A stretch of 64,000 nt of DNA from an uncultured Bacteroidales bacterium. Lineage in GTDB: Bacteria > Bacteroidota > Bacteroidia > Bacteroidales > JAGOPY01. Below, piece after piece: positions 1 through 64,000 of this stretch (position 1 is the first letter of the stretch; every line of letters starts with the position of its first letter). A program made the translations under genes and the position numbers. Location: positions 2,596,124 through 2,660,123 of the forward strand of contig CAVPBC010000002.1 in NCBI GenBank assembly GCA_963701785.1, in the 5' to 3' direction. The notes under the pieces are model-generated. The model had not been told where the DNA came from. It made no database searches and was given only the letters and a program-made list of their open reading frames with translations.

Positions 1-2
1 TC

Positions 3-170
3 TTTTCCAAAACTGGATTTGGTTTCTCGGTTAATAACATGCAGGATAATAACTTTAAATTTTAATAATTCACCAGCTTTTACAGCATGATCAATTGCAT
101 TTTCTCCAACCGGTGTAAAATCAGTTGGTACTAAAATAATATTATTCCGGTCCTGAATATTCTGAGCCAT
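3..170 (-). CDS. Universal stress protein (USP), N-terminal part; runs off the window edge
   Basis: Manual translation from ATG 170: MAQNIQDRNNIILVPTDFTPVGENAIDHAVKAGELLKFKVIILHVIN, with USP motifs ILVPTDF and ILHV. Not in the ORF track. Confidence 0.8.
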   Translation of the reverse strand, partial: MAQNIQDRNNIILVPTDFTPVGENAIDHAVKAGELLKFKVIILHVINRETKSSFGK

Positions 171-243
171 AATGAAATAGAGTTAATATAATCTGAAAAT
201 AATTGAAATTATCTATCTTTTGCCAACGTAAATCAAATAATAT

Positions 244-1084
244 TTAACGCGGAACGATTTTTTTCCAGTTGAAATCCCTTGGGTTAATGCACATAACCGG
301 GATCTGAGAAGGATTGAAAATGATATCCTCATCATAACTTCCCAGCAAATAAGTCTTCAGGCTCTTGTCAGGGTTGGTCATGATCAGGATCATATCAGCA
401 TTTTCGGCGGTAGCATAATCCAGTACCTGCTTGGTGAAATTTCCTGATTTATCAGCTGATTTAACTTTAAATTTCACATCATTCACCTGGAAGTGATTGG
501 TGATCATGGTAATGACATCATCCATATCGTCGCCGGGGAGATGAATGATCTCGAATCGTTGAATTAAATTCTTTGGCAATAGCGGCAGCCCATTTTGTTT
601 TCGACCATGGGCCGGCATCGGAGGTGATAGGCATGACAATTTTAGCCAGCCCGGAGCCGAAGGGCCTCTTCTGGATTACAATGGTAGGTAATTCAGAACT
701 GGTACAACTTTAAGGGCAAAACTACCCGTGATTTTCTGCATTCCAACTTTCCCGTGAGTTCCCAGGAAGATCAGGCTGGCTTTAAGATCATCACGCTACT
801 TCTGCAATGGTACTGAAAATATCACCCTCACGTGAAATGGTTTCAACCTGGATGACATATTCCCTGGTCAGGATGTCGGCAAGTTCCCGCAGACGTTCAT
901 CAACCCATTCAGGGCCTTTGCCTTCTTTCTTCAACTCACCGATGGTGTTTTTATCAATAACATGCAATAGCACGATTTTATAATTGAAATCTTTTGCCAG
1001 CGAAGCCGCACGATGGGCAGCATTGGTGCATACTTCCGAAAAATCGGTCGGAACAAGGAAGATGGGATTTTTTACAGTTTCCAT
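244..1084 (-). CDS. Tandem-domain universal stress protein (frameshifted)
   Basis: 791..1084 has FLVPTDFS and LLHV. The gap reads LIFLGTHGKVGMQKITGSFALKVV in another frame. 244..639 ends ADMILIMT..LLGS..IPVMCI. Confidence 0.85.
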
Positions 1085-1160
1085 GAAAAAATTTATTAAT
1101 TGATCTGATTTTTAAATTTACACAAATATAGAAAATATAATTAATGCCAATGGCAGGGAC

Positions 1161-1752
1161 TCATTTTTCGTGATTGCACATAAACTCAACCTGTTTTAGA
1201 TTTTCCATTTTATATGATTGGCGAAGCCTGATAGCAGAATCGGTGAAATATTTATGGGCTGCCAGGAAATCCCTCTGTATCTTATACCACTCTTGCAAAG
1301 TAGTGGGATTTATCTTCAAAATATCCCATTCATATTTCAGCCGGTGGGCAATCATAAAAAAATCAGGCCTTCCCAAGTAATCCAGGTCAGCATCACATAA
1401 AATTTTATCAAGCAGATCACTGGCACATTGCGGAAGCTTTGTCGTGCTGATCATCCTGCAAATGACCTCAATGTCAACCTGCTTGTAATTGAAAGACGGC
1501 AGGGTTTCACGGCAAATATTCGATGCTGGCTTCTTCATGTCCTCGGTAAGTCACCAGCATTCCAGAATCATGAAAAAGACAGGCTGTTTTTAACAACAAT
1601 ACATCATTTTCAGACAGCTTTTCCAATTCTGCCAGCCTGATGGCCGATTCAAGGACATCCAGGGTGTGGGAGATAGAATGATAAGTTAGTCTGGGATCCA
1701 GTTCCTTTTCGAGTTTATTGAGAATAAACTTTTTTACGCCTTCGTAATTCAT
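1161..1752 (-). CDS. HD-domain metal-dependent phosphohydrolase (frameshift ~1515)
   Basis: YHSISHT, FHDSG, GHEEAS and CDADLDYLG across ORFs 1507..1752 and 1161..1538. Confidence 0.85.
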
Positions 1753-1818
1753 GATTTCCTGTTAGTTCAACAATTCATTTTTAAGATTGTTCAGTATTGG
1801 AATGCTTAAATATACGGA

Positions 1819-3937
1819 TTAATACTTAAGATCAAAACTTTCGACACCATCCCAAAACTCCGGCACTCCTTTTTCAATATAATGATTGCAGCGGTCAAGA
1901 TAAATTTTTACGGCCTTATCCCTGGGATTAACAGCTTCAATAGTTTGAAGAAGTTTTAAAGCAGTTTTGAACTCCTTCTTTTTGTATGCCTGAATGGCTT
2001 TATTGTAATCTTCTTTTGTGCTTATTTTGAGATTTTTTATTATTTCAGGCTCTCCATCCATTATCTCGAAGATATAGATTGCTTCTTTCTTTCCTTTGAC
2101 TTTGACCACGTCCAGGAACCTGAAATGGTACTGGCTTGGATCATTGAGCTTGATCAGGGTGTCTTCAGTGATGATGATGGAACCTCCGTAAACTTTGGTC
2201 AGTCCTTCGAGACGAGCGGTCAGGTTAACAGCATCGGATATGACTGTGCCATCCATCCTGCCTTCCCCGCCGATAATTCCAAGCATAAGCATACCGGTAT
2301 GGATGCCAACGCCGGCATCTATCGCAGGCTTTCCGAACTGGCTGATGATTTCGTTATATTCCAGCAATTTGATCCTCATTTCTATGGCAGCATTGAGCGC
2401 ATCTTCGCTTCGCTCAGGGAATAGCGCCATAATCGAATCACCCATGAACTTGTCGATGAACCCGTTGTTATGCCGGATCACGGGTTCCATATATCCCAGG
2501 TAATTATTGATGAAATCAAAATTCTCCTTGGGGGTCATGGTTTCTGACATGGATGTAAAATCCCTGATATCGGAAAACATGATCGTCATTTCTTTCTGAA
2601 CCTGGTCGCCTAAATGAATATCGGTAATACTTTCTTTTCCGAGAAAATTCCAGGAACTGCCGGGGTACGAAACGGGCATTGGCCCTGTTGATATTGTCCA
2701 GGCTCTGGAAATAGTTTTTCAGCTTTCCCGACATTTCATTATACCCTTCCGTTAAGGCACCTATCTCGTCATTGGTCCTGACAATGCTGAAACTGTCGAG
2801 TTCTCCCCGGCCGGTGCGCTGCATATTGGCCAGCAGTTCGTTGACAGGTCGTACTATATCTTCCGTGGTCCACCTGACAAAGAGCACAATGTAAATGAGT
2901 GCGATGAAGATGCCGGTCCCGATACCTAATACCATCAGAAGGCTGTTGACGGCATTGACATAAAAGAACTTATCCAGCGTAGGCAGGTCTAATCCCAGGT
3001 TTAATGCCACATATTTTCCAAGCAGGATCTTTTGATGCTCATCTGTGAATTCATTAATTTCAAGTTCCTTGACGGATGACATGCTGAGAACAATATAGAA
3101 CACCACTATAATCAAGGGAAACAAAGTGGTCATGGCACTGGAAATCCATAACCTGTTCTTGATCTTTTCCTGCCTGACTTTAAATATTCTTCTTTTTAAT
3201 TCATCTTCTGTATAAAAATGTTCAAGGTACCTGATATGAACCCGGTGCTTCATCCAGAAATATACAAGCATTAGAGTTAATATGCTGGCGACTAAGGTTA
3301 TGAAAAAGAATTGAAGGTAAAATTGCCAGTTTATATCATCGACATTCTTTTTGAAAAAGATGATATAAAGCATGTACAATAAGGTGATGCTGTAGGGTAA
3401 AGTGAGGATACCGGTATTAATCCATGCGATCTTGAGCACGAATTTTCTGCAATATTGCTGGATGCGGGGCTTTATTGGCAAGAACTTCCGTTTCTTCCTG
3501 AAATATATTATAAAAGGCAGGTTGAAGCCAAGCCCGATAAGAAAACTGACCAGCAGGAGCCTGATAAGGAGGGCCATAGTACCGCCTATCTGACTGTCTT
3601 CCTGTGTATTGCCTCCAACGGTCACACCAATATTTGTTGACTCAGGCGTTGTAATTTTAAAAGTAAATGAAGAACTGTCAGCTGGCTGGTTTTCAATGGT
3701 GTTTACCTCAGCAATAGTGTCATTTTCAGTAAGCTTGGAAAAGGCGTCTGATGTTTTTGATATAGCGGATTCAGGCTGGTTCGTTTTTGACCGGTTCATA
3801 TAATCAGGAACATACTTGACTGCCAGTATGCCCGCGACCGGGAAGACAAGGAAAAAATACAGGATGGTGGAAACCAGGTAAATCCTCAAACCATGGTAGT
3901 GGGGCACTTTGCTGTATTTATTCTTCAGTGTTGTCAT
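1819..3937 (-). CDS. Multi-TM, HAMP-containing class III adenylate cyclase (frameshift ~2645)
   Basis: About 6 TM segments, HAMP (RPVNELL..NDEIGALTEGYNEM), and a cyclase domain with FSDIRDFT, DKFMGD, GTVISDAVNLTARLE, followed by a TPR-like tail. One extra T in a T-run joins the two ORFs. Confidence 0.9.
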
Positions 3938-3966
3938 TAATTGGCGGAAAGGCGGCACTAAATTAC

Positions 3967-4003
3967 AAAAAAAACTTCCTCTTCTTCGAGAGGAAGTTTT
4001 TTT
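3967..4003. terminator. Intrinsic terminator after the vor operon (bidirectional-looking)
   Basis: aaaaaaaacttcctct-tcttcg-agaggaagttttttt, a perfect stem flanked by A and T tracts. Confidence 0.85.
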
Positions 4004-4025
4004 GAAGTTTGAAAGGAGATGATAA

Positions 4026-4571
4026 TCAGCTGACTTTGCTGATAATTTCCATGCCCCTTTTCAATGCTTTTTCATTATCGGGAATCAGGTGATGATACCT
4101 GTTCGGTAATGATTTTTTCAATCCCTGGATGACATTTTCAAGTGTCACAACAGGTTTGACTTTAAGATAACCACCCAGCACAATCATATTGAATATTTTT
4201 GAGAGGCCCAATTTGGCAGCTTCATCAGCAGCTTCAACACGAAAAATATTAATGTCTTTTCTTTCAGGATGACGTGTTATGCCGTTGCCGTCATAGATCA
4301 GTGTTCCACCTGGTTTAACCATGGGCTCAAATTTATCCATGGATTGCTGGTTAAGAATGATAGCGGTATCGTAACGGGTAAGGATCGGGGAGCTGATCCG
4401 TTCATCGCTCAGGATAACAGTAACATTGGCTGTTCCACCCCGCATTTCCGGCCCGTATGATGGCATCCAGCTGACTTCCTGGTCCTGCATGATGCCTGAA
4501 TACGCAAGAATTTTTCCCATGGAAAGGACACCCTGTCCTCCAAATCCTGCAATGATAATTTCTTCAGTCAT
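4026..4571 (-). CDS. 2-oxoacid:ferredoxin oxidoreductase gamma subunit
   Basis: IAGFGGQGVL, PSYGPEMRGGTA. Confidence 0.92.
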   Translation of the reverse strand: MTEEIIIAGFGGQGVLSMGKILAYSGIMQDQEVSWMPSYGPEMRGGTANVTVILSDERISSPILTRYDTAIILNQQSMDKFEPMVKPGGTLIYDGNGITRHPERKDINIFRVEAADEAAKLGLSKIFNMIVLGGYLKVKPVVTLENVIQGLKKSLPNRYHHLIPDNEKALKRGMEIISKVS

Positions 4572-4575
4572 GACT

Positions 4576-4606
4576 TTGAAAATTAAAAATTAAAAATTAA
4601 AAATTA
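4576..4606. repeat. Heptamer tandem repeat (TTRAAAA)x4
   Basis: ttgaaaa ttaaaaa ttaaaaa ttaaaaa tta, between the beta and gamma genes. Confidence 0.7.
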
Positions 4607-4620
4607 TATCTGCTCACCGA

Positions 4621-5415
4621 TCACTTTACACTTACCATCGCTCCGTCAACCTTAATATCTCCAAGCGGATAGTATGGAAACATATTATCTACCATCCACT
4701 GGTTTGCCTGTACCGGTGTCATTTTCCAGCCTGAATTGCAATTGGAAACGATTTCGATGAACGAAAGTCCCGGTTTTTTATTAAGCTGGTTATCAAAAGC
4801 CATTCTTACGGCTTTTTTTGTCTTTCTTACATTTGCAGGCGTATGGACAGCCTGCCTCGTCACGAAAAACGTTCCGGGGAGTTGTGCTACCAATTCGGTG
4901 ATTTTCAGCGGGAATCCCATACTTTTAGTATCCCGTCCATAAGGAGAGGTAGATGATTTCATCCCGGGAAGAGTTGTGGGTGCCATCTGGCCCCCGGTCA
5001 TTCCGTAAATACCATTGTTGACAAAGAAGATGATGATATTTTCCCCGCGGTTGCAGGCATGGATCGTTTCGGCAGTGCCGATGGCCGCCAGGTCGCCATC
5101 GCCCTGGTAAGTAAATACGATCTTGTCAGGCCAGGTACGTTTGATCCCGGTTGCAAGTGCGGGAGCACGACCGTGGGCAGCCTGTTGCATATCAATATTC
5201 ATGAATTCATAGGCCAGAACGGAACACCCGACAGGTGCAACGCCAATAGTATCTTCCTGAAGGCCCATTTCGTCAATAACTTCCATGATGATCCGGTGAG
5301 CTGTGCCATGGCCGCAACCCGGGCAATAACTTAAAACTTTTTCCGTCATCAGGCTGGTCTTCTTATAGACCAGGTTTTCATCGGAAACGATTTCCTTATA
5401 TAATTTTTCGTCCAT
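4621..5415 (-). CDS. 2-oxoacid:ferredoxin oxidoreductase beta (TPP-binding) subunit
   Basis: YCPGCGH, HGRA, QGDGD, NNGIYGMTGGQ. Confidence 0.92.
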   Translation of the reverse strand: MDEKLYKEIVSDENLVYKKTSLMTEKVLSYCPGCGHGTAHRIIMEVIDEMGLQEDTIGVAPVGCSVLAYEFMNIDMQQAAHGRAPALATGIKRTWPDKIVFTYQGDGDLAAIGTAETIHACNRGENIIIFFVNNGIYGMTGGQMAPTTLPGMKSSTSPYGRDTKSMGFPLKITELVAQLPGTFFVTRQAVHTPANVRKTKKAVRMAFDNQLNKKPGLSFIEIVSNCNSGWKMTPVQANQWMVDNMFPYYPLGDIKVDGAMVSVK

Positions 5416-5419
5416 ATTA

Positions 5420-6503
5420 TCAGCCTCCTATGAATCTGTTTTCAAGTGCAGTCACTACTTCTTCGGGAGAGTGAACCATGCCTCCCATCCTGCCAAAATG
5501 TTCGACAGGTACTTTGCCATTCACGGCAAGCCTGACATCTTCCACAAGCTGTCCGGCGCTCAGTTCAACCGCGAGCATTGCTTTCACCTGGTTTGCCAGG
5601 GCCGCAATCTCTTTTTTCGGGAAAGGGAAGAGGGTAATGGGCCTGAGAAGCCCGGCTTTAATTCCTTTAGCCCTGGCCAGCTGCACTGCTTTTTGTGCGA
5701 TGCGGGCGCTGGAACCATAAGCTACATATAAGTATTCAGCATCTTCACAATTGAATTTCTCGAACCGTACTTCTGTTTCCTCAATCTTGCGGTATTTCTC
5801 CTGGAGGTGTATATTGTGCTTTTCCTGTACGGCAGACTCAAGATTTAGAGAAGTGATGATATTTCTCTCCCTGGTCTTTGGTTTTCCGGTTGTAGCCCAG
5901 GGACATTCCTTGATTAATTCGGCATCGGTTCTCCGGGGAACCGGATCGGCCAGTTGCAACTTTCTCCATCATCTGTCCGATCACTCCATCAGAAAGCATC
6001 ATCACGGGATTTCTGTATTTGAAAGTCAGGTCAAAAGACAGCCTGACAAAATCGAACATCTCCTGCACGGATGAAGGGGCCAGCACGATCAGCCGGTAAT
6101 CGCCATGTCCGCCTCCTTTAGTTGCCTGGAAATAATCAGCCTGAGAAGGCTGGATCGTTCCAAGTCCCGGTCCACCGCGGACTACGTTCAGGATGACCCC
6201 CGGTAATTCTGCACCGGCCATGTACGAAATGCCTTCCATCTTCAGGCTGATGCCAGGGCTGGAGGATGATGTCATCGCTTTTTTGCCGGTGGAAGCGGCA
6301 CCATAAACCATGTTGATGGCTGCTACTTCGCTTTCAGCCTGCAATACTACCATGCCTGTCCGTTCATGCGGTTTCTCGGCCATGAAGTATTCAAGTACTT
6401 CGGATTGCGGTGTGATCGGATATCCGAAATAGGCATCCACGCCCGCCCGAATGGCAGCTTCTGCAAAGGCCTCATTGCCTTTCATCAATTTTAATTCACC
6501 CAT
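5420..6503 (-). CDS. vorB: 3-methyl-2-oxobutanoate (VOR-type) oxidoreductase alpha subunit (frameshift ~5958)
   Basis: [36 protein letters not shown]; the C-terminal domain is in 5420..5959. Confidence 0.88.
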
Positions 6504-6535
6504 ACTGATATTCTGTTATTTGGTGGGATCAGACT

Positions 6536-6760
6536 TCAACTTTTTTCCTGTAACACGGTGATCACCCCGTCGGGGCAAACCACGGCACAATTGGTACAAC
6601 CTGTACATTCATCTGGATTGGCAGCAAAAGCATACCGGTACCCTTTGTGGTTAACTTCCCGGGCTATGGAAATTACTTCCGTAGGGCATGCTCCGACACA
6701 AACTTCGCAGCCTTTGCACCGCTCAATGTCGACTATGATAACTCCTCTGACTTTAGCCAT
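6536..6760 (-). CDS. 2x[4Fe-4S] ferredoxin-like delta subunit
   Basis: CKGCEVCVGACP and CTGCTNCAVVCP. Confidence 0.92.
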   Translation of the reverse strand: MAKVRGVIIVDIERCKGCEVCVGACPTEVISIAREVNHKGYRYAFAANPDECTGCTNCAVVCPDGVITVLQEKS

Positions 6761-6849
6761 TTAGTAAAAAAATTAAAATAAATGCTCATTTGTTAAGCGC
6801 CACGAAATTATTAATAAAAGATGAAATAAGCTGAAAGAATAGATTTGAA

Positions 6850-6867
6850 TTGTTATTAGGGTAACAA
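6850..6867. promoter_or_regulatory. Palindromic operator TTGTTA-N6-TAACAA upstream of the vor operon (Rex- or CRP/FNR-like)
   Basis: aaTTGTTAttagggTAACAAtt; the same motif occurs at rex, hoxF and gcvP. Confidence 0.55.
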
Positions 6868-6922
6868 TTTATACTTGGTTTAAATAATGGAATTTACGGT
6901 AAAATGATGATCAGGAAAAGAT

Positions 6923-8236
6923 CTAAGGATGATCTTCCCTGAATCTTTTCAGCCTGAGTTCCAGGTCGGGGAACTGATCGCGTTTGACCAGGGATACGCA
7001 GGCCCTCGCACCTTCCAATCTGTCGCTTCCGCATATTGATAAGGCAATGGCACTGATCCCGTAAAACAGCATTTCGCGTAAAAGTTCACCCCCTGAATAT
7101 CCTGGGTAGGAGAATGTGAAATAGAATCCATCCGCAATAGGATTATCTTCATCTTTATCATAGACGATCTTAAATCCATTGTCAGTGAAAAGCTTTTTCA
7201 TGATCCTGGCTTTTTCGCCATATTCTTTCACTTCCTTAATAAAGTTAAATTCACCATCATTGGCTGCCTTTAGGATGGCAGCCAGGGCAAACTGGGGAGT
7301 ATGGGCAGTCCCTGAACTCAGCGAATAAAGTGTCCCGAAAATCATGGCATGCCCGACCTTGGAAAATTTGTAGAAACGTAACAGGTCCGGTGCCTCAGTT
7401 TCAAAAATTTTATTTGAGATTACCATCATGCCGATCCTTTGCCCTGCATAGCTGAATACTTTTGAGCTGGATATCAAAAGGACATAATTGTCAGTATAAT
7501 GTGCAACTGACGGTTGGTAAGGCGGAACGCCGGGTTGAGAATAATCTTTGCGGAAATCCATACCGAAATAAGCAAGATCTTCGATTACGATCACATTGTA
7601 TTTATCTGCCATTTCAGCGATAATCCTGAGTTCCCTTTCAGTAAAGCAAATCCAGGAAGGATTGTTAGGATTGGAATACAAAATGGTTGAAACCTTTCCG
7701 CTTTGAAGGTAGGATTCCAGTTTTTCACGGAGTTTTTCACCCCTGTAATTATATACATCGAATGATAACGTTTCAATGCCCAGGATGCGGAGTTGCTGCA
7801 TATGAACCGGGAAACCGGGATTTAGCAGAAGTGTTTGTCCACGGTCTTTGTGCATCCGGTTCAGGGTCATAAAGGATGCAAAGCTTCCTTGCATGGAACC
7901 TACGGTAGGAAGGCAGCCATCGGCATTTACATCAATATTCAGGAACAGCTTGACAAACCTGGAAATTTCCGTTTTTAACTCGGCTCTTCCGTAAATATCA
8001 GGATAAATCGCAGGAATACCCATATCAAGCGCCTTTTTTTCCGCCTCAATACCTATTTTGACAGGTGCGAGCCCGGGAATGCCCATCTCCATGCGGATGA
8101 AGCGCTGACCCGATTCCTTTTCAATCATGTCTACCAATCTCTTTATTTCACGGATTGAAGCAATCCCCAGATCTCCGATCCGGGTTTCTTTAAGTTTTCT
8201 TTCTACAATTTCAAAATCGATTGGTGTGCTTTTCAT
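6923..8236 (-). CDS. PLP-dependent class I/II aminotransferase
   Basis: NPNNP, EDLAY, SSSKVFSYAGQRIG (PLP lysine). Confidence 0.9.
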   Translation of the reverse strand: MKSTPIDFEIVERKLKETRIGDLGIASIREIKRLVDMIEKESGQRFIRMEMGIPGLAPVKIGIEAEKKALDMGIPAIYPDIYGRAELKTEISRFVKLFLNIDVNADGCLPTVGSMQGSFASFMTLNRMHKDRGQTLLLNPGFPVHMQQLRILGIETLSFDVYNYRGEKLREKLESYLQSGKVSTILYSNPNNPSWICFTERELRIIAEMADKYNVIVIEDLAYFGMDFRKDYSQPGVPPYQPSVAHYTDNYVLLISSSKVFSYAGQRIGMMVISNKIFETEAPDLLRFYKFSKVGHAMIFGTLYSLSSGTAHTPQFALAAILKAANDGEFNFIKEVKEYGEKARIMKKLFTDNGFKIVYDKDEDNPIADGFYFTFSYPGYSGGELLREMLFYGISAIALSICGSDRLEGARACVSLVKRDQFPDLELRLKRFREDHP

Positions 8237-8312
8237 GAGTAAACGTTAGATGTATTAATTGAAAAAATCAGTAGATGCCAAAAATATAAATTAAAATCCG
8301 AAAAACAAAAAC

Positions 8313-8330
8313 CTGTGAAATTAATCACAG
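8313..8330. promoter_or_regulatory. Perfect palindrome CTGTGA-N6-TCACAG upstream of the aminotransferase
   Basis: CTGTGAAATTAATCACAG overlaps the stop of the upstream gene; the minus-strand -7 box TATTTTTG is at 8279-8286. Confidence 0.5.
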
Positions 8331-10382
8331 TTGATGCGGATCCTGGCATCAACAGCCACAATTTTATCTTTTCCTGCCATGAGAGGGTTCAGGTCCATTT
8401 CCATGATCCGGGGTAAGACCTCGGCCAATTCAGAAAGTCTGACCAGTATCTCACCAAAAAGTTCAAGGTTAATTCCTTCCTTGCCCCGCATTCCTTTTAA
8501 CATGGGATAGATTTTAAGCCGTTTGATCATATCCATGCTTTCTTCGACGGAGATGGGTGACAGACCCGCGCTGAAATCTTTCAATACCTCTATAAAAATG
8601 CCTCCCATCCCGCAAAGGACCATGTGCCCGAATTTCTCCTCGTATTTGATACCGGCAAAAAGTTCAACACCTTTGATCATTGGCTGAAGCATTACACCCA
8701 TGGCACCGTCAATATTCATCAGTGTATCATAAGATTCCAGGGCGGTATCAGGATCCTTTATATTCAGTATTACACCCCCTGAATCTGATTTATGAACCGG
8801 GCCCACAACTTTCATGACCATTGGGAAACCCATGTTCTGCAATACTTCAGAGACATCGGACTTTGAAAATACCACTTTTTCCGGAACCGTGGGTATCGAC
8901 ATCGCATCAAGTATTTCTGAAACCGTTTCAGGAGGCAAATAGCCGGAAGGATACCCGTTGATTTTCGCCATGATGGATTCCGGAATTGCAGGGGCATTTT
9001 TTTGCACTGCAATCGCCGGCGTGGGTTTAAAATGTGCTAATCCGAGTGCCCGTGCAAATAAAACTTCATCCGGGAAATTGATCCTGCCTTTTTGAATGAA
9101 GGAATTAACTTCTTCTCGTGCGGTTAGTGTTGAAGGTAATATGGGGTAAATGGGTTTGGAAGATGATTTCATCTTTTCATCGAGTACCTCATACACGTCA
9201 AATATCGGGTTAAGGCCCGGTGTGCCGAAAATCACGGCCATGCCGTCGATTTCATCAAAATACCGGTCGGTGTAATCAATGATCTTACCTAACTGCTCTG
9301 CCGTTCCTGTTGCGAGGAAATCAATGGGATTATTCACTGATGAACCGGGATACAATTCCTTTAACAGCTCCTGTGATTTTGGACTTTTTATTTGAGGGAC
9401 ATGAAATCCTTCTTTTGAAAGGGCATCGGTGAGCATAACGGCAGGCCCCCCGGCATGAGTGATAATGCCAATATTTTCTCCTTTCAGCTCTTTATGAAGG
9501 AACACTGAAGCTACATTCATAAGTTCTTCCCGCCCGCTGCATCTGACAATACCGGCTTTCCGGAAGAGAGAATCGACGGCGAGGTCGGAGCTGGCCAGTG
9601 CGCCGGTATGCGAGGATGCTGCCCTGCTGCCTGCTTCGGAAGAACCGGCTTTGATGGCGGCAATCTTACAACCCTTCTTGATGAGGGAAGATGCATGTTT
9701 TAATAATAGCCGGGGCTTATTAATGGATTCCATGTAAAGCAGCTTGACTTTTGGACTGATGACCGGGTCAAATGATTCATCCATGTATTGAAGGATATCC
9801 TCAACCCCCATCTGGGCACTGTTGCCAACGGAGAATACCCGGGCAAAGGTCAGACCCTTTCTGAATGCCGTTTTCCATGATAAAACATGCAGTTGCCCCG
9901 GAACCGGATATGAAATCGCAGCCGGATAGATTTAATTTCGGGATAGGGAGTGTAAAAACGCCATGATAAGCCGGGGTTAAAACCCCGATGCAGTTGGGAC
10001 CGATCAGTGCGGCACCGGCTTCATTGATGATTTGCACTGTCCTTCTCTCTAATTCCCTGCCTTCATGGCTTTCTTCACTGAAGCCTGCCGAAATGATGAT
10101 AAATGCCTTCGTACCCTTTTCTTTTGTTAATACCTTAACTATATCAGGAACATATTTGGCTGCTATGACCATTATGGCAAGCTCAACTTCCGGCAACAAT
10201 TCCACATCGCGATATGACCGGATCCCCTGCACCATATCTTCCCTGGGGTTAACCACCATTAAATTTCCCTGGTAACCCCCGTCAACGATATTTTTAAGGA
10301 TTTTACCTCCTGGTTTTTGAAGATCATTCGATCCACCAATGACCACAATACTTTTCGGATCTGTTAACTCCCTGTTAATCAT
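8321..10382 (-). CDS. ADP-forming acetate/acyl-CoA synthetase, fused alpha-beta (frameshift ~9857)
   Basis: CoA-binding N-terminus (IISAGFSE, IGPNCIG), phospho-His motif AASSHTGALA, ATP-grasp C-terminus (HKSDSGGV, EMDLNPL, VDARI). Confidence 0.9.
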
Positions 10383-10627
10383 CTTGCCATACTTTATAAT
10401 TCTATTAAATCAAGTGTCTGCTAAAGTATAAAATTGCTTGCCCTTAATCCTAAAATCCTGTGAGAATTTCTTTTCCTGAAGATTTTTTCTCATTTAAAGG
10501 CTGCATTTATGCTAAATAAATAATTCTGGCAGGATTTTAGTGTCCATATTAGTCTGGTTACTAAGAAATAATTATGTTAAAAAAGTATAAAAAAACTAGT
10601 ATTCTAGATCGTTTTTTAAAATATTAA

Positions 10628-10635
10628 TACCTTTG
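10628..10635 (+). promoter_or_regulatory. Bacteroidota -7 promoter element TACCTTTG
   Basis: TAnnTTTG consensus 24 bp before ATG 10660. Confidence 0.6.
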
Positions 10636-10659
10636 TCTTACTAATTAAACATTTAAACA

Positions 10660-11124
10660 ATGAAAAAAATTACTTTATTTATTTCCATGATTTTGGTTTC
10701 GGCGACTGGAGTTTTCGCGCAGGCTACAGAACCTGTTAAGATTGAAGACAACCCAAATGCACCGGAAATAAGCTTTGACAAATTGGTTCATGACTACGGA
10801 ACCATTGCTTTTGGAGGGGATGGCGTCTGTGTTTTTAAATTCACAAATACGGGAAAAGAACCCCTGATCCTTCAGCAGCCACAGTCTTCCTGCGGATGTA
10901 CCGTTCCGACATGGCCTAAAGAGCCGGTGTTGCCAGGTGCTTCCGATGAGATCCAGGTGACGTATAATACCAAGAAAGCTGGTCCGATCAATAAAACGGT
11001 CACCATCAGGTCAAATGCAAAGAATAATACTGTTGTTTTGCGCATAACAGGAAAAGTTGAAGCCGATGCTGCCCAGCAGTTGCCGGTGAAAACCACGGGC
11101 GAAGGAACTCCTGTCAATAAGTAG
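10660..11124 (+). CDS. Secreted DUF1573 (Ig-like) protein
   Basis: Signal peptide; FKFTNTGKEPL..SSCGCTVP..PVLPG. Confidence 0.85.
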   Translation: MKKITLFISMILVSATGVFAQATEPVKIEDNPNAPEISFDKLVHDYGTIAFGGDGVCVFKFTNTGKEPLILQQPQSSCGCTVPTWPKEPVLPGASDEIQVTYNTKKAGPINKTVTIRSNAKNNTVVLRITGKVEADAAQQLPVKTTGEGTPVNK

Positions 11125-11141
11125 AACATTTTAAATTTTAG

Positions 11142-11186
11142 AGGGTTGTCTGATAAGTCTAGTAAGTCTTACCAGGCAGCCTTTTT
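11142..11186 (+). terminator. Probable intrinsic terminator
   Basis: agggttgtctgataag...cttaccaggcagcc followed by ttttt; stem includes G-U pairs. Confidence 0.6.
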
Positions 11187-11209
11187 CATTTCATAAAAGA
11201 TTATTATCC

Positions 11210-12409
11210 ATGCCAAAAATTTCTAAAAAGGGGATGATGATGCCGGAATCCCCGATCCGAAAACTGGTGCCTTTTGCTGAAGTCGCTAAGAAAGCCGGGC
11301 GTAAAGTTTATCATCTTAACATAGGCCAGCCTGATATTGAAACACCCGAAATCGCGCTGAACGCGATCCGGAATTTCAGCCAGAAAGTTGTTGAATACAG
11401 TCATTCAGCTGGTATTTATTCCTACCGTTGCAGGTTAACAGAATACTATAAGAAAAACAATATTAATATTACACCGGAAGAAATTGTGGTTGGTGCCGGT
11501 GCATCCGAGGCTTTATTATTCGCTATCAATACCTGTCTTGATCCGGGAGATGAACTGATCATCCCGGAACCATTCTATGCCAACTATAATGGCTTTTCCA
11601 TCAATTGCGGCGCTGTTGTGCGTCCTATCATTTCAACAATTGACACCGGTTTTGCCCTGCCTCCCATAGCAGAATTTGAAAAAGCTATTAACGAACGGAC
11701 AAAAGCGATCCTCATATGTAATCCAAACAATCCTACAGGTTACCTTTATTCGAAAGAAGAACTGGAAACCCTGAGGGATATTGTTATAAAACATGACCTT
11801 TATCTTATTACAGATGAGGTATACAGGGAGTTCGTTTATGATGGCAACCATCATTATTCTGCCATGAACCTGGAAGGCATTGATGATAATGTTATTCTGA
11901 TCGACTCTGTTTCCAAACGTTACAGCGCCTGTGGATTTCGAGTCGGTTGCCTGATCACGCATAACAAAGATGTTATCCGCACAGCGCTAAAATTTGCCCA
12001 GGCCCGGTTAAGTCCCCCAACTTTTGGCCAGGTCGCGGCTGAAGCTGCCATTGACACGCCCCAGGAATATTTTGATAAAGTATTGGTAGAATACCATGCC
12101 CGTCGTAATATAGTGGTAGAATATATCAACCGTATCCCGGGTGCTTATTGCCCGAAACCTAAAGGTGCTTTTTACGTGGTTGCCAGGCTCCCGATCGATG
12201 ATTCAGACAGGTTCTGCAAATGGCTCCTGGAAGATTTCAATTTTAATAACGAAACCGTGATGCTGGCCCCTGCTACAGGCTTCTATTCCAATCCAACCAA
12301 AGGAAAGGATGAGGTCAGGATTTCTTATGTACTGAAGGTTGAAGACCTTAAAAAGGCTATGGTTTGCCTCGAAGAAGCTTTGAAGGTATACCCGGGCAGA
12401 ACAAATTGA
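11210..12409 (+). CDS. Aspartate aminotransferase-like PLP enzyme
   Basis: LNIGQPD, CNPNNPTG, DEVYREF, SVSKRYSACGFRVG. Confidence 0.9.
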   Translation: MPKISKKGMMMPESPIRKLVPFAEVAKKAGRKVYHLNIGQPDIETPEIALNAIRNFSQKVVEYSHSAGIYSYRCRLTEYYKKNNINITPEEIVVGAGASEALLFAINTCLDPGDELIIPEPFYANYNGFSINCGAVVRPIISTIDTGFALPPIAEFEKAINERTKAILICNPNNPTGYLYSKEELETLRDIVIKHDLYLITDEVYREFVYDGNHHYSAMNLEGIDDNVILIDSVSKRYSACGFRVGCLITHNKDVIRTALKFAQARLSPPTFGQVAAEAAIDTPQEYFDKVLVEYHARRNIVVEYINRIPGAYCPKPKGAFYVVARLPIDDSDRFCKWLLEDFNFNNETVMLAPATGFYSNPTKGKDEVRISYVLKVEDLKKAMVCLEEALKVYPGRTN

Positions 12410-13631
12410 TCAATCGGGGTAGAGCAGATATTTTTTCCTGGTTTGCATAAAACGGGTGAGGCCTTCCTCCCAGGTTTTCCTGATTTCCTGCTCCGATAAT
12501 CCATCAAGGATGTCATTTTCTTAACCGGTCATTTCCAGCCAGTTTTTCGAAATAGGGATTGAAGAATGCTGTGGAATCTTTAAAGAATTCATGCATGCCT
12601 GTCAGCCATTGCAGCGTGAAATGATACTCATTCTTTGAAAAGTTTTCGGCATAAGCGGCCAGGTATGACCCATAACACACCTGGCCCTCGTATGGAGGAT
12701 GTTCGCTCACTCCCGGGATACTCTCAGGCTCAAATACATAACTTCCCTGGTGAAATCCGGGGTGGCCGATTATTTCGAATGGGGTTTCAGTACCGCGACC
12801 GACACTGATCATCGTACCTTCAAAAAGACATAACGAAGGATATAAGTAAACGGATTGCCAGGTCGGCAGGTTAGGGGAGGGCTTCAGCTTTAATTTCACA
12901 ATCATATTATGACTGTAGCCAGCCAGCGGGATAACTTTCAGATCACATTTTTTTTCACCCTGCCATCCCTCACCGTTGATCATTAAAGCATATTCCCCGA
13001 TGGTCATGCCATAAACTACCGGAACGGGGTGCATGCCTACAAATGAACGAAAAACTGTATCTAACACCGGACCATCGACATAAAAACCATTTGGATTTGG
13101 ACGGTCAGTCACAATGAGGGGAATTCCGCTCTCTGCTGATGCTTCCATGATAAGTGACAGGGTTGAAATATAAGTGTAAAATCTCACACCTACATCCTGT
13201 ATATCAAACAATAAAATATCTATTCCTTCAAGATCAGCCGGGTCGGGCTTCTTCTTTTTCCCGTAAATGGATATGATTTTAATGCCGGTCCTGCTATCTT
13301 TTCCGTCAAGAATATCTTTCCCGGCTTCCAGGTCACCCCTGAATCCATGTTCCGGGCTGAATATCGCCTGCACGGTAAATCCTGAATTGATAAGTGTGTC
13401 TACCAGGTGAGTGTTTTTAACCACGGAGGTATGGTTGCAAACAATACCTATTGACTTGCCCTCCAGCATTGGAAAATAATAGTCTGTCCTCTCAGCGCCT
13501 GCAAGTATTTCATCAATATTCACAAGGCGCAGGTCTTTTGAAACACTGACCTGGGTATTGCCTTCCTTGGAATGACATGATGCCAGGATCAGGATAACGC
13601 CAATAGTGAAGATTTTGCTTATTTTTACCAT
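12410..13631 (-). CDS. namZ: Exo-beta-N-acetylmuramidase NamZ (DUF1343) lipoprotein (frameshift ~12515)
   Basis: Lipobox LASC, FSPEHGFRG, DIQDVGVRFYTY, DRPNP, SPNLP, SVGRGT. The shifted tail reads ..RKKYLLYPD*, with the stop at 12410. Confidence 0.85.
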
Positions 13632-13650
13632 CTGATTCAATCCAGTTATC

Positions 13651-14877
13651 TTGAATTTACCGGCATTCATAGCTAACCGCCTGGGCGGTAAAGATAAAGA
13701 AAATTTATCCGGTCCGGTTATACGGATCGCCGTTATTACCATAGCACTGGGATTGGCAGTTATGATCATAGCAGTTGCCGTCCTGGTTGGTTTCCAGGCA
13801 GAAATCCGTAATAAGGTAATTGGTTTTTCGGCACATATACAGATCGATAACTTTGACTCAAATGCTTCTTATGAAGCTTCACCCGTTTCCATTGAACAGT
13901 CGTTTTATCCTGAAATGGAAGAGGTCGAGGGGATCCGTCATATCCAGGTTTTTGCCCTGAAGGCCGGTATTATCAAGACTGAGGATCAATTGCACGGAGT
14001 TGTATTAAAAGGAATTGGCCCTGATTATGACTGGGATTTTTTTAAGAAAAATCTCATTGCCGGTTCTTCATTCCAGGTTCCGAACAATAGCACTTCACAG
14101 GAATTGCTGATTTCGGGCAGGATTTCTAAGAAGCTTAATCTAAAAGTGGGTGATGATGTCAGGATGTATTTTCTATCAGGCTCTGAAGCTCAACCCCGTG
14201 GTAGAAAATTCATAGTATCAGGCATATACGAAACCGGTCTTGAAGAATTTGATGAAGCTTATGTCATCGGGGATATCCGTCATATTCAAAGCCTTAATAA
14301 CTGGGATTCTACAATGGTTTCGGGCTTTGAAGTTTATATTGATGATTTCAGAAAGCTCGATGAAATGGGTGACATGGTATACCAGGCGATAGGCTATGAC
14401 CTGAATGCTGAAACTGTAACCGCTGCATACCCGCAAATCTTCGACTGGTTGCGGCTGATGGATATTAATGTCGTGATCATCCTTATCCTGATGATCCTCG
14501 TCGCAGGTATCACCATTATCTCTACTTTGCTGATCATGATCCTGGAAAGGACAAACATGATTGGCATCTTAAAAGCGTTGGGAATTAAAGATAATGACCT
14601 GAGAAAGTTGTTTTTATATTTAACTGCCCGGATCATTGCGAAGGGAATGTTATGGGGAAATATTTTCGGGATCGGGATCGGGCTTGTGCAGTATTACACT
14701 CACATCATTCCCCTGGATGAAGCATCGTATTATATTTCCTTCGTTCCGGTTTCGATGAATATCAGCCATATCCTTTTGATAAACGGGGCTACTTTTCTTT
14801 TATGCCTTATGATGGTCTTAATCCCGGGTTATATCATCGGAAGAATAACACCTGTGAAGGCGATAAGCTACAGGTAA
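13651..14877 (+). CDS. LolC/E-like (FtsX/MacB family) ABC permease
   Basis: TM, MacB-type periplasmic domain, then 3 TM; ERTNMIGILKALG; TTG start. Confidence 0.88.
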   Translation: MNLPAFIANRLGGKDKENLSGPVIRIAVITIALGLAVMIIAVAVLVGFQAEIRNKVIGFSAHIQIDNFDSNASYEASPVSIEQSFYPEMEEVEGIRHIQVFALKAGIIKTEDQLHGVVLKGIGPDYDWDFFKKNLIAGSSFQVPNNSTSQELLISGRISKKLNLKVGDDVRMYFLSGSEAQPRGRKFIVSGIYETGLEEFDEAYVIGDIRHIQSLNNWDSTMVSGFEVYIDDFRKLDEMGDMVYQAIGYDLNAETVTAAYPQIFDWLRLMDINVVIILILMILVAGITIISTLLIMILERTNMIGILKALGIKDNDLRKLFLYLTARIIAKGMLWGNIFGIGIGLVQYYTHIIPLDEASYYISFVPVSMNISHILLINGATFLLCLMMVLIPGYIIGRITPVKAISYR

Positions 14878-14895
14878 TTATATAAATTCCAGATA

Positions 14896-14929
14896 AATGA
14901 CTAATGACCAATGCCAATGACTAATGACT
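14896..14929. repeat. Heptamer tandem repeat (AATGACY)x5, one unit 6 bp
   Basis: aatgact aatgacc aatgcc aatgact aatgact, between convergent genes. Confidence 0.75.
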
Positions 14930-15646
14930 TACTTTTTATGCAGTCCGCATTCCTTCATCTCCGGATTTTCCCACCACCATCTTCCGGCACGGATATCTTC
15001 ACCGGGCTCGGTAGCACGTGTGCAGGGCTGGCATCCGATACTGGGAAATCCCTGGTCATGCAAAGGATTATAAGGTATTTTATTTTGACGGATATAGTCC
15101 CATAAATCCTCTATATTCCAATTTATAAGTGGGTTTATCTTGATTTTGTTATTTAGATTATCCCATTCAATTAACGAGATATCCTCGCGGGTCACAGATT
15201 GTTCGCGCCTTAACCCGCTTATCCAGAAATCAACACTTTCCAGTGCCCTTTTCAGGGGTTCTATTTTCCGTATCTGACAGCATAATTTCCGGTTCCCGAC
15301 ACTTTCATAAAATAAGTTGATCCCTTTGCTGTTGACCATTTCTTCCACGGCTTTCTGGTCAGGGAAATATGTTTTGATCCTGACTTTATAACGTTGCTGT
15401 GTTAAATCGAGCAAATCATAAGTTTCCGGAAACATTCTGCCGGTATCGAGGGTGAACATATAAACATCCGGGTCGATACCTGCAATTATTTGTGTAATGA
15501 CCTGGTCTTCAGCTCCGAGACTGGTCGAAAAACCAAGCCTATCCTTGTAATTCTTTATAAAAAATCGCAAGACATCAGCAGCAGACTGATCTTCAAACTG
15601 TTGGTTAAATTCCTTTAATAAGATTTTGTGCGATATCAGCGTTCAT
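14929..15646 (-). CDS. cysH: APS/PAPS reductase, [4Fe-4S] APS-reductase type (5' frameshift ~15615)
   Basis: LDTG, CCQIRK, GLRREQS, SIGCQPCT, RAGRW, ECGLH. Confidence 0.9.
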
Positions 15647-15721
15647 GTTGAAATATTCCAGATTATAAAGGTTACAAAAGTAATAAATAAATTATTTTTG
15701 ACTGATTAACGTAAAATAGTC

Positions 15722-17083
15722 ATGAAAGTTCATTTCATCGCGATCGGTGGCAGTGCCATGCATAATTTAGCCATTGCTTTAAAGTTAAAGGGATATGATA
15801 TTACCGGGTCAGATGATGAAATATTTGAACCTGCGCGGGGAAGGCTGAAGAAGTATGATATTTTGCCGGATGCAGATGGCTGGAATGTAAATAAGATCAC
15901 GAAAGACATTGATTCGGTAATCCTTGGAATGCATGCAAAGAAAGACAATCCTGAGCTGGCACGGGCCCGCGAATTGGGATTGAAAATTTACTCATATCCC
16001 GAATATCTTTATGAAGCTTCAAAAGATAAGATCAGGGTAGTCATTGCCGGAAGTCACGGCAAGACTACCATCACCTCCATGATCCTGCATGTTTTGCAAT
16101 ATGCCGGTATCCGCGCGGACTATATGGTCGGCGCCCAGCTTGATGGTTTTGAAGTTATGGTCAGACTGACCAATGATGCAAAGTATATCATTCTCGAAGG
16201 AGATGAATATTTGTCTTCGCCACTTGATCCCAGGCCCAAGTTTCATTTATACAAGCCTCATATCGCACTTTTGAGCGGAATTGCCTGGGACCATATGAAT
16301 GTGTTCCCGACATTTGAAAATTATGTCAGCCAGTTTGAGCAATTTATCAGCCTGATTCAGCCAAAGGGCTCACTTATCTATTGCAATACAGACCCAGTTG
16401 TTAAGCGTATTTCACGAAAAAGCCGGAAAGACATCATCCTTGTTCCATACGGTGACTTGACCTATCGCATTCATAACCAGAAGACCTATATCATTTCCGG
16501 CGGACTGGAAACCCCCATCCTGGTTTTTGGCAAACATAATGTTCAGAATATCCAGGGGGCATGGAAGGTTTGTCGTCAGATCGGGGTGGATGATGAAACC
16601 TTCCTGAAAGCAATCAGTTCGTTCAGTGGCGCTTCAAAGCGGTTGCAATTGCTGCAGAAGGGTCCTGATTCAGCTGTTTATAAAGATTTTGCCCATAGCC
16701 CTTCCAAACTTAAAGCGACCATCGAAGCCCTGAAAGAACTTCATCCGGAAAGGGAACTTATCGCATGCCTTGAGCTTCACACATACAGCAGCCTGAACAA
16801 GGCTTTTTTGCCACAATACCGGGGATGCATGGATTCAGCCGACAGGCCGATCGTATACTTCAGTCACCATGCCCTTTCGTTGAAAAGACTTCCTGAACTG
16901 ACGCCGGACGAAGTCAGGACCGCATTTGCTGACAGCAGGCTGGTTATTTACAATGATCCCGGAAAATTGAAGGAGGATTTGCTAAATATAGATTACCGTA
17001 ATAAGAACCTGCTATTGATGAGCTCGGGAAATTTCGACGGATTGGACCTTGAGGAATTGGCAGGAAATGTGATTAAAAAGTAA
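15722..17083 (+). CDS. mpl: Mur ligase family, Mpl-like peptidoglycan-recycling ligase
   Basis: HFIAIGGSAM, GSHGKTT, EGDEY, WDH, DFAHSP, MSSGNF. Confidence 0.8.
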   Translation: MKVHFIAIGGSAMHNLAIALKLKGYDITGSDDEIFEPARGRLKKYDILPDADGWNVNKITKDIDSVILGMHAKKDNPELARARELGLKIYSYPEYLYEASKDKIRVVIAGSHGKTTITSMILHVLQYAGIRADYMVGAQLDGFEVMVRLTNDAKYIILEGDEYLSSPLDPRPKFHLYKPHIALLSGIAWDHMNVFPTFENYVSQFEQFISLIQPKGSLIYCNTDPVVKRISRKSRKDIILVPYGDLTYRIHNQKTYIISGGLETPILVFGKHNVQNIQGAWKVCRQIGVDDETFLKAISSFSGASKRLQLLQKGPDSAVYKDFAHSPSKLKATIEALKELHPERELIACLELHTYSSLNKAFLPQYRGCMDSADRPIVYFSHHALSLKRLPELTPDEVRTAFADSRLVIYNDPGKLKEDLLNIDYRNKNLLLMSSGNFDGLDLEELAGNVIKK

Positions 17084-17128
17084 TTCCAGACTCCAGTCTT
17101 TAACATGCTGGAATCTGGAATCCGGAAT
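17083..17128. repeat. Inverted heptamer repeats (ATTCCAG/CTGGAAT) forming a hairpin between convergent mpl and rho
   Basis: attccag actccag ... ctggaat ctggaat ccggaat. Confidence 0.65.
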
Positions 17129-17134
17129 TATTAT

Positions 17135-18922
17135 TTAGGAATTCATTGAAATCAAAAACTCCTCATTACTCTTGGTGTATTTAATTCTGTCTTTAAGGAA
17201 TTCCATAGCTTCAAGGGGATTCATATCGGCCAGGTGATTCCTGAGGATCCAGATCCTTTGCAGCGATTCCTTATCAACCAGGAGCTCTTCACGGCGTGTG
17301 CTGGATGCGACGATATCTATAGCAGGGTAGATGCGCTTATTGGAAAGTTTCCTGTCAAGCTGCAATTCCATGTTACCGGTACCTTTAAACTCTTCGAAGA
17401 TAACTTCATCCATTTTGGAGCCCGTATCAATAAGAGCAGTGGCAATGATGGTCAGCGACCCGCCATTTTCGATCTGCCTTGCCGCGCCAAAGAACCTTTT
17501 TGGTTTCTGAAGTGCATTGGATTCCACCCCGCCAGACAAAACCTTGCCGGATGCAGGGGAAACAGTATTATAGGCCCTTGCAAGCCTGGTAATGGAGTCA
17601 AGCAGGATGACCACATCATGCCCGCATTCTACCAGCCTTTTTGCTTTTTCAAGGACAATGTTCGCAATTTTTGCATGCCTTTCTGCCGGTTCGTCGAAAG
17701 TCGAAGAAATCACTTCCGCCTTCACGTGTCTTTGCATATCCGTGACCTCTTCAGGCCTTTCATCAATCAGCAGGACGATCAGGTAAGCTTCCGGGTGATT
17801 ATAGGCGATGGCATTGGCGATTTCCTGCAGAATGACAGTCTTACCGGTTTTCGGCTGGGCCACGATAAGCCCTCTCTGGCCTTTACCGATCGGGGAGAAC
17901 ATGTCGATCACCCTGGTGGTAATACTGGCATTAGGGTAATCCGTGATCTTAAATTTTGTTTGCGGAAACAATGGCGTTAGAAAGTCGAAGGGGATCCTGT
18001 CACGGACTTCCTCCGGCTTACGCCCATTTATCATTTCGACCTTGATCAGAGGGAAATATTTTTCACCTTCTTTTGGGGGCCGGATACTACCTTCGACTGT
18101 ATCCCCCGTCTTTAAACCGAACAATTTTATCTGCGATTGTGACACATAAATGTCATCAGGTGAATTGAGATAATTGTAATCTGAGGACCTCAGGAAACCA
18201 TAGCCGTCTGGCATAATTTCAAGTACCCCTTCTGAATTGATAAATCCCTCATATTCAAAAGGAAACTCATCCCTTTTCTTGGTAAGCCTTGGCCTGAAAC
18301 CAGGATCACGAAGTGGTGGCTGGAAATCATCATCTTTCGAGGGACTGAAAGTTTCTAATTCCGATTTTTCCTCCTGGGAAACGGATGTTGCCCCGGTTTC
18401 TGTTTCTGTTTCTGCGTCTGAACTGACAATGATATCATCATCCGCATCGCCATTTACGATTTCGGGCAGTATAAGGTCATTATCTTTTTCAAGGTCGCTT
18501 CTGAAAGGTTTTTTTTCTTCAAAGGGGACTTCAGGTTTCCTGTCAATCTTTTTAATCAGCTTAGGCCGCCTTTCTTCCGCGGGTTTAATCTCTTCCTTGG
18601 GCAGTTCTGCTGGTGGTTCAGGAACAATATGCTGCTTCTGTTTAAACCTGGGATTTAACTTGCGGTCCTCTTTTGGTTTGTCTTCAACCATTGGTTTTGG
18701 TTCACCGCCAACTTCTTTTTTCTTTCTACCGCGCCTTGATTTGTTTAAATCAGGAATAAAACCAGGTTTTTCATCCTTGGTTGGAATGAGTGCCTGCTGA
18801 TCAAGGATCTGGTAGACCAGGTCCTGTTTCATGAGCTTTTCATACTTAGGAACATTTAATTCCTTTGCAATCTCTTGTAATTCAGGCAATGACTTGCCGT
18901 TTAGTTCAATAATATCGTACAT
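17135..18922 (-). CDS. rho: Transcription termination factor Rho with N-terminal insertion
   Basis: [52 protein letters not shown]. Confidence 0.97.
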
Positions 18923-19107
18923 GTTGTTTTTTAATAAATGATCAATGATGAAACTTTTGCAAGGAGAATAAGTTTGTTAAACGAAAATACCCAAGCGTAA
19001 AAGCTATAAACTATCCGATTCCGATTAAAATGGGTTTATGAGAAATAAATGGAATTCTTACGAATGAGCGTGCAAATATAAAACAATTATCTCACATAAC
19101 AAAATAT

Positions 19108-21988
19108 CTACAGATAATCTTCCATAGGATTGCATGTACAAATTAAATTCCTGTCGCCGTAAGCGTCATCAATACGGGTAACCGGCGGAAAATATTTATC
19201 CTGTAACATGTTTGCAATGGGGGAAACCGCTTTTTGCCTTGAATAAGGGAATGTCCAGTTGTCGGAAGTTACCATCTCTGCCGTATGAGGAGCATGTTTG
19301 ATTACATTGTCGTTCTTATCTGCCTGACCCGTTTCGATTTCCCTTATTTCTTCACGGATCCGGATCATCGCATCACAAAAACGGTCAAGCTCGGAGAGCG
19401 GTTCGCTTTCAGTCGGTTCTACCATTAAGGTGCCATGGACAGGAAAGGCAACTGTTGGTGCATGAAAACCGTAATCCATCATTCTTTTAGCAATATCTAC
19501 CACTGTGATATCAGCAGTTTTGCTGAACTCATTGCAGTCGAGTATCATTTCATGAGCTACCCAACCATTCTTACCGGTATATAAAATTTTATAGTGCCCT
19601 TCAAGCCTGGATTTAATATAATTGGCGTTGAGGATGGCATAAGCTGTTGCATCTTTTATTCCCTTCATGCCAAGCATTTTAATATAACCATAGGAAATGG
19701 GCAATATCAGGGCACTTCCGTAAGGGGCAGCAGACACGGCGGTAATCGCTTTTTCACCACCTGTCTTAATTACAGGATGTGAAGGAAGAAATGGCTTCAA
19801 ATGTATGGCAACGCCTATCGGGCCAACTCCTGGGCCGCCTCCGCCATGAGGAATGGCAAATGTTTTATGCAGGTTCAGGTGGCACACATCAGCACCGATA
19901 GTACCCGGATGGGTATAACCAACCTGGGCATTCATATTGGCACCGTCCATGTAAACCTGTCCCCCGTCCTGATGGACTACATCGATGACTTCACGGATGT
20001 TTTCTTCAAATACGCCATGGGTAGAAGGATAAGTGATCATCATTGCGGCCAGGTTCTGGCTGTGCATCAGTGCCTTTTCCTTAAGATCGCCAAGGTCGAT
20101 ATTGCCGTCCTGGTCGGTTTTAGTGACCACGACCTGCATCCCTGCCATAACTGCACTGGCGGGATTTGTTCCATGAGCCGATGCCGGGATCAGGCAGACA
20201 TTGCGGTGGCCTTCGCCACGGCTTAAATGATACTGACGGATTACAAGGAGCCCGGTATATTCACCCGAAGCCCCTGAATTAGGCTGAAGGGAAATACCGG
20301 CGAACCCGGTTATTTTACATAAGTCATTTTCCAGGTTATTGATCATTTCATAATAACCGGCATGCCTGATCAGCAGGTACAAAGGGATGGACTGATCCAA
20401 ATTCAGGCCAGCTTAACGAAAACATTTCGGCTGCAGCATTAAGTTTCATGGTGCATGAACCCAGGGGTATCATGGTGCGGTTCAATGCGAGGTCCCGGTT
20501 TTCAAGCCTTTTCAGATAACGCATCATTTCCGTTTCCGAATGATAGTTGTTGAAGCAGGGTGCATGAAGTACAGGACTTTTCCTGATTAGGTCTTCAGGC
20601 CAGTCCGGAATTAATTCAGCATTAAGATCCGGGTTTTCAATTTCAATAGATTTCTTCCCGTTTGCTTCTGAAAAGACTTTCATAATATTTATGATATCAT
20701 CCCCGGTAGTAGTTTCATCGATGCTGATCCCAATCGCACCATCGCTGATGAACCTGAAATTCATGCTGTTCTGCAGGGCAATGGTTTCAATCTTCCTTTG
20801 ATCTAATCCAGTTGGAAGTGTAATTTTTAAGGTATCGAAAAACCATTTATTGGTTTGCCTGAAACCCAATTTCTCAAGTTCTGCAGCAAGGTTACGAGCA
20901 AGGTTGTGAATTTTTAGCGCGATCATTCTAAGACCCTCCGGACCGTGGTAGGCTGCATACATTCCGGCCATGATGGCAAGTAAAGCTTGCGCGGTGCAGA
21001 TATTTGAGGTTGCCCTTTCTCTTTTTATATGCTGCTCGCGGGTTTGAAGTGCCATTCGCAGGGCAGTGGTACCATTGGCATCCTTTGAAATCCCGATGAT
21101 CCTGCCAGGCATGTTCCTTTTATAATCTTCTTTTGTCGCGAAAAAGCCTGCATGAGGACCGCCAAAACCAAGTGGTATCCCAAATCGCTGGCTGGATCCG
21201 ACAACAACATCGGCTCCCCATTCTCCGGGAGGTGTTAAAAGGACGAGACTGAGCAGGTCTGCAGCTACTATGACCAAACCTTGCTTCTCATGGACATTCT
21301 TTACAAAATCCCCGTATTCACTTATATTACCATATTGGTCAGGATATTGGACCAATCCTCCAAAGAATTCTTCAGTAATACCGAATGAAGAATGATCTCC
21401 GGTAACAATGTCAATCCCAAGAGGGACGGCACGGGTTTGAATGACTTCAAGGGTCTGGGGGAATACATCAACGGAAACAAAAAACTTACAGGCATTTCTC
21501 CTGGCAAGGTCCCTCGGGCGTGAATTGAAAGCCATGATCATGGCTTCGGCAGCAGCGGTGGCTTCATCAAGCAGGGATGCATTAGCGATGGGCAAACCGG
21601 TCAGGTCGGCAATCATCGTTTGAAAATTGAGAAGCGCTTCAAGTCTCCCCTGTGATATTTCAGCCTGGTATGGGGTATAAGAAGTATACCAACCCGGGTT
21701 TTCCAGGATATTTCTCTGGATAACAGGAGGGGTGATGGTGCCATAATAACCCAATCCGAGATATGTTTTGAATAGTTTGTTTTTATTTCCAAGCTCCCTG
21801 ATGTGCTGTAGGTACTCAAATTCACTCATTCCACCAGGCAGGTCGAGGTCTTCAGAAAGCCTGATAGAAGCCGGAATAGTTTCATCGATCAGTTGAGTTA
21901 ACGATTTTATTCCTATGACATCCAGCATTTTAGCCATGTCATGTTCGCCGGGTCCGAGGTGCCTTTTCAGAAAGCTATCAGTGCTCAT
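19108..21988 (-). CDS. gcvP: Glycine dehydrogenase (glycine cleavage P protein; frameshift ~20362)
   Basis: [45 protein letters not shown]. Confidence 0.96.
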
Positions 21989-22067
21989 TATTAAGATATG
22001 TTAAGTCGTTTTAAAGGTTGGCAAAAATAATAATCTTTAACGTATGAACCGGCTAAGTGTTTAATAA

Positions 22068-22085
22068 TTGTTAAAAAAATAACAA
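22068..22085. promoter_or_regulatory. Palindromic operator TTGTTA-N6-TAACAA upstream of gcvP
   Basis: TTGTTAaaaaaaTAACAA; minus-strand -7 box TATTTTTG at 22022-22029. Confidence 0.55.
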
Positions 22086-22092
22086 TAGCTGC

Positions 22093-22128
22093 AAAAAGGG
22101 ACTCCATCCCGAAGGATGGAGTCCCTTT
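22093..22128 (-). terminator. Intrinsic terminator of hppA
   Basis: 15-bp perfect stem aaagggactccatcc/ggatggagtcccttt, with a UUCG loop and T-tract on the minus strand. Confidence 0.9.
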
Positions 22129-22155
22129 GAACAATATATCACTATCAAATAGATA

Positions 22156-24594
22156 TTATTCCCTGATACGCATTTTATAAAAACTGCGGTAAACAAACAC
22201 CAGGGATATCATCAGGAATGCGATCCCGAAGTACGGCGCAATATCCCTGAATTGTGCAGCCAGGGCAATTTCCATAGCTAATAAACCGAAAAGGGTGGTG
22301 AATTTGATGATCGGGTTAAGGGCTACCGAACTGGTATCCTTGAACGGATCTCCGACTGTATCGCCAACAACGGTGGCATCATGCAACGGTGTCCCTTTTT
22401 GCTTCAGGTCAACTTCAACCACTTTCTTTGCATTATCCCATGCACCGCCGGCGTTTGCCATGAAGATGGCCTGGAAAAGCCCAAATACTGCGATGGAGAT
22501 GAGATAACTTACAAATAAGGAAACCGGCATAGCGGCTTTTAGTTTTTCAGCTGGAGTGCCAAGTTCATCGAAATTCATTGGTGCGGCCATAAAGGCGAAT
22601 GCCAGGGCAAAGAAGAAAATGGCAATGAATATATTGAACATACCTTTTTGAGCATAAACCGTGCAGATTTTGACCACTTCCTTTGATTTTTCCACCGATG
22701 CTTTCTTTTCGGCATTCGGGTCAAGGTTGATGTTCTTTTTAATATAGGCCACTGCGCGGTTTGCACCTGTTGAAACGGCCTGGATAGAAGCCCCGGAGAA
22801 CCAGTACACAACTGCACCGCCGAGGATAAATCCGAGAATTGAATAGGGATTCAACAGGTTCAGTATCTGTTCAGGTTCAACACCAAGGCTCTTCTTTATC
22901 ACCAGGATAAGTGAAAAGATCATGGTGGTTGCCCCGACGACTGCAGTGCCGATTAAAACCGGCTTGGCTGTAGCCTTGAAGGTATTGCCCGCCCCATCGT
23001 TAGCTTCAAGATAATGCTTGGATTTGGCAAAGTCAGGTTTGAAACCAAAATCTTTTTCGATTTCCTTATCAATATCCTTTATATCCTCTATCAGCGAAAG
23101 TTCATAAATTGACTGGGCATTGTCAGTAACAGGGCCGTAACTGTCGACGGCAATAGTGACAGGACCCATACCCAGCATCCCGAAGGCGACAAGCCCGAAG
23201 GCGAAAATGGCCTGGTAGTCCATGAACTCATGAAGGTTGAACGTACTGGAAATATAAGCCCCAAACATCAGGACGAAGAAAACCATACCCTGCCAGAAAG
23301 CGCTGAAATTACCAGCAACCAGGCCTGAAAGAATGGTCAGCGAAGCTCCGCCTTCCTTGGAAGCTTCAACAACTTCCTGCACGTGCCTTGATTTCGGACT
23401 GGTAAATATCTTGGTAAACTCCGGAATAAGCGCTGCGCCAAGCGTACCGAAACTGATGATGATAGATAAGGTGATCCATATCTGGTAATCCAGGTCACCG
23501 ATCATGAAGTAGCTGGCTACGAATGTTACAATAATAGAAAGTATAGAAGTTATCCAAACCAGTGAGGTAAGGGGCTGCTCAAAGTCAATATCGTCCTTAT
23601 TCCCGAAGCGTGCCTGGCTGATAGCCCTGTTTATCCAGTAAGCTACGATTGAAGTGATGATCATCAGGATACGCATAACAAAGATCCAGGTCAGCAACTG
23701 TGTCTGAATGGCAATATCGTGAACTGCGAGCAATATGAAAGAGATCAATGCCACACCGGTTACGCCGTATGTCTCAAAACCGTCGGCAGTAGGTCCAACT
23801 GAGTCACCTGCGTTGTCACCGGTACAGTCGGCAATTACACCAGGGTTCCTGGGATCATCCTCACCGATCTTAAAAACAACCTTCATCAGGTCAGAACCAA
23901 TATCAGCGATTTTTGTGAAAATTCCACCGGCTATCCTGAGGGCTGATGCGCCAAGGGATTCACCAATGGCAAAACCGATGAAACTGGCCCCGGCATACTT
24001 ACCAGGGACAAACATCAGGATGATGAGCATCATGATAAGTTCCACACAAATAAGAACCACGCCTATACTCATACCTGCAGCAAGTGGTATGTTTAAAAGT
24101 TTAATAGGTTTTCTTTCCAGGGAAGCAAAAGCCATCCTTGAATTGGCAAGGGTATTCATTCGGATTCCAAACCACGCCACGGCATATGAGCCGAGGATAC
24201 CAACAACGGTCCATCCAAGGATCATTAATACTCCGCCTATGCCAAATCCTCCTTCAGGATCTTTCGGGTCATGAGAGAGGTATCCGAAATAAAAAGCCAC
24301 GGTTGCACCGATAAAAACAAACAGGATCATTAAGAATTTGCCCTGTTGGAGAAGGTAAGTCTTGCAGGTTTCATAAATGACCTGTGCCACTTCGAGCATC
24401 GAATGGTGTGCCTTCAGTTTTTTAACCTGAACAAACTGGTAAAGACCGAACATCATTCCAAGCACGGTGATCAGAAAACCCCAGTATAAAATACTCTGGT
24501 TTTTGATATCCGCCGGGATCACCAGGTCGGCTTCACTGGCAAAAGTCAGTGCCGGTAGCAGAAAAACAGAAAGTAAAGTAAGTAGTTTTTTCAT
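22156..24594 (-). CDS. hppA: Membrane-integral cation-translocating pyrophosphatase, divergent K+-independent type
   Basis: GGIFTKIADIGSDL, EDDPRN, DCTGDNAGD, GNTFKATAK, GDTVGDPFKD; likely start MKKLL at 24594. Confidence 0.93.
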   Translation of the reverse strand: MKKLLTLLSVFLLPALTFASEADLVIPADIKNQSILYWGFLITVLGMMFGLYQFVQVKKLKAHHSMLEVAQVIYETCKTYLLQQGKFLMILFVFIGATVAFYFGYLSHDPKDPEGGFGIGGVLMILGWTVVGILGSYAVAWFGIRMNTLANSRMAFASLERKPIKLLNIPLAAGMSIGVVLICVELIMMLIILMFVPGKYAGASFIGFAIGESLGASALRIAGGIFTKIADIGSDLMKVVFKIGEDDPRNPGVIADCTGDNAGDSVGPTADGFETYGVTGVALISFILLAVHDIAIQTQLLTWIFVMRILMIITSIVAYWINRAISQARFGNKDDIDFEQPLTSLVWITSILSIIVTFVASYFMIGDLDYQIWITLSIIISFGTLGAALIPEFTKIFTSPKSRHVQEVVEASKEGGASLTILSGLVAGNFSAFWQGMVFFVLMFGAYISSTFNLHEFMDYQAIFAFGLVAFGMLGMGPVTIAVDSYGPVTDNAQSIYELSLIEDIKDIDKEIEKDFGFKPDFAKSKHYLEANDGAGNTFKATAKPVLIGTAVVGATTMIFSLILVIKKSLGVEPEQILNLLNPYSILGFILGGAVVYWFSGASIQAVSTGANRAVAYIKKNINLDPNAEKKASVEKSKEVVKICTVYAQKGMFNIFIAIFFFALAFAFMAAPMNFDELGTPAEKLKAAMPVSLFVSYLISIAVFGLFQAIFMANAGGAWDNAKKVVEVDLKQKGTPLHDATVVGDTVGDPFKDTSSVALNPIIKFTTLFGLLAMEIALAAQFRDIAPYFGIAFLMISLVFVYRSFYKMRIRE

Positions 24595-24746
24595 ATTGGT
24601 TGTTTTTTGGTTTTGAAAATAGTGAGGAAAGCAAAAGTAAAAAAGTATTTTACAAATACAACCCCATTTTATCAACAGAGCGGAGTTAGCTGCAAAAAAT
24701 ATTCTACTTTTATCCATCAAAAAAAATCGCTGTAAATAGTTAATGG

Positions 24747-25331
24747 ATGGATAAGATCAGGCTTGAAATTGTGGGAATGTCATACAGCCAGTCACAAAGT
24801 GGCGCCTATGCGCTTATCCTTGGTGAGGTCAAAGGGAAGAGGAGACTCCCGATTATTATCGGAGGCTTTGAAGCACAAGCTATTGCGGTTGAACTGGAAA
24901 AAATGAAACCCACGAGACCGTTAACTCATGATCTATTTAAAAGTTTTGCCGATACTTACCTTGTTCAGCTAAAGGAAGTGATCATAGATCAATTTAAACA
25001 GGGGGTTTTTCATGCAAAACTGGTATGTGTGCAAAATAATATTGAAAACCTGATTGATTCAAGGACTTCTGATGCGGTTGCCCTGGCTATCCGGTTTAAA
25101 TGCCCCATATTTACGTATGAAAATATAATTGCAGAAGCAGGGATGATCATGGATGAAAATGCCTCAACGCCTGACCCCCTTACCAGCCCGGTTGATGAAC
25201 CTTCTGAACCGGCATTTGAGGAATATACCCTGAGTGAACTGGAAGAAATGTTGCAAAAAGCTGTTGAACATGAAGACTATGAAAAGGCTTCGATGATCAG
25301 GGACGAGATCAGAAAGAGGAAGAATGAATGA
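24747..25331 (+). CDS. Bifunctional nuclease family (DUF151) with UvrB/C motif
   Basis: LPIIIGGFEAQAI, RPLTHDL, DSRTSDAVALA; C-terminal AVEHEDYEKASMIRDEI. Confidence 0.9.
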   Translation: MDKIRLEIVGMSYSQSQSGAYALILGEVKGKRRLPIIIGGFEAQAIAVELEKMKPTRPLTHDLFKSFADTYLVQLKEVIIDQFKQGVFHAKLVCVQNNIENLIDSRTSDAVALAIRFKCPIFTYENIIAEAGMIMDENASTPDPLTSPVDEPSEPAFEEYTLSELEEMLQKAVEHEDYEKASMIRDEIRKRKNE

Positions 25332-25423
25332 CATCCCCGGAATATCCCGGAAGCATACCTGTAAGAACATGAATGAATAAAATGCTCTTCAGGTTTTTTT
25401 AATAATAACTAAACACCTGGCAA

Positions 25424-26842
25424 ATGAAAGTTAAATACCTGCTGTTAACCATTTTATTTGTTTTGCTCAGTATGCTTCCAAATATTGTTTCAGCACAGAC
25501 AGGAGCGGAAGTCGCCCAGGCGATAGGGAAGGCAGGTAATGGATTTTCGATCAATTCTTTGCTCAGGGGACTACTTGGCATGGTTGTCCTGATTGGAATA
25601 TGTTTTGTCTTCAGCACGAACAGAAGGGCTATCAGCTGGAGGGTGGTAATATTCGGCCTCCTTTTCCAGCTCGTCCTGGCCATTGCAGTGCTGAAGGTGC
25701 CGGCAATTCAGCACATTATTGAGTTTATAGCAAAAATATTTATCAAGATCCTGGATTCTTCCAATGCCGGAAGCGCATTCCTCTTTAAATCATTCGTTAC
25801 TAGTAAGGTGGAAATCGGACTGATCAATTTTGCATTCCAGATACTGCCTACTATTATATTTTTCTCAGCACTGACCAGTGTTTTGTTTTATTACGGCATA
25901 ATCCAGAAAGTGGTATACGGAATGGCATGGTTGCTTACCAAAGTATTGCGTATTTCAGGGGCTGAAGGCCTTGTGGCATCGAGCAATATATTTCTTGGTC
26001 AGACAGAAGCCCCGTTTCTTATTAAAGAATATCTTCCTAAAATGAACAGGTCTGAAATAATGCTGGTCATGGTAGCAGGCATGGCAACCATGGCAGGCGG
26101 AGTCCTGGCAATATATATCGGTTTGCTGGGTGGCGACGATCCTGTTGGGAAAATGCTGTTTGCCAAACACCTGATTACAGCTTCAGTTATGGCGGCCCCT
26201 GCTGCTGTCGTTACTTCGAAAATACTGGTTCCGCAAACTGAAAAGATCGAAAGCGATATTAAGATCACCAAGGATAGGATCGGTGACAATATACTGGATG
26301 CTATCGCAAACGGCACCGGCTCGGGACTAAGATTAGCTGTAAACGTAGCTGCTATGCTGATTGCCTTCATCGCTCTGATCTACTTTATTAATTTCACCCT
26401 TGGAAAAATTGGTGACTGGACCCACCTTAACACCATGATCGCGAGTTTGACCGGTGGTGTCTATGAAAAATTCAGCCTGCAATTTCTCCTCGGTTATTCA
26501 CTTGCACCCCTGACGTGGTTAATGGGCGTGAGTGCGCGTGATATGACACTGGTCGGGCAGTTACTGGGTGAAAAGATAATCCTGAATGAGATGATTGGTT
26601 ATGCGAGCCTGAAGGAACTGGTCACAGCCGGGGCATTTTATGATCAAAAATCCATCATCCTGGCCGTCTATGTCCTCTGCGGTTTTGCCAATTTTTCATC
26701 TGTCGGGATCCAGATCGGAGGAATTAGCGCAATAGCCCCGAACCAGCGTAAAACCCTGTCAAGTCTTGGGTTCCGGGCACTTCTGGGGGGAGGGATGACC
26801 GCTTTGTTATCCGCGACACTGGTTGCGATGATTTTAGGCTAG
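25424..26842 (+). CDS. nupC: CNT/NupC family nucleoside transporter
   Basis: LPTIIFFSAL, IFLGQTEAP, NEMIGY, LCGFANFSSVGIQIGG. Confidence 0.9.
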   Translation: MKVKYLLLTILFVLLSMLPNIVSAQTGAEVAQAIGKAGNGFSINSLLRGLLGMVVLIGICFVFSTNRRAISWRVVIFGLLFQLVLAIAVLKVPAIQHIIEFIAKIFIKILDSSNAGSAFLFKSFVTSKVEIGLINFAFQILPTIIFFSALTSVLFYYGIIQKVVYGMAWLLTKVLRISGAEGLVASSNIFLGQTEAPFLIKEYLPKMNRSEIMLVMVAGMATMAGGVLAIYIGLLGGDDPVGKMLFAKHLITASVMAAPAAVVTSKILVPQTEKIESDIKITKDRIGDNILDAIANGTGSGLRLAVNVAAMLIAFIALIYFINFTLGKIGDWTHLNTMIASLTGGVYEKFSLQFLLGYSLAPLTWLMGVSARDMTLVGQLLGEKIILNEMIGYASLKELVTAGAFYDQKSIILAVYVLCGFANFSSVGIQIGGISAIAPNQRKTLSSLGFRALLGGGMTALLSATLVAMILG

Positions 26843-26844
26843 GA

Positions 26845-26872
26845 TAGAATCTAGAATCTAGAAATTAGAAAT
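26845..26872. repeat. Heptamer tandem repeat (TAGAAWY)x4
   Basis: tagaatc tagaatc tagaaat tagaaat, right after the nupC stop. Confidence 0.7.
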
Positions 26873-26890
26873 TTGGTTTAGGTTCCTTAT

Positions 26891-27685
26891 ATGAAACAAT
26901 ACCTTGATTTACTTGAACATGTGTTGAAGAACGGGGTTGAGAAATCAGACCGTACAGGAACAGGTACGATCAGTGTATTTGGCTACCAGATGCGTTTTGA
27001 TCTTGGAAATAGCTTTCCTGTCATGACTACTAAGAAATTGCACCTGCGCTCAATCATCCATGAATTGCTATGGTTCCTGAAAGGTGAAACAAACCTGGAT
27101 TATTTGCATGCAAATAAGGTGACGATCTGGGACGAATGGGCTGATGAGAATGGTGAACTGGGGCACATTTATGGATATCAATGGCGATCATGGCCAGCTC
27201 CTGACGGGCGTTTTATCGACCAGATAACCAATGTTGTTAGATCGATCAAGGAAAATCCCGATTCCAGGCGGCATATTGTGAGCGCATGGAATGTCGGCGA
27301 GCTTGATAAAATGGCATTGCCTCCCTGTCACGTTCTGTTCCAGTTCTATGTCGCCGGCGGAAAACTTTCATGTCAGCTATATCAGCGAAGTTGCGATATT
27401 TTCCTGGGTGTGCCTTTCAATATTGCCTCTTATGCCCTCCTGACAAGGATGATGGCTCAGGTCACAGGATTAAAGCCGGGTGAATTTATTCATACGCTGG
27501 GGGATGCTCATATCTATCTGAACCATATAGATCAGGTTAAACTTCAATTAATGCGTGAACCTTATCCGTTGCCACAAATGAACATTAACCCGGGGAAAAA
27601 TGATATTTTTGGTTTTGTCTTTGAAGATTTCCAGCTGGCAAATTATCAGTCACATCCCCATATTAAAGGAGAGATTTCGATATGA
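26891..27685 (+). CDS. thyA: Thymidylate synthase
   Basis: DRTGTGT, ELLWFL, DSRR, LPPCH, YQRSCD, GDAHIY. Confidence 0.98.
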
Positions 27686-28170
27686 AAAAGATATCCATCA
27701 TAGTAGCTATTGCAAATAATTTTGCCATTGGATTGAATAACCAGTTGCTCTGGCATATACCTGCCGATCTTAAAAGATTCAAAAAAATAACAAGCGGCCA
27801 CCAGGTGATCATGGGAAAGCTGACTTACCTGAGCTTGCCGGTCCGCCCGCTGCCAAACAGGATAAATATTGTAATCACCGATAACATCAAGGAATCATTT
27901 GAAGGTTGTACGACCGTGTATTCAATTGATGAGGCTTTAAAATTGTGCCATGAAAGTGAGGAAAGCTTTATTATCGGGGGAGGATCTGTATACCGGCAAT
28001 TTCTTCCATACAGCAACAAGCTTTATATCACTATGGTCCATAAAGATTTTGAGGCGGATACTTTTTTCCCGCGTTTTGAGATGGATCAATGGAAACTAAT
28101 GGAGAGAGAAGACCACGATCCGGATGGCGTAAATGATTTTTCTTATTCTTTCCTTACTTTTGAAAAATAA
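27682..28170 (+). CDS. folA: Dihydrofolate reductase
   Basis: [37 protein letters not shown]; ATGA overlap with thyA. Confidence 0.96.
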
Positions 28171-28214
28171 AAACAGATAAATGTAAGTTTATCTAATCAA
28201 GAAATCTGTTAAAG

Positions 28215-29045
28215 ATGAAGAAGATCGTTTTCGCCATATTACTGCTGATTCCCATTCTCTGGTTAAGCTCATGTAATGAAGAAACTTCAGAAATTGATTA
28301 TAACCCAAACGTGCTTTCAGCTAAAGATTATATCAGTGCAGAAGATGCCATTCTGGAAATTGTCAATGCATTTTTAAAAGGTATTAACGATACGCTTGTG
28401 TTAAATAGTAATTATGGATTCATTGATTACTGCGATGTTCAGTACTTTCCCTCTGAAAATGCTTTGAGGTTCAGCTATGGGGAAGTGAACAGGATGTGTC
28501 CGGATAATAAATTCAGGAGAGGGCTGTATTGGGCCAACTTTTCAGGCCCGTTATTCGATGAAGGCATCTCTGCTAACATATTTACCGACAGCCTTTTCGT
28601 AGATAATTTACTGGTTGAAGCGAATATGGATATTAAAAACCTGGGTTTAAACAGCAATAACCTTCCGGAATATTCATTGACAGTAAATTCTTCCATGATC
28701 ATGCTTCCGGATACTGCAAAAATAAATGGTGTAAGTATTACAACATCATATAATATGGTATGGTCACAAGGATCTGCGACCCCTGCAATTCATGAAGATG
28801 ACATTTACCTGATCAGTGGCACAGCTTCAGGTATTTCATCCAACGGCACTGATTTTTCTGTTGCCATTACTGAATCCCTGACGAATTATCTTGATTGCTT
28901 CTGGATATCACAGGGATCCAGCCAGATTACTGTGCCAATAGCAGAATTCCCGACCGGGGATATTGATTATATTATGGAAGATGGGTGCAATAATGAAATT
29001 CACTTCTATTTTAACGACAACCTATTTTACCATTTTATCAAATAA
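28215..29045 (+). CDS. Hypothetical lipoprotein
   Basis: Lipobox LSSC followed by an acidic stretch; beta-rich; no family recognised. Confidence 0.7.
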   Translation: MKKIVFAILLLIPILWLSSCNEETSEIDYNPNVLSAKDYISAEDAILEIVNAFLKGINDTLVLNSNYGFIDYCDVQYFPSENALRFSYGEVNRMCPDNKFRRGLYWANFSGPLFDEGISANIFTDSLFVDNLLVEANMDIKNLGLNSNNLPEYSLTVNSSMIMLPDTAKINGVSITTSYNMVWSQGSATPAIHEDDIYLISGTASGISSNGTDFSVAITESLTNYLDCFWISQGSSQITVPIAEFPTGDIDYIMEDGCNNEIHFYFNDNLFYHFIK

Positions 29046-29049
29046 AGCA

Positions 29050-30319
29050 TCAGGTCTTCCTCTTTTGCTGTCTCGCCGCCGGGAAAAGAATATTGTTCAG
29101 GATCAGCCGGTATCCCGGTGAATTGGGGAACAGGTCCAGTTCTGTAGGAGGGTCACCGACACGATGAGAATAATCTTCCGGATCATGTCCTCCGTAGAAT
29201 GTCCAGAATCCTTTTCCGAATTCACCGTGAATATAACGTGCTTCGTTAAGTGGTTTGTTTTCGCCCATGACTAAAACGCTGGATTTGACCAGGGACTTTG
29301 TTAAAGGCAGTTGTTTGCCCCATGAATGCTTTTATGACCTGTGTATGGCTCTGGCAAAGCATGGTTGGGATAGGGTCCCATTTGGCCGAAAATTCAAAAA
29401 GGGTAAAAAAGTCCTTACCTTCAAGATTTTGTGGCCTGGTATTCGTCACATCGATAGATGAAATTTCATATTCGTAGGGGTTGTTGATCAGGGTAAAATT
29501 GCTGAAAGCAAAACAATTATCATAATTCAGCTTCTGCTGTGCATCAGGGTCCATCGGGTCACCATCAAAAACTATATCACAAATATCAACGCCGTCGGCA
29601 GATAATGCAACATCGTAACTGTCAGGTGCTGAACACATAGCAAACAGGTATCCGCCTCCAATTACATAATCCCTGATCTTTTGTGATACCGCCAGTTTGC
29701 ACTCAGAGACTTTCTCAAAACCGAGTAACCGGGCCGTTTCTTCATTTATCCTGACATCTTCCTGGTACCAGGGAAAGCTTTTGTAAGCTGCCCAGAACTT
29801 GCCATACTGCCCTGTGAAATCTTCATGATGCAGGTGAAGCCAGTCATACATCGGCAAAATCCCTTCTATCACTTCAGTATCATATATTATATCATAGGGT
29901 ATTTCTGCATAGGTCAGCACGAGCGTGACAGCATCATCCCAGGGAAGCTTGTTTTTAGGGGAATAGACAGCAATCCGGGGTGCTTTGTGCAATTTCACGG
30001 CATCCATATTCACCTGCGGATCAGCTATCTCCTGGAGAATACTGGTGGATTGAACATCAGCTATGACCTGGTAACTTACACCACGGATAATACACTCATC
30101 TTCAAATGTTTTGTTATGAAGGAACATGTAGCTTCCGCCCCGGTAATTCAACAGCCAGTAAATCTCGACATCATAAGTCAGTACCCAATAGGCAATCCCG
30201 TAAGCCTTAAGATGATTCTTCTGGGTATCATCCATCGGGATCAGGATATATGCTGCCGATGCCTGGCGGACAGAAAGAAAAAGAAAAACCAGTATGATAG
30301 TAAGTTTAATTGTTTTCAT
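29050..30319 (-). CDS. Conserved secreted Bacteroidota protein with GATase-like fold, often annotated 'asparagine synthetase B' (frameshift ~29290)
   Basis: Signal peptide, HLKAYG, PWDDAV, HLHHEDFTGQ, FAMCSA, GGHDPED. Confidence 0.75.
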
Positions 30320-30379
30320 GACTACATTAAACGTGAAATGACGACAAATGTTTTTAAAGATATAAATTTGCATGGTGAA

Positions 30380-31255
30380 CTATCCTGACCTTCTTTGGAT
30401 GATAAGCCCTAATGTAATAAATGCAAGGCCAGCAAAAGTTGTCCACAGGATATTTTCCCCGACAACCACATTTATGAGGATAAGTGAGATAAAAGGAGCA
30501 ATGAACAGCAGATTGCTGACTTTTGCCGTAGTCGAGGATAGTTGCAGTCCCATCAGCCAGAAGACATAGGCAATGCCCATTTCAAAAGTGCCAATGTATA
30601 TGATGCCGGCAACAGCCGGCCAGGATGGCCATGTCAGGATATCCATGATAATGGCAGTGATAAGGATATAGATGAATCCAAAGAAAAAATTCAGGAAAAG
30701 CTTCACGACTTCATCCCGCTTATCCCTGATATTGACAATCCAGAATACCGACCAGATGATAGTACTGCTTAATGCCAGGATGACCCCCGGTGGATTTGCG
30801 AATTTCAGAGATAGCAGATCACCCTTAGTAATTATGATCACAATGCCAGAAAAGCTGATGATAATGGCCATTACACTTTTCCACCCGATCTTTTGCTTCA
30901 GGATTAAAATGGACAATAACGTCAGGGGCAGGGGCCAAGTGAAATTAATGACCATGGCCTCCTGGGTGAGTAAAAGGTCATAAGAATAAAACAGGACGAT
31001 ATAAAACAGGAAAGGGTTGAGTAATCCGTTCAGGGCCGAGTGAAAGATGCTTGCACTGCCTGAAGCCATCAATATCGGTAATTTCTTCTGAATAACCAGG
31101 ATGATGAATAGCACAACGATGGAAACGAAGGATGCGTAAAGCAACATCTGGACAGGGGAGAGGTGCCGGAGCGTCAGTTTGAAGGCCGATCCGACTGTCG
31201 ACCACATCAGGACTGCAGTGCCTGCGTAAAGATATGCCTTGTTCTGACGTGTCAT
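30380..31255 (-). CDS. EamA/DMT family transporter
   Basis: About 10 TM segments in two EamA repeats. Confidence 0.85.
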   Translation of the reverse strand: MTRQNKAYLYAGTAVLMWSTVGSAFKLTLRHLSPVQMLLYASFVSIVVLFIILVIQKKLPILMASGSASIFHSALNGLLNPFLFYIVLFYSYDLLLTQEAMVINFTWPLPLTLLSILILKQKIGWKSVMAIIISFSGIVIIITKGDLLSLKFANPPGVILALSSTIIWSVFWIVNIRDKRDEVVKLFLNFFFGFIYILITAIIMDILTWPSWPAVAGIIYIGTFEMGIAYVFWLMGLQLSSTTAKVSNLLFIAPFISLILINVVVGENILWTTFAGLAFITLGLIIQRRSG

Positions 31256-31263
31256 GAATAAGG

Positions 31264-32802
31264 TTATGGATGGATGGCCCAGGATGGTAATGAAAGATCA
31301 GGAGCACCAAATACGATACCTGCCAGGAAATATGTAAAAAGTGTAATGATCACTGCGCCGACCAGGTTAATAACCAGCCCGGTTTTAGCCATATCGGCTA
31401 TTGTCAACCTGTTCGTGCCAAAGATGATGGCGTTTGGCGGTGTGGCAACCGGAAGCATAAATGCCATCGAAGCTGATAAAGTTGCGGGAAGCATGAGGAA
31501 CAAAGGGTTTACTTCGATGGAGACCGCGAGACCGGCAAGGATGGGCAGGATCATTTCTGTGGTAGCGGTGTTGGATGTTAATTCGGTCAGGAAAGTTACC
31601 AGTAAGGAGATCATCAGGATAACAATAATTGGATGCATGCCTGATAGCCAGTTCAGCTGTTCGCCAAACCAGGTTGAAAGACCCGACTCCTTAAATCCGG
31701 TAGCCAGAGCAAATCCTCCGCCGAAAAGCAGGACAATGTGCCAGGGTAATTTTGCCGCTGTCTCCCACGTTAATATCTGCTTTCCATGATCATTTTTTGA
31801 AGGGATGAAAAACAGGATAACGGCCATCAGGATCGCAACGGTGCCATCGTTCACATACTCAGGACTATTAAAAATACCTGCCCAGCCCGGAATAACGAAC
31901 CTGTCAAAGTCCAGGTCTGACCTGGTTAACCATAATAAGGCCAGTATAATAAAATCGGCAAGGATTATTTTTTCTTCAAATGATAATGGTCCCAGGTTAT
32001 GGTATTGCTGCCTGAAAACCCCTTTCTCCAGGTTAGTCCATTGGCCTTTCCGAGGGCCAAACCTGAAATAAAGGTACCACCACACAAATAGGAATAGGCA
32101 GAGCGCAACAGGAAATGCAAAGAGCAACCATGAGGTAAAACTCACTTCAGGTGCTTCAGGAAACATGATCTGGAAGATCCTCATGAAGGATAAATTGGGC
32201 GGCGTGCCCACGAGTGTAGCTATTCCACCTATTGATGCACTGTATGCCACCCCGAGCAGCAAGCCGATCGCAAATTTCGACATAACACTTTTTTCGATTG
32301 TCTCTTCCAGTTTCTGCATAACCGAGATCAGGATGGGTACCATCATCATCGCCGTGGCCGTATTGGAAATCCACATCGATAAAAAAGCCGTGGCAAGCAT
32401 AAATCCAAGCAGGATACTGGCAGGGTGGGCTCCGGTTAACATCAGGATCCGTAAGGCAATCCGCTTGTGCAGGTTCCATCTTTGCATGGCAAGGGCAACA
32501 AGGAACCCGCCAATAAATAGGAAAATCACGTGGTTGAAGTAAGTTGCCGATACGTCTTTGCCATCCATGATACCAAGCAATGGGAAAAGAACAACAGGCA
32601 AAAGTGAAGTGGCTGCAAGTGGAATGATTTCGGTGATCCACAGGACAGCCATTAAAAAACCCACGGCCAGGGTATTGGTCACAGCTGTATTCTCCGGGTC
32701 CAGGTCGATAAAAAATACCAGGAACAGGAAAACTGCCGGGCCAATGATATAGCCGGTCAACAAACGGGGTGAATGTAAAAGGTTCCTTAAACTAGAGTAC
32801 AT
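31264..32802 (-). CDS. SLC13/DASS sodium:dicarboxylate/sulfate symporter
   Basis: Two SNT motifs (WISNTAT, LTSNTAT), GTPPN, PVATPPNA. Confidence 0.92.
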   Translation of the reverse strand: MYSSLRNLLHSPRLLTGYIIGPAVFLFLVFFIDLDPENTAVTNTLAVGFLMAVLWITEIIPLAATSLLPVVLFPLLGIMDGKDVSATYFNHVIFLFIGGFLVALAMQRWNLHKRIALRILMLTGAHPASILLGFMLATAFLSMWISNTATAMMMVPILISVMQKLEETIEKSVMSKFAIGLLLGVAYSASIGGIATLVGTPPNLSFMRIFQIMFPEAPEVSFTSWLLFAFPVALCLFLFVWWYLYFRFGPRKGQWTNLEKGVFRQQYHNLGPLSFEEKIILADFIILALLWLTRSDLDFDRFVIPGWAGIFNSPEYVNDGTVAILMAVILFFIPSKNDHGKQILTWETAAKLPWHIVLLFGGGFALATGFKESGLSTWFGEQLNWLSGMHPIIVILMISLLVTFLTELTSNTATTEMILPILAGLAVSIEVNPLFLMLPATLSASMAFMLPVATPPNAIIFGTNRLTIADMAKTGLVINLVGAVIITLFTYFLAGIVFGAPDLSLPSWAIHP

Positions 32803-32908
32803 GTAGTGGTTTTCCAAGAATGATAAACGAAGATAAATATTTAAGCTTGTCTCCAATCATAAACCCTTAAATATTATTAGCTTTGCACGCTTATAACATG
32901 TTTTTATT

Positions 32909-33856
32909 ATGAAAAAGCTTGGTGTTGTTGCTTTTGGAGGTAATGCCCTTATTACCGAAAAACAAAAAGGGACCATAGAAGACCAGGAAGAAAATGCTTA
33001 TAAAACCTGTGAGCGTTTATTGGTCTTGATCGACCAGGGTGGTTACGACCTTGTAATCACACACGGGAACGGTCCGCAGGTCGGGAATATCATGCTGGCA
33101 AACGCGGCCGGAGAGAAACTTTATGGCGTGCCTGAAATGCCCCTCGATATCTGTGTCGCCTATTCGCAGGGTTTTATAGGTTATGTCATTGAACAGCAAT
33201 TAAGAAACGTCCTCCGGGAAAATGATATTGACCGCGACATTATTACGATTATCACCCAGGTGCTTGTAAATAATGATGACCCTGCATTCCTGAATCCTGT
33301 CAAACCGATCGGCCCGTTTTATACCAAAGAAGAATCCGATAAGAACAGTAAACTGACAGGTAACATTTTTGCAGAAGATCCAAGGGGCAGGGGATACCGG
33401 AAAGTGGTGGCTTCACCGAGGCCTCTCGTCATCTACAATACGAAAACGATAGAAAGGATCGCCCGTGAAGGTCAGATTGTTATAGCAGTAGGTGGTGGTG
33501 GCATTCCTGCCTACTACAAAACTGAATATAAACTCCAGGGGATTGATGCCGTTATCGATAAAGATCATGCATCGGCACTTCTTGCATCACAAATTGGTGC
33601 TTACCGGTTCTTTATCCTGACCGATGTGCCGAAAGTCTGCCTGAATTTCAATACACCGCAGGAAAAAACCATCAGCCGTATGAACATAGCACAAGCAAAA
33701 AGGTATCTTGCAGAAGGACATTTTTCAGAAGGCAGTATGGCACCTAAGATCCGTGCAGCCATTTACTTCGTGGAACACAGCGGGCGGGACGCCATCATAA
33801 CCCAGACGACACTGCTCGGCGTGGATGATGGCGGAACAAGAGTCACCATAGTATAA
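32909..33856 (+). CDS. arcC: Carbamate kinase
   Basis: [39 protein letters not shown]; -7 box TAGCTTTG at 32878-32885. Confidence 0.95.
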
Positions 33857-33889
33857 TTCAAAATTAAAAATTAAAAATTCAAAATTTAT
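33855..33889. repeat. Heptamer tandem repeat (AATTMAA)x4-5
   Basis: aattcaa aattaaa aattaaa aattcaa aatttat, filling the arcC-argF spacer. Confidence 0.7.
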
Positions 33890-33893
33890 ATTT

Positions 33894-34896
33894 ATGCCTT
33901 TCAATCTTCGTAACCGCAGTTTTTTAAAGCTCCTTGATTTTACTCCACAGGAGATCAGTTTCTTGCTCGATCTGTCGGCTGACCTTAAAAAAGCCAAATA
34001 TTCCGGGACTGAACAGCAACGGCTTAAAGGAAAAAATATCGTTCTCCTTTTCGAAAAGGATTCCACCCGGACACGTTGCGCCTTTGAAGTGGCAGCGATG
34101 GATCAGGGCGCTAATATTACATATTTGGGACCATCGGGTTCCCAGATGAAAAAGAAGGAATCCATAAAGGATACAGCCAGGGTGCTGGGCAGAATGTATG
34201 ATGGGATAGAATACCGTGGCTATGGACAGGAAATCGTCGAGGAACTGGCCCAATATTCCAATGTGCCGGTCTGGAACGGACTCACCAATGAATTTCACCC
34301 GACACAGGTCCTGGCAGATTTATTGACCATGATAGAACACAGCGATAAACCCTTGAAACAAATCTCGTTCTGTTATCTTGGCGATGCGCGCAATAATATG
34401 GGCAATTCACTCCTGGTGGGGGCTGCCAAAATGGGCATGGACTTCCGTTCCATTGCACCAAAACAGTTTCAGCCTGCAGCCGAACTCGTGTCTAAATGCC
34501 TTGAGATTGCCAAAGAAACCGGGGCCAGGATTAACCGTAACGGATAATGTTGATGAAGGAGTCAAAGGTGTCGATTATATTTATACCGATGTTTGGGTTT
34601 CGATGGGAGAGCCCGATTCAGCCTGGAAAGAAAGGTTACAGCTCATGCTTCCTTACCAGGTTAATAAACAATTACTGGCTAAGACGGGCAATCCTGATGT
34701 AAAATTTCTCCATTGCCTGCCATCCTTTCATAGCCGGGAAACTGTGGTGGGAGAAGAGATTTTTCAGAAATTTGGCGTAGCAGAAATGGAAGTTACCGAT
34801 GAAGTATTTGAATCCCCCGCTTCTATCGTTTTTGATCAGGCTGAAAACCGCCTGCATACTATTAAAGCGGTAATGGTTGCTACTCTGGGAAGTTAG
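33894..34896 (+). CDS. argF: Ornithine carbamoyltransferase, probably catabolic (frameshift ~34533)
   Basis: [30 protein letters not shown]. Confidence 0.95.
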
Positions 34897-34914
34897 GTTT
34901 GCTTGAAGCTCTTC

Positions 34915-35541
34915 TTAATCGCTGTGCGTTTTTACAAAAAAAGCAACCTTTTCCAGTGATGTGATCATATCATATTCTTCCAGGTGAACATCTTTTGGAA
35001 CAGATACTGATTTGGGCGCATAGTTCAGTATTCCTTTGATCCCTGCTTTTACCAGCCTGTCAGCCGTGGCCTGTCCCTGGTCAGCCGGCACAGTGATGAT
35101 GCCTATTTTAATATCTTCTTTTTTTACCAGTTCATTAATTTGTTCAATATCATGACAGGTAACCCCTGAATATTTCTTGCCGACTTTTTCAATATTGCTG
35201 TCGAAAACTGCAATGATCGAAAGCTTGGTTCGTTTACCACTGAAGTAATTGATGATGGCTCTTCCCAAATTACCGACCCCCACGACACATACACGGATGA
35301 TCATTTCGCTGTCGATAATTTCCCCGATCAGGTCTATCAGTTCCTTTACATTGTATCCTTTTCTCAGGGTGCCCGTATAGCCTATCAGCATGATATCCCG
35401 CCGCACCTGTACTGCCGTGATATGAATGATTCTGGCAATCTCGTGAGAAAAAATATGGGTCTTGCCGCTGGCATGTACCATAAGCAATGCACGCCTGTAT
35501 TGACTTAATCTTTCAATTGTTTTATGGGGGAGTGGTCTCAT
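34915..35541 (-). CDS. rex: Redox-sensing transcriptional repressor Rex
   Basis: TIERLSQY, QVRRD, G...GY, Rossmann GVGNLG, GILNYAP. Confidence 0.92.
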   Translation of the reverse strand: MRPLPHKTIERLSQYRRALLMVHASGKTHIFSHEIARIIHITAVQVRRDIMLIGYTGTLRKGYNVKELIDLIGEIIDSEMIIRVCVVGVGNLGRAIINYFSGKRTKLSIIAVFDSNIEKVGKKYSGVTCHDIEQINELVKKEDIKIGIITVPADQGQATADRLVKAGIKGILNYAPKSVSVPKDVHLEEYDMITSLEKVAFFVKTHSD

Positions 35542-35609
35542 TTTTACAAAATTATTTTTGGCCAATAATTGCACAAAAATAGTTTCGTCAATGTTAAAAA
35601 ACAAGTGTT

Positions 35610-35627
35610 TTGTTAATTATTTAACAA
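35610..35627. promoter_or_regulatory. Rex operator (autoregulatory)
   Basis: TTGTTAA-TTAT-TTAACAA, a perfect match to the TTGTTAA-N4-TTAACAA Rex box, upstream of rex. Confidence 0.75.
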
Positions 35628-35698
35628 CACTGTCTTAGTATTGGACAGGATAATCAGAAAAAATGAGCTGAAATGATGTGTTCTTCCCGGGAAAAATG

Positions 35699-36154
35699 TC
35701 AATCATGGACAAACATCAGTCCATATCTTGCTGCAGAATAGCCTTCATGGAATTCGTAAACAATAACTTCCACTTTATACAACGCATCCACAGGAGGTTT
35801 CACGACTGCTATAGCAAAAGATTCCACGGAATTATCTTCTGCAGCCAGTGTCCATTCCTCCAGCAGATCATCATATGCGTAAACTTTGATATCCAAATCT
35901 TTAACGCCATCGTCAGCAAATGCGACCAGGGTATATTCCCAATCTGCCGATAAATTTCGGGACGTTTCCTTTGATGTAAAAACAAGGTCGTATTCAATTC
36001 GGACAATCTCATTTCCGTCAGTATCGAACTGATCTACCAGTTGTGCCCCCAGTTTGTAAATCGGGTAACTTTTAGTGCCATTAATGCATTGAGCTTCTGT
36101 GCCTTTAAAAGTAGCAAATGCAATTAAAAATAGAAAAAGTACTTTAATTTTCAT
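35699..36154 (-). CDS. Secreted hypothetical protein, PPC-like beta-sandwich
   Basis: Signal peptide; YTLVAFADDGVKDLDIKVY..AED..YKVEV pattern. Confidence 0.6.
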   Translation of the reverse strand: MKIKVLFLFLIAFATFKGTEAQCINGTKSYPIYKLGAQLVDQFDTDGNEIVRIEYDLVFTSKETSRNLSADWEYTLVAFADDGVKDLDIKVYAYDDLLEEWTLAAEDNSVESFAIAVVKPPVDALYKVEVIVYEFHEGYSAARYGLMFVHD

Positions 36155-36186
36155 AATCAAGAATTAAAAATTAAAAATTAAAAATC
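36155..36186. repeat. Heptamer tandem repeat (AATTAAA)x3-4
   Basis: aatcaag aattaaa aattaaa aattaaa aatc. Confidence 0.6.
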
Positions 36187-36226
36187 GACTCTAAATATAT
36201 TACAACAAATTCTATATGAATAAGAG

Positions 36227-36988
36227 CTAACGACTGTTTTGCAGCCACTCCAGCCATAGCCCGAATCCCTCGCCGGTTTTTGCTGAAACAGTTATAAATT
36301 CAAGATGATGGTTAATACGGCTGGCATATTCTTTGAATTTTTCCGGGTTAAAATCGACATAGGGAAGCAGGTCAGATTTATTGATCAGGCATAAATGTGA
36401 GGACTGAAACATGTTGGGATATTTCAACGGCTTATCCTCTCCTTCAGTTACACTGATTATAACAACCCGCCTGGATTCACCAAGGTCGAAGAGGGCCGGG
36501 CAAACCAGGTTGCCGACATTCTCAATCATCAGGAGAGCACCATCAGGCACCCCTAATTTTTTTACAGCCATACTTACCATCTGTGCATCCAGGTGGCAGC
36601 CATTCCCGGTATTTACCTGGACAACCGGTGCGCCTGCTTTTTCAATCCTTTCCGCATCAAGCATGGTCTGCTGATCACCTTCAATGATAAAGATCCTGTC
36701 ATGATTACCGGATTCCTTAATGGTTTTTTCAAGGATCGAAGTTTTTCCGGAACCTGGTGAACTGACCATGTTAATGGCTACAATGTTCTTTGCCTCAAAA
36801 AATCCCCTGTTACGCTCGGCAAGGAGATCGTTCTTGCGCATGATATCGATTTCCAGGCTTATTTCACGACCGTGTTCATGATGATGGTCTGCTGCATTAT
36901 GGTTGTGTGTATGCCCGTGATCGGCAGGTTCGCCTGGTTTCCTGATATTTGCCGGGTCAGGCTGCCCACATCCGCAAGTTCCGCACAT
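36227..36988 (-). CDS. hypB: Hydrogenase nickel incorporation GTPase HypB
   Basis: MCGTCGC, His-rich stretch, SPGSGKT, GCHLDA, ENVGNLVCPA, EGEDKP, NKSD. Confidence 0.96.
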   Translation of the reverse strand: MCGTCGCGQPDPANIRKPGEPADHGHTHNHNAADHHHEHGREISLEIDIMRKNDLLAERNRGFFEAKNIVAINMVSSPGSGKTSILEKTIKESGNHDRIFIIEGDQQTMLDAERIEKAGAPVVQVNTGNGCHLDAQMVSMAVKKLGVPDGALLMIENVGNLVCPALFDLGESRRVVIISVTEGEDKPLKYPNMFQSSHLCLINKSDLLPYVDFNPEKFKEYASRINHHLEFITVSAKTGEGFGLWLEWLQNSR

Positions 36989-37039
36989 ATTTATAGTCTT
37001 ATCTGATTTGTATGCAAAAATAGAAAAAATCTCTAATCG

Positions 37040-37058
37040 ATTTAGAATAATTCTAAAT
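37040..37058. promoter_or_regulatory. Perfect 9-1-9 palindrome, Fur-family box
   Basis: ATTTAGAAT-A-ATTCTAAAT between divergent -7 boxes (37015-37022 minus, 37117-37124 plus). Confidence 0.7.
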
Positions 37059-37144
37059 TGCCGGCTTGGTTTTTACTATTTAAAAATAATTTTGGGAATT
37101 ATAATCTAAATTTTCTTATATTTGTTTAACATAATCATTTCACT

Positions 37145-37555
37145 ATGCCAAAAGCTGTATCATTAACTGTCAAGTGCCCTCATTGCGATACTTCCCTGAT
37201 GGATGAAGGGCACCTCATCAACAATATGCCCAGCATTAAGTTGTTGATCCACACTACAATAAGTCAAAAGGGTTTTATCTGGCTAAGTTCTATCTATGGA
37301 GATTATAATTTCACTTCTGAATTTCAGATTAAAGAAGGGGAGATTGTTGAATTTTACTGTCCTGATTGTAAGGAAAGCCTTTATCGAAAGAAGATCGAGT
37401 GCGATATCTGTGGGGCACCGATCGTGAGCCTGAGTTGTTCGATTGGAGGAAGGGTTAGTATCTGCTCAAGAAGTGGCTGTAAAAACCATTATGTTGTTTT
37501 TGAGGATCTTGATACCACTATCCGCAAATTTTACGAAGATTACGGCTATCATTGA
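37145..37555 (+). CDS. Small Cys-rich putative metal-binding protein
   Basis: CPHC, CPDC, CDIC, CSRSGCKNH; own -7 box TATATTTG. Confidence 0.75.
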   Translation: MPKAVSLTVKCPHCDTSLMDEGHLINNMPSIKLLIHTTISQKGFIWLSSIYGDYNFTSEFQIKEGEIVEFYCPDCKESLYRKKIECDICGAPIVSLSCSIGGRVSICSRSGCKNHYVVFEDLDTTIRKFYEDYGYH

Positions 37556-37575
37556 CCCGGGAAGATGCGATCATT

Positions 37576-38598
37576 TTAACAAATGCGCGGCAGTTGTTCG
37601 CCGGCAAGCATATCCAGGATCCTTTTTCCTCCTATACCTGTATTTACCCAGGCTTTGCCAGGGTATTCAGCTACGATCTCCCCAATTATCCCTGCATTTT
37701 TGCCTAATTCATGATTTTGCATCGTCTGCAGGATCGTTGCCGCCGAATCACGGTCAGCCACGATTACAACCTTACCCTCATTAGCTACATAAAGAGGGTC
37801 AAAGCCAAGTAATTCGCAGAAAGCCCTCACTTTTGGCATGACCAGGATATTTGATTCCTCGAGTGTGATCCCGAAATTTTTCTTTTCAGCCAGTTCGGAT
37901 AAAACGGTGGCCAGTCCGCCCCGTGTTGCATCCCGCATGAATTTGACCCCGTCTGACACGTCCAGTATATTGTGGATTAATCCATTAAGTGAAGCACAGT
38001 CCGACTGGATATCGCTCTGAATGTTTAACTCCTGCCTGGCAGATAATACCGCCATCCCATGGTCGCCTATTGATCCGTTAATGATTATTTTATCGCCCGG
38101 TTTGATACTTCTTCCTTCCCCTATGTTTGTATGCTGCATTTTGATCAAGCCGATACCTGCCGTATTGATAAAAATCTTATCGCATTTGCCACGGTTCACA
38201 ACTTTAGTATCGCCGGTGACAATTACCACGCCGGCTTTCTTTGCTTCGGCAGCCATGGAGCTGACAATGGATTCGAGATCTTTTAATGGGAATCCTTCCT
38301 CAATTATAAACCCTGCGCTCAAAAACATCGGCGTTGCGCCTGAAACAGCCAGGTCATTTACAGTGCCGCATACAGCAAGTTTTCCGATATCGCCTCCCGG
38401 GAAAAAAACCGGGTCAACGACAAACGAATCAGTTGTGAATGAAATCTGTGAGTCAGCCAGGTCAAGGATGGCCGAATCAGTCTGCTTATCGAGATATTGG
38501 TTTTCGAAGTACTTCACAAAAAGGTCACTGATCAGATCGTGGCTGAGTTTCCCGCCACTACCGTGACCCAGTAGAACTTTATCATTTTTGATCATCAT
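37576..38598 (-). CDS. hypE: Hydrogenase maturation protein HypE
   Basis: LGHGSGG, TTDSFVV, GTVNDL, GDTKVV, MRDATRGG, C-terminal LPRIC. Confidence 0.96.
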   Translation of the reverse strand: MMIKNDKVLLGHGSGGKLSHDLISDLFVKYFENQYLDKQTDSAILDLADSQISFTTDSFVVDPVFFPGGDIGKLAVCGTVNDLAVSGATPMFLSAGFIIEEGFPLKDLESIVSSMAAEAKKAGVVIVTGDTKVVNRGKCDKIFINTAGIGLIKMQHTNIGEGRSIKPGDKIIINGSIGDHGMAVLSARQELNIQSDIQSDCASLNGLIHNILDVSDGVKFMRDATRGGLATVLSELAEKKNFGITLEESNILVMPKVRAFCELLGFDPLYVANEGKVVIVADRDSAATILQTMQNHELGKNAGIIGEIVAEYPGKAWVNTGIGGKRILDMLAGEQLPRIC

Positions 38599-38599
38599 T

Positions 38600-39685
38600 T
38601 TATGTATATCTGTTATAGCGGTAAAATGCTGCACAGGCGCCTTCATTTGAAACCATGCATGGCCCGGCAGGATTCTGAGGTGTGCAGGCCGTGGCAAATA
38701 GTTTGCACTCCCTGGGGTTTTTCAATCCTTTTAAGATTTCCCCGCAGATGCAGCCTTTGTCTTCCCTTGTGGGTTCCACCTCAACGCTCAGCATTTTCTC
38801 GGCATCAAATGCGGAATACTTTTCCCTTATGCCAAGTCCGCTTTCCGGAAGAATGCCCAAGCCTCTCCACCAATCGTCCCTTGGCTCAAAAACCTCGTCA
38901 AGCATTTCCCTGGCCTTGATATTGCCTTCAGGCCTTACAGCCCTGCGATACTGAATTTCTACTTTCTGGTCATGAGCTTCAATTTGCCTGACCAGCATAA
39001 GGATGGCTTCCATCAGGTCTACAGGTTCGAAGCCGGCAATTACACAACCCAGGTGATATTTTTCAGCAATATCACGGTAGATCGAAACACCTGTTATGGT
39101 GCTGACATGTCCGGGGGCTATGTAACCATCTATTTTAACTCCTTCATCGATCAGAGCAGCCATGGCAGGAGGCATGACTTTGTGCGAGCTGAACAGGTGA
39201 AAATTGTAAAGATCCTGCAGAGAAGCGCCCATAATGGCTGCCGCACTTGCAGGAGCTGTTGTTTCAAATCCAATACCGAGGAAAATAACTTTCTTGCAGG
39301 GATTTTGCCGGGCCATCTCCAATGAATCCATGACGGAATATACGATCCGGATATCAGCACCATGGGCTTTTTCCCTGTCAAGTGTAGATGTGGATCCAGG
39401 CACCCGGATCAGATCGCCGTAAGTGGCTATAATGACATCGGGTAACCTGCTATAGGCAATGGCCTGGTCAAGATATTTCCTGCTTGAAACACATACGGGG
39501 CAGCCTGGACCCGATAGCAGCCTGATTGTGCCCGGTAAAAGGGAGGGGAGCCCAAACCGCTGGATAGACATGGTGTGCCCGCCGCAAACTTCCATTAATG
39601 AAATGGGTATTGTCGAAATTCTACGGATTTCCTCAGATAGTTTTAGGACCAGTTCTTTATCTCGGTATTCATCAATAAACCTCAT
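38600..39685 (-). CDS. hypD: Hydrogenase maturation protein HypD
   Basis: MEVCGGHT, GPGCPVC, GFETT, PGHVS, C-terminal Cys cluster. Confidence 0.96.
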   Translation of the reverse strand: MRFIDEYRDKELVLKLSEEIRRISTIPISLMEVCGGHTMSIQRFGLPSLLPGTIRLLSGPGCPVCVSSRKYLDQAIAYSRLPDVIIATYGDLIRVPGSTSTLDREKAHGADIRIVYSVMDSLEMARQNPCKKVIFLGIGFETTAPASAAAIMGASLQDLYNFHLFSSHKVMPPAMAALIDEGVKIDGYIAPGHVSTITGVSIYRDIAEKYHLGCVIAGFEPVDLMEAILMLVRQIEAHDQKVEIQYRRAVRPEGNIKAREMLDEVFEPRDDWWRGLGILPESGLGIREKYSAFDAEKMLSVEVEPTREDKGCICGEILKGLKNPRECKLFATACTPQNPAGPCMVSNEGACAAFYRYNRYT

Positions 39686-39688
39686 CTG

Positions 39689-40177
39689 TTATTCAGAATC
39701 CTCTTTTTTGTTGCCTAATCCCTGGTTGCCAGTGTCCAGAACAAATTTCCATTTTCCATTACCGTCTTTTTTCCATATCGTGACATACGTGCCTTCTTTT
39801 GTCACGGAATTCCCTTCCGGTGAATCCATCTCGACGGTATAAATGCCATAAGTATAACCCAGGTCGCCGGATTCAGCAATATCAGCGAACAAAGGCTCCC
39901 ACTTAAGTGTAAATGATGTATCAGGTTTGCTGTACATCTCTTCTATCATTTTACGTCCGATAACTGGTGGCCGGTTTGGCCTTAACAAAACACAACTGTC
40001 ATCGATGTAAGCTAAAAAGGATTCATGCGCGCCAATTTCTAATGATAGACGGGCAAAATCACGGTCAACTTCCATTAATTCACCGATCATCCGTTCGTGT
40101 CTTTTTGATCCTTCACAGCCACTAAATGGCAGGATTAATGGGATTATCAAAATTACTAACCAAGTGGAAGACTTCAT
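39689..40177 (-). CDS. NTF2/SnoaL-like (DUF4440/YybH) lipoprotein
   Basis: Lipobox FSGC; LKWEP..SGDLGYTYG..GTYVTIWKK..GKWKFVLD. Confidence 0.8.
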   Translation of the reverse strand: MKSSTWLVILIIPLILPFSGCEGSKRHERMIGELMEVDRDFARLSLEIGAHESFLAYIDDSCVLLRPNRPPVIGRKMIEEMYSKPDTSFTLKWEPLFADIAESGDLGYTYGIYTVEMDSPEGNSVTKEGTYVTIWKKDGNGKWKFVLDTGNQGLGNKKEDSE

Positions 40178-40264
40178 GCAAGATATTTTTAGTACAGATA
40201 TATCACGTTCACTGACAAAAAGTAACTTGATTAAAAATTAAAATTAAACATTAATATTCATGTA

Positions 40265-42560
40265 TCAGAAATTCAATTTGCCGGCTTCCCTTCTTTTTGC
40301 CGCAATAATAAGCTGTCCGAGGGCAATTCCACCATCATTAGAAGGGAATTGGCTGTGAGTAAAGACCTGGAAATTATCATTCAGCAATCTTCTCTCACTT
40401 TCTGATAATAAATAACGGTTCTGAAAAGTCCCACCGGATAAAACAATTTTATTTATTCCTGTTTCATTGCGGTATTTATGAACTGCCTGGATAATAATAT
40501 CAACCATAGAACGGTGGAACTTAGCTGAAATTTTTCCAACCGGGACCTTGTTTTCGATGTCATGCACAATACCTCTTATAATATCACCAGGATCAATAGT
40601 ATTGCCGAAGGAAAATTCATACCGGCTGGTTTCTCCCGGGTCTATGATGTCTTCGAGCCGCATCGGGGCTTCTGCATGAAACGCCGCATAATTGCAGATC
40701 CCGGTCAATGCTGCAACAGCATCAAATAACCTGCCTGCACTGGATGACAAAGGAGTGTTGATCTTATTTTCCAGTGCCATTTTAATGATCTTGATTTTTT
40801 CCGGGTCAATATCCTTTAGAAATGGCAGTCGCATCCCCGCTATATCATGCCCGATATATTGATACAAATACGATACGGCCATACGCCAGGGTTCAAAATT
40901 TGCTTTATCCCCACCAGGCTGCAAAACATATTCAAGGTGTGTCTTTCTTTCAAAATCTGAAAGATCACACTTCATCACTTCAAAACCCCAAATGTGGCCA
41001 TCTGTCCCGTATCCAACACCATCCATGCTGATCCCGATGACCTGCTCATCCAATCCGTGCTCTGCCATACAGGCAGCTATATGCGCATGATGATGCTGAA
41101 CATGTAAAAGGGGGAGATTTCCGTGTTGGGTGGCAAACTCCCCGGCAAACCTGGTGGATAAATAGTCGGGATGAAGATCACATACAACAAGTGAAGGTTT
41201 TACCCTGAACATTTTTTTAAACCGGTTCAATGGATTCCTTATAAAAATCCAATGTCTCAAGATTTTTCAAATCCCCGATATGCTGGCTCATGACAGCGGT
41301 CCGGTCTTTGCCCAGGCAAAAACAATTGACCAGTTCGGCGCCTGCAGCAAAGATTCCGTCTGCATCAAGAAGCAGGTTTACCGGGGAAGGTGCAAATCCG
41401 CGTGATCTCCTTATGATCCGGCTATGGTTTCCTGAAAACATCATTACTGAATCATCGGTCCGGTTATATATTTCCCGGTTGTAAACCAGGAAAGCATCCG
41501 CTATAGAAGCAAGTCGTTCAATGGCATCAGTATTTTCAATAATGACAGGTTCATCTGAAATGTTGCCGCTTGTTAAAACAATAGCCGGAGTTTTTAATCT
41601 TTCAAAGAGCAGGTAATGGATCGGCATATATGGAAGCATGACACCGGTGGTGCTAAATCCATTGCTCACGCTTTTAGCTAACTGAATATGGCTGCTTTTA
41701 TTTTTCAGAACTACAATGGGTTTTCGCCATGACAGGAGCGCGTCTTCCTCTTCCTGGCTGACATCCATATAGTTCCTGATCTCATTAATACTTTTAAACA
41801 TGACGGCAAATGGTTTCCCTTCCCTGTATTTCCTTTGCCTGAGTAAACTGACCGTCGATTCACTGGTGGCATCACAGGCGAGGTGAAAACCTCCTATTCC
41901 TTTGATGGCAATGATCTTTCCAGACATGATCATGCTTGCAGCCTGGGCCGTGATTTTACCGGTCCCGGTGATAAGATCCTGACCCTGAATCAATTCATAT
42001 TGCGGGCCACAATGATTACATGCAACCGGCTGTGCATGAAACCTTCGGTCCATAACATCTTCATATTCCTTTTTGCAGACCGGGCACATGACAAACGAAT
42101 TCATTGTTGTTTTGGCACGGTCGTAGGGGAGCCCCTGGATAATCGAAAACCTCGGGCCGCAATTCGTGCAATTTATAAAAGGATAATCAATCCGGTGTGC
42201 TTGTGTTTTCATGTCAGCCAGGCAATCGTTGCATATGGCGATATCGGGGCTGATCTCGGTTACTGCTTCTGAATGATCTGAGCTTTTATTAATTTGAAAA
42301 TCAATGTTATGAAGCAATCTGTCCGGGTGAACTTCTATTCTGATGATCTGGGATGAAACGGGTGCTTCTGCGGACAACCCTGACAAAAATTTCCTTAAAT
42401 CCTCATCCAATCCTTCCGCATGAATCCTGACCCCGTCATTTCCGTTTTCAACCCAGCCAGTTATTTGGTTTCTGGTTGCCAGGCGATAAACAAATGGCCG
42501 AAATCCAACTCCCTGAACCAGACCGGTAATATGGATGGATTTAGCGGAATGTGCTTTCAT
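40265..42560 (-). CDS. hypF: Carbamoyltransferase HypF (frameshift ~41224)
   Basis: GLVQGVGFRPF, zinc-finger CxxC pairs, KGIGGFHL, HHHAH, SSAGRLFD, NDGGIALGQ. Confidence 0.95.
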
Positions 42561-42581
42561 GATTTAATTAAAGGAGGGCAA

Positions 42582-42620
42582 AAATAATGAAATTTATCAT
42601 TATTTGTACTAATTCTAAAT
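42582..42620. promoter_or_regulatory. Overlapping inverted repeats in the hypF/hoxF divergent promoter
   Basis: AAATAATGA-N6-TCATTATTT (42582-42605, perfect) and ATTTGTACT-A-ATTCTAAAT (42602-42620; 15 of 18 arm positions match the 37040 box). Confidence 0.5.
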
Positions 42621-42664
42621 TTGATCTGATTATTGTAAGTTCAACATTTTCAGTTATTTTTGTC

Positions 42665-42682
42665 TTGTTAATTATTTCACAA
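42665..42682. promoter_or_regulatory. Rex operator of the hox operon
   Basis: TTGTTAA-TTAT-TTCACAA, just downstream of the -7 box TATTTTTG (42655-42662); 17/18 identical to the rex site. Confidence 0.75.
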
Positions 42683-42726
42683 TACCAGATTGATTATCAG
42701 AATTTTAATCTTAACATACCTGACAG

Positions 42727-44537
42727 ATGGAATCAAAAGTTAAAGCCATTATCGCAAAATATAATCATGACCGGACCAGGCTGATGGATATTTTGCATGA
42801 AGTCAAGGATGAGTTTGGTTATATTTCTGCTGAGGCTGTCAAACATATTGCTGCAATTTTAAAGATGTCTGAAGTCGACGTGGAGCAAACCATTTCTTTT
42901 TATCATTTTTATTCAAAGACTTCACCCGGTAAATATGCAGTTTACCTGAACAACAGTGCTGTTGCATGCATGATGGGAAGGCAGGAGATTGCCGCTATGT
43001 TTGAAAAAGAGGTTGGAATCCCTTTCAATTCAGTTACGCCGGATGGGCTGATCGGCCTTTGGGACACTTCGGATATCGGGATGAATGACCAGGAACCTGC
43101 AGCCATTATCAATGATGTGGTATTTACCAGGATTACTCCTTCGAAGGTGCGTGAACTCGTTGCTGCATTCCGATCCGGAAAAGATGTGAAGGAACTGGTT
43201 ACCAAATACGGCGATGGTGAAAACAGCCATCCCATGATCAAATCTATGGTCCATAACAATATCATGAAAAAGGGCCCGATTCTGTTTTCCGAATATGAAT
43301 TGGGATTGGCAATCCGTAAAGCCGTCAATTTGACTCCTGAGCAGGTTATTGAGGAAATAAAGAGATCAAACCTGAGAGGTCGTGGCGGTGCGGGATTCCC
43401 TGCCGGATTGAAATGGGAATTCTGTCGTAAGTCAAGAGGACCTGTCACATATCTTGCTATGTAATGCAGATGAAGGGGAGCCTGGAACTTTTAAGGAAAG
43501 GGTATTCCTGACTGAATTACCTAAACAATTATTTGAAGGAATGATCGTGGCAGGTTATGCCTTAGGAGCAAAAGAAGGGATTTTATATTTAAGATATGAA
43601 TACCGCTATCTCGTGGCATACCTTGAGAAAATGCTGCAGGAAATGCGTGAAGGTAACCTGCTGGGAAAGAATATTGCCGGCAAACAGGGATTTAATTATG
43701 ATATCCGGATCCAGCTCGGAGCCGGAGCCTATGTTTGCGGGGAGGAATCAGCGCTGATCGAATCGATGGAAGGGAAAACGGGGAGAACCACGCAACCGTC
43801 CGCCATTCCCGGTCCAGAAAGGTTATCTTGATATGCCCACTGTCATCAATAATGTAGAGACCTTATCTGCCGTGGTTAAAATCATGGTGAAAGGAGCTGA
43901 CTGGTTCAAAGCAATGGGAACCAAGGAATCTGCCGGCACCAAACTGCTCAGTATATCCGGCGATTGCAAACATCCCGGAGTTTATGAAATAGAGTGGGGT
44001 ATGACAATCCGTGAATTACTGGAAATGGCCGGGGCAACTTCTGTCCAGGCAGTCCAGGTTGGCGGGCCATCAGGTACCTGTATCAATCCCACACAGTTCC
44101 ATAGAGAAATAGCATTTGAAGACCTCGCAACCGGGGGATCCATGATCGTCATCGGAAAACAGCGAAACCTGCTTAAAGACATAGTGGTCAATTTTATGGA
44201 TTTCTTCATTGAAGAATCCTGCAGTTCCTGTGCGCCTTGCCGTTCACTGACCGTAATCCTGAGGAATAAATTGCAAAAGATCCTCGATGGGCATGGCTCA
44301 CGAACCGATGTCAATGAACTATACCAGTGGGCTAAATACATGAAAGTCTGCTAAATCGCTGCGGTCTTGGACAAACTGCTGCCAACCCGATACTTTCAAC
44401 TATTGAAAATTTCAGGCAACTATATGAAGACCTGGTGATCCCCGAAGAAGAATTTGTGTCGGACATTCAATATGGAAGATGCTGTTGCAGATTCCTGTGC
44501 ATATGTGGGCAGGGTTCCAAAATTTGAACATAATTGA
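42727..44537 (+). CDS. hoxF: NAD-reducing hydrogenase diaphorase subunit HoxF (NuoE-like + NuoF; frameshifts ~43455, ~43778, ~44350, ~44462)
   Basis: [61 protein letters not shown]. Confidence 0.92.
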
Positions 44538-44563
44538 GTGATAATCAATAAAGATCTTAGAAT

Positions 44564-45248
44564 ATGAGCGAAAAAATTAAATTCATATTAGACGATAAAG
44601 TCTGCCATGCCACATGCAGGCCAGACCATCATGGATGCCGCCAGGGATAATGGCGTATTCATACCTTCACTTTGTTATGTAGAAGGATTAAAACCTGCAG
44701 GCTCCTGCCGGATTTGTAATGTTAAGGTCAACGGGAGGAATATGACAGCCTGTACCACGCCTGTGGCCGAAGGAATGGTTGTTGAAAACAATCTCCCTGA
44801 CCTGGAAGATATGAGAAAAGCCATTGTTGAGGTGCTATTTGTTGCCGGGAACCATTTCTGCCCGGCCTGTGAAAAGAGTGGCAATTGCGAGCTGCAGGCC
44901 CTGGGATATCGTTACCAGATGATGGTACCGCGTTTTCCTTTTGAATTCCCGGTTAAAGGGGTTAACGCGCAAAGCAAATACATCTACCATGACAGGAACC
45001 GCTGCATCCTGTGCAAACGTTGCGTCAGAACCGTTCTTAAAGATGAAAAGCCTGTATTTGCCCTGAATCAGCGTGGCGGCCATCACCTGCATATCGAAGT
45101 GGATGTGGAACTGGCTGACCAGCTGACAGAAGCTGAAGCATTGCAGGCCATGGAAATCTGCCCTGTTGGTGCCATCATTAAAAAGGAAAGAGGGTATTAT
45201 TCCCCGATCGGTCAGAGAAAATATGATTTTGATGAAATCGGGAGCTGA
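44564..45248 (+). CDS. hoxU: Diaphorase FeS subunit HoxU (frameshift ~44611)
   Basis: IPSLC, SCRIC, TAC, HFCPACEKSGNCELQ, RCILCKRC, CPVGA. Confidence 0.92.
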
Positions 45249-45292
45249 TCTTGTTAAAAAATAATTAATTAAACTGATAAAATATAACAGTT

Positions 45293-45841
45293 ATGAGTAA
45301 ACCGATTGTAGCAACGACATCTATGGCCGGCTGTTTCGGATGCCATATGTCGATACTTGATATAGACGAACGGATCCTCGATCTGATCGAACTGGTGGAA
45401 TTCAATAAGTCACCAATCGATGATATTAAAAAATTCACCAAACATTGTGATATTGGGCTCCTTGAAGGAGGCTGCTGCAACAGCGAAAATATTGAGGTGC
45501 TGAAAGACTTCAGGAAGAATTGCACGATCCTGATTTCAGTTGGCGAATGTGCTATAATGGGTGGCCTTCCGGCTCTCAGGAACGGCATTCCGATTCAGGA
45601 ATGTATCGAAGAAGCTTACCTGAATGGACCTACTGTGGGATTAAATAAAGAAAGGATCCTGCCCAATGACGATGAACTTCCCATGTTGCTGGATAAAGTT
45701 TACCCCTGCCATGAAATTGTCAAGATCGATTATTTCCTGCCGGGATGCCCACCAAGGGCTGACCTGATCTGGAATGCGCTTGTCGCTTTACTGACCGGGG
45801 ATAAAATGAATTTACCCTACGAAGTTGTTAAATTTGATTAA
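45293..45841 (+). CDS. hoxY: [NiFe]-hydrogenase small subunit HoxY
   Basis: AGCFGCHMS, GECA..GG, PGCPP; short single-cluster form. Confidence 0.94.
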   Translation: MSKPIVATTSMAGCFGCHMSILDIDERILDLIELVEFNKSPIDDIKKFTKHCDIGLLEGGCCNSENIEVLKDFRKNCTILISVGECAIMGGLPALRNGIPIQECIEEAYLNGPTVGLNKERILPNDDELPMLLDKVYPCHEIVKIDYFLPGCPPRADLIWNALVALLTGDKMNLPYEVVKFD

Positions 45842-45858
45842 TTAAGGAGGATAAGGAT

Positions 45859-47311
45859 ATGTCTCAGAAAATCACTATAGAACCCGTCACCCGGGTGGAA
45901 GGTCACGGGAAAGTCACCATCCATCTTGACGACCAGAATAACGTATCACAAACCAGGCTTCATATTGTGGAATTCCGCGGTTTCGAGCGGTTTGTGCAGG
46001 GCAGGCCTTACTGGGAGGCACCTGTGCTGGTGCAGCGCCTGTGCGGCATTTGCCCTGTCAGCCACCACCTGGCCGCAGCCAAAGCTTTGGATGTGATTGT
46101 CGGTGCTGGAACAGGCGAAGGCCTCACCCCGACCGGCGAAAAAATGCGCCGGCTTATGCACTACGGGCAAATGTTCCAGTCACATTCCCTGCATTTCTTT
46201 CACCTGGCATCTCCTGACCTTCTCCTGGGTATTGATGCAGATCCTGCTATAAGAAATATCATAGGTGTTGCAATCCATCACAGGGACCTGGCTATCCAGG
46301 GGGTCATGATGCGGAAATTCGGACAGGAGATCATTGCCGCCACAGCAGGAAAGAAAATACATGGCACTGGCGCAATACCCGGTGGTATCAATAAGCATCT
46401 TACGATCAGAAGAAAGAGATAAGTTCCTTAACGGACCAGATCCGTTAAATATCGATAAAATGATCGAATGGTCAATCGGGGCGCTCGATTTCTTTAAGAC
46501 ATATTATAAAAAGAATAAGGAATTTATTGATTCGTTTGCATATTTCCCCTCCAACCACCTAAGCATTGTCAGGAAAGATGGCGCTTTGGATTTATATCAT
46601 GGTGTCCTCAGGGCTGTAGATACAGATGGTAAGAAAATCCTTAATGATATCGATTATCAAAATTATACGGATTATATAGAAGAAGAAGTCAAGTCATGGA
46701 GCTACATGAAATTCCCGTATCTGAAGGAATTAGGCCCCCAGAAAGGCTGGTACAGGGTTGGTCCGCTGGCACGGTTAAATACCTGTGATTTCATACCTAC
46801 TCCTTTGGCACAGAAAGAATTTGAAGTGTTTAAATCCCTGACAAACGGTAAGCCGAATAATCATTGCATGCATTCCCATTATGCCCGCCTGATTGAAATC
46901 CTTCATTCGGCTGAAGAGATAAAAAAATTGCTGAATGATCCTGACCTGCTCGAAGGGCCATTGGTTGTAAAAGGCACCAAACAGGATGAAGGTATCGGTT
47001 TGATCGAAGCGCCGAGAGGCACCCTTTTTCACCATTACAAAATCAATGAAAATGACCAGATCATTATGGCAAATCTGATCGTCTCGACAACGAATAACAA
47101 TGAGCCCATGAACCGGTCTGTCAATCATGTGGCCAAAGCCTGGATGAATGGCAAGACCCAGATTACCGAACCGATGATGAATGCCGTAGAGGTGGCAATC
47201 AGGGCCTATGATCCCTGCCTGAGTTGTGCCACACATGCCTTGGGCCAGATGCCTCTTGATATTTCACTGTATGATAAGGATAATAACCTTCTCGACAGAA
47301 AACGGACATAA
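45859..47311 (+). CDS. hoxH: Group 3d [NiFe]-hydrogenase large subunit HoxH (frameshift ~46408)
   Basis: TRVEGHG, L1 RLCGICPVSH, EAPRG, L2 DPCLSCATH plus a cleavable C-terminal extension. Confidence 0.95.
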
Positions 47312-47314
47312 ACA

Positions 47315-47794
47315 TTGGCTGAGTTCTTTCAAATACTTATATACGGTTACGGTAATCCTGGCAGGGAAGACGATGGCCTTGGCATTGCGCTGGTGAAAAG
47401 CCTGGAAGATTGGACAGGACATGTCCACATCCGCGGTATCGAATTTGATTCTAACTACCAGTTGAACATTGAAGATGCTGAAGCGATATCCCAAAAGGAT
47501 ATAGTTGTGTTTGCCGATGCTTCAACTGAGGATATTGAGGATTTCCTTTTCACTGAAGTAACCGGTGAAAAGGAGGTCTCTTTCACCACCCACGCTGCAT
47601 CGCCTGGTTATATCGTGAAGCTTTGCAGCGAATTGTTCGGGAAATGCCCTGAAGTTTATCTTCTTCATATTAAGGGATATCAATGGGAATTCAAGGAAGG
47701 GCTCTCTGAGAAAGCACAAATTAATCTTAAAAAGGCCCTTGGCTTTATGCAAGAATATCTTTTAAATATACAAGATCAGGCATCCACAACTTAA
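47315..47794 (+). CDS. hoxW: Hydrogenase maturation endopeptidase
   Basis: IYGYGNPGREDDGLG, FADAS, TTH; TTG start. Confidence 0.88.
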   Translation: MAEFFQILIYGYGNPGREDDGLGIALVKSLEDWTGHVHIRGIEFDSNYQLNIEDAEAISQKDIVVFADASTEDIEDFLFTEVTGEKEVSFTTHAASPGYIVKLCSELFGKCPEVYLLHIKGYQWEFKEGLSEKAQINLKKALGFMQEYLLNIQDQASTT

Positions 47795-47818
47795 ACCTTA
47801 AAACTTAAACCTTAAAAT
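47791..47818. repeat. Heptamer tandem repeat (TTAAAMY)x4
   Basis: ttaaacc ttaaaac ttaaacc ttaaaat, between hoxW and the DHODH-like gene. Confidence 0.7.
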
Positions 47819-47827
47819 TTACAAAGT

Positions 47828-48805
47828 ATGGATTTGTCAACGACTTACATGGGATTAAAATTGCGTAATCCTTTAATTGTCAGTAGTTCAAGGATAACAA
47901 GCACTATTGAGGATATTAAAAAATGTGCCGACTACGGTGCTGGTGCAATTGTGTTGAAGTCATTGTTCGAAGAGCAGTTTTTAGCTAATTCCGAACGATT
48001 GATGGATCAGGACCAGAAGTATTTCTGGTTCCCGGAAGCGATCGAATTCATAAATCAGCATTCGAAAGAGCATGGAATTAAAGGATATCTCAAACTTATC
48101 CGTGAAACAAAAGCACAGACAAATATTCCAGTCATTGCCAGTATCAATTGTGTCACGGCAACAGAATGGCCTCGTTATTCCCGGGAATTGGTTGATGCAG
48201 GAGCTGACGGTATAGAGTTGAACGTATTCATTGTCCCTAAAAACGAAAAGATCTCCAGTGTTGAAATAGAAGATCTATATGTGAAAGTTGTCGAGGAAGT
48301 CAGAAAAAATGTTGATGTTCCCATTGCTATAAAAATTGGTCCTTTCTTCAGCAATGCCTTTAATATGACCAGCCGGCTTTGCCAGGCAGGTGTTAATGGC
48401 ATAGTTGTATTTAACAGGTTTTACCGGCCTGATATTGATATAGATACGGAAGAGATAAGCCGGCCGAATTACCTGAGCTGCCCCCAGGAAATGGGTCAGC
48501 CTTTGCGCTGGGCCTCCCTGTTCTCCGCCCGCGTCAATTGTGATATAGCTGGAAATACAGGGATACATGATGGGAGTGGAATGATTAAAATGCTGCTGGC
48601 CGGTGTTTCCGCCGTTCAGGTTTGTTCAACTTTATATATCAACGGGCTTGGGTATATTGACACCATGATCAATGACCTGCAGAAGTGGATGGCCTGGAAA
48701 GGGTATAAGAAAATAGATGATTTTAAGGGAAAGCTGACCAAACGTCATGAGAATATATCTGCTTTTGAAAGGGTACAGTTCCTTAAACAGGCGCTAGGAG
48801 AATAA
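47828..48805 (+). CDS. Dihydroorotate dehydrogenase-like FMN protein
   Basis: LSTTYMGLKLRNPLIVSSS, VLKSLFEEQ, PVIASIN, ELN, FNRFY, FERVQF; lacks the SCPN catalytic loop. Confidence 0.85.
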   Translation: MDLSTTYMGLKLRNPLIVSSSRITSTIEDIKKCADYGAGAIVLKSLFEEQFLANSERLMDQDQKYFWFPEAIEFINQHSKEHGIKGYLKLIRETKAQTNIPVIASINCVTATEWPRYSRELVDAGADGIELNVFIVPKNEKISSVEIEDLYVKVVEEVRKNVDVPIAIKIGPFFSNAFNMTSRLCQAGVNGIVVFNRFYRPDIDIDTEEISRPNYLSCPQEMGQPLRWASLFSARVNCDIAGNTGIHDGSGMIKMLLAGVSAVQVCSTLYINGLGYIDTMINDLQKWMAWKGYKKIDDFKGKLTKRHENISAFERVQFLKQALGE

Positions 48806-48810
48806 TCTAT

Positions 48811-49707
48811 TTAATTCCGGGTAACTATTCCCTCAAGACTGAGTTTTTCCTGATCGAATGAACTGATGTCCGGCATGCCAAACAGGAAAAAACTGTTATC
48901 CAGTGATAAATGTTCCTCAACGGTGGATTTTAAGAATCTGGTATCGCCAAAAAACCTGCAATTCATTATTTCACATTGCTTAAAACTGATGTTTATCAAA
49001 TCGACCTGGCCATTGTAATAACCATTATTGAAGATTGAACGGTTTTCAAATACGGCATAGTTGGCGAAAAAATTACCATGGCATCGGATAAGTCCAAAAT
49101 CAGCATACCCTATGAATTTTGTGGAACTGAACTGTGCTTCGCCGTGGAAAGTAGTTTGCTGAAAGCTTGCGGTCACATCAAATTCCGCATTTAAAAAATT
49201 AGCCTTCTGCATAAAAACGGCGTTTTGAAACCTGAGCTCTTCGTGGTATGAACTAGCCCTGAAATAGGCATTTTGAAAAAAAGTGCACTCTTCAAAGCTT
49301 GCTGTTTTTAAGAATGTGGCATTTGTAAAATCAGTTCTTCCAAGCACGCTGGATGCCCTGAAGTTTACATCCTCATGAAAAGTGCACCCGATAAACGATA
49401 GGTTACTCTGGAATGATGTCAGGATCATCGTATTATCGTCATCTTTTCTATAGGTAGTTACTTTGCCTTTAAATATGCAATTTTGAAATGTTACGGATGA
49501 AACGATACGGACCTGATAAACCCCTTCACTAATGAGATTCTTTTCAAATTGAGTAAAATCAATGTCATCATCGAAAGTCATGTCTTTAAAAAATACATCT
49601 TTACCTTCTATAATAAGATTTTCAAAGCTTCCTTTGATTCGGGACCCATTGCTGGAAGCGCACGTAACCATGATAATGCCTGTAATAATCAGTAGGTAAG
49701 TTTTCAT
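48811..49707 (-). CDS. Pentapeptide-repeat (beta-helix) lipoprotein
   Basis: Probable lipobox MVTC; repeated AxFxxxxF units (TDFTNATF, ASFEECTF, ANFLNAEF). Confidence 0.8.
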   Translation of the reverse strand: MKTYLLIITGIIMVTCASSNGSRIKGSFENLIIEGKDVFFKDMTFDDDIDFTQFEKNLISEGVYQVRIVSSVTFQNCIFKGKVTTYRKDDDNTMILTSFQSNLSFIGCTFHEDVNFRASSVLGRTDFTNATFLKTASFEECTFFQNAYFRASSYHEELRFQNAVFMQKANFLNAEFDVTASFQQTTFHGEAQFSSTKFIGYADFGLIRCHGNFFANYAVFENRSIFNNGYYNGQVDLINISFKQCEIMNCRFFGDTRFLKSTVEEHLSLDNSFFLFGMPDISSFDQEKLSLEGIVTRN

Positions 49708-49732
49708 TTTTTCCCAGATAGATTGTGAAAAT

Positions 49733-49776
49733 AAAAAGAGTATGCAGCAAGATGATATTTTCTTCGCTGCATACTC
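49733..49776 (-). terminator. Intrinsic terminator after the C1A protease
   Basis: 11-bp stem gagtatgcagc/gctgcatactc with a minus-strand T tract. Confidence 0.7.
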
Positions 49777-49794
49777 CATCATTTAGTGCTTATT

Positions 49795-51450
49795 TTATTT
49801 TAAAGGTTTTTTTGAAGTCATATTTGCATTGCGTTGCACATACTCATCCACTTTCAGGTCCATGCGTCCGCTTTCCTTTTCTTTCTTAAAGAAGGCTTTG
49901 ATCTCTTCCGGAGTGTAGGCATTCTTGAAGTTCTGAGTTACGGCGCTGTTATATTTTGAACGCTTAATATTTTCTTTACTGGAAGTAATATCGTTCTTGA
50001 AGGTGAAAGGATTAACCTTTTTGTCTGAAGACTTAAATTCTTCCCCATATTCAAAGTAAACCGGATCAATGGTTGTATAGAAAAGGTTGTTCATTTCATC
50101 CTGTTCCTGGAATTTATCTTCAGCATCAGCAAGGCAAAGCAGGTAATAATATCCGGTAATCTCGGGCATATAGTATGTACGTTCCACCCAATATTCTCCC
50201 CAGGCATAATTTGCAAAATCATCACCGGCAGGGATCGGGATATTAAAGATACAGTTCCAGTCATTTGGGCATTCATAAGTATTTTCAGGAATGGAAGTGT
50301 TAAACTGATCGTAGAAAATAATACCGTAATCTTCAGCATCAAAAGCATTGTAATAAATATAATAGTAAGCCCAATCGGCTGAAGCGTCGGCGCTGGCATT
50401 GCCGGCATTATAAATATTAAAGTCAATCTTTCTTTCAGTAGGATAATCCCAGCTGAATGTTGAATAGTCATCAAAGACCCAAGGGATAAGATCAACGCCG
50501 GTCACATCAGGATCTACATCATCCGGAGGTTCAGTGTTGCTGTCGGCATTTGCGGCAATATAAAGGTTGGTTTCATTGCTGAGTTTCGATACAAACTCAT
50601 TCATGAAAAAGTTATAATCTACCCAGAAGTAGCCGCTACCACCCCAGGAAGTTCCCCACGAGTTGATACAACGCAAGGCGCCATTGGGGCCTTTATTATC
50701 ATCGTAACCTGCAATAACCATAGCGTGGTAAGCATGTTGCCCCACATTTTCATAGGATGTTGCAGAGGAAATAACTTCATCGGAATTGTGCGACATAAAG
50801 TTGTCGGCAAGACGTGCACCAAATACAACTGGGACATTTTGTGATATATTCTCTTTTATGGCTGCTATAGAGCCATCAATCTTACGCCACCATTTGAACT
50901 TAAAACCGGCCGCTTCGGCTGTCCATGCCGGATCGACTGTGGATTGAGAGCAGGTGCCTAGATTGGTGGTATAAGGAGCGGTAGCCAGGGTGGCAACGCC
51001 CCTGGTTTGCACCAGGTCGAGGGCAAAATTAAAGTTGGTGCCGCCACAGTTCTCTCCTTTATTAGCATCGTCAATGGCTGTGAAAAGGTCACGAGGGCTG
51101 AACTGTTTGTTGGCGCTGGCCAGGTCGCTTTCGCCGTAGCCTTTTGCCAGTCCGTTTACCATCGTTTTGGTATTATATGCTACAGCCCAAGCAACGCATG
51201 TGCCGTATTGCCCCTGGTCACCGATTGGGGGAAATTTGTCAATCAGCGAATAGCTGGCAGGTACAGTGGCCGAACCGAATCCGAAGTTGGTTGAAGAAGG
51301 AACCTTGCTTGGATCGTCAGTGCCGAACCACCCAAGGGAATACTCAGGTACTTCCGGATCCGGCTCATCATCATTGTCTTTTTTGCAGCCAATAGCCAGC
51401 ACCAGTGCTGACAATAGCATAATGAACATGAAATTTTGCAGTTTTTTCAT
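49795..51450 (-). CDS. Papain-family (C1A) cysteine peptidase lipoprotein
   Basis: Lipobox AIGC-KKD; DQGQYGTCVAWA (Gln/Cys), YHAMVIAGYDD (His), NSWG (Asn); CARDB-like C-terminal domain. Confidence 0.9.
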   Translation of the reverse strand: MKKLQNFMFIMLLSALVLAIGCKKDNDDEPDPEVPEYSLGWFGTDDPSKVPSSTNFGFGSATVPASYSLIDKFPPIGDQGQYGTCVAWAVAYNTKTMVNGLAKGYGESDLASANKQFSPRDLFTAIDDANKGENCGGTNFNFALDLVQTRGVATLATAPYTTNLGTCSQSTVDPAWTAEAAGFKFKWWRKIDGSIAAIKENISQNVPVVFGARLADNFMSHNSDEVISSATSYENVGQHAYHAMVIAGYDDNKGPNGALRCINSWGTSWGGSGYFWVDYNFFMNEFVSKLSNETNLYIAANADSNTEPPDDVDPDVTGVDLIPWVFDDYSTFSWDYPTERKIDFNIYNAGNASADASADWAYYYIYYNAFDAEDYGIIFYDQFNTSIPENTYECPNDWNCIFNIPIPAGDDFANYAWGEYWVERTYYMPEITGYYYLLCLADAEDKFQEQDEMNNLFYTTIDPVYFEYGEEFKSSDKKVNPFTFKNDITSSKENIKRSKYNSAVTQNFKNAYTPEEIKAFFKKEKESGRMDLKVDEYVQRNANMTSKKPLK

Positions 51451-51622
51451 ATGGGTTAAGTTTAAAATGTAAGACTTGAGAAAAGGTTTATCAATACATT
51501 GAATATTGAAGCATTCAAAAATAAAAAAAAATAATGTACCGGGATAATAATAAAACTGCTTTTTAACTAATATTTAACTGTTATTTTGAAAAGAGATAGG
51601 GGCAACTACCTGAATCTGTATA

Positions 51623-52924
51623 TTATTTCTGGCTTGTATCGAGGAAAACTGGTTTGGCAGTTATCATTACCCAAATCCAGGTCGGGAATTTTGAAGTGCC
51701 TGGTTCAATTCCCTGGAGTTTTTCCATGGAATCCGTAACCAGGAAAAATGAATAGCCTCCTTTAATATTAAATATTTTAGAGATATCCCATGAGAAATTC
51801 AGGTCAACTTCCTGGCCTAATCCTTTCGCAAGATAGGCCGTACTTTCCGAGGTCTTGTCAATTACATTATTTTGCAGGCTGAAAAAATGAAAATCGGCAC
51901 CAATAGTAGTGCTCTTTACCGGGATCCATTTAAGCCTGACGAAAATATCAACCAGTCCCCCGTTGTCAGTGGATTTGGGCAGGTTATTGAACAGATCCAT
52001 ATGCCCAAAGACGCTGTGCCTGTTACCATAGAAAATATCGAATGCATGTGCTTTTTCAAGATAAATTGAATCGGAACTTTGCTGGTCATGGCCCGACAGG
52101 TAATCAATCCCGGCTCCGACCGAATATTTCTCTTTAAACAGGTAATCGCCGCTTAATGCAAACATGTAAGCGCTGGTACTGAGACCTTTCCTGTTCTTTC
52201 CGCCCTGGTAAAAACCACTTGCCAGGGCGCTAAGAGGGCCTTTTTTAACTCCGAGGTAACCTGCATAGGTCCCCTGCCAGTTGATATCAGGGGTGGAATC
52301 TGTTGCTGTAAATCCTGATGCCAGCGCCATCATTGTCGCGTGGAGCCAATCATTAATATCTTTTCTTATATAAACGAAATTCATTGATTTCATTTTCCCG
52401 GTAGGATATTCATTACCAAAATTCCTGTCGATATCATTATTCCATGATAAACCGACATCCATCTTTAATCTATCACCGGCATGCTGAAAAAGGACAGCAT
52501 CATATTTGATTTCACTCTGGTTCCAATTCCTGTTAGAGAGCAGTCGTTGGTCTTCATAGGCCCAGTATTGGCGGCCTATTTTAACATTTCCTTTTTCATA
52601 AGGCTTGATCCCCAGCCATGCTTCATTAATATCGATGCTGGCCTTGCTTCCGAAAACACCGGTCGAGGAATAAAGGTCTTCATCACCCCAGACCATTACA
52701 TCCTGAATAGCAAATCCAAATGAATAGATACCGGTATTGTAATAAGCAGAAAGCCTGCTGCGCTGGGAAACGAAAAAAAATGGTTTTTCATCCTCGGCAA
52801 GGATTTTGCCGTAACCGCCACGGTATTCAAACCGTGGTCTGAATTCCCCTTTTAAGGTAAACTGGGCATTTGCCTGTGAAATAATTAACAGGAAATAAGT
52901 GCAAATTACAATTGATTTTTTCAT
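51623..52924 (-). CDS. Outer-membrane beta-barrel, alginate-export (AlgE-like) family
   Basis: Signal peptide, EFRPRFEYRGGY, FVSQRSRL, KIGRQ, alternating beta strands, GQEVDL. Confidence 0.75.
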   Translation of the reverse strand: MKKSIVICTYFLLIISQANAQFTLKGEFRPRFEYRGGYGKILAEDEKPFFFVSQRSRLSAYYNTGIYSFGFAIQDVMVWGDEDLYSSTGVFGSKASIDINEAWLGIKPYEKGNVKIGRQYWAYEDQRLLSNRNWNQSEIKYDAVLFQHAGDRLKMDVGLSWNNDIDRNFGNEYPTGKMKSMNFVYIRKDINDWLHATMMALASGFTATDSTPDINWQGTYAGYLGVKKGPLSALASGFYQGGKNRKGLSTSAYMFALSGDYLFKEKYSVGAGIDYLSGHDQQSSDSIYLEKAHAFDIFYGNRHSVFGHMDLFNNLPKSTDNGGLVDIFVRLKWIPVKSTTIGADFHFFSLQNNVIDKTSESTAYLAKGLGQEVDLNFSWDISKIFNIKGGYSFFLVTDSMEKLQGIEPGTSKFPTWIWVMITAKPVFLDTSQK

Positions 52925-52959
52925 AATATGCAATTTTTGTTTAAATTTTTGGCTGGTTT

Positions 52960-53721
52960 CTAATAGAATAATCCTTTAATGTAAGATTTGGTCTTTTCTT
53001 CCTTAGGATCATTAAATATCTGGTCGGCTGTACCCTGCTCAACTACTTCCCCCATATACATAAAGATGACGTTATCTGCAATCCGTCTGGCCTGGCGCAG
53101 GATATGCGTCACGAGAATGATAGTATAGCTCTTTTTAAGTTCAATGAATTTCTCCTCGATTGCCTGGCTTGAGATGGGATCGAGTGCCGATGTCGGTTCA
53201 TCTGCAAGGATAATCTCAGGGTCAACAGCAAGTCCACGTGCGAGGCAAAGACGCTGCTGCTGGCCTATGGATAATTTTGAAGCAGGGTCCCTTAAACGGT
53301 CCTTCACTTCATCCCATAGATTTGCAACCCTGAGGTAATGTTCAACACGTTTATCCAGGAATTGCTTCTTTCTGCGGCCACTGATCCTCAAACCATAAGC
53401 TATATTATTATATATATTCATCGGAAGAGGGTAGGGGCGCTGGGAAAGAAGGCCCATTTTTTGCCTGAGTTTCGTGATATCCATTTGGGTATGAAGGATA
53501 TCATCATCATTAATAAAGATCTGCCCGGTCACTTTTACATCAGGGTAAATATCAGTCAGACGGTTCATGCTTTTCATCAGTGTGGTTTTTCCGCAGCCTG
53601 AAGGTCCCAGAATGACTGTAATCTTCTTTTCCGGTATAGCAACATTGATATTCTTCAGAATATGTTGTTTCCCGATATACAGATCGAGATCTTTAATAAG
53701 TATTTTGATACCCTTTTCCAT
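52960..53721 (-). CDS. pstB: PstB-like ABC ATPase
   Basis: GPSGCGKTT, LSIGQQQRLCLAR, DEPTSALDP, VTH. Confidence 0.85.
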   Translation of the reverse strand: MEKGIKILIKDLDLYIGKQHILKNINVAIPEKKITVILGPSGCGKTTLMKSMNRLTDIYPDVKVTGQIFINDDDILHTQMDITKLRQKMGLLSQRPYPLPMNIYNNIAYGLRISGRRKKQFLDKRVEHYLRVANLWDEVKDRLRDPASKLSIGQQQRLCLARGLAVDPEIILADEPTSALDPISSQAIEEKFIELKKSYTIILVTHILRQARRIADNVIFMYMGEVVEQGTADQIFNDPKEEKTKSYIKGLFY

Positions 53722-53722
53722 C

Positions 53723-54580
53723 TCAGAAATTAATTTTGTGTTTCTGGTATCTTTTTGAATACAGTCTGGCCAGCACACTGATAATCAAAATGATTACAGT
53801 GAGAACAACGGCAGAGGCATAAGCCCGGTTCTTAACTTCTTCGATCGGAGAAGAAAGTTGGAAAAAAATGGAAAGCGGCAAAGTCGCTGTAGGTTGTCCA
53901 AGCGAAGTAGGAATATGATCCGTATAGCCTGTTGTAAAAAGAACAGACGCCGCATCGCCTATCGCTCTTCCGAACGATAATAGAATGGCCGTGACCAACC
54001 CCGGAGAAGCCTGTCGCAGAAAAACCCTGAAAGCTGTTTCGGAATGCGTGGACCCCAATGAAAGCGATGTTTCCAGTAACCCGATGGAAATAGTTTTTAA
54101 AACCTCATCCATTGCCCTGACCATGATCGGTATAATAAACAGGGTGACGGTGATAATACCGGCTAACAGAGAAGTTTTAATACCGAAATAGATCATAATG
54201 GTGAATCCAAAGGCTCCATAAACAATAGAAGGGATTCCCCAGAGCAGGTCCAGAATAAAACGGATAGCGTTGATCAGTTTTTTATGTTTTACCAGGATCA
54301 CATTCATCAGAAGAGCTACTGGCAATCCAATTGCCACTGCAAGCAATGTTGCTCCGATTGAAAGGTAAAGAGAACCAATGATTGCATTCAGTATCCCGCC
54401 TTCTTTTCCAAAATAGAAACCTCCCTTGGGGGTTTGTGAGATCATCTCCCAGGAAAGGGAAGGCAATCCCTTATAAAGGATGCTGAAAATGATCAGCAGC
54501 AGCACGATAACGATCAGGTTGGTTGAGATGAACATCAAAACCCTGAAAAATTTTTCTTCTATGATTCTCAACCTTTTCAT
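53723..54580 (-). CDS. pstA: PstA-like permease
   Basis: GGILNAIIGS, IPSIVYG, GRAIGDAA. Confidence 0.85.
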   Translation of the reverse strand: MKRLRIIEEKFFRVLMFISTNLIVIVLLLIIFSILYKGLPSLSWEMISQTPKGGFYFGKEGGILNAIIGSLYLSIGATLLAVAIGLPVALLMNVILVKHKKLINAIRFILDLLWGIPSIVYGAFGFTIMIYFGIKTSLLAGIITVTLFIIPIMVRAMDEVLKTISIGLLETSLSLGSTHSETAFRVFLRQASPGLVTAILLSFGRAIGDAASVLFTTGYTDHIPTSLGQPTATLPLSIFFQLSSPIEEVKNRAYASAVVLTVIILIISVLARLYSKRYQKHKINF

Positions 54581-55483
54581 TAACTGGTTTGCTTTTCAAG
54601 TCGGACAATAGCTAAACGCGATAAAAAATTAAATACCAGTACTACAAAAAACAGGATCAATGCAGCAAGCATCAGCGCAGAATCATAGAGTGGGATTGAT
54701 AACATTTCCCCGTAGTTATTAGCAATGAGTGCGGGAAGAGGGATATCCCGGCTGAAAAATTCCTGAAGGGATTTTCGCCACATTTCCAACTACCATCAGA
54801 ACTGCGATTGTTTCACCAAAAGCACGGGATAAACCCAGGCCGAGAGCCGAAACGATACCCGGGAACGCTTTCCTTAGCAACACAAGTTTGACTGTCTGCC
54901 ACTGGCTTGCCCCAAGGGAAAGAGAAGCCTCTTTTAATTCATCGGGTATGGTTTTAAAAACATCGATCAATATATTCAGCACAAACGGAATGATCATAAC
55001 GGCCAGGACTATAGCGCCAGCCAAAATGGTATATCCTGATGTACTGACACCGAAAAAAGGAGCAAGGTACTTTGAGATGAATGGAACAATAACAAGAATT
55101 CCCCATACTCCGAATATTACAGATGGAATACCGGCTAAAATATCGATAACCGGGTGCATGATCTTAAGGACCCAGCCTTTTGCATATTGTGTCAGATGAA
55201 TGGCAGTCAGAAGGCAAATGGGTCCTGCAATTAATAGGGATAAAACAGTAACCCAGATAGAACTGACGGCGAAAGGCAGGAAGCCAAATTTCCCGGATAA
55301 GGGCCGCCAGTCGCTCGAAAAGATCAGGTCAATCAACGATTGGTTTTCAAGCAGCAGGGTAGATTTAATATACAAACCTACACCAAGGACAAATGGAAGG
55401 AAGATGACCATGATAAGTCCGATCATCATCCAGATCAAATGCAACCTGCTTCTCAGATGTCTCCCTATTCTATACCTGGCCAA
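54580..55483 (-). CDS. pstC: PstC-like permease (frameshift ~54738)
   Basis: [34 protein letters not shown]; TTG start. Confidence 0.85.
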
Positions 55484-55485
55484 TC

Positions 55486-56463
55486 TTAATTAAGTTTTAA
55501 TTTTTCAATTTTGATCTTCTCATCAGGGAGCTGCACATAACCTCCTTCATGCACATATTGCTGGCCTTCAGATAATATCCAGTCAAGAAATAAAATAATA
55601 ACAGGATCTGTTGGCTTGCCTTTAGACACCAGGTATAAATCACGTGCTGGTGGTGAAGGATATTTATCGGTTTGTATGGCGTGCATGATCGAATCAAGGC
55701 TTCCGTAAAAATTTTCATCGGAATCAATCAACCGGTTGCTATTCAGGTCAATCGGTATGATTTCCATCCCTTCATATTTTTTTCTTGATTTAATATCATA
55801 AGCATAAATCACATTATTATATCCAATCCCAAACTGGTCATTTTTAACAGCATCTGCAATGCCGGGATCACCAAAAACGCCGACACCTCTTAAGCTTTCC
55901 TGGTTTTTACCAAGGTACTTGCCCCACATTTCAGCCGCACCGCAGGCATCAGAGCGGGTATAGACATTGATTTTATTCTGATCCGGCATTTCCATGAATT
56001 CTCCCCAGGTATGCGTATTCTCACTGAGATAAATTTCCATGAACATCTGACGGGTTAATCCTTTTGTTAAAATATCACCAGCAACCGGGTTTTTACTGCT
56101 CATGGTAGGTAAAACAGCATCTTTCGTAACAGCAAGATACCATGCTCCCTGGTCGATCTCAGACTGGCTTACTTCGCGGGAAAACATGGCCAGGTTTACC
56201 ATTCCTGAAAGCACATCAGTCATGCCTTTACCTGCACCCCCTGCTGAGATATCAATCCTGATTGCAGGATACTTTTTCTGGAATTCCTCGGCCCATTTTA
56301 CCGTCATAGGATAAAGGGCAAATGCGCCTGAAATAGAAATAGTCCCTTTCAGTTCTCCTTTTTTATTTAATCTAACCCCCTCATTTGAATTACATCCGGC
56401 AGCAAGTGTAATTATTAACAGAGTAACAAAAGCCAGGGATAAAAATGTTTTTAAATCATTCAT
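55486..56463 (-). CDS. PstS-fold substrate-binding lipoprotein with atypical binding pocket; substrate uncertain
   Basis: Lipobox AAGC; motifs GAFALYP, GGAGKG, MFSRE and RSDACGAA where PstS proteins have GSTS/GATF, GSSxG, SSR/ASD and RxDGSGT. Confidence 0.85.
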   Translation of the reverse strand: MNDLKTFLSLAFVTLLIITLAAGCNSNEGVRLNKKGELKGTISISGAFALYPMTVKWAEEFQKKYPAIRIDISAGGAGKGMTDVLSGMVNLAMFSREVSQSEIDQGAWYLAVTKDAVLPTMSSKNPVAGDILTKGLTRQMFMEIYLSENTHTWGEFMEMPDQNKINVYTRSDACGAAEMWGKYLGKNQESLRGVGVFGDPGIADAVKNDQFGIGYNNVIYAYDIKSRKKYEGMEIIPIDLNSNRLIDSDENFYGSLDSIMHAIQTDKYPSPPARDLYLVSKGKPTDPVIILFLDWILSEGQQYVHEGGYVQLPDEKIKIEKLKLN

Positions 56464-56514
56464 GATGATGATGTTGTGTTTTTTAAATATCGTTCCAAAG
56501 TTATTAAAATATAT

Positions 56515-56539
56515 ATACCCTATAGAAATAATAGATAAT
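56515..56539. promoter_or_regulatory. Candidate Rrf2 operator of the pst-like operon
   Basis: ATACCCTATAGAAATAATAGATAAT (CTAT-N7-ATAG), just upstream of the minus-strand -7 box TAACTTTG (56496-56503). Confidence 0.4.
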
Positions 56540-56991
56540 TAAATTTTATGATTTTTTAACTCATTAATTAACAATTCTTCCCGGCTAATGATATCAGATA
56601 AACTGATTTTCTTCAATATGTTAACCGTATCATCCCGTATGTCCTTTATAACGCTCCGGATCCCGCAAGTCAGTTCATCCTTACAATGCTGGCATGGCTG
56701 GTAATACTTATATGTAACACAAGGTATCAGTGCAATGGCACCGTCAATATGCCTTATAATATCAGCCAGGTTAATTTCTTCAGGTTTTTTAATGAGATAA
56801 TATCCTCCCCCTTTTCCCTTTTTGCTGCCAAGTATTCCTGTTTGTTTAAGATCAAACAGAATCGCTTCCAGGAATTTCCTGGGTATTCTTTCACTCTGCG
56901 AGATGCTGCCGATCACCAAAGGTCCTTTATTATATTCCTTGGCAAGTTTAACAAGAGCTAAAATAGAATATTGCGCCTTCTTTGATAACAT
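56539..56991 (-). CDS. Rrf2 family regulator with four C-terminal Cys
   Basis: IPRKFLEAIL, SKKGKGGGYYL, PCVTYKYYQPCQHCKDELTC. Confidence 0.92.
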   Translation of the reverse strand: MLSKKAQYSILALVKLAKEYNKGPLVIGSISQSERIPRKFLEAILFDLKQTGILGSKKGKGGGYYLIKKPEEINLADIIRHIDGAIALIPCVTYKYYQPCQHCKDELTCGIRSVIKDIRDDTVNILKKISLSDIISREELLINELKNHKI

Positions 56992-57176
56992 AATTATTAT
57001 TCCTGATCAGATAAAAGATAAATTAAATCCAGAGATATGTTTAAATAATGATATTTTTTCTTAAAAAATCCGGTCAATCATTTTAAAATTTAAGTAAAAT
57101 TAAAAATATCTTGACTATTGCATTTGATTTCTTTAAATTTGTGATGCTTTTGCCGCATTTTCCAGATTATATTTTC

Positions 57177-58349
57177 ATGGGTCCAATTCTGGTATTATAT
57201 ATAGCATTCGCTGCAATATCTTTTTTTGCTTGCTTTTTGCAACTTTTTATTTCAATCAGAAAAAGGGGCGATATGCTATTCATGGTAAGTGCCATTCTTT
57301 CATTATTTGTATTTGTGCTTTTCAGCATTGAAGTCATTTGTTCATCTTCCCTCGGAATTTCATGCCTTCCCTTTTCTCTCCTGCGCAGTCAATTGATTTT
57401 TTACCAGTTATTGGCAATATGCTTTCTGGGAGTGATTTATCACCTTTTGAAAGTCCAAAGGAAAATCTATATTTTAATAAATGTTTCGATAATTGTTTTT
57501 TTATTGTTTATCAGCCTGATTCTTCCGGATGAAATTCTGTTCGGTGCAGATACAGATAGCAGACGTCTGATCTTGCCTCATGGTGATAATATCCTTATGG
57601 TTGAATCTGGTTTCACTTTGTGGAGAGCCCTTATAGATTTTACCATAATTATTTTTGCCGTTTCCACATTCCTGCTTTTATTAAAGCGCCTGGATAATAT
57701 CAGCTTCAGAACGATCGTAATTCTTTTTGCCGGACTGGGTGTGATCTTGCTTGCTGCTATATTTGATCAGCTTGTCGATCTCGGACAGATTCATTCATTC
57801 TATGTCCTGCCTTTTTCCCTGTTTGTATTCTACATCATTTTAATTTTTATCCCATTTATATATTTTATCAAGGAAATAATTGATCAGCAAAGTATTATCC
57901 AGAAGCAGAAGGAATGGCACCACCTGGTGAATGAGGCTGAAATCATTGTCGTGGGTTTAAACAGAATGGGCCATGTTGAGTTTATCAATCCATACTTTTT
58001 TATATTGACAGGATATAAGGAAGATGAAGTCATAGGCAAAGACTGGTTCGAGTTTTTTATTCCACCGAAAGAATATTATAACGTCCAGGGTGCATTTTTA
58101 GAAATCCTTGAATATGAATTCCATCCCGATTATCTTAATCCAATTCTAACCAGGAACAAGGAAGAAAAAATGATCAGGTGGTTTAATGTCAGGACTACTA
58201 ATCACCTGGGGAAAATATCTGGTAGCTTAAGCATCGGGATTGATATGACCAGTGATTTGCTGGAAAAAGAGAGTTTATTAAAAAAACTTAAAGCAGCTGA
58301 GATTTTAATTACCAAATTAGGAGGTAAAAGTGAGGATTTTAAATTATAA
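57177..58349 (+). CDS. 7TM membrane protein with C-terminal PAS domain and no output domain
   Basis: About 7 TM segments; PAS/PAC (GHVEFINPYFFILTGYKEDEVIGKDWF..IRWFN..SIGIDMT); short coiled-coil end. Confidence 0.75.
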   Translation: MGPILVLYIAFAAISFFACFLQLFISIRKRGDMLFMVSAILSLFVFVLFSIEVICSSSLGISCLPFSLLRSQLIFYQLLAICFLGVIYHLLKVQRKIYILINVSIIVFLLFISLILPDEILFGADTDSRRLILPHGDNILMVESGFTLWRALIDFTIIIFAVSTFLLLLKRLDNISFRTIVILFAGLGVILLAAIFDQLVDLGQIHSFYVLPFSLFVFYIILIFIPFIYFIKEIIDQQSIIQKQKEWHHLVNEAEIIVVGLNRMGHVEFINPYFFILTGYKEDEVIGKDWFEFFIPPKEYYNVQGAFLEILEYEFHPDYLNPILTRNKEEKMIRWFNVRTTNHLGKISGSLSIGIDMTSDLLEKESLLKKLKAAEILITKLGGKSEDFKL

Positions 58350-60290
58350 ATCCGATAGATACATTGGCTTGATGGATTCCCTGAACCATACCGTCATTTC
58401 ACACGGCTCACGGTTTGCCCATGCATAATAAGGTATGGCTGTAAACGATTTACCTTTTAATACACCCACGCCATTCAACAATTCATGCTGATATTCGTAT
58501 CGTATTTCCGCATTTTTTTCAATGACAATATCCATCCTGCCAGGTATGAATTGATCAATGGCTTCAGTACAATAAATAACCGGACCACGCTGTAACGCTA
58601 TCATTCCTTCATTCGCCTTTACCAATATGTTGGATTTGACCCTTCTGGGAATAATTGGCAAGATTATAGTAAGCTCGTCCCCATCCTCCCATTTCCTGTC
58701 AAGTGATGCATAGCCTTTAATTTGATTGACTTTAATTTCCTGACCATTCAGGAAAAATTCAGTTTCTCCGCTGAACTTATCGTCGAAAAAATAAAGATCT
58801 GAAGGAAAAGCCTCGTTCCTTGCCCATCCCGGGATCCTGACCATCAAATTAAATGAAATAGATTTTGATGTGTTGATTTTCAAGCGGATTTCCCCGTCCC
58901 ATGGATAGTTATTTGATTGCAGAAGCCTGATCTCCTGTCCTTTTAAATTGATATCTGCTTCATTACCAATGAATAGGTTAACATAAAGCTTATCGTCTTC
59001 GACAGCATAGATATAACCGGGCAATGACGGCAGGAAGCGTGTGATATTTACCGGGCAGCAGGCACACCCGAACCAGGATTTGCGTTTAACCTGTCCTTTG
59101 GATGCCAGCGGGTTGGGATAAAAGAACTGGTCCCCACTCAAAGACACACCTGATAAAAGGCCGTTATAAAGTACCTTTTCGAAAACATCAAAATATTTTG
59201 AATCCCCATGAAGTAAAAACATCCTGTAATTCCACAATGCATTGGCAATGGCAGCGCAGGTCTCACAGTAAGCTTCCAGGTTGGGCAGGTCGTAAGGCTC
59301 GCCAAATCCTTCATGGCTCCCAACAGATCCAATTCCTCCGGTTATATATGTTTTCGATGAAACCACATCTGACCACAAGGTATCAATGGCAAGCAGGTAT
59401 TCTTTTTCACCGGTAAGAGCTGCAATGTCAGCCATGGCGGCATACATGTACTGGGCTCTTACAGCATGGCCCACGGCCAGATGTTGGTCCACGACTTTTT
59501 CATGCATCTGATTGTATTCTCCGCCTTCCGGCCCACGTACATCGAGAAAAAACTTTGCCAGGTCAAGATATTTTCTCTCACCGGTAATGCGGAAAAGCTT
59601 TACCAGGCCTATTTCAATCTCCTGGTGACCGGGTGCTTTTTCAATTTTACCCCAGCCGAACAAACTGTCAATCAGGTTAGCATTCCTTACTGCAACGTTG
59701 AGCAGGGTGTAATTACCTGTCGCCTCAAAATGGGCAACAGCCGCTTCATATAAATGACCTGCATTATAAAGCTCATGACTGCTCTCTTCCTCGTTTTCCC
59801 AGCGCTGCTTTCCTGCCATTTCATGGGTGTTTGCCGGATCAATTGTCCTGTTGGTATACAGGTACCCATCATCTTCCTGGCCAGCGGCAATATAATCAAT
59901 CAGTGAGTCAAGATAGGCATTAAGATGAGGATCAGGGTATATCTGCATAGAATAGCAAGCCGCTTCAATATTCTTGTATACGTCTGAGTCGTCAAACGGG
60001 TAAAGTGAGCAAAAAGAACCTTCTTTGTATTTTCCCGCGATGCGAAAATTGTCAATCCGGCCCGTTTCTTCAGCCTTCCTGAATGCTATCGGTATGGTAA
60101 TCTGGTGGTTGATTGCCATCCGGGTGGCCCAAAAATTGTCATTCACCTTAACTTTTGTGAATGCAACCGGTTCAACAGGATAATCTGAAAATGATGCAGA
60201 TCTTTTCTCCTGGCATCCGGATATCAGAATGAAGGCAAATCCCAGGATGATAGATAAACCGTTCGTTTTTAAAAAATACATTGGTAACAT
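58344..60290 (-). CDS. GH127 beta-L-arabinofuranosidase-like lipoprotein
   Basis: DSDVYK, HELYNAGH, GHQEIE, GHAVR, YCETCA, CACCP. Confidence 0.92.
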   Translation of the reverse strand: MLPMYFLKTNGLSIILGFAFILISGCQEKRSASFSDYPVEPVAFTKVKVNDNFWATRMAINHQITIPIAFRKAEETGRIDNFRIAGKYKEGSFCSLYPFDDSDVYKNIEAACYSMQIYPDPHLNAYLDSLIDYIAAGQEDDGYLYTNRTIDPANTHEMAGKQRWENEEESSHELYNAGHLYEAAVAHFEATGNYTLLNVAVRNANLIDSLFGWGKIEKAPGHQEIEIGLVKLFRITGERKYLDLAKFFLDVRGPEGGEYNQMHEKVVDQHLAVGHAVRAQYMYAAMADIAALTGEKEYLLAIDTLWSDVVSSKTYITGGIGSVGSHEGFGEPYDLPNLEAYCETCAAIANALWNYRMFLLHGDSKYFDVFEKVLYNGLLSGVSLSGDQFFYPNPLASKGQVKRKSWFGCACCPVNITRFLPSLPGYIYAVEDDKLYVNLFIGNEADINLKGQEIRLLQSNNYPWDGEIRLKINTSKSISFNLMVRIPGWARNEAFPSDLYFFDDKFSGETEFFLNGQEIKVNQIKGYASLDRKWEDGDELTIILPIIPRRVKSNILVKANEGMIALQRGPVIYCTEAIDQFIPGRMDIVIEKNAEIRYEYQHELLNGVGVLKGKSFTAIPYYAWANREPCEMTVWFRESIKPMYLSDL

Positions 60291-60336
60291 TTTATAAATT
60301 TACAAACTTAATAAATCTCTTAAATACATATTATTT

Positions 60337-61732
60337 ATGTCTGATAACAGAACAAACCGCAGGGATTTCATCCGCATTGCTGCTGCCGGTGCTGCTGCAC
60401 TTGGATTGGGCATGAAAGGGATCAAGGGGAATTCACAGGAAATTTCAGGACTGATCCCCCCAAATCGGCCGCTGGGCCAAAAAACCGTCATGGGCCTTAC
60501 CTGCGAACCGCTGGAAAAGGTAAGGATCGGCGTAATTGGACTGGGAATGCGCGGAATCGAAGCTGTAAGCCGTTTGTTGTATGTTGAAGGAGTTGAAATA
60601 ACCGCTGTGTGCGATATTCTGCCTGAAAGGGTATTACAGGCCCAGAAGAATGTCAAAGAGAAAGGATTATCAGAACCCGCTGGATATTCAGCCGGACCTG
60701 ACGATTGGATGAAACTCTGCGAAAGAGATGATATCGATCTCGTGTATGCTTGTACCCCATGGTATTTACACACGCCTAATGCCGTTTATGCCATGAACAA
60801 CGGGAAACATGCGGCCATAGAAGTGCCGGGAGCAACTACCCTGGAGGAGTGCTGGCAGCTTGTAGATACGGCTGAGCAAACCCAGCGTCATTGCATGATG
60901 CTGGAAAACTGCTGTTATGATTTCTTTGAACTGGCAACATTGAATATGGCCCGCAATGGTGTCTTTGGTGAAATCATGCATGCGGAATGTGCTTATATCC
61001 ATGACCTGCGCTGGTTGAAGTTTGATAAGGAAAATGGATATGTTGACATGTGGAGGTTGAAATACAGCATGAACCATAATGGCAATCTTTATCCGACCCA
61101 CGGGCTGGGCCCTGTCGCCCAGATCATGGGGATCAACAGGGGCGACAGGATGGAATACCTTACTTCAACATCGACAAACCAGGTTGGGATGAGCATAGTA
61201 TGCCAGGGATAAATTTGGTGAAAATTCTCCTGAATACCAGCAGTCATATTTACTGGGCGATATGAACACAACACTTGTAAGGACTGTGAAGGGGAAAACC
61301 ATTATGATCCAGCATGATACGACAAGCCCAAGACCTTACAGCAGGATACATATGATAAGTGGTACCGGCGGTATCGCACAGAAATGGCCGGTAGAACAAA
61401 TCGCACTCGAACCAAATGCCCATGAATGGCTGAATGAAACGGACCTGAATAATATTTTGACAAAGTATGAGCATCCTTTAGCCAGGAAAATGGGGGAGAT
61501 GGCGCGTGAAGTCGGTGGCCATGGCGGGATGGACTTCATAATGGACTGGCGGCTGATATATTGCCTGCGCAATGGCCTGGCCCTGGACCAGGATGTTTAT
61601 GATGCAGCTTCCTGGTCAAGCATAGTCCAGTTAAGCGAAATATCTGTCACCAATAAAAGCCAGATGGTGGAAATCCCTGATTTTACCAGGGGCATGTGGG
61701 CTGAAACAAAACCATTGGGGATTGCAGAATGA
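60337..61732 (+). CDS. GH109 NAD+-dependent alpha-N-acetylgalactosaminidase-like protein, Tat-exported (frameshift ~61198)
   Basis: NRRDF Tat motif, IGLGMRG, TPWYLH, EVP, LENCCY, YPTHG, GGHGGMDF, PDFTRG. Confidence 0.9.
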
Positions 61733-61735
61733 TCT

Positions 61736-62557
61736 TTACTTCATAATACGTAATATCAGCCAATCGAAAATACCGGCAGGTAAAAAAGAGATAAGCGTCA
61801 ATAACGGATTATTATTGATCCGGTAAATTCTTTTTGGGTTTGAAACTGTTGCCGCGGTGAGGATTTTTTCTGCAACCTGCCCGGGTGTCGCAATTTTACC
61901 TACCATTTTAACACTTCTATTCCGGCTTTTAATGTATTCCCTGCTGAAAACGGGATACTCCAATGGATTAACGGGTGATTCCATCCAGTTTAAAAGGGGA
62001 GTCCGGATAGCACCCGGGCGGATAACTGTCAGTTTAACACCCTTTAAGGCAAGTTCCTGGCGCGCAACCCTGCAATATGCTTCCAGTGAAGCTTTGGAAA
62101 TCATATATGGCTGAAACATGGCCTGTATCTTATGACTTTCGCTGCTGACGACGATAACCCGGCCCTTGTTTTTAATGAGCGGTTTAAGGAAGCCCTGAAC
62201 CAATATGGCAGTCCCAAGAAGATTGACAGCTATTATCTTCTTAAATAGATCAGGATTTGCTTCCGTGACCGGGTAAGTATCATAGATTCCGGCCAGGCAA
62301 ATTAAAATATCCAGCCCCTTATGCTCCAGATCGATCTCTTTGATAAAATCATTTACCTGGATCGCATCGGTTATATCCAGGGTTTTTGTCATGACATTAT
62401 CCAAATTACTAAAGCTTTCCAGGCCTCTGGCAGAGATATCTAAAGCAATAACATGATCCCCCTGTTCTGAAAATTTCTTTACTAAAACACTTCCCAGGCC
62501 TCCTGCGGCTCCTGAAATCAATATAGTTTTATATGAACTTCTGCCTGTTCCACTCAT
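61736..62557 (-). CDS. Short-chain dehydrogenase/reductase
   Basis: SGAAGGLG, VNLLG, VSS, YMISK, PGAIRT. Confidence 0.9.
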   Translation of the reverse strand: MSGTGRSSYKTILISGAAGGLGSVLVKKFSEQGDHVIALDISARGLESFSNLDNVMTKTLDITDAIQVNDFIKEIDLEHKGLDILICLAGIYDTYPVTEANPDLFKKIIAVNLLGTAILVQGFLKPLIKNKGRVIVVSSESHKIQAMFQPYMISKASLEAYCRVARQELALKGVKLTVIRPGAIRTPLLNWMESPVNPLEYPVFSREYIKSRNRSVKMVGKIATPGQVAEKILTAATVSNPKRIYRINNNPLLTLISFLPAGIFDWLILRIMK

Positions 62558-62713
62558 CTAATCGCCTGGTATGTAAAATATTTACAATTCATAATCATAT
62601 CAATCTTAAACAAAAATAGGGAGATTTTAATGCTGGAAAAATAGTTCGGACATTTACATCGATATAATTTTATCAAGCAGGGGAAATTTTATCTTTGCAA
62701 TATTCTCATTACA

Positions 62714-63937
62714 ATGCATGATATGCTTACAAAAGAAAGTATTTACGTTATCTTCTTTTCCCTCCCGGTTTACCAGTTACTTTTCTATACGGTTCAGCTT
62801 ATATCCTTCAAAAGAAAGAACCCTTCAAAAAAATACCTGGGTTTGCTTCTTTTAAGCATGACTACATTCCTGGTTATTAACGCAATACATTTTCTGCGGT
62901 ATTATGATCTGTTTTTATACTTATATATTATTTACATTCCCGTCCTGCTGAGCATTGCCCCGGCATATTTCCTTTATATCCTTTCAATCACCAGGGAAAA
63001 TCATGATGTGAAGAAAAAGCAGAGGCTTGATCTTATTTTCACCGTCAATTATTTTCCTTATCACTAATATTATTATTCTGGGTACTCTGGATCAATCCGC
63101 CAGGATGTCTTTTATTAGCCAGGACCTTTTCAGCCAGGAATCCGATGGGAATGGCATGCAAGGACTATTGTTAGGTATCTGGATCGGGGCTATTGTTTTG
63201 ATTTTTGGCCAGATCTCATTTGCCATCTCGAAAGTTTCGAAAATCATGATGAGTGAAGCCGACCTGATGAGAAAACAACCTTCTCATTTAGCATACCTGG
63301 AATGGAGATGGATCCTGGGGATTTCTATCAGTGTACTGATATTTCTGGTTATTAATTCATTGATCGAAATGGTTATGCCAATGAAATTCATCGGCCTGGT
63401 TGTGGTATACAATTTACTGATGTTGATATCAGGCGGTGTGACCGGTTATTTAGGTATGAAACAGGACGATCTTCTTAACCAGGTGGAAAAAATCAGCTTT
63501 AGTCCCCGATATAACCAGATACGGAAATTTTACCGGTTAATGTACCGGAAAAGAGTGAAACACCGCCAGCGGATTTCCTTTCGGTTGAAGAAGCTGAAGA
63601 AATCCATAAATCGATCCTGGAATACCTTGAAACTGAAAAACCTTATATTAAAAGTGATTTTTCCATGCATGATCTGTGCAACCATTTGAATATCAGCCGG
63701 AGAAAGATCAGCTACGTCCTGAATGATGTTATCCAGAAGAATTTTTATGGGGTGATTAATGAATACAGGATAAAAGAAGCCGAAGAACTTCTGTTAAGAG
63801 ATAGCTTAAATCAAATGAAGATTGAAGTGCTGGGTGAGATGGTGGGATTTCAATCAAAATCATCTTTTAATGCCTGTTTTAAAAAAGTAACAGGGATGAC
63901 ACCATCGGAATTCAGGATGAAGAACAGATTATCCTAA
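62714..63937 (+). CDS. Membrane-anchored AraC family regulator (at least 2 frameshifts)
   Basis: TM segments in 62714..63067 and 63027..63689; AraC HTH (NFYGVINEYRI..VGFQSKSSFNACFKKVTGMTPSEFR); -7 box TATCTTTG at 62690-62697. Confidence 0.85.
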
Positions 63938-63940
63938 ATT

Positions 63941-63985
63941 CATTTCGCATTGCGCATTTCGGATTGAGCATTGAGCAATGGGCAT
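63941..63985. repeat. Degenerate heptamer tandem repeat (about CATTKMG)x6
   Basis: catttcg cattgcg catttcg gattgag cattgag caatggg. Confidence 0.7.
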
Positions 63986-64000
63986 AATTGGGATAGCTAA

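Follow-up and report, generated by a model that had tools for sequence, protein, structure and literature searches.

The unit lies on the minus strand at positions 51623-56991 of the window, the 64,000-nucleotide stretch of an uncultured Bacteroidales genome analyzed here. It consists of six open reading frames (ORFs), in the order and at the positions given by an earlier note made from the sequence alone. The first encodes a 150 aa Rrf2-family regulator (56539-56991; PF02082). The second encodes a substrate-binding lipoprotein of the PstS fold, altered in its pocket and hereafter called SBP (55486-56463; assigned by profile scores, alignments, and an AF2 model). These are followed by a pstC-type permease gene (54581-55483 frame-repaired, 54719-55483 as called; TIGR02138), a pstA-type permease gene (53723-54580; TIGR00974), and a pstB-type ATPase gene (52960-53721; TIGR00972). 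The pstB ORF opens at a GTG at 53778, and translation probably begins at ATG 53721. The last gene of the unit encodes a putative AlgE/Alginate_exp-type outer-membrane beta-barrel (51623-52933; PF13372). The gaps are 75 nt (Rrf2/SBP), 2 nt (SBP/pstC), 1 nt (pstA/pstB, taking ATG 53721 as the pstB start), and 26-35 nt (pstB/porin), and pstC and pstA overlap in TAATG. The gaps of 35 bp or less claimed earlier for the transporter block are correct once a 1-base frameshift in pstC near 54743 is bridged (see below), which the earlier note did not mention, but not for pstC as called.

The region upstream of the operon (56992-57110) is common to a divergent PAS membrane-protein gene. It contains an AT-rich element of ~30 nt that is kept in an alignment with loci L009 and L010. 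An operator search of this region gave imperfect AT-rich inverted repeats only and no definable operator. The genes flanking the unit encode a GH127 protein, the PAS membrane protein, a C1 peptidase, a pentapeptide-repeat protein, and a DHOD-like protein. Neither phoU nor phoBR is among them, in agreement with what had been claimed. There is also a CysH-like gene in the window (14929-15570), which had been brought forward as a hint of sulfate metabolism. The gene is real, but it is not linked to the unit because it is 36 kb away amid unrelated genes.

The SBP matches PF12849 at 100.4 bits, and its AF2 model has a pLDDT of 94.8. Every top Foldseek match to this structure in the PDB is a phosphate-binding protein. 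The SBP is below the cut-offs of the PstS models, however, at 97.1 vs. 206.6 bits for TIGR02136 and 60.8 vs. 205 bits for TIGR00975. Its pocket motifs are SGAFALYP, GGAGKG, FSR, and TRSDACGAA. Aligned to the canonical PstS of its own genome, GSDT is replaced by GAFA, GGGSG by GGAGK, SSR by FSR, and RESSSGT by RSDACGA. The hydroxyls of canonical S47, T49, S77, S94, S173, and T176 are replaced family-wide at the aligned positions, and in the SBP S174 is a Cys and D48 a Phe. The earlier note had named T10, S38, D56, R135, D137, S139, and T141 as the binding residues of E. coli PstS; these residues and the motifs it quoted were checked on MG1655 PstS. The positions of T10, S38, S139, and T141 are F, A/G, C, and A in the SBP, and these changes are fixed across the family. 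The proposed substitutions are recovered both in a HMMER alignment to PDB 4gd5 and against the genome's own PstS, apart from D56 to S, where the alignment is uncertain. The pocket retains R96, R170, D172, and S95.

The SBP belongs to a family of 193 representative clusters (50% identity) matching at E≤1e-30. The family is monophyletic (support 100), and a long branch separates it from canonical PstS. The consensus pocket is SGA[F/W]ALYP, GGAGKG, SR, and RSDACGA. Among 174 aligned members, we found A47 in 144, F, W, or Y at position 48 in 138, A49 in 146, K79 in 127, S95 in 163, R170 in 158, and A176 in 144. Position 174 is C in 109 and S in another 48. The source names of family members read "phosphate transport system substrate-binding protein," so the earlier expectation that pipelines would label such transporters as phosphate ABC was borne out.

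The membrane and ATPase components are closer to the Pst models. PstC passes its cut-off (TIGR02138, 221.2 vs. 196.45 bits), and PstA and PstB are just under theirs (TIGR00974, 192.4 vs. 193.45 bits; TIGR00972, 332.4 vs. 343.2 bits). The unit's PstB is 43% identical to the canonical PstB of the same genome. The equivalents of PstC R237 and E241 and of PstA R220 are kept in the window and in 64/65 loci. In PstA, S133 is also kept and the equivalent of E224 is a D. R237, E241, and R220 are the residues of a membrane anion site that has been tied to phosphate specificity (PMC12976172). Both the model scores and the conservation of this site count against sulfate as the substrate. The porin matches PF13372 at 36.1 bits (vs. 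25.2), though only across residues 97-150 of 436. In the L218 homologue the match covers residues 29-350 (37.8 bits). The porin cluster follows pstB in 30/81 loci.

The regulator scores 113.5 bits against PF02082 (vs. 30) and 108.5 bits against TIGR00738 (vs. 73.3). It falls under the equivalog cut-offs of IscR (73.5 vs. 207.55 bits), CymR (66.4 vs. 195 bits), NsrR, and RirA. Cysteines are present at 91, 100, 103, and 109. C91, C100, and C109 are conserved in 30/32 aligned homologues, and the fourth Cys is present in 18/32, all from Bacteroidota. Judged from sequence, this three-Cys pattern is of the Fe-S type, unlike the cluster-less CymR type. Rrf2 homologues adjoin the SBP gene in 18/81 close loci and 13/80 metagenome loci. 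The type of regulator next to the operon is not constant, since Crp/Fnr or a LuxR-type two-component pair occurs there as well as Rrf2. The earlier note placed Rrf2 proteins of this four-Cys type beside cys genes. Such a link was seen directly once, at L222, where Rrf2 follows cysDN.

We did not find cys genes beside the operon in the 80 closest relatives or in 13 second-tier loci; one of the 81 loci (L033) has a CysN-like match. The situation is different in the metagenome loci, where cysC, cysD, cysN, cysH, or sat occur within the fetched stretch in 14/80, with the same pocket. In these 14 loci the sulfate genes mostly flank SBP-pstCAB directly and on the same strand, e.g., Rrf2-cysC-SBP-pstCAB-cysD-cysN in L142. 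The linked genes are over the NCBIfam cut-offs for CysC (284.5 vs. 163), CysD (350.4 vs. 195), CysN (343.9 vs. 336.1), Sat (492.6 vs. 387), and CysH (292.4 vs. 154). PhoU was beside the operon in 0/81 close loci and 0/80 metagenome loci (0/161). That the nearest relatives are without cys genes counts against sulfate, as does the residue at position 48, which is F in Bacteroidota members and W in the cys-linked members of other phyla. F-type (F48) loci are nevertheless cys-linked too, as seen in the window's own order.

We sampled 201 genomes of that order, 76 bearing the family and 125 others. F-type SBP-pstCAB lies ≤5 kb from cysD in six of the 76. In five of these, cysD, cysN, and cysH come after SBP-pstCAB without a change of strand. 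At L222, the remaining case, cysH is the last gene of the operon, cysDN is divergent and accompanied by Rrf2, and there is also a PF00291 enzyme (PLP-dependent, cysteine-synthase fold). L217 additionally carries siroheme genes and a sulfite reductase (NIR_SIR). CysD was found in 70/76 family-bearing genomes vs. 72/125 others, an association that the Fisher value overstates because the counted genomes are related. A CysT/W-type sulfate permease over cut-off was found in 0/201 genomes, though 142 have CysD. Canonical TIGR02136 PstS is absent from 41/76 family-bearing genomes. In G001, a complete chromosome, the system described here is the only Pst, there is no PhoU, and PiT carriers are present; PiT carriers occur in 5/5 genomes checked. 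The window's own genome does have a separate canonical locus, pstSCAB-phoU, located 2 Mb away, which settles a question raised in the earlier note. NIR_SIR sulfite reductase was not found in this genome (90% complete), which already has two SulP carriers. Both observations count against sulfate.

We consider the unit to be an ABC importer of PstSCAB descent whose present substrate is most likely sulfate, because the residues that grip phosphate have been lost and relatives lie inside sulfate-assimilation operons. The nearest relatives have no cys neighbors, and the transfer of this function to the window therefore rests on the identical pocket and clade membership. The proposal of a Pst-derived importer re-specialized for sulfate or a related oxyanion, with an Rrf2 regulator and its own outer-membrane channel, is supported by comparative evidence, i.e., the pocket fixed family-wide, the cys-operon relatives, the absence of PhoU, the co-occurrence with CysD, and the separate pst-phoU locus. 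The unit is most likely mislabeled in databases. From sequence comparison we infer the substrate, the signal and target of the regulator, and the role of the porin.

The AlgE-like channel encoded in the operon would let sulfate pass the outer membrane, and the PstS-fold lipoprotein would capture it. With the phosphate-coordinating hydroxyls lost, the capture pocket would be left with backbone amides, R96, R170, S95, and the conserved aromatic. Sbp, for comparison, holds its anion mainly by backbone amides. The anion would then be handed to PstC/PstA, where the paired arginines may still form a divalent-anion site, and be driven inward by PstB. Rrf2 has three conserved Cys of the kind found in Fe-S-binding members of its family and may tune expression to sulfur or Fe-S status. 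The imported sulfate probably feeds cysDN-cysC in this organism, yielding PAPS, and the CysH-like reductase.

The unit could still be a phosphate importer, i.e., a second Pst whose remodeled pocket still works for phosphate and whose control lies outside the Pho regulon. The PstS fold and the phosphate-binding proteins at the top of the Foldseek search agree with this, yet the SBP scores less than half of the PstS cut-offs. R96, R170, D172, and S95 remain in the pocket, but the hydroxyl positions are replaced family-wide. PstC is over the equivalog cut-off, PstA and PstB are 1-11 bits short, and R237, E241, and R220 are kept in 64/65 loci; against this, PhoU adjoins none of the 161 loci, and the operon has repeatedly fused with cysDN, cysC, sat, and cysH, with sulfite reductase as well in L217. 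The 41/76 bearers without canonical PstS, and G001 with this system only, would fit a role in phosphate uptake, although PiT carriers were present in all five genomes checked and 70 of the 76 bearers have CysD. We regard phosphate import as quite unlikely. It is unlikely, too, that the substrate is another oxyanion, either one with three oxygens and one vertex that is apolar or soft, or one that resembles sulfate (thiosulfate, sulfite, selenate, molybdate/tungstate, or phosphite). The more apolar pocket, the aromatic at 48, and C174 would suit such an anion. In phosphite- and hypophosphite-binding proteins an aromatic ring gives a P-H...π contact (PMC5700983), and PBP_like_2 has one member that binds arsenate and another that binds tungstate (PMC10443332). 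The variety of regulators beside the operon also leaves room for other substrates. The linked ATP sulfurylase (CysDN/Sat), APS kinase, and APS/PAPS reductase, however, work on sulfate and not on thiosulfate, sulfite, or phosphite, and neither a PtxD-like (2-hydroxyacid-dehydrogenase) nor a molybdenum-cofactor family was found among the neighbor clusters sent to Pfam, a subset of the neighbors.

The unit could also be a decaying paralogue, with the extra base in pstC, which cuts PstC at residue 254, marking a pseudogenized operon. The base is missing from public contigs of 4 runs in 3 studies, two of them otherwise identical to the window over 323 and 151 bases. The conserved PstC C-terminus is encoded in the frame downstream of the shift, canonical pstA and phoU as well as several genes of the window are likewise split in this assembly, and the family is strongly conserved. 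Because the contigs of four runs are without that base, the frameshift is an assembly error and pstC is intact; decay is very improbable.

A sulfate importer derived from Pst would account for sulfate uptake in about half of the 142 CysD genomes without CysT/W. If the sulfate reading is true, a considerable fraction of the genes called "pstS" or "phosphate ABC transporter" in genomes and metagenomes report sulfur and not phosphorus physiology. Phosphate-stress marker calls would be affected too, and readings of phosphorus cycling from metagenomes distorted. The pocket would also be a natural experiment in how a phosphate site can come to hold a fully deprotonated anion. The recognized sulfate transporter families are SulT, SulP, CysP(PiT), DASS, and CysZ, and "Pst" is absent from the accessible review text (PMC5840216). 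Our literature searches, with subscription journals and supplements outside their coverage, found no published Pst-type sulfate importer. We lean toward a sixth, unrecognized class of sulfate transporter in prokaryotes. This ABC importer derived from Pst would be widespread among anaerobic Bacteroidota and several other phyla, would supply cysDN/sat where CysPUWA is missing, and would be switched by an Fe-S-type Rrf2 according to sulfur or Fe-S status.

Of the known systems, E. coli PstSCAB (PhoT family; PDB 1IXH-type PstS, cryo-EM 9K3X; PMC12976172) shares the four-part architecture and gene order, the PstS fold, components matching the Pst models for PstC, PstA, and PstB, and the membrane R237/E241/R220. 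The unit differs in that its SBP is without the T10-, S38-, S139-, and T141-type hydroxyls and scores less than half of the family cut-off. It also has no phoU or Pho-regulon neighbors, has relatives linked to sulfate genes, and has its own AlgE-like porin and Rrf2 regulator. Sbp/CysP-CysUWA (SulT) shares the proposed substrate and the place beside cysDN/cysH in operons, but homology is at the level of the ABC superfamily only (permeases at 47.6 vs. 240 for TIGR00969 and 48.5 vs. 246.1 for TIGR02139). The SBP did not match SBP_bac_11, its sole match being PBP_like_2. IscR and CymR, the best named NCBIfam matches (73.5 and 66.4 bits), share the Rrf2 fold, and the Cys spacing is that of cluster-binding members. 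The window Rrf2 is, however, under every equivalog cut-off, its fourth Cys is confined to Bacteroidota, and its target operon would be the transporter. A precedent for the proposed change of substrate is Bacillus subtilis CysP, a sulfate permease of the PiT phosphate-carrier family in an operon with sat, in which phosphate-critical residues are replaced (PMC5840216). CysP works as a secondary carrier instead of an ABC system and has no sequence relationship to the unit, but there too a member of a phosphate-transporter family has become a sulfate carrier.

The earlier note described a six-ORF unit, which was confirmed by placing the ORFs and matching their families with Pfam and NCBIfam. All six genes are on the minus strand: an Rrf2 regulator (56539-56991), a PBP_like_2 binding protein (SBP, 55486-56463), pstC as called (54719-55483), pstA (53723-54580), pstB (52960-53778), and an outer-membrane protein of 436 aa that matches Alginate_exp over a short stretch (51623-52933). 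The SBP has its lipobox Cys at residue 23. The Rrf2 and SBP genes are 75 nt apart, SBP and pstC are separated by 2 nt, pstC and pstA overlap at TAATG, and the gaps are 1 nt between pstA and pstB and 26-35 nt between pstB and the porin gene. The flanks are unrelated to the operon (GH127, a PAS membrane protein, a C1 peptidase, a pentapeptide-repeat protein, and a DHOD-like protein). The PAS-domain membrane protein (57111-58349) carries no kinase or output domain; its gene adjoins and is divergent from the Rrf2 gene and is conserved in 7 loci. A separate canonical system, porin-pstS-pstC-pstA-pstB-phoU, is present about 2 Mb away in the same genome. Its proteins share 27% (S), 41% (C), 35-37% (A), and 43% (B) identity with those of the window operon.

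The assembled pstC ends at residue 254, and the conserved C-terminus resumes in another frame that reaches the TAATG junction, a frameshift overlooked in the earlier note. One base at 54743 is absent from contigs of four public runs (three studies), two of which are otherwise identical to the window across 323 and 151 bases. The same assembly breaks up the canonical pstA and phoU, as well as several other genes of the window. Thus, the frame break is an assembly error and the natural gene is intact. Further adjacent ORF pairs or triplets at 43454-44354, 45859-47311, 60337-61732, and 62714-63937 each belong to a single protein cluster, and are therefore genes split by frameshifts. The assembly is indel-rich.

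The unit belongs to the Pst (PhoT) lineage by descent, but its SBP does not qualify as a phosphate-specific PstS. It reaches 97.1 of the 206.6 bits required by TIGR02136 and 60.8 of the 205 bits required by TIGR00975. PstC is above its NCBIfam cut-off, while PstA and PstB are short of theirs by 1 and 11 bits. The AlphaFold2 model of the SBP (pLDDT 94.8) matches only phosphate-binding proteins by fold in the PDB, and an ESM Atlas search, like sequence and fold searches of the PDB, returned only PstS-labelled relatives. The pocket was compared using a HMMER alignment to 4gd5 and an alignment with the canonical PstS of the same genome. GSDT/GSTS becomes GAFA, GSG/GSS becomes GAGK, SSR becomes FSR, and RE/xDxSSGT becomes RSDACGA. 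The E. coli residue numbering quoted previously for these positions is correct on MG1655 PstS. The family comprises 193 representative clusters (E ≤ 1e−30), and the new pocket residues are fixed across 174 aligned members, down to ~33% identity. Candidates for lining the anion are F/W48, K79, S95, R96, R170, and C174. Cultivable carriers of the system include Draconibacterium and Lentimicrobium strains. The SBP is a PstS by fold, not by pocket.

Outside the window, the same genome encodes a 625-aa protein (L003:1222-3096) in which a degenerate version of the variant SBP domain, altered in every pocket motif, is joined through a membrane helix to a C-terminal domain like the glycine-cleavage H protein (GCV_H, 87 bits). 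In ~20 of the sampled genomes of the order, comparable ORFs (549-652 aa) match the SBP-family profile. Orphan members without pstCAB (L131:7798-13600, L133:8084-13700, L134:2432-7970) adjoin a gene pair encoding ~1030 and 450-506 aa, SusC/SusD-like by size alone. A third PBP_like_2 subfamily of 312-319 aa (L090:9145-11825, L091:7022-9695, L092:8508-11146), which differs from canonical PstS as well as from the variant SBP, in every case precedes a TPR protein (558-576 aa).

The 80 nearest genome loci (SBP identity 50-76%) share the operon core and differ in their flanks, which contain Rrf2, Crp/Fnr with Rrf2, a HisKA_3/LuxR pair, a MoxR/PpiC/IMPDH block, or GSIII. No metabolic partner was found in these flanks, and cys neighbours are absent from the window's own nearest relatives; these loci alone do not indicate the substrate. 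Rrf2 adjoins the operon in 18/81 loci and a porin follows it in 30/81.

Searching metagenomes with 20 aligned, more distantly related family members gave 80 loci whose SBPs are ~50-57% identical to that of the window. The earlier note had proposed scoring homologues for cys versus pho neighbours. In these metagenome loci, cysC, cysD, cysN, cysH, or sat occurs within the fetched stretch in 14/80 and phoU in none of the 80. The cys/sat genes mostly flank SBP-pstCAB directly on the same strand, and the sulfate enzymes score above NCBIfam cut-offs. Comparing CysD and SBP coordinates in genomes of the window's order placed SBP-pstCAB within 5 kb of cysD in 6 of the 76 that carry the family. In five of these, cysD-cysN-cysH extends the operon on the same strand. 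The sixth operon (L222) opens with a gene for a PLP-dependent enzyme (PF00291, cysteine-synthase fold) and closes with cysH, and cysD-cysN-Rrf2 is divergent from it. The L217 operon also encodes a NIR_SIR sulfite reductase, a HemC/SUMT/HemD fusion, and HemB. The cysD-linked Bacteroidales SBPs have the F-type pocket (Phe at position 48) exactly as in the window. A PF01663 protein (type I phosphodiesterase/nucleotide pyrophosphatase, 157 bits) is encoded at L175:4038-5429 and in six other metagenome loci, between pstB and cysD or adjoining the operon.

A FastTree phylogeny recovers the variant family as monophyletic (support 100), with a long branch separating it from canonical PstS. Within the family, the window SBP falls in a Bacteroidota sub-clade of 79 rows, and most cys-linked metagenome rows are placed in a neighbouring one, with short internal branches between the two. 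A same-genus genome has two tandem SBP genes without Rrf2 at the same locus (L136:8002-10030), and in two other loci (L012, L013) the first SBP copy is long-branched and basal in the family. Of 201 genomes sampled from the order, 76 carry the variant family, 59 canonical TIGR02136 PstS, and 142 CysD, and none reaches the CysT/W sulfate-permease cut-off. CysD is present in 70/76 carriers of the variant family versus 72/125 non-carriers, although the genomes are related and the Fisher value overstates the association. Co-occurrence with canonical PstS or PhoU was dropped as a substrate indicator, as the cross-tabulation does not discriminate (both 35, variant only 41, canonical only 24, neither 101).

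The Rrf2 protein scores under all named equivalog cut-offs. Three of its four Cys, spaced as in cluster-binding Rrf2 proteins, are kept in 30/32 homologues, and the fourth is found in Bacteroidota only. All these Cys are missing in two homologues, one from a cys operon (L142). Homologues occur in 28/201 genomes of the order sample, with CysN within 1.5 kb in 1/28 and the SBP in 6/28, so the regulator is only partly tied to the operon. They lead the operon in 13/80 metagenome loci, often as Rrf2>porin>SBP. An alignment of upstream regions and an inverted-repeat scan defined no Rrf2 operator, only AT-rich imperfect repeats; a ~30-nt element in the upstream region (56992-57110) is common to the window and two close relatives. 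The porin in the Rrf2-led metagenome loci is of the OprO/P type (PF07396, 103 bits) and unrelated to the AlgE-like barrel of the window, which suggests that different clades took up different anion channels. Such recruitment would support a functional role for the channel.

The substrate of the operon is probably sulfate. The cys linkage, the fixed pocket, and the CysD co-occurrence support the proposal, made previously, of a Pst-derived importer re-specialised for sulfate or another oxyanion. The membrane anion site, taken alone, favors phosphate and counts against sulfate. In the cryo-EM study of E. coli PstSCAB (2026; PMC12976172), the anion sits between PstA R220 and PstC R237, with E241 bracing R237. 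These three residues are retained in 64/65 variant-family loci (PstA E224 is D in 64), which fits a tetrahedral divalent oxyanion. A phosphate role is possible in one complete relative genome, where the variant system is the sole Pst and PhoU is absent. Phosphite is a minor alternative: the aromatic residue at SBP position 48 could provide a P-H...pi contact, but genes for phosphite oxidation were not found next to the operon. Nitrate or nitrite, suggested by the regulator types (NsrR-like Rrf2, Crp/Fnr, a NarL-type pair), was dropped because it had no other support and the operon proved to be linked to cys genes.

If sulfate is imported, its use in this genome may be PAPS-dependent sulfation more than cysteine synthesis. 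We propose this because cysC-cysD-cysN adjoins polysaccharide genes, a lone CysH-like gene is inside the window, and no NIR_SIR sulfite reductase was found in the genome (90% complete). Two SulP carriers are also encoded. Elsewhere in the genome, cysD is preceded by a 137-nt gap (C2:424277-424413) made up almost entirely of two short tandem-repeat arrays, of a GGTCGGA-like and then a CCAATGA-like unit.

The window unit would work like Sbp/CysPUWA, yet is unrelated to it. In the main texts of open-access articles, we found no published description of a Pst-type sulfate importer, and the sulfate transporter families listed in one review do not include a Pst type (PMC5840216). The same review describes B. 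subtilis CysP as a PiT-family sulfate permease in which phosphate-critical residues are replaced and which is encoded with sat. CysP, a sulfate permease inside a phosphate-carrier family, is the nearest precedent for the window unit.
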